Origin: an uncultured Candidatus Marinamargulisbacteria bacterium
Lineage (GTDB): Bacteria; Margulisbacteria; Marinamargulisbacteria; GCA-2716485; CAXFGY01
Length of the DNA: 11,977 nt
NCBI GenBank assembly: GCA_964002605.1
Contig: CAXFGY010000030.1
Coordinates: 1 to 11,977 of the forward strand
Direction of reading: 5' to 3'
The position numbers were made by a program, and so were the translations under genes. Numbering within the stretch: position 1 is the stretch's first letter; each line of letters begins with the position of its first letter. A model generated the notes under the pieces. That model saw only the letters and a list, made by a program, of their open reading frames with translations. It was not told where the DNA came from and made no database searches. Below, one piece after another: positions 1 to 11,977 of the stretch.

Positions 1-121
1 CAGCGCACCATAACGAAGGTGAAAATTGTGAAGATTAGGCATTTCGCGACAGAGCTACTTTAATTTATTCAAGATTGATCTTTATTTATTTAATCTTATT
101 TATTTTTCAGCTTAAGATTGA

Positions 122-1867
122 TTATTTCAAACTTTTATCATTTTTTTGTTTTTCAAACAAATAATTAAGTTTTTTTTGTTGCGCTTGCAATTGTCTTGTT
201 CTCATATTCAATACTTTATTGGTTTTTAACAATTCTTTCTGTAACTCTTTGAGAGACTGACTAATCACTCTCTTGGGATACAAATCATAATATAAATAAT
301 CCACCTTCTCTTGCTGCGTTTTAACTAATTCTTTTTCATTAAAAATGATATCTTGTTTTTCTTTTAATTGAGCCTGATAATTATTAATATTGTTTTTTTC
401 TTTTTTGATTGCAATCACAATCTTTTCACGTTTTACTTTTGAATCATTAATTTTCTTTCTAATTTCAATTTTATTTTTAACTGATAAAACGGACCTATTC
501 GATTCGTATTGCTTTTTGTTAGCGAGTAATTGCTTCTGCTCTTCGTTTTTTAACTGATATTTTTTTTCATAAGTCCTAATACTATTTTGCGACCGTTGCA
601 ATAATTTCTTTAATTTAGTTATTTGCCGCTGACCTTTTATTTGGCGCCTTAACAACCTATTTAACTCTTTTTTTTCAACTTTTAATAACATTTTCAACTT
701 TTTCCTATCTGCCTTCAATTGACTATCTCGAATACTTTTTTGACCTTCACTTATCAGCTTTAACTGTATTAATTTACTTTTGGTTCTACTGAATAACGCT
801 GATATCGTTTGCTGATATGCGTCTATTTTTTTGATTTTTTTCTTATACCCATTTATTGCTGCTTCTGTTGACTTTATTTTTTTTGAAATACCCAATTGAC
901 TTTGCTTATATCTTGTTTTTCTTTGATTAAATAAACTTAAGGAAATATAGTGCATCTTGTCGTAATAAATTACTCCTGTCTGCTCATAGGCATAACTCAA
1001 CTTAATCCCTTTAACTTTTAAATTTAATCCTACTGATTTTCGCATTACTGTTTCATCTAAATGCAACATGGTACGCAAACCAAACAATCCTTCAATATAA
1101 GGGAAATGTTGATGTTTTATCGCAATTCCAGCTGCATAAAATAAGGGATATTTTTCGTACTGAGTTAACTGAAAATGAATTGATGATTCTATATTTTTGT
1201 AATTGCTTTTTTTAGAGCTATTAATAAACAGTTTAAATGGCAAGTCCTCCCCTGACCGACCATCAGAATATCTCATATTTAATCCTGGAAATATGTTATG
1301 AACTCCAACTCCTAACTGATATCCAGACTTAATAAAATATACCCCAAAGTCACTATTGATTCCTTGTCCAACAATATTATATATTTCTGAATGCAGTATT
1401 TTTATTGATGCGCCTAAACTAATATTTTGCAGAAGTGCCATGCTTCCCGCCACATAATACTTACTATTATAATATGAATAAGGGGCTGCTGAACTCAAAA
1501 TAATATTATTAACTGCTGAATTATTATTGTTTATTGTTGTTTGTTGAATTCCTTTGATACCTAACGCTGCATAACCCAGTCCGATTACAAAGTTTTTGTA
1601 CGATTGGGATACACTAAGGTTTTGGACTGATACATCCTGAATGGTTGTTGTATAAAAGGTATCAATAGACCACTTAACTTGATGGTCTAATTGTGCTGGA
1701 TTTACAAATACAGCCTGTGCGGTTTTTAAATTTGAATTAATTCCACCCAATGCAATTGACTCAGCAGATACCCCTAAATCTGTTATATCAAGTATGTTTT
1801 CAGCTTTTGACTGAATTGCTAAAATACTGACTATGATAAATATACAAATACAATCACTAAACTTCAT
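122..1867 (-). CDS. Outer-membrane beta-barrel protein (copy A) with a FadL/PorV/PorP-like N-terminal plug motif. It is a paralog of the 7849..8814 gene. It also carries a ~265-aa Lys/Gln/Glu-rich predicted coiled-coil C-terminal extension.
   Basis: The N-terminus is a signal peptide (MKFSDCICIFIIVSILAIQSKA). The motif DITDLGVSAESIALGG...NPAQL aligns with the FadL-family hatch pattern S-x4-A-x2-G-x4-A-x2-A-x5-NP and is shared nearly verbatim with the 7849..8814 protein. The two proteins are collinear for ~315 aa. Strands alternate and the barrel ends ...HYISLSLF, a terminal aromatic as in OM barrels. After that comes K/Q/E-rich low-complexity sequence. An RBS GAGGA sits 4 nt upstream of the ATG at 1865-1867. 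The gene begins 24 nt downstream of the 1892..3382 gene. Confidence 0.6.
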   Translation of the reverse strand: MKFSDCICIFIIVSILAIQSKAENILDITDLGVSAESIALGGINSNLKTAQAVFVNPAQLDHQVKWSIDTFYTTTIQDVSVQNLSVSQSYKNFVIGLGYAALGIKGIQQTTINNNNSAVNNIILSSAAPYSYYNSKYYVAGSMALLQNISLGASIKILHSEIYNIVGQGINSDFGVYFIKSGYQLGVGVHNIFPGLNMRYSDGRSGEDLPFKLFINSSKKSNYKNIESSIHFQLTQYEKYPLFYAAGIAIKHQHFPYIEGLFGLRTMLHLDETVMRKSVGLNLKVKGIKLSYAYEQTGVIYYDKMHYISLSLFNQRKTRYKQSQLGISKKIKSTEAAINGYKKKIKKIDAYQQTISALFSRTKSKLIQLKLISEGQKSIRDSQLKADRKKLKMLLKVEKKELNRLLRRQIKGQRQITKLKKLLQRSQNSIRTYEKKYQLKNEEQKQLLANKKQYESNRSVLSVKNKIEIRKKINDSKVKREKIVIAIKKEKNNINNYQAQLKEKQDIIFNEKELVKTQQEKVDYLYYDLYPKRVISQSLKELQKELLKTNKVLNMRTRQLQAQQKKLNYLFEKQKNDKSLK

Positions 1868-1891
1868 ACCATCCTCTTCATTGACCTAACG

Positions 1892-3382
1892 TTACTTTTT
1901 ACGCGGTATTACTCCTAATTTTGTTTTATGAACGACTTCTCCAGCTAACACCAATAAAATACTATATCCACCAACAGCCATATGATGAAACTCATCACTC
2001 AAAACTGTTATTTCACTATACCAATAGGTACTATCCTGATAATTTACTAAATTACCTTTTTGAAATGCTTCTTTCTTAACATGTAACTGCCCTAACATAT
2101 CAAATATATACACGATAAACCTTGCATCATCATTAATTTGATTGCCATAATATAGACCCAGCCGCAAGTCCTCTCCTTGTTCAATTGGGCTTGGATAAGC
2201 ATAAAAATGGTCAACCCCAGTATTATGAACTTCTGTAGTATCCAGTCCTTTATTTTCTTCAAAAATATGTCCTTGTGAATATAGCTGACTCAGATTCCAA
2301 CTACAATTTAATGCTGTTTCTGGTAACGTAACATGATCAAATTTGCCAATAATTTCTGTAAATTCAAATAACTGATAACTTCGGTTGCAAACTGATTCAG
2401 ATTCATTTAAGGGATCTGATTGAGACATTAGTATTGCTTGATTTATACTCGCATTTACAAGTGTCCCCTTTTTTTCTTCTTCATTTTCAATCATTAACTT
2501 GCCCCCATGGATCTGTAACCGATACCCAGAAACCAGGCTATTTAGCGGCATTTTTAATTGTGCCTCAGCAGCAACAATCAACTGCCCTTCCCCTTCTATT
2601 TTTACATTGATATTTGCAACTGATTTTAATATTCCTTTCTCTATTTCTAAACTTTTATTCACTATTGGTGTTTCAACAAATAATTGGCCTGCCTGCAATG
2701 TTATTTTGTTTGCTGTTTCCTTAATTTTAGTTTCTTGATTTAAAACGTTATCCCTTAATAATATTTGAATTGCACTATAATTATTAATGACTAACTCTTT
2801 TGCTTTTTGCTTTTCATGTTCATTATCAAACATACTTTTATCTACCCATTCTAATAGTATATTTGGAATATTTTCATTATCTGTTAAAAAATCACCCCAA
2901 TTAACTTTATCTGTAATTTTTAATTTATCTAATAAATCAATAATTTCTTTTCGAGACGCTTTAGTTATTTCACTTGGCAAATCATAATATTGGATAGGCG
3001 TCTGAAATGTCCCGGATGGCATTATTAATTTCCCTTCATTATCTACAATACTTACGGCACCTTGTGCTGAAGAAATTGTAGTCGTTTTTCCATTAAATAG
3101 TTCTATGGACTTTGTGATCTCCCCCTTTTTTTTAATCTCAATATTTCTTTGTTGAACCGCTTCTTTAATCGTCTGTTGAACAGGTTTTGTTAATGGATCT
3201 ATTTCATCAATAAGATAACGATCATTCCTATATTTAATTGGATCAAGTAAGTCAGTATTCGTCACAACTGCTTTACCAGTCAATTCAACACTATACAAAA
3301 ACCCATCAATAGTTCCTAAAAAATTAGACCCCATTAATAACGATACTATTAAACATCTTAAAACACGATAACTAATTATCAT
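1892..3382 (-). CDS. Secreted protein (cargo copy A, 496 aa). Its C-terminal ~430 aa are homologous to the C-terminal module of the large 8841..11977 protein. It lacks the repeat array. The last ~100 aa resemble a T9SS-type C-terminal sorting (CTD) Ig-like domain.
   Basis: The N-terminal signal peptide is MIISYRVLRCLIVSLLMGSNFLG. Collinear similarity to the large protein runs through MPSGTFQTPIQYYDLPSEI~MPKTKGEIISVYDFPETI, then CNRSYQLFEFTEIIGKFDHVTLPE~CSQSYTLFEFSTINGNFDEVKLPE, then CSWNLSQLYSQG~CSWNLSELYTQG. The CTD-like tail is YPSP...FIVYIFDMLGQLHVK...FHHMAVGGYSILL...GEVV...KLGVIP. Confidence 0.6.
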   Translation of the reverse strand: MIISYRVLRCLIVSLLMGSNFLGTIDGFLYSVELTGKAVVTNTDLLDPIKYRNDRYLIDEIDPLTKPVQQTIKEAVQQRNIEIKKKGEITKSIELFNGKTTTISSAQGAVSIVDNEGKLIMPSGTFQTPIQYYDLPSEITKASRKEIIDLLDKLKITDKVNWGDFLTDNENIPNILLEWVDKSMFDNEHEKQKAKELVINNYSAIQILLRDNVLNQETKIKETANKITLQAGQLFVETPIVNKSLEIEKGILKSVANINVKIEGEGQLIVAAEAQLKMPLNSLVSGYRLQIHGGKLMIENEEEKKGTLVNASINQAILMSQSDPLNESESVCNRSYQLFEFTEIIGKFDHVTLPETALNCSWNLSQLYSQGHIFEENKGLDTTEVHNTGVDHFYAYPSPIEQGEDLRLGLYYGNQINDDARFIVYIFDMLGQLHVKKEAFQKGNLVNYQDSTYWYSEITVLSDEFHHMAVGGYSILLVLAGEVVHKTKLGVIPRKK

Positions 3383-3514
3383 TACACTATAAGATAATCC
3401 TATTTACTTAAGGCTTGCATAAAAAATATTGCATAAACTATTAATGATCAAACATACACTCTTCTGTAGGAAAAGCGTAAAAACAATTAATATGATAACT
3501 GAATTTAATAAACG

Positions 3515-4548
<1,034 letters not shown>

Positions 4549-4628
4549 AAACATAATATCTAATTAAACCCATTTGTTTCTTATTTAATACCACTATCTA
4601 TTATTATACGGTAATACCACTAAAGATC

Positions 4629-4991
4629 CTATAGGTTAGCACGCTTTAATACCAATTCAGCTAATGATGAATCTACTCCCAATGGGGCTGTTACTTCTCC
4701 TGTTAACCCTTTATGTAATTTTAAAGCCTCTCTAACCATGTGTGGAATATCTTCTTTGGCATGTCTACCTGGAGACAACATATACGGATGAGCAATTATA
4801 TGAGTTGCTCCCCTGTCAACACAATCCTGAATACCCTCTTCAATGCTGGGACTTGCAAGTTCCATATGTGCCCCAACAATAATTAAATCAGGACGCTTTT
4901 GACGTAATAATTCAACCACATCATTTAACATAATATTTGCACTATTACGCTTAGAACCATGATCAATAACTAATAATGCTTTTCTTGTCAT
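4629..4991 (-). CDS. cbiX: Small CbiX-type sirohydrochlorin chelatase (cobalto- or ferrochelatase, CbiX(S)/SirB-like).
   Basis: A 120-aa product with the CbiX signature LLVIDHGSKR near the N-terminus and ...IIAHPYMLSPGRHAKEDIP..., which matches the (V/I)PLFL..G.H...DIP motif of class II chelatases. An RBS AAGGTG lies 6 nt upstream. Confidence 0.72.
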   Translation of the reverse strand: MTRKALLVIDHGSKRNSANIMLNDVVELLRQKRPDLIIVGAHMELASPSIEEGIQDCVDRGATHIIAHPYMLSPGRHAKEDIPHMVREALKLHKGLTGEVTAPLGVDSSLAELVLKRANL

Positions 4992-5007
4992 TTATACACC
5001 TTTTTTA

Positions 5008-5037
5008 TTGCATTTTTTTAAATTCTTATTATATAAT
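5008..5037 (+). promoter_or_regulatory. Candidate sigma70-type promoter (TTGCAT-18-TATAAT) for the MarC-family gene. It implies a leaderless or near-leaderless transcript.
   Basis: TTGCAT lies at 5008-5013 and TATAAT at 5032-5037 with an 18-nt spacer. The ATG codons at 5042 and 5048 are only 5-11 nt downstream. The AT-rich background makes chance matches likely. Confidence 0.3.
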
Positions 5038-5041
5038 AAAA

Positions 5042-5665
5042 ATGATAATGAGTATATTGCCAAATCAATTTTTTGATATTCTAATATTATTATTGGTTAT
5101 GTTTAATCCTTTTTTAATGAGTATTTACCTCATTGAACTTATTCAGTCACTTTCTTCAAAACGGTTCTCATATGTTATTTTTCGTGCATTTTGGATTAGT
5201 TCTTTAATTTTTATCGGATTTGCGTTTAGTGGAGATTACTTATTTCAATCGGTGCTTCAAATCCACTTTGGCTCTTTTATGATATTTGGGGGTATTCTAT
5301 TTACGTTGATATCACTTCAACAGATGATATCGGGTCCAAAATCAATTAATCTTTTAAGAGGCCCTATTGAACATATTGGTGGCGCAGCCACACTACCATT
5401 TATGCTTGGCCCAGGTACAATTAGCACCAGTATTTATGCAGGATCCGTGCTATCGCCAACTTGGACAATCATTGTCATTGTATCCGCCTCGCTGCTATCT
5501 GCTTTCAGCTTAATTATGTTAAAAGTTTTATTCAGTAGAGTTGCAATTAAAAAACATGACTTTATGGAAAGTTATATTAATATTATTGGTCGAATGATGG
5601 CCTTAATTATGGGCTCTATTGCTGTGAATATGATTATTAAAGGCATTCAATTAATTATAACTTAA
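5042..5665 (+). CDS. MarC family (UPF0056) integral membrane protein. The start is probably ATG 5042 or ATG 5048, not the longer ORF start at 4976, which overlaps cbiX.
   Basis: It is collinear with E. coli MarC. MSILPNQFFDILILLLVMFNP matches [21 protein letters not shown], with NP at the same position 20-21. PFMLGPGTISTSIY matches PLAMPSTAGPGTIAMI. IGRMMALIMGSIAVNMIIKGIQLII matches [25 protein letters not shown]. The product is a ~207-aa protein with multiple TM segments. Confidence 0.7.
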   Translation: MIMSILPNQFFDILILLLVMFNPFLMSIYLIELIQSLSSKRFSYVIFRAFWISSLIFIGFAFSGDYLFQSVLQIHFGSFMIFGGILFTLISLQQMISGPKSINLLRGPIEHIGGAATLPFMLGPGTISTSIYAGSVLSPTWTIIVIVSASLLSAFSLIMLKVLFSRVAIKKHDFMESYINIIGRMMALIMGSIAVNMIIKGIQLIIT

Positions 5666-5687
5666 CTTATTAAATCTTTCGAATATT

Positions 5688-6854
5688 ATGCTTAATCGAA
5701 TACCACTTCAAGAATTAAAAAAACCCCGCTTGCTTAGTGTGGTACCGAACACAAATACAGCTAATCAACTTTATCGCTCCTGGCCTACAAATTTAGACAG
5801 TACAAGGCCTTATGCGACACAGCCGCCACCCCTACTAGACACTTCAAAATTTTGTAAAAAAATGCAGAAATTTTTAACTATAATGGAGATTAACCCAAGT
5901 ACGCTTAAATTAAGCGACCCCTATACTAAAAATAATATCGAAATGATTAAAAATATTTTACAGCAACCGCCTTGTCATATCCCTTCTAATGAAATATCTA
6001 TTGCGACCCACCCTGGACCTCATAAAACGGATAATGAGGATTGTATTTCTGTCATACACCCCCCTGACATACCGGAAATAAAAGCTATTATTTGTACTGA
6101 CGGTGTCAGCATAGGACTTCCCAGAACGCCATTTGAAAGAAATGAAAATGGAATTGCTGCTTCTAACTATATTAATAATCAACTGGGTATATGGATTAAT
6201 TCAGATGCATTCAAAACCATATTTTACGAATTAATAAATCAAGACAAATCAAAATACGATCGTATTTCAAAGTTTTTTGAAGATGTAACGAACGCAGTCC
6301 AAAAAATTGCTAAGAATATTTATCCTAAAAATAGTTCCACTACTCTTGAACTGACGTTTTTAGTTCAATATGAAAATCAAAATTATGTATTTGCATTTTC
6401 TTGGGGAGACTCTAGTACTTTTATTTATAAAAATAAAATTACTGTACCACTAAATGTGTATTATTATAACAATGTTACACAGTTAAACACTGGATATAAT
6501 ATTTTCTTTGAAAAAAACTTTTTAAATGCCTCCATAAAGTCATCCGACCCAGAAGACCCCGGTGCAGTGATCAATGCTCATGATGCATACCGACAAAAAC
6601 CATCTTTAACTATTATGCCAATAAATGACGGAGATACCGTTATCATTGCAACTGATGGATATATCGATAATTTAAGTAAAACCTGCCCAAATGATCCATC
6701 AAAAATACTATTTCAAACCGATTTAGCTGGTAAACTTATTACATTATGTGATGAACTTAATATTAAAGATAGAGCGTCCTTGATTGCATCTGTTTGCGGG
6801 GTAATTAGAGAAAAACCAGATGATATTACAGTGGCAGTAGTACCACCGCAGTAG
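5688..6854 (+). CDS. Divergent PP2C/PPM-family Ser/Thr protein phosphatase-like protein with a Pro-rich N-terminal region. The exact start is uncertain.
   Basis: Five PPM motifs occur in the right order. Motif 1 is GPHKTDNEDCISV (R..NED). Motif 2 is ICTDGVSIG (DG.GG-like). Motif 5 is FAFSWGDSSTFIY (GDSR-like). Motif 8 is IIATDGYIDNL (SDGL.D-like). Motif 11 is DDITVAVV at the C-terminus (DNITVIVV-like). No obvious SD lies upstream of 5688. The next in-frame Met is residue 59. Confidence 0.55.
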   Translation: MLNRIPLQELKKPRLLSVVPNTNTANQLYRSWPTNLDSTRPYATQPPPLLDTSKFCKKMQKFLTIMEINPSTLKLSDPYTKNNIEMIKNILQQPPCHIPSNEISIATHPGPHKTDNEDCISVIHPPDIPEIKAIICTDGVSIGLPRTPFERNENGIAASNYINNQLGIWINSDAFKTIFYELINQDKSKYDRISKFFEDVTNAVQKIAKNIYPKNSSTTLELTFLVQYENQNYVFAFSWGDSSTFIYKNKITVPLNVYYYNNVTQLNTGYNIFFEKNFLNASIKSSDPEDPGAVINAHDAYRQKPSLTIMPINDGDTVIIATDGYIDNLSKTCPNDPSKILFQTDLAGKLITLCDELNIKDRASLIASVCGVIREKPDDITVAVVPPQ

Positions 6855-6860
6855 TACCAC
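6833..6860. repeat. Exact 14-nt tandem duplication (gcagtagtaccacc x2) spanning the stop codon of the PP2C-like gene.
   Basis: The sequence ggcagtagtaccaccgcagtagtaccacctaaaa was read directly. The second copy shifts the frame by 2 nt and supplies the TAG stop, giving ...AVVPPQ*. Without it the frame would read ...AVVPPKKTLCTLTI*. Confidence 0.85.
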
Positions 6861-6943
6861 CTAAAAAAACATTGTGTACATTAACTATATAATATACTAT
6901 TTTGAAAGAAATATTTTAAACTTATTTTTAAAGGGAGATTTTT

Positions 6944-7834
6944 ATGGCTCAAACTGTTAATTTTAATTCTGATATGTTCAATAAACTTTCTAAATATATT
7001 CCTATACTATTTATTATTATTCTTTTACTCCCTGCTTCATTTGTTATTATTGATGCAGGCAAAGTAGGCGTTGTTAAACGACTGGGTGCTGTTCAACCGC
7101 TTTCTTTACCTGAAGGCTTTCACCTTAAAATCCCTTTTGCCGATCAGATTATTAAAGTTGATGTTAGACTAATGAATAGTCGCTCTAATGCGCTCTCTTC
7201 TTCCAAAGATTTACAAACTGTTCGTACAACAGTTGAAGTTCAATACTCTATCAATGGGACAATGGCACCTTACACCTATCAAAAAGTGGGTCTTAACCGC
7301 CAAATTCAAGCCCGTGTTATTGAACCTGCCATTGGCGAATCTGTCAAAGCCGTTACTGCCCAATATACTGCTGAAGAACTCATTACAAAGCGTGGCACTG
7401 TCAAACTCCAAATTCAAGGGGCTATTCAAAACTATATTAATGCAACATTAGAAAAGAAAAAGATTAAAGAAGGCATTGAAATTGCTAATGTTGCGATTAC
7501 TGACTTTAATTTCTCTGATGAGTTTAATCGTGCAATTGAAATGAAAGTAAAAGCGGAACAAGAAGCACTACAAGCTAAAAATGAAAAATTAAAACGAATT
7601 ACTCAAGCTGAAGCGGCTGCCTCTGAAAAACAATTGGCTGCTGATGCTTCTGCCTATGAAATTTCTGTCGGATCTAAAGCGCGAGCTGATGCAATTAAAC
7701 GTGAAGCAATGGCATTACGCAACAACCCGGAATTAATCCAACTACGAATCGCTGAAAAGTGGGACGGTAAACTCCCTCACTTTAACGGTAGCGATGCTGT
7801 GCCTTTATTGAATATTAATCCCAAACAAAATTAA
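6944..7834 (+). CDS. SPFH/band-7 domain protein of the prohibitin/HflC-like family, with an N-terminal membrane anchor.
   Basis: A TM segment (YIPILFIIILLLPASFVIIDA) is followed by the SPFH core GKVGVVKRLGAV...LKIPFADQIIKVDVR...LQTVRTTVEVQY. The C-terminal part is an Ala/Glu/Lys-rich coiled coil (KAEQEALQAKNEKLKRITQAEAAASEKQLAADASAYE) typical of prohibitins. A strong RBS AAGGGAG at 6931-6937 lies 6 nt before the ATG. Confidence 0.85.
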   Translation: MAQTVNFNSDMFNKLSKYIPILFIIILLLPASFVIIDAGKVGVVKRLGAVQPLSLPEGFHLKIPFADQIIKVDVRLMNSRSNALSSSKDLQTVRTTVEVQYSINGTMAPYTYQKVGLNRQIQARVIEPAIGESVKAVTAQYTAEELITKRGTVKLQIQGAIQNYINATLEKKKIKEGIEIANVAITDFNFSDEFNRAIEMKVKAEQEALQAKNEKLKRITQAEAAASEKQLAADASAYEISVGSKARADAIKREAMALRNNPELIQLRIAEKWDGKLPHFNGSDAVPLLNINPKQN

Positions 7835-7848
7835 TCATTTATTTTATT

Positions 7849-8814
7849 CTAGTGATGAACACTTCTTTTTTTACTAAATAAACTTAAAGAAAAATAATGC
7901 ATCTGGTTATACATATGCGCATTGCTACTCTCAAACGCATAGCTAAATTTAATTCCTCTAACCGTTAAATTGAGCCCTACTGATTTACGCATTATTGTAT
8001 CATCTAAATGTAATACACTACGTGTACCCAGTAACCCTTCAATATAAGGAAACCCCTGATACAATATCGTTGCTCCGCCTGCATACAACAATGGACTTGC
8101 CTTTGATTTATTAAGCTGTAGATGAAACTTTGACTCTATTCTTTTAAACACTACTTTTTTAGTCCCATTAATAAAAAGCTTTAATGGCAGCTCTTCATCC
8201 ACATAACTGGTCCCACTTGCATCACTGTAATTCATTTTGAACATTGGAAAAATATTATGGATACTAACTGCCAATTGATAACTAGGTTTAATATATTGTA
8301 AGCCAAAATCACTATTAAACCCTTTACCCGATATCGTCTCTAATGTTGTGCTGAACCATTTCATTGATCCGCCTACAACAATATGATCCAACACTTTATA
8401 ACTTGTTCCAAAATATAGCGTATCATAACTATATGAATATGAATCAGGGGATCTAACTACTTTTTTACCTGTTAAACCATCTTCTTGACTTGTTTTTGGG
8501 ATGTCATTCATTCCTGTTCGTGTCCAACCTAAACCAAAAGAATATAATTTATAAGCCTTCGATAGGCTGATATTTTGAATATTTACATCCTCAATCGTAT
8601 TCGTATGAAATGCATCTGCTGACCAATTCAGCGTATTATCCAGGAATGATGGATTGATAAAAATTGCATGAGCTGTTTTTGCACTTGAATGTGATCCACC
8701 AAGAGCAATAGACTCTGCCGACACACCAAGGTCAGTCACATCAAACGCAACTTCTGCATATAATGATATTGTCATTATCATTATTCCGCTAATTATTTTT
8801 ATTAAAAATCTCAT
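7849..8814 (-). CDS. Outer-membrane beta-barrel protein (copy B, 321 aa), paralog of the 122..1867 barrel without the Lys-rich tail. The plug motif is FadL/PorV/PorP-like.
   Basis: The signal peptide is MRFLIKIISGIMIMTISLYA. The motif DVTDLGVSAESIALGG...NPSFL is shared with copy A. Similarity is collinear over the full length, for example KLFINGTKK~KLFINSSKK, RKSVGLNLTVRGIKFSYA~RKSVGLNLKVKGIKLSYA and MHYFSLSLF~MHYISLSLF. An RBS AAGGGGG (plus 8821-8827) lies 6 nt upstream of the ATG. The gene begins 26 nt downstream of the large cargo gene. Confidence 0.6.
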   Translation of the reverse strand: MRFLIKIISGIMIMTISLYAEVAFDVTDLGVSAESIALGGSHSSAKTAHAIFINPSFLDNTLNWSADAFHTNTIEDVNIQNISLSKAYKLYSFGLGWTRTGMNDIPKTSQEDGLTGKKVVRSPDSYSYSYDTLYFGTSYKVLDHIVVGGSMKWFSTTLETISGKGFNSDFGLQYIKPSYQLAVSIHNIFPMFKMNYSDASGTSYVDEELPLKLFINGTKKVVFKRIESKFHLQLNKSKASPLLYAGGATILYQGFPYIEGLLGTRSVLHLDDTIMRKSVGLNLTVRGIKFSYAFESSNAHMYNQMHYFSLSLFSKKRSVHH

Positions 8815-8820
8815 TTTTTA

Positions 8821-8827
8821 CCCCCTT
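8821..8827 (-). promoter_or_regulatory. Shine-Dalgarno AAGGGGG for barrel copy B. The position suggests translational coupling or co-transcription with the upstream cargo gene.
   Basis: The reverse complement of plus ccccctt lies 6 nt before the ATG at 8812-8814. The gap to the upstream stop is only 26 nt. Confidence 0.65.
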
Positions 8828-8840
8828 GGTTGACCAACAA

Positions 8841-11800
8841 TTAGTTTTTAGTAGTTGGCTTTACTCCTAATTTTATTCTTCTAATCACTTCACCATCTTT
8901 TTCTATAATTACACTATAAGCTCCCACTGACATATGATGAAATTTAGTTGAATCAATTTTTATTTCATGATAGTAGTAACGTTCTTGTGTATTATCGATA
9001 TTAAATTCTGTTCGGTTAATCATTCCTCCATTTAATTCTTGGATATCTTTAACATGTAATCTACCCAATATATCAAATATATATATTGTAATTTCATGTG
9101 AGCTATCTTTTAAATCTGATCCAAAATAAATTGCGACAGTTAGTTCCTCTCCTTGAGGTAAAGGACTAGGATGAAGAAGGATTTCTTGAATTCCCCCGCC
9201 AGCAATATTACTAGCAACTTGAACATCATTGCTTTCTTGATAAATAATTCCTTGTGTATATAATTCACTTAGATTCCAACTACACCCTTCTTCTGCTTCA
9301 GGTAGTTTGACTTCATCAAAATTACCATTAATAGTTGAGAATTCAAATAATGTATAACTTTGACTACATTCTGTTTGACTAGAATGACCTGAATCTAATA
9401 TAGACATCATAATCGATGCATTTATATCTGAACTTTTAGATAGTGTACCACCTGTTGTTGTTGATGACTCATTACTATCAATTAATAATATCCCTCCATC
9501 AATCGCTAAGGTATTTCCTTTAAGCGTATTATTCAATGATAATTTAAGTTTAGAACCTGGTCCTATTTTTAATAAAGCGCCTACTTTTATTTCATTTTTA
9601 GCGGAGGACATCTTTAATGTTCCTCCATCTAAGCTAACACTTTTACTGCTTGATGATAATTCTAAGCTCCCTTGCTTTAAAGCAACCTGATCACTCGTTT
9701 CAGATACTTTTGTTGTTCTACTAATTACTTTTCCAGTTAATACTTCTATAATATCTTCATAATAATTAGACATTAAGTTAATCGCTTGATCTTTTTCTGT
9801 TTTTGTAAATGTTTTATTGTCTAATATTAACGCTGTTAAAGTATCATTATTTGGAATTGCATCAATATCATTAATGATTGAAGATAAATAACCGTCTTTA
9901 GTTAATTGGACTTTCTCTAACATATTGATAATTCCTAATCTTGTACTATTATTTTTAGTGTCTATTGTTTCTGGGAAATCATAAACACTTATTATTTCTC
10001 CTTTGGTTTTAGGCATACTCACTAATTCACTCGTTTCTGGATCCATTCCCAATGTACCTTCAATTGTTTTTGATGTTGTCAGCACACCGTTTATAGTCTG
10101 TACTTCTGTTGTTATTCCATCACTGATCTGAATTGTTTTTCTTTCAATAACAACGCCATTTGAATCTTGTTTTTCTGATGATGTTATCTCTGTAGTCGGA
10201 TCCCAAGTATTAATTGTTGTTGTGACTATATTTTTATTATTATCTTTTTCTAATATAGTAACACTATTTCCTGCCGTAATTTCTTCTGTAATATTGATAG
10301 TAACGCCATTACTATCTTGTAACACTGTTTCTATGCTATTTCCAAGCGTTGTTTCTATCTCAATTCTAGTGATTTCATGAGTCATTGTCTTATTAACTTT
10401 TGTTGCAACCACTGTCCCATCGCTATGCTTTTCTGTCGTTACTTCTTGAATATTTAATGTAATTCCATTTGGTAATTTTTGAACTTTTGTTAATTTATTT
10501 CCAGAAACTATTTCAACTTCTATTCCCATGATATTTTCGTTACTTTTAACACCATTGTATATGGTTCGTGTCAACTTATTATTTGTTGATATTAATTCTA
10601 CTGTCGTTTTTAGAATAGTATCTTTGGTTTCTCCATACTCAACTTTTGTAGTCAAATTATTACTCACTACTGTTTCAATCCTACCAACCACTTTTCCTTT
10701 TTGGTTGATTTGTACTGATATTTCCTTTGACTGACTTGAATCAACTATATTTCCAATTTTTGATATTTGGGTTTGCTTTAATATTGCACTTATTCCAGGT
10801 TTACCCACATATATTGTTGTTAATATCTGACCGCCTATTTTTTCAACAACAATACTTTGGATAATATTTGTATCACTAATTTCCCCGCTATAAAATATAG
10901 TGGTTACTTTATTACCCTCTGTTACTTTAATCTCACTACTTAACACATTCCCATTAACATCTTTTTCTATTGTTGTAATCGTATTATCTATTTCTATTTC
11001 CTCTACTATACTCAGTATATCCCCCAGTGGGCTTTGTTTTACTGTTGTTATACTATTTCCAGATACCGTCACTTCAGTAATTCCTGTCATATTACTCATA
11101 TTAGTATCGCCATTATAATCTACTGTTATTTCAATATTTCCAGAAGTCGTTATTGATTGACTATTGATTATATTATCTAAACTGATACTGCCGTTATAAT
11201 ATTTAGTTATTATTGTATTACCTGATGTTATGACTTCTGTACTCCCTATAATAAAACTAGTGTTCACTGCTCCTGCATAATTAATAGTTTGAATACGATC
11301 CGATAATGTAATGACTTTAGTACTACTACTCAATTGCCCTAAATTGTCTTTTAATGTCGTTATTGTGATATTATCTGAAGTTAAAACTTCAATAACCTCT
11401 ATAAGATTACCTGTTCCATCTGGACCATCAAACCTCATTGTAGTTACTAAATTACCGGATGTAATTATTTCTTTACTTCCAATAATATTACCCTCGCTAT
11501 TTTGTACGTTTTCAATTTGACTATTTCCTGATGATATAACTTGTCTTACTCCACTTAAATTATCTGGACTCACTACACCTGTATAAACTGATACAGTTGT
11601 TGTATTTCCTGATGTCACTGTTTCTGTACTTTGTAATACTGAAACTGGGTTTCCATTACTATCTACCTCATATGTTGAATTAATCACTATTCCGTCTGGT
11701 TCAGTAGTGACAGAATCTATACTCACAACTTCTCCATTTTGATCAATTTGAGTTGTCGTTACTTGATTTCCATCACTGGATGTCGTTGCCACTGTGGTTC

Positions 11801-11977
11801 CCGTTGCGGTTGCACCAGTTGTATTTGGTAATCCTGTACTTGCATCCGTAGTCACTGAACCATCATAACTTGTTGTGGTCACGGTTCCGCCATCACTGGA
11901 TGTCGTTGCCACTGTGGTTCCCGTTGCGGTTGCACCAGTTGTATTTGGTAATCCTGTACTTGCATCCGTAGTCACTG
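8841..11977 (-). CDS. Large secreted or surface repeat protein (cargo copy B, more than 1044 aa). It is 5'-truncated by the window edge. From the N-terminus it has Thr-rich 40-aa tandem repeats, then ~20 copies of a ~28-aa TSGN beta-type repeat, then a conserved ~430-aa C-terminal module ending in a T9SS-CTD-like domain.
   Basis: The ORF is open to the window end; the track's initial M is only a GTG in an open frame. The repeat consensus is approximately (E/Q)VITSGNxITTxxYxGxxSxxNIIxS, recurring from about residue 100 to residue 650. The C-terminal module is homologous to the 496-aa protein. The CTD-like end is HPSPLPQGEEL...ITIYIFDILGRLHVK...FHHMSVGAYSVII...GEVIRRIKLGVKP. Confidence 0.6.
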   Translation of the reverse strand, partial: VTTDASTGLPNTTGATATGTTVATTSSDGGTVTTTSYDGSVTTDASTGLPNTTGATATGTTVATTSSDGNQVTTTQIDQNGEVVSIDSVTTEPDGIVINSTYEVDSNGNPVSVLQSTETVTSGNTTTVSVYTGVVSPDNLSGVRQVISSGNSQIENVQNSEGNIIGSKEIITSGNLVTTMRFDGPDGTGNLIEVIEVLTSDNITITTLKDNLGQLSSSTKVITLSDRIQTINYAGAVNTSFIIGSTEVITSGNTIITKYYNGSISLDNIINSQSITTSGNIEITVDYNGDTNMSNMTGITEVTVSGNSITTVKQSPLGDILSIVEEIEIDNTITTIEKDVNGNVLSSEIKVTEGNKVTTIFYSGEISDTNIIQSIVVEKIGGQILTTIYVGKPGISAILKQTQISKIGNIVDSSQSKEISVQINQKGKVVGRIETVVSNNLTTKVEYGETKDTILKTTVELISTNNKLTRTIYNGVKSNENIMGIEVEIVSGNKLTKVQKLPNGITLNIQEVTTEKHSDGTVVATKVNKTMTHEITRIEIETTLGNSIETVLQDSNGVTINITEEITAGNSVTILEKDNNKNIVTTTINTWDPTTEITSSEKQDSNGVVIERKTIQISDGITTEVQTINGVLTTSKTIEGTLGMDPETSELVSMPKTKGEIISVYDFPETIDTKNNSTRLGIINMLEKVQLTKDGYLSSIINDIDAIPNNDTLTALILDNKTFTKTEKDQAINLMSNYYEDIIEVLTGKVISRTTKVSETSDQVALKQGSLELSSSSKSVSLDGGTLKMSSAKNEIKVGALLKIGPGSKLKLSLNNTLKGNTLAIDGGILLIDSNESSTTTGGTLSKSSDINASIMMSILDSGHSSQTECSQSYTLFEFSTINGNFDEVKLPEAEEGCSWNLSELYTQGIIYQESNDVQVASNIAGGGIQEILLHPSPLPQGEELTVAIYFGSDLKDSSHEITIYIFDILGRLHVKDIQELNGGMINRTEFNIDNTQERYYYHEIKIDSTKFHHMSVGAYSVIIEKDGEVIRRIKLGVKPTTKN
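11770..11977. repeat. Perfect 120-nt (40-aa) tandem direct repeat inside the large cargo gene. It very likely continues beyond the window edge.
   Basis: 88 nt at 11770-11857 are identical to 11890-11977, which is the end of the window. The period is 120 nt. The encoded unit is TTDASTGLPNTTGATATGTTVATTSSDG plus ~12 variable residues. Confidence 0.9.

Follow-up and report, generated by a model that had tools for sequence, protein, structure and literature searches.

Two cargo-barrel gene pairs suggesting private PorV/PorQ-like carriers for surface proteins with type A-like tails

Gene organisation of the locus

The window, by which we mean the whole 11,977-nt stretch of DNA analysed, contains two gene pairs, each made up of a cargo gene followed by a gene for a putative outer membrane β-barrel. 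The features are listed below by coordinates and strand, with the source in brackets.

122..1867, minus: barrel 1 gene, whole ORF, 581 aa (ORF list)
122..913, minus: C-terminal extension of barrel 1, 262 aa, stop codon within the coordinates (composition and periodicity)
914..1867, minus: barrel 1 domain, residues 1 to ~318, putative signal peptide and predicted PorV/PorQ-like 14-strand barrel (47% identity to barrel 2; T9SS_PorQ match)
1892..3382, minus: cargo 1 gene, 496 aa (ORF list)
1895..3157, minus: conserved C-terminal module of cargo 1, ~420 aa, residues 76-496 (BLASTP and three-sequence alignment)
1895..2230, minus: tail domain of cargo 1, ~110 aa, predicted β-sandwich, type A CTD-like
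3515..4540, minus: ilvC (Pfam/NCBIfam)
4629..4991, minus: CbiX-type chelatase (Pfam/NCBIfam)
4976..5665, plus: MarC family protein (Pfam/NCBIfam)
5688..6854, plus: PP2C-like, weak match (Pfam/NCBIfam)
6944..7834, plus: SPFH/Band 7 protein (Pfam/NCBIfam)
7849..8814, minus: barrel 2 gene, 321 aa, putative signal peptide and predicted PorV/PorQ-like 14-strand barrel, without a C-terminal extension
8841..11977, minus: cargo 2 gene, >1044 aa, 5' end outside the window (ORF list)
8844..9206, minus: tail domain of cargo 2, ~120 aa, type A CTD-like (TIGR04183 match and alignments)

Both pairs lie on the minus strand in the order cargo gene, then barrel gene, with 24 nt (pair 1) and 26 nt (pair 2) between the cargo stop codon and the barrel ATG, and purine-rich ribosome-binding sites (GAGGA, AAGGGGG) are found 7-8 nt 5' of each barrel ATG. 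The preliminary description of two same-strand pairs, similarly spaced about a housekeeping island and with a strong ribosome-binding site for each barrel, is thus borne out. Its signal peptides on both cargos are plausible for cargo 1, whereas the N-terminus of cargo 2 lies outside the window; by inspection, both barrels also carry plausible Sec signal peptides.

Between the cassettes are five genes (3515..7834), identified by Pfam and NCBIfam scans as ilvC, cbiX, marC, a PP2C-like gene and a Band 7 gene, which are not part of the cargo-barrel system. Relatives of ilvC have flanks without synteny. A barrel gene convergent with a Band 7 gene also occurs at the related loci L013, L017 and L020. 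No Rfam or tRNA features were found in the window, and promoter and terminator scans of it gave results at chance level.

Family and fold of the barrels

The two barrels share 47% identity over 322 aa (E 1e-100), confirming full-length homology with common terminal motifs, D(I/V)TDLGVSAESIALGG and MHY(I/F)SLSLF. This similarity, like that between the cargos described below, is far beyond chance. Barrel 1 shows a conserved N-terminal DITDLGVSAESIALGG...NPA motif and the last strand MHYISLSLF, and the barrel N-terminus has no domain beyond the signal peptide and conserved motif. The length of ~315 aa first given for both fits barrel 2 (321 aa), but the ORF at 122..1867 encodes 581 aa, comprising a ~318-aa barrel and a 262-aa tail.

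The barrels had been thought to lack any recognisable T9SS signature, a view overturned by the NCBIfam models. Barrel 1 matches PorQ (E 9.4e-10, 38 bits) without a PorV_fam match, barrel 2 matches both PorV_fam (E 4.8e-13, 49.4 bits) and PorQ (E 7.9e-9, 35 bits), and relatives score 51-70 bits on PorV/PorQ models, down to E 2.5e-19. The curated cut-offs are 90 bits for PorV_fam (NF033709), 220 for PorQ (NF033711) and 250 for PorV (NF033710), so that the 35-70 bits of the barrels, relatives included, fall short of even the PorV_fam value despite significant E values. Because the E values are significant yet the scores lie below the cut-offs, the barrels are, as judged from sequence, distant relatives within the PorV/PorQ superfamily rather than curated members.

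The predicted fold is a 14-strand barrel of the FadL type, with PorV as the top structural match, and the FadL-like hatch reported at the outset is therefore correct at the level of the fold. No Pfam family matches either barrel at E up to 1, FadL/OMPP1/Toluene_X (PF03349) included. Pfam and NCBIfam also returned no PorP/SprF match (TIGR03519 / PF11751) for the window barrels and no Omp85, POTRA, ShlB or DUF560 signal, in agreement with the initial view that the barrels are neither TpsB nor PorP/SprF proteins. A barrel profile searched against PDB sequences gave no match.

Besides the FadL-transporter reading taken up below, three assignments were considered for the cassettes and set aside. 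These were BamG, TpsA/TpsB, for which the barrel should be of the 16-strand Omp85 type with POTRA domains and the cargo should contain a TPS domain, and type XI secretion (Slam, DUF560 with an N-terminal TPR), for which there is no Pfam match and no N-terminal domain.

C-terminal extensions of the barrels

The 262-aa extension of barrel 1 is coiled-coil-like, with 21% Lys, a single Pro and hydrophobic periodicity of 3.4 and 7.55 residues, and gives low-level SMC-like matches alone. The fused ORF recurs in separately assembled copies of the contig, one of which differs by a single residue. Comparable tails occur in the relatives L017, L013 and L010, an SLH domain at 41 bits and an Ig-like domain at 43 bits in P0011 were found on barrels, and at L005 a coiled-coil protein of 1003 aa is encoded by a separate gene just 3' of the barrel. 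Overall, about half of the clade barrels have C-terminal tails, of the coiled-coil type in barrel 1 and of the SLH or Ig-like type in relatives. An even number of strands leaves both termini of a barrel on the periplasmic side, where the tails should therefore lie; the barrel 1 extension is presumably periplasmic, and a probable role of the tails is to link the anchor with the cell wall or periplasmic machinery. SPOR-like ends of the coiled-coil proteins and a downstream TPR protein were also considered and dropped, as Pfam gave no support.

Cargo proteins and their conserved module

BLASTP aligns the cargos over 442 aa (34% identity, E 3e-66), from residues 76-496 of cargo 1 to residues 610-1043 of cargo 2, so the homology claimed for their C-terminal modules is upheld. 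In order, the module contains a linker, a β-rich stalk-like segment, a two-cysteine motif (C..SY.LFEF..I.G.FD.V.LPE...C.WNLS.LY.QG) and the tail domain. A plausible Sec signal peptide and a short unique region precede it in cargo 1, which is little more than the conserved module. In cargo 2 it is preceded by degenerate ~30-aa repeats rich in Thr, Ser, Gly and Asn, with no tandem repeats at the DNA level, and this protein is probably a giant adhesin. The cargos of relatives contain Big_9, Cadherin_4 and He_PIG repeats of the cadherin/Ig adhesin type, as does the 11,135-aa called gene at the Band 7-adjacent locus L013.

Pfam gave no match for either window cargo, and no TPS or other recognisable domain was found by Pfam and NCBIfam in the N-terminal part of cargo 1. 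A word-indexed homologue search with cargo 1 recovered itself alone and no cargo relative, and a profile of the module against PDB sequences gave a single chance-level match to phage p2 ORF16 (E 0.012). With a local HMM of the module, the ORF upstream of every clade barrel is matched.

Resemblance of the tail to T9SS type A domains

The last ~105 aa of each cargo appear, weakly but consistently, to resemble the T9SS type A C-terminal sorting domain (CTD). TIGR04183 (Por_Secre_tail) matches cargo 1 at residues 396-447 (E 0.0014, 18.5 bits) and the cargo 2 tail at E 0.063 (13.3 bits), both under the 23-bit cut-off, as is the L028 tail (20.9 bits on the type A CTD model). Across the family, TIGR04183 matches five of eight tails (best E 1.3e-5) and PF18962 three of eight (best E 0.001). 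Pfam gave no match for the two window tails, and none of the tails matches the type B model TIGR04131 at E up to 1; CHU_C gives one faint match among the eight (E 0.12), the consistent matches being to type A. The cargo 2 tail scores 146.7 bits on our local CTD HMM.

Motifs in the cargo 1 tail include YPSP, IYIFDxLGxLHVK, FHHMxVGxYS and KxKLGV. A Lys-x-Lys is kept near the tail end (K102 and K104 in alignment A8) and may be the counterpart of the conserved lysine through which type A CTDs contact PorV. Type A CTDs are Ig-like β-sandwiches of ~100 aa with about seven strands, placed at the very C-terminus of Sec-exported proteins. The predicted tail structure is of low confidence (overall pLDDT 51, 60-80 in the tail part), and with this model generic Ig domains score at least as high as T9SS CTDs; Foldseek against the PDB returned generic Ig/Fn3 domains alone, and a tail-only profile against PDB sequences gave two matches, at E 0.4 and 0.59.

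Pairing, co-divergence and distribution

A tail-bearing gene lies directly upstream of the barrel at all 15 related loci with upstream DNA examined, as at the window's two, so no barrel without adjacent CTD-like cargo was seen among them. In the close clade, local HMMs put the tail in final position in the ORF just upstream, in 10 non-redundant pairs as well as in the near-identical L018 and L020, and the distant members L015, L027, L028 and L007 show the same arrangement in four of four. Barrel identities at the paired loci span 95% down to ~27%. The cargo-barrel gap is -4 to 121 nt in 10 of 11 measured pairs, the window's two included; the eleventh (L012) has 267 nt, with an uncertain barrel start. 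Divergence of barrel and cargo tail is correlated (r 0.78, Mantel p 5e-5), in keeping with the strict, duplicated and co-diverged pairing first proposed, and such a correlation is also expected from co-inheritance of adjacent genes. Each organism has at least two, and probably three, private pairs.

A word-indexed homologue search found three barrel relatives, and an exhaustive HMM search was needed to reveal the family, which comprises 1681 clusters at 50% identity. PorV_fam matches 64 of 69 sampled members, all those tested being below the NCBI cut-off, and TIGR03519 (PorP/SprF) weakly matches three of the 69; a weak PorP match was also seen in P0003. The metagenome scan used a 7-sequence alignment, a 13-sequence one being too diverse. 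The barrel clade is absent from 185,579 GTDB species genomes, where the single match was a distant bona fide PorV in a Neomarinimicrobiota MAG. No T9SS core genes (SprA/Sov, PorK/L/M/N, PorU) were found in the window, in the contigs of ~12-19 kb from its organism or in the relatives' flanks examined.

Putative role of the barrels

We consider it probable that each cargo has in its barrel a private carrier and anchor, the cargo tail being type A-like and the barrel a distant PorV/PorQ relative. Sec would carry the cargo across the inner membrane, and the extracellular loops of its own barrel would then capture the C-terminal module, comparable to PorV at the SprA/Sov translocon. The barrel-cargo complex would depart from the translocon, and the tail would hold the cargo non-covalently on the surface, as for PorU-PorV, PorZ-PorQ and SprB-SprF. 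Of the export or anchoring originally envisaged, the second is favoured, since for a 14-strand FadL-type barrel carrying or anchoring the cargo is much more likely than exporting it.

Alternatively, barrel and CTD-like tail could form a self-contained 'tail-in-barrel' anchor independent of the T9SS, with the cargo crossing the outer membrane by another route and the periplasmic coiled-coil, SLH or Ig tails linking it to the cell wall in place of the PorE and PorK/N ring of Bacteroidota. The lack of T9SS core genes in the flanks examined is consistent with such an anchor, although ~10-20 kb of flank says little about a whole genome. It would also fit the family scores, all under curated cut-offs, the absence of the clade from GTDB species representatives, the length of the conserved cargo module (~420 aa, much longer than a type A CTD) and the SLH domain on an outer membrane barrel, which is uncommon in the T9SS-bearing FCB group. 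We nevertheless judge a T9SS-independent anchor unlikely, as parts of the T9SS are the closest known relatives of both tail and barrel, no alternative translocon is known for an 11,135-aa Sec substrate, and 14-strand FadL-type barrels are not known as protein channels.

It is very improbable that the barrel itself translocates the upstream protein in the manner of TpsB or type XI secretion (Slam). Strict cargo-barrel adjacency and a ribosome-binding site of its own for each barrel, close to the cargo stop codon, would suit a translocator, but neither the Omp85, POTRA, ShlB or DUF560 signals nor a recognisable domain in the N-terminal part of cargo 1 turned up in the Pfam and NCBIfam scans. In FadL-type barrels the N-terminal hatch fills the lumen, and we know of no FadL-fold barrel that conducts polypeptides. 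That the barrels serve as ordinary FadL-type transporters for hydrophobic substrates, and lie beside tail-bearing genes by coincidence, is scarcely credible: their N-terminal G.SA...GG...NPA-type motif, which we take to be common to the FadL superfamily, is set against matches to PorV/PorQ and not to FadL models, a tail-bearing upstream gene at every locus across the full range of barrel identity, correlated divergence of barrel and tail, and no lipid or aromatic catabolism genes near the cassettes by Pfam and NCBIfam scans of the window.

Private carriage and anchoring by PorV/PorQ-like barrels could also be taken further. The cassettes might be a third, as yet undescribed class of CTD sorting, where a type A-like tail plus a ~300-aa pre-tail module would be recognised only by a private PorQ-like barrel fitted with a coiled-coil, SLH or Ig-like tether in the periplasm, mounting giant adhesins in an unbinned marine lineage, possibly without PorU/PorZ processing or even a canonical T9SS. 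We regard this as rather unlikely; if true, PorV/PorQ-type 'tail-in-barrel' anchoring would be older and more widespread than the Bacteroidota T9SS.

In the T9SS as pictured to date, one shared carrier (PorV) serves type A tails and private PorP/SprF barrels serve type B, and the cassettes suggest a third arrangement, in which type A-like tails too have private carriers, here PorV/PorQ-like. Work on the T9SS and gliding has yet to settle how barrels that anchor surface proteins connect with the cell wall or periplasmic machinery, and the fused coiled-coil, SLH and Ig tails offer a direct handle on this. The barrel family is large and unannotated, and where marine metagenomes show a 'hypothetical' 300-aa outer membrane protein after a giant 'hypothetical' adhesin, the two can be read as a cargo-anchor pair.

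Comparison with known systems

The genes porU and porV are adjacent in many Bacteroidota. In the T9SS attachment complex of Porphyromonas gingivalis, PorU is anchored by PorV and PorZ by PorQ (PMC12365241). The extracellular loops of PorV bind the β-sandwich type A CTDs (PMC10994853). For type B cargo, the cognate PorP/SprF barrel is encoded directly downstream and the cargo stays bound, with several paralogous, specific cargo-barrel pairs in one genome (PMC12618676, PMC9143113).

As in PorZ-PorQ and PorU-PorV, the cassettes would place a CTD-bearing surface protein on a 14-strand barrel of the PorV/PorQ family, here from sequence and models: the window barrels match PorV/PorQ HMMs, PorV is the top structural match and the tail is type A-like. 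They differ in that the barrel HMM scores are well under the family cut-offs, in the long periplasmic tails predicted on some barrels, and in the private pairs, at least two and probably three per organism instead of one of each. The cargos are adhesin-like rather than processing enzymes, and resemble PorU or PorZ in the tail alone, the matches being the L007 tail and a weak PorU match in one of eight tails (E 0.02).

The gene layout is that of the type B pairs SprB-SprF and PG1035-PorP, in which a large repetitive surface protein has its own barrel directly downstream; the L013 cargo is a giant adhesin like SprB, and the conserved region exceeds a minimal CTD, as in type B. Unlike these, the window barrels have no PorP/SprF match, the family's weak TIGR03519 matches being few beside those to PorV_fam, and the tails lack a type B match. 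With PorV the window barrels have superfamily and predicted fold in common, but a cell uses one shared PorV for its whole type A cargo, whereas here there is one barrel per cargo, the two co-diverging. FadL/TodX channels differ in sequence family, in the strict linkage of our barrels to tail-bearing proteins and in catabolic context. The cassettes were first presented as a possibly undescribed arrangement. A place outside known systems cannot be maintained, because the barrels are related to PorV/PorQ (E 5e-13 to 2.5e-19), the tails are type A-like and dedicated CTD-holding barrels are already known (PMC12365241, PMC9143113, PMC12618676). The principle is thus a known one, and the novelty lies in joining a type A-like tail with a PorV/PorQ-like barrel in the gene layout of type B/PorP-SprF systems.

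Gene organisation of the window

The window has a G+C content of ~31% and nine credible genes. Four of these form two cassettes, each with an upstream surface-protein gene (cargo) followed on the same strand by an outer-membrane barrel gene.

The two cargo-barrel pairs of the window
1892..3382, minus strand: cargo 1, 496 aa, 24 nt before the ORF 122..1867
122..1867, minus strand: barrel 1 ORF, 581 aa
8841..window end, minus strand: cargo 2, >1044 aa, 5' end open, 26 nt before the ORF 7849..8814
7849..8814, minus strand: barrel 2 ORF, 321 aa

Barrels 1 and 2 are 47% identical across 322 aa (E 1e-100), with N- and C-terminal motifs common to both, and the cargos are 34% identical across 442 aa (E 3e-66). 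Together with the coordinates and the 24- and 26-nt gaps, these identities bear out the preliminary description of two homologous cargo-then-barrel pairs. Its length of ~315 aa for the product of 122..1867 needs correction, the ORF encoding 581 aa in which a ~318-aa barrel runs into a 262-aa C-terminal extension. Both barrel genes have a purine-rich ribosome-binding site 7-8 nt 5' of the ATG. Between the stop codon of ilvC and the start of cargo 1, a terminator-like hairpin (3455..3479, minus strand; 10-bp stem) fits a separate transcription unit for cargo 1 and barrel 1, in a scan whose overall yield is at chance level.

By Pfam and NCBIfam, the pairs are separated by ilvC, a CbiX-type chelatase, a MarC-family membrane protein, a weak PP2C-like protein and an SPFH/Band 7 protein. 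The PP2C-like protein (5688..6854, plus strand, 388 aa) has weak phosphatase matches only (PF13672, E 0.0019; Stp1, E 0.013), and other assemblies of the contig have a gene of equal length at this position. The listed MarC ORF and the divergent cbiX share 16 nt at the cbiX start (4976..4991); gene callers place the marC start later, giving 205 aa. An 87-aa ORF in another frame inside the Band 7 gene (7188..7451) is probably spurious. Copies of the contig were found in marine metagenome assemblies only (Tara Oceans ERR599014, JGI 3300020457 and NCBI MDTG01). Past window position 1 (L003:12144-14083), two same-strand genes lie directly downstream of barrel 1, the first encoding a 431-aa TPR protein and the second a 480-aa protein whose signal peptide, periplasmic segment and transmembrane helix precede precomputed FliG_M/FliG_C matches. 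A FliG-like domain in this position is an unusual architecture, and the two genes may be part of the same surface/motility cluster or a sign of a flagellated organism.

The barrels resemble PorV and PorQ

The window barrels have no match in Pfam. On the NCBIfam models of the 14-strand carrier barrels of type IX secretion (T9SS), barrel 2 matches the PorV/PorQ family NF033709 (E 4.8e-13, 49 bits against a 90-bit cut-off) and PorQ (E 7.9e-9), barrel 1 matches PorQ (E 9.4e-10), and close relatives of both (the clade) reach E 2.5e-19. Searching 1.84 billion representatives exhaustively by HMM gave a family of 1681 clusters at E <=0.001, 398 of them at E <=1e-10. Sampled members matched PorV_fam in 64 of 69 cases and PorQ in 59 of 69, the type B cargo barrel PorP/SprF being matched by only 3 of 69. 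All 11 barrel scores that were read individually fall under the curated cut-off (35-70 bits, PorV_fam or PorQ), so standard pipelines would label this large family 'hypothetical'.

The cargos share a C-terminal module

Cargo 1 starts, by inspection, with a plausible Sec signal peptide; the N-terminus of cargo 2 lies outside the window, so that the signal peptide given for it in the preliminary description is putative. The conserved module comprises a linker with a beta-rich stalk-like part, a motif in which two cysteines are invariant (C..SY.LFEF..I.G.FD.V.LPE...C.WNLS.LY.QG) and a ~105-aa C-terminal domain, here called the tail, with the motifs YPSP, IYIFDxLGxLHVK, FHHMxVGxYS and KxKLGV. The only relevant family match of the cargos is TIGR04183, the T9SS type A sorting domain (cargo 1, E 0.0014; cargo 2 tail, E 0.063), which also matches five of eight family tails (best E 1.3e-5), with PF18962 matching three of the eight. 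Individually these matches are weak evidence, all agreeing in direction, and we consider it quite probable that the tails are homologous to the type A C-terminal sorting domain (CTD).

Relatives of the cargos bear Big_9, Cadherin_4/5 and He_PIG repeats. In the related locus L013 (L013:1-9933, from the 48.5-kb contig of JGI 3300046168), the cargo before the barrel adjacent to the Band 7 gene was called as one gene encoding 11,135 aa, with eight Big_9 and eight Cadherin_4 domains plus He_PIG in the 3310 aa examined, which places it among the giant adhesin genes of bacteria. The repeats and the size of this gene suggest that at least cargo 2 is probably a giant adhesin.

Barrels and tails are paired across relatives

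All reachable clade loci were surveyed by searching six-frame ORFs with local HMMs of barrel, tail and module. Wherever a clade barrel has upstream DNA, the ORF just before it ends in the tail; barrels without an adjacent tail gene, which the preliminary description had named as counting against it, did not appear among them. The survey gave ten non-redundant pairs (two in the window, and L005, L010, L012, L013, L015, L017, L019 and L022) as well as the redundant L018 (near-identical to L019) and L020 (95% identical to L013). From cargo stop to barrel start the gap is -4 to 121 nt in 10 of 11 measured pairs and 267 nt in L012, where the barrel start is uncertain. L010, which shares its Tara samples with the window, encodes a 740-aa barrel and a cargo with thrombospondin-type-3-like Asp-rich repeats; it probably represents a third cassette in the organism of the window.

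The pairing extends to more distant family members (P0014/L015, P0030/L027, P0100/L028 and L007), the tail in P0100/L028 starting with a canonical-looking NYPNPF and the barrel in L007, from a Neomarinimicrobiota MAG, being a bona fide PorV_fam member (170 bits). The L007 set (L007:4687-10966, JAQULT010000034.1) consists of genes for a TonB-dependent-receptor-like protein of 1044 aa, a protein of 700 aa with a weak PorZ CTD match in its tail, and the barrel; it is a further layout of CTD protein then PorV-like barrel outside Bacteroidota.

In the ten non-redundant pairs, the identity between two barrels tracks that between the matching tails (Pearson 0.78, Mantel p 5e-5), although this alone would not prove physical co-adaptation, since co-inheritance of adjacent genes yields the same signal. 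Nearest neighbours are mostly concordant for barrel and tail (window pair 1 with L017, window pair 2 with L005, and L010 with L012), and both observations show duplication and divergence of the cassettes as units. In L013, L017 and L020 the barrel converging on the Band 7 gene has a coiled-coil extension, whereas the Band 7 neighbour in the window is barrel 2 (7849..8814), which has none; the L017 barrel is 58% identical to window barrel 1 (122..1867) and 51% to barrel 2. This suggests rearrangement or exchange between paralogous cassettes.

C-terminal extensions of the barrels

The 262-aa extension of barrel 1 contains 21% Lys and one Pro, with hydrophobic periodicities of 3.4 and 7.55 residues, a composition and spacing that suggest a coiled coil. 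The fused ORF 122..1867 recurs in separately assembled copies of the contig, so the fusion is no assembly artefact. About half of the clade barrels are extended: window barrel 1, L017 and L013 have coiled-coil-like extensions of 261-316 aa; P0009 (740 aa) has a coiled coil and a putative Ig-like terminal domain, assigned by inspection and without a Pfam match; and P0003, P0007 and P0013 have putative Ig-like domains alone, for which Pfam support is weak or absent. In L005 (1646-4657), which encodes the closest relative of barrel 2, a short barrel is followed 20 nt on by a separate 1003-aa Lys/Gln/Glu-rich coiled-coil protein. The coiled coil, fused or as the next gene, is thus a recurrent third component that has undergone gene fusion or fission.

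As an even-stranded barrel has both ends facing the periplasm, the extensions should be periplasmic. P0011 (L012:2981-5404) is a fusion of a PorQ-like barrel with an SLH domain (41 bits, cut-off 20.8) and a Glucodextran_B-like Ig domain (43 bits, cut-off 27), and an SLH domain in the periplasm implies attachment of this barrel to the cell wall. Outer-membrane barrels held by SLH domains are a typical trait of diderm Terrabacteria and are not known to be one of the FCB group, so this fusion may be a clue to lineage. The link between PorP and PorE (OmpA_C) in P. gingivalis is a parallel (PMC9143113); in the literature searched we found no description of periplasmic tether domains on barrels of the present kind.

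Putative mechanism and comparison with known systems

We think it likely that each cargo has a private carrier-and-anchor barrel, working alongside a T9SS-type translocon whose genes lie at another place in the genome, and that the periplasmic extensions of the barrels would serve as its tether. The chief alternative is a 'tail-in-barrel' module that serves the lineage without a canonical T9SS: no T9SS core genes occur in the 12-19 kb of contig examined, and the barrel clade is absent from all 185,579 GTDB species genomes searched, yet we regard this reading as rather improbable. The HMM, fold and linkage data speak against a barrel that is itself the translocator, in the manner of TpsB or Slam, which we regard as very unlikely, and they leave a plain FadL transporter scarcely credible.

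The dedicated partnership of the preliminary description thus stands, while its suggestion of an undescribed system has to be narrowed, the cassettes being recognisably related to T9SS and so not categorically new. What is new is a large, unannotated family of PorQ-like barrels, strictly paired with proteins bearing type A-like tails and carrying periplasmic tether domains.

In the known type A system, the CTD is wrapped by extracellular loops of PorV inside the SprA pore and PorV takes the cargo out (PMC10994853), while PorU, anchored by PorV, and PorZ, anchored by PorQ, both retain their CTDs (PMC12365241). For type B CTD cargo the partner is a cognate PorP/SprF barrel from the gene directly downstream (PMC12618676), to which the cargo stays bound at the surface (PMC9143113). 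The window cassettes resemble the type A/PorV-PorQ system in their types of part, a type A-like tail and a PorV/PorQ-like barrel, and the type B CTD-PorP/SprF system in gene layout and private specificity.

What the first reader, a model, noticed from the sequence alone, without database searches (positions are those of the whole stretch)
125..919. Outer-membrane barrel with a ~265-aa poly-Lys coiled-coil C-terminal tail.
Barrel copy A continues past its last beta-strand (…HYISLSLF) into a 265-residue K/Q/E/R/L-rich low-complexity segment with heptad-like periodicity, for example KLIQLKLISEGQKSIRDSQLKADRKKLKMLLKVEKKELNRLLRRQIKGQRQITKLKKLLQ. Copy B stops 8 aa after the same strand. Even-stranded OM barrels end in the periplasm, so this would be a long periplasmic or cell-envelope-spanning helix, comparable to TolA domain II or TonB. 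Such a helix is very unusual fused to a FadL/PorV-like barrel. It could tether the barrel to peptidoglycan or an inner-membrane partner, or act as a ruler. The difference between the two paralogs suggests the tail is a recent functional add-on.
Basis: seen in the sequence. Interest (0 to 1): 0.6.

Follow-up and report, generated by a model that had tools for sequence, protein, structure and literature searches.

The report
Outer-membrane barrel with basic helical tail
An uncultured marine bacterium (probably Margulisbacteria) makes an outer-membrane barrel protein that really does carry a 268-residue, strongly positively charged helical tail, most likely a periplasmic stalk that anchors or stabilises the barrel; the design is already known for adhesin anchors of related bacteria, but not on this kind of barrel.

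Summary
ORF 122..1867(-) encodes 581 aa: signal peptide, a FadL/PorV-type barrel (res 23-313) and a 268-aa tail (nt 125-928). The tail is K 21 %, L 12 %, Q 11 %, net charge +48, pI 10.3, with one Pro, so it is not "poly-Lys".

The tail is not an artefact. A second assembly is 99.97 % identical. A 47 %-identical orthologue found in several assemblies has a 267-aa tail that aligns with one gap. The frame is under purifying selection.

AlphaFold predicts two long helices with a central hinge. Heptad signal is significant but patchy. Hairpin versus extended coil is undecided.

About 9 % of the family representatives listed carry C-terminal extensions: basic coils (210-420 aa, all net +35 to +51), Ig-like domains, or SLH cell-wall-binding domains. 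This places the C-terminus in the periplasm.

The barrels usually follow a large protein ending in a T9SS-CTD-like domain.

The tail is old and modular, not a recent add-on. It has no TolA or TonB homology.

The closest precedent is the periplasmic coiled-coil/SLH domains after the barrel of trimeric autotransporters in Terrabacteria.

Best reading: a periplasmic stalk that anchors or stabilises a cargo-holding barrel. This is a new variant of a known kind, of moderate interest.

The parts
122..1867 (-). Gene for the 581-aa barrel-plus-tail protein (stop codon at 122-124).
   Evidence: ORF list. The identical protein is called on the JGI contig and on an independent ENA assembly that is 99.97 % identical over 11,931 nt.
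1802..1867 (-). Predicted signal peptide, residues 1-22 (MKFSDCICIFIIVSILAIQSKA | ENIL).
   Evidence: Read from the sequence as a hydrophobic N-terminus. It is a low-confidence helix in the AF2 model. The cleavage site is inferred, not predicted with a tool.
929..1801 (-). Outer-membrane beta-barrel domain, residues 23-313. It is a distant relative of PorV/PorQ with a FadL-type fold.
   Evidence: NCBIfam T9SS_PorQ E 8.7e-10, 38 bits, below the 220-bit cutoff. 34 of 35 family members hit the PorQ model and 32 of 35 hit PorV_fam. AF2 pLDDT is mostly 70-93. Foldseek top hits are TbuX, TodX, CymD, FadL and OmpG, E 6e-8 to 2e-6.
125..928 (-). C-terminal tail, residues 314-581 (268 aa). It is basic, helical and coiled-coil-like.
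   Evidence: Composition and charge. Heptad signal. AF2 predicts all-helix. 33 % identity with one gap to the 267-aa tail of P0002, and dN/dS about 0.37. No known domain.
506..898 (-). Helical arm 1, residues about 324-454 (net charge of 316-455 is +31). The full-length model has a kink at 379-383.
   Evidence: AF2 full-length model: H324-378 and H384-454. Tail-only model: one helix covering 316-455. Charge.
482..505 (-). Central hinge, residues 455-462 (ESNRSVLS). It is the only consistent helix break and lies near the tail midpoint.
   Evidence: Break in both AF2 models; pLDDT is 43 there in the tail-only model.
140..481 (-). Helical arm 2, residues about 463-576 (net charge of 463-581 is +16). 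It contains the single conserved proline (P531, nt 275-277) in the motif LYPKRVI.
   Evidence: AF2. The Pro is invariant in the alignment with P0002. The motif recurs in the coil ORF of L096.
1892..3382 (-). Upstream partner ('cargo A', 496 aa), 24 nt from the barrel gene. Its last ~100 residues (nt 1892-2203) form a T9SS-CTD-like sorting domain.
   Evidence: Sub-threshold Por_Secre_tail hits, TIGR04183 E 1.4e-3 and 0.028 on the C-terminal fragment. The C-terminal module is conserved in five cargo proteins. A terminator-like site lies upstream at 3479-3455.
7849..8814 (-). Paralogous barrel B (321 aa) without a tail.
   Evidence: 49 % identical to barrel A. PorV_fam E 4.8e-13, below cutoff. 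Groups with P0003 in the tree.
8841..11975 (-). 'Cargo B', over 1044 aa and cut by the window end. It has the same C-terminal module (CTD-like part at nt 8841-9179).
   Evidence: PF18962 Por_Secre_tail E 3.4e-3, below cutoff.
1..54 (.). Start of a conserved non-coding element that follows the tail-bearing gene here and in the orthologous locus.
   Evidence: 98 % identical to L002 3195-3248, although the flanking genes are only about 68 % identical. The full element is seen in L085. No Rfam or tRNA match.

Best explanation
The protein is the outer-membrane partner of a large secreted surface protein. A PorV/PorQ-like, FadL-fold barrel sits in the outer membrane. The upstream gene product ends in a T9SS-CTD-like domain that the barrel probably holds or sorts; this step is inferred from gene pairing.

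The barrel's C-terminus emerges in the periplasm and continues as a 268-residue, strongly basic (+48) alpha-helical stalk. The stalk has two arms of about 115-140 residues joined by a central hinge. It would be about 20 nm long if folded back as a hairpin, and up to about 39 nm if extended or paired with other chains.

I propose that the stalk reaches into the cell-wall layer and binds the anionic wall, or another anionic envelope surface, electrostatically. This would stabilise the barrel-cargo complex, restrict its lateral movement and resist pull-out. The coil would then be the non-SLH version of a periplasmic anchoring module that relatives build from SLH or Ig-like domains.

Shown here:
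- The tail is real, conserved and translated.
- It is helical and basic.
- The extensions are family-wide, including SLH domains.
- Cargo and barrel genes are paired.

Inferred:
- Periplasmic location.
- Wall binding.
- The anchoring or stabilising role.
- The oligomeric state.
For: Real and selected:
- An independent assembly is 99.97 % identical.
- Orthologue P0002 (586 aa) is found in three assemblies, and again on contig L095.
- The tails align 267/268 aa with one gap at 33 % identity. Hydrophobic positions coincide at 60 sites against 30 expected. dN/dS is about 0.37, and 0 of 2000 shuffles stay open.

Helical:
- Both AF2 models are all-helix with a hinge at 455-462.
- Periodicity and heptad registers are shared with the orthologue.

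Periplasmic anchor theme:
- The fold matches 14-stranded FadL-family barrels.
- Relatives P0087, P0131 and P0009 carry SLH domains after the same last strand (PF00395, E 1e-10 to 1e-33). P0131 passes the PorV_fam cutoff.
- Every coil tail in the family is basic, net +35 to +51 and pI 10.1-10.5.

Cargo pairing:
- A CTD-like cargo lies directly upstream in the window (twice), L002/L095, L088 (an 11,135-aa gene), L090 and L093.

Precedent:
- In Terrabacteria nearly all trimeric autotransporters have a periplasmic coiled coil or coil+SLH right after the barrel. Deleting the coil in Veillonella parvula destabilises the adhesin (10.64898/2026.01.22.700529).

Host:
- The best ilvC match is a Marinamargulisbacteria MAG at 76 %.
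- P0087 is annotated as Candidatus Margulisiibacteriota.
Against: - No wall-binding motif or known domain is present in the tail.
- In V. parvula the coil-only periplasmic domains did not confer peptidoglycan-dependent localisation, so a coil may only stabilise or oligomerise.
- Both arms are positive (+31 and +16). That disfavours self-association unless a polyanion neutralises them.
- Copy B and other relatives work without a tail, even with large cargos.
- P0155 has a tail but no cargo gene next to it.
- Tail length varies from 210 to about 420 aa across the family, and a possibly related coil ORF in L096 is 1003 aa. That is too long for a simple periplasm-spanning ruler.
- The strand count could not be read from coordinates, so the even-stranded topology rests on fold matches and on the SLH fusions.
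Confidence: 0.45

Rival explanations
1. The tail is a folding, stability or oligomerisation module with no wall contact. The periplasmic coil helps BAM-dependent insertion, or makes the barrels dimerise or trimerise, and protects the protein from periplasmic proteases. This is what is proposed for coil-only periplasmic domains of Terrabacterial trimeric autotransporters.
For: In V. parvula, deleting the coil causes degradation, yet the coil gives no peptidoglycan-dependent localisation. The tail has hydrophobic heptad seams. It has no binding domain.
Against: 268 residues with net +48 is far more than is needed for stability, since autotransporter coils are mostly under 100 aa. The uniformly high positive charge in all tails argues for a polyanionic ligand and against homotypic pairing. 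Tailless paralogues fold without it.
Confidence: 0.25
2. The tail is a trans-envelope link. It spans the periplasm to contact the inner membrane, an inner-membrane or periplasmic partner, or a motor or track. This would couple the surface cargo to the cell interior, in the manner of TolA, TonB or the SprB/SprF gliding system.
For: The length (20-39 nm) is enough to reach the inner membrane; this is an inference. Basic amphipathic helices bind anionic lipids. One relative (P0099) has a Pro-rich linker ending in a TM-like helix. The pairing of a giant adhesin-like cargo with a PorP/PorQ-like barrel recalls sprB-sprF. A Band_7/SPFH membrane protein gene is repeatedly adjacent.
Against: No TolA or TonB domains are present. 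No partner has been identified. Band_7 is convergently oriented and may reflect plain synteny. Core T9SS or gliding genes were not seen in any fetched locus. SLH-bearing relatives point to the wall rather than the inner membrane.
Confidence: 0.12
3. The tail lies flat on a membrane surface as a set of amphipathic, lysine-flanked helices. It would bind the inner leaflet of the outer membrane and shape or stabilise the membrane locally, rather than projecting as a stalk.
For: A hydrophobic stripe with periodicity 3.4-3.55 flanked by Lys. Discontinuous heptads. Isolated helices in the AF2 models, with no packed hairpin detected.
Against: The hydrophobic fraction (about 30 %) and the a/d pattern fit coiled coils. 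The exact length conservation with the orthologue and the replacement by SLH or Ig-like domains in relatives fit a projecting module better.
Confidence: 0.1
4. The tail is an artefact: a frameshift or chimeric assembly joining a barrel gene to an unrelated coiled-coil gene, or a non-translated open frame.
For: The contig comes from a short-read metagenome and the tail DNA has A-runs. In a related contig (L096) a barrel and a long coil ORF are in different frames.
Against: A second assembly has the identical ORF. An orthologue found in several further assemblies keeps one continuous frame of the same length. At least three more clusters (P0155, P0008, P0007) have barrel-coil fusions. There is purifying selection and 0 of 2000 shuffles stay open.
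Confidence: 0.02

Closest known systems
C-terminal periplasmic domains of trimeric autotransporter adhesins in Terrabacteria (Veillonella VtaA/E/F coil type, VtaG coil+SLH type, Synechococcus long coil-only type); bioRxiv 10.64898/2026.01.22.700529
   Same: - The extension starts right after the last strand of an OM barrel that anchors a large surface protein.
- It comes in two flavours, coiled coil only or with an SLH wall-binding domain.
- It is restricted to Terrabacteria-type diderms, and long coil-only versions occur in cyanobacteria, the sister group of Margulisbacteria.
   Different: - The barrel here is a monomer-type 14-strand FadL/PorV-like fold, not a YadA-type trimeric 12-strand anchor.
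- The cargo is a separate polypeptide.
- The coil is 268 aa against mostly under 100 aa.
- It is extremely basic.
- There is no evidence for trimerisation.
PorV / PorQ / PorP-SprF barrels of the type IX secretion system (Bacteroidota)
   Same: - There is sub-threshold but consistent sequence similarity to the PorQ and PorV_fam models.
- The fold is FadL-like.
- The gene is adjacent to a large protein with a CTD-like C-terminus, as with sprB-sprF.
   Different: - Scores are far below the curated cutoffs.
- The host is probably Margulisbacteria, outside the FCB group.
- No core T9SS genes were seen.
- To my knowledge the known PorV, PorQ and PorP proteins end at the barrel and have no periplasmic tail.
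OmpM (diderm Firmicutes) and SlpA (Deinococcus): SLH - coiled-coil stalk - beta-barrel OM tethers
   Same: An OM barrel is joined to a periplasmic coiled-coil stalk. Family relatives of the window protein add SLH domains. Terrabacterial envelope context.
   Different: The domain order is inverted, with the barrel N-terminal and the stalk C-terminal. This protein has no SLH domain. The barrel family is different, and there is no evidence for trimers.
TolA domain II / TonB linker
   Same: A long, charged, low-complexity periplasmic segment of comparable length.
   Different: TolA and TonB are anchored in the inner membrane and end in conserved C-terminal domains. None of these features is present. 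TonB's linker is Pro-rich, not helical.

Membership tests
PorV/PorQ family (NCBIfam NF033709 / NF033711) | Sequence score at or above the curated cutoff | tested here: not met
   Barrel A scores 38 bits on T9SS_PorQ against a 220-bit cutoff. Copy B scores 49 bits on PorV_fam against 90. Only the distant relative P0131 passes, at 96 against 90.
PorV/PorQ family (NCBIfam NF033709 / NF033711) | 14-stranded FadL-type OM barrel fold | tested here: met
   The AF2 model (pLDDT 76) has as its top Foldseek PDB hits TbuX, TodX, CymD, FadL and OmpG, E 6e-8 to 2e-6. The strand count was not read from coordinates.
PorV/PorQ family (NCBIfam NF033709 / NF033711) | Works with cargo carrying a T9SS C-terminal sorting domain | tested here: inconclusive
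   Adjacent cargos end in a CTD-like domain, but the Por_Secre_tail and FlgD_ig hits are all below cutoff, E 1e-3 to 0.1. The module is conserved in five cargos.
PorV/PorQ family (NCBIfam NF033709 / NF033711) | Genome encodes core T9SS (SprA/Sov, PorK/L/M/N) | not testable with these tools
   Only 12-19 kb contigs of this organism are available. No relative was found in the genome collection.
TolA / TonB periplasm-spanning proteins | N-terminal inner-membrane anchor plus conserved C-terminal domain (TolA_C / TonB_C) | tested here: not met
   The N-terminus is a signal peptide followed by an OM barrel. There is no Pfam or NCBIfam hit in the tail even at E <= 5.
OmpM/SlpA-type SLH tethers | SLH domain binding wall polymer | tested here: not met
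   There is no SLH domain in the window protein. SLH is present in relatives P0087, P0131 and P0009.
OmpM/SlpA-type SLH tethers | Periplasmic coiled-coil stalk joined to the OM barrel | tested here: inconclusive
   A helical stalk is predicted and heptad signal is significant in parts. The domain order is inverted and the oligomeric state is unknown.
Periplasmic C-terminal domains of Terrabacterial autotransporters | Coil or coil+SLH directly after the last barrel strand | tested here: met
   The tail starts 1 residue after ...HYISLSLF. The same two flavours occur in the family. The feature is defined.
Periplasmic C-terminal domains of Terrabacterial autotransporters | YadA-type trimeric anchor barrel | tested here: not met
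   There is no YadA_anchor hit. The fold is FadL-like.
Canonical coiled coil | Continuous heptad register and defined oligomer | tested here: inconclusive
Single alpha-helix (ER/K) domain | Roughly balanced, very high E and K/R content with i/i+4 salt bridges | tested here: not met
   D+E is 9.7 % against K+R 27.6 %, and about 30 % of residues are hydrophobic.

The most novel reading that the evidence does not exclude
Margulisbacteria and their relatives may have a previously undescribed envelope connector. In it, dedicated PorV/PorQ-like barrels each hold a giant CTD-tagged surface protein and are wired to the cell wall, or across the periplasm, by interchangeable C-terminal modules: a polycationic coiled coil, an Ig-like domain, SLH domains or a TM helix. 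That would amount to an 'inverted OmpM' combined with a T9SS-like sorting step outside the FCB superphylum. The polycationic coil would be a new kind of wall- or membrane-binding stalk, possibly switched on or off by frameshifting at an A-run, as the L096 locus hints.
Probability: 0.25. Interest if true: 0.7.

Novelty: new variant of a known kind. Interest (0 to 1): 0.48.

Why it matters
How diderm bacteria outside the Proteobacteria hold their outer membrane and surface adhesins to the cell wall is an open question. Only OmpM-type tethers and autotransporter periplasmic domains have been studied so far.

This locus shows the same design (barrel, then periplasmic coil or SLH) arising on an unrelated, PorV/PorQ-like barrel that is paired with giant CTD-tagged proteins. 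The host lineage is the sister group of Cyanobacteria.

If the mechanism holds, it does three things:
- It extends the rule that Terrabacterial OM anchors need a periplasmic domain.
- It suggests that T9SS-like cargo-barrel sorting exists outside the FCB group.
- It offers a testable polycationic wall-binding stalk.

It also corrects automatic annotation. One such protein is labelled 'chromosome segregation ATPase' because of its coil.

Tried and rejected
- **Genome-collection scan with the barrel alignment.** It found no relative, so taxonomy rests on ilvC (76 % to a Marinamargulisbacteria MAG, against 71 % to the next hit, a MAG labelled Rickettsiales) and on the NCBI label of relative P0087.
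- **Word-indexed protein searches.** They were swamped by K-rich words. The full-length query gave 4 hits, the barrel profile gave 16, and the tail profile gave none, not even itself, so that last result is uninformative.
- **PDB sequence searches.** The barrel profile and the tail gave nothing relevant.
- **Multimer prediction.** Not available.
- **Single-alpha-helix domain.** Rejected on composition.
- **Repeat-expansion origin.** Rejected, with no tandem repeats beyond one weak 34-nt TTAATT-like array.
- **TolA/TonB homology.** Rejected.
- **Rfam and tRNA scans of the conserved downstream element.** Negative.
- **SPOR-like ends in the L096 coil ORF.** I suspected these by eye, but Pfam gave no hit, so I make no claim.
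Full report
**1. Observation**

The minus-strand ORF 122..1867 encodes 581 aa. It has a hydrophobic N-terminal signal-like segment (residues 1-22) and a beta-rich domain that ends ...KMHYISLSLF at residue 313. Residues 314-581 (268 aa, nt 125-928) form the tail.

The paralogue at 7849..8814 (321 aa, 49 % identical) stops 8 residues after the same strand.

The tail composition is K 21 %, L 12 %, Q 11 %, I 8 %, N/S/E about 7 % each and R 6 %. It has 74 basic against 26 acidic residues, giving net +48 and pI 10.3. It has one Pro and four Gly, and the longest K/R run is 3. "Poly-Lys" is therefore an overstatement; "polycationic helical" fits better.

Hydrophobic residues recur with a period of 3.4-3.55; 0 and 2 of 500 shuffles reach that power in the window tail and the orthologue tail. 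A fixed heptad register is significant in 26 % of 28-residue windows, against 4 % in the barrel. There are no tandem DNA repeats in the tail apart from one weak 34-nt TTAATT-like array.

**2. Is the tail really part of the protein?**

Yes, on four lines of evidence:
- The window is a JGI Tara Oceans contig. An independent ENA assembly of another run (L085, 19 kb) is 99.97 % identical across 11,931 nt and carries the same 581-aa ORF.
- An orthologue, P0002 (586 aa, barrel 61 % identical), occurs in three assemblies and again on contig L095. Its 267-aa tail aligns with the window tail with a single gap at 33 % identity. Hydrophobic positions coincide twice as often as expected (60 against 30). 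dN/dS is about 0.37, compared with 0.15 in the barrel; dS is saturated, so these are rough values.
- None of 2000 nucleotide shuffles of the tail keeps the frame open, and the other five frames have 15-34 stops.
- Further barrel-coil fusions exist in more distant clusters: P0155 (521 aa), P0008 (635 aa) and P0007 (740 aa).

**3. What the barrel is**

Pfam finds nothing. NCBIfam gives consistent but sub-threshold matches to the T9SS PorQ and PorV/PorQ family models. Barrel A scores E 8.7e-10 and 38 bits against a cutoff of 220. Of 35 family members, 34 hit the PorQ model and 32 hit PorV_fam.

An AlphaFold2 model built on 14 sequences has pLDDT 76, with the barrel mostly at 70-93. It matches 14-stranded FadL-family channels (TbuX, TodX, CymD, FadL) and OmpG best.

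I could not read strand numbers from coordinates. The even-stranded topology, and hence a periplasmic C-terminus, rests on these fold matches, on general OMP knowledge and on section 4.

**4. Family context**

An exhaustive HMMER scan of 1.84 billion representatives gave 441 hits. Most are 300-320 aa and end at the barrel. About 14 of the 152 listed continue after the same last strand. The extensions are of several kinds:
- Long basic coils: window/P0002, P0155 and P0008.
- A coil plus a roughly 80-aa Ig-like end domain: P0007.
- A short basic linker plus the same Ig-like domain: P0005, P0006 and P0012.
- SLH domains: P0087, P0131 and P0009, with PF00395 E from 1e-10 to 1e-33. P0131 passes the PorV_fam cutoff.
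- A Pro-rich linker ending in a TM-like helix: P0099.

SLH domains bind wall polymers in the periplasm of diderms. Their presence at this position is the strongest evidence here that the C-terminal extension is periplasmic and that the position is used for envelope attachment.

All coil tails are strongly basic, net +35 to +51 and pI 10.1-10.5.

A neighbour-joining tree of the barrel domains pairs A with P0002 (92 % bootstrap) and B with P0003 (80 %). It intersperses extended and tailless members; for example, coil-bearing P0155 and Ig-bearing P0006 are 69 % identical. The tail is therefore old and modular in this clade, and copy B more likely lost it. The "recent add-on" idea is not supported.

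**5. Genomic context**

Barrel A lies 24 nt downstream of a 496-aa protein, and barrel B lies downstream of a protein of more than 1044 aa. Both upstream proteins share a roughly 200-aa C-terminal module with the upstream genes of P0002 (at least 1466 aa), P0008 (an 11,135-aa gene) and P0007. The module ends in a roughly 95-aa domain, YPSP...IYIFDxLGxLxV...VGxY...KLGV. This domain gives sub-threshold hits to the T9SS sorting domain.

The distant SLH-bearing P0131 also follows an 812-aa protein with a FlgD-Ig/CTD-like end, and LpxB lies nearby.

The unit is therefore [quoted passage not shown]. This is reminiscent of sprB-sprF. P0155 is an exception with no cargo gene beside it.

**6. Host**

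The best ilvC match is a Candidatus Marinamargulisbacteria MAG at 76 %; the next hits, labelled Rickettsiales, are at 71 % or lower. Relative P0087 is an NCBI protein from Candidatus Margulisiibacteriota. The genome collection held no barrel relative. I take Margulisbacteria as probable, not proven.

**7. Structure of the tail**

Both AF2 runs predict an all-helical tail. The full-length model has helices 324-378, 384-454, 460-529 and 531-576, with pLDDT 83-92 over about residues 390-510. The tail-only model has two helices, 316-455 and 463-576, and a low-confidence hinge at 456-462.

The hinge is near the midpoint. The two minor kinks (379-383, and 530 just before the conserved P531) lie about 75 residues on either side of it. 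This would fit an antiparallel hairpin about 20 nm long.

Both arms are positive (+31 and +16), and the charge profile is conserved in the orthologue. An ER/K single-helix domain is excluded by composition. No known domain or solved relative matches the tail.

**8. Mechanism**

I favour, at about 0.45, a periplasmic stalk that stabilises and immobilises a cargo-holding barrel by engaging the anionic wall layer. It would be functionally equivalent to the SLH versions in relatives.

The main rival, at about 0.25, is a pure stability or assembly module. This is suggested by V. parvula autotransporters, where coil deletion causes degradation but coil-only domains do not confer peptidoglycan-dependent localisation.

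Less likely readings are a link to the inner membrane or a partner (0.12), surface-lying amphipathic helices (0.10) and an artefact (0.02).

**9. Comparison with known systems**

The closest precedent is the C-terminal periplasmic domain of trimeric autotransporters in Terrabacteria. That domain is a coiled coil or a coil plus SLH, with long coil-only forms in Synechococcus (bioRxiv 10.64898/2026.01.22.700529). Here the same principle appears on a different barrel family, with a separate cargo and a much longer, polycationic coil.

OmpM and SlpA share the barrel-stalk-SLH logic, but in the inverted order. The TolA and TonB likeness is only compositional.

Full-text searches found no paper describing PorV/PorQ-like barrels with SLH or coiled-coil tails. 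This is absence from the library searched, not proof of absence.

**10. Verdict**

The feature is real and conserved. It is a new variant of a known design principle in an uncultured phylum. Interest is moderate (0.48). The system-level reading (section 5 together with the modular anchors) is the more novel part and deserves follow-up.

Noticed in passing
L096 1600-4657 (contig MDSW01190099.1, locus of P0003, the orthologue of tailless copy B): The 'tailless' barrel ORF ends ...ACT AAA AAA TAA. A 1003-aa K/L/E/Q-rich basic coil ORF (net +59, no signal peptide) follows in the -1 frame and is open from nt 1619. An A6-to-A7 change, or a -1 slip on AAA-AAA-TAA, would fuse it to the barrel. hhalign links it weakly to the window tail (probability 59 %, E 9.5e-5), including the LYP(K/E)(K/R)V motif. 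It could be an assembly error, a pseudogene, a phase-variable tract or programmed frameshifting.
   Followed up: partly
window 1892-3382 and 8841-11975; L002, L088, L090, L093, L095: Each barrel usually follows a large protein, up to an 11,135-aa gene in L088. These proteins share a conserved C-terminal module: a two-Cys domain plus a T9SS-CTD/FlgD-Ig-like end. This suggests a cargo-barrel sorting pair outside the FCB superphylum. All CTD hits are below curated cutoffs.
   Followed up: partly
window 1-54; L085 ~11880-12110; L002 3195-3330: A conserved non-coding element follows the tail-bearing gene in both the window organism and the P0002 organism. It is 98 % identical over 54 nt, while the flanking genes are only about 68 % identical. 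The full element contains two direct repeats of about 47 nt (TTTGGCGACATCG...CGACAGTCC). There is no Rfam or tRNA match.
   Followed up: partly
window 6944-7834 (+); L002/L095; L088 9919-10806: A Band_7/SPFH membrane-protein gene sits convergently next to a barrel gene in three lineages. Its product is 97 % (L002) and 88 % (L088) identical to the window protein, although the barrels are only 28-50 % identical. In the relatives the neighbouring barrel is the tail-bearing one; in the window it is tailless copy B. The locus has therefore been rearranged, or the cargo-barrel cassettes exchanged.
   Followed up: partly
P0008 (L088 8001-9908): JGI names this barrel-plus-coil protein 'chromosome segregation ATPase'. 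This appears to be a mis-annotation caused by the coil's resemblance to SMC arms; P0002 also gives a spurious weak SMC_prok_B hit.
   Followed up: yes
P0099 (472 aa) and P0118 (437 aa), family relatives: Some relatives carry P/E/K/V-rich (TonB-linker-like) C-terminal extensions. P0099 ends in a TM-like helix followed by RKP, which could be an inner-membrane anchor or a sorting signal.
   Followed up: no
window 11770-11977: The 5' part of the cargo B gene encodes near-identical T/S/G/A-rich repeats (TTDASTGLPNTTGATATGTTVATTSSDG...). The contig end lies inside this repeat, which probably explains why the assembly breaks here.
   Followed up: no
L085 12144-14083 (beyond the window): Downstream of the tail gene the longer contig encodes a TPR protein and FliG, so the organism is probably flagellated.
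   Followed up: no
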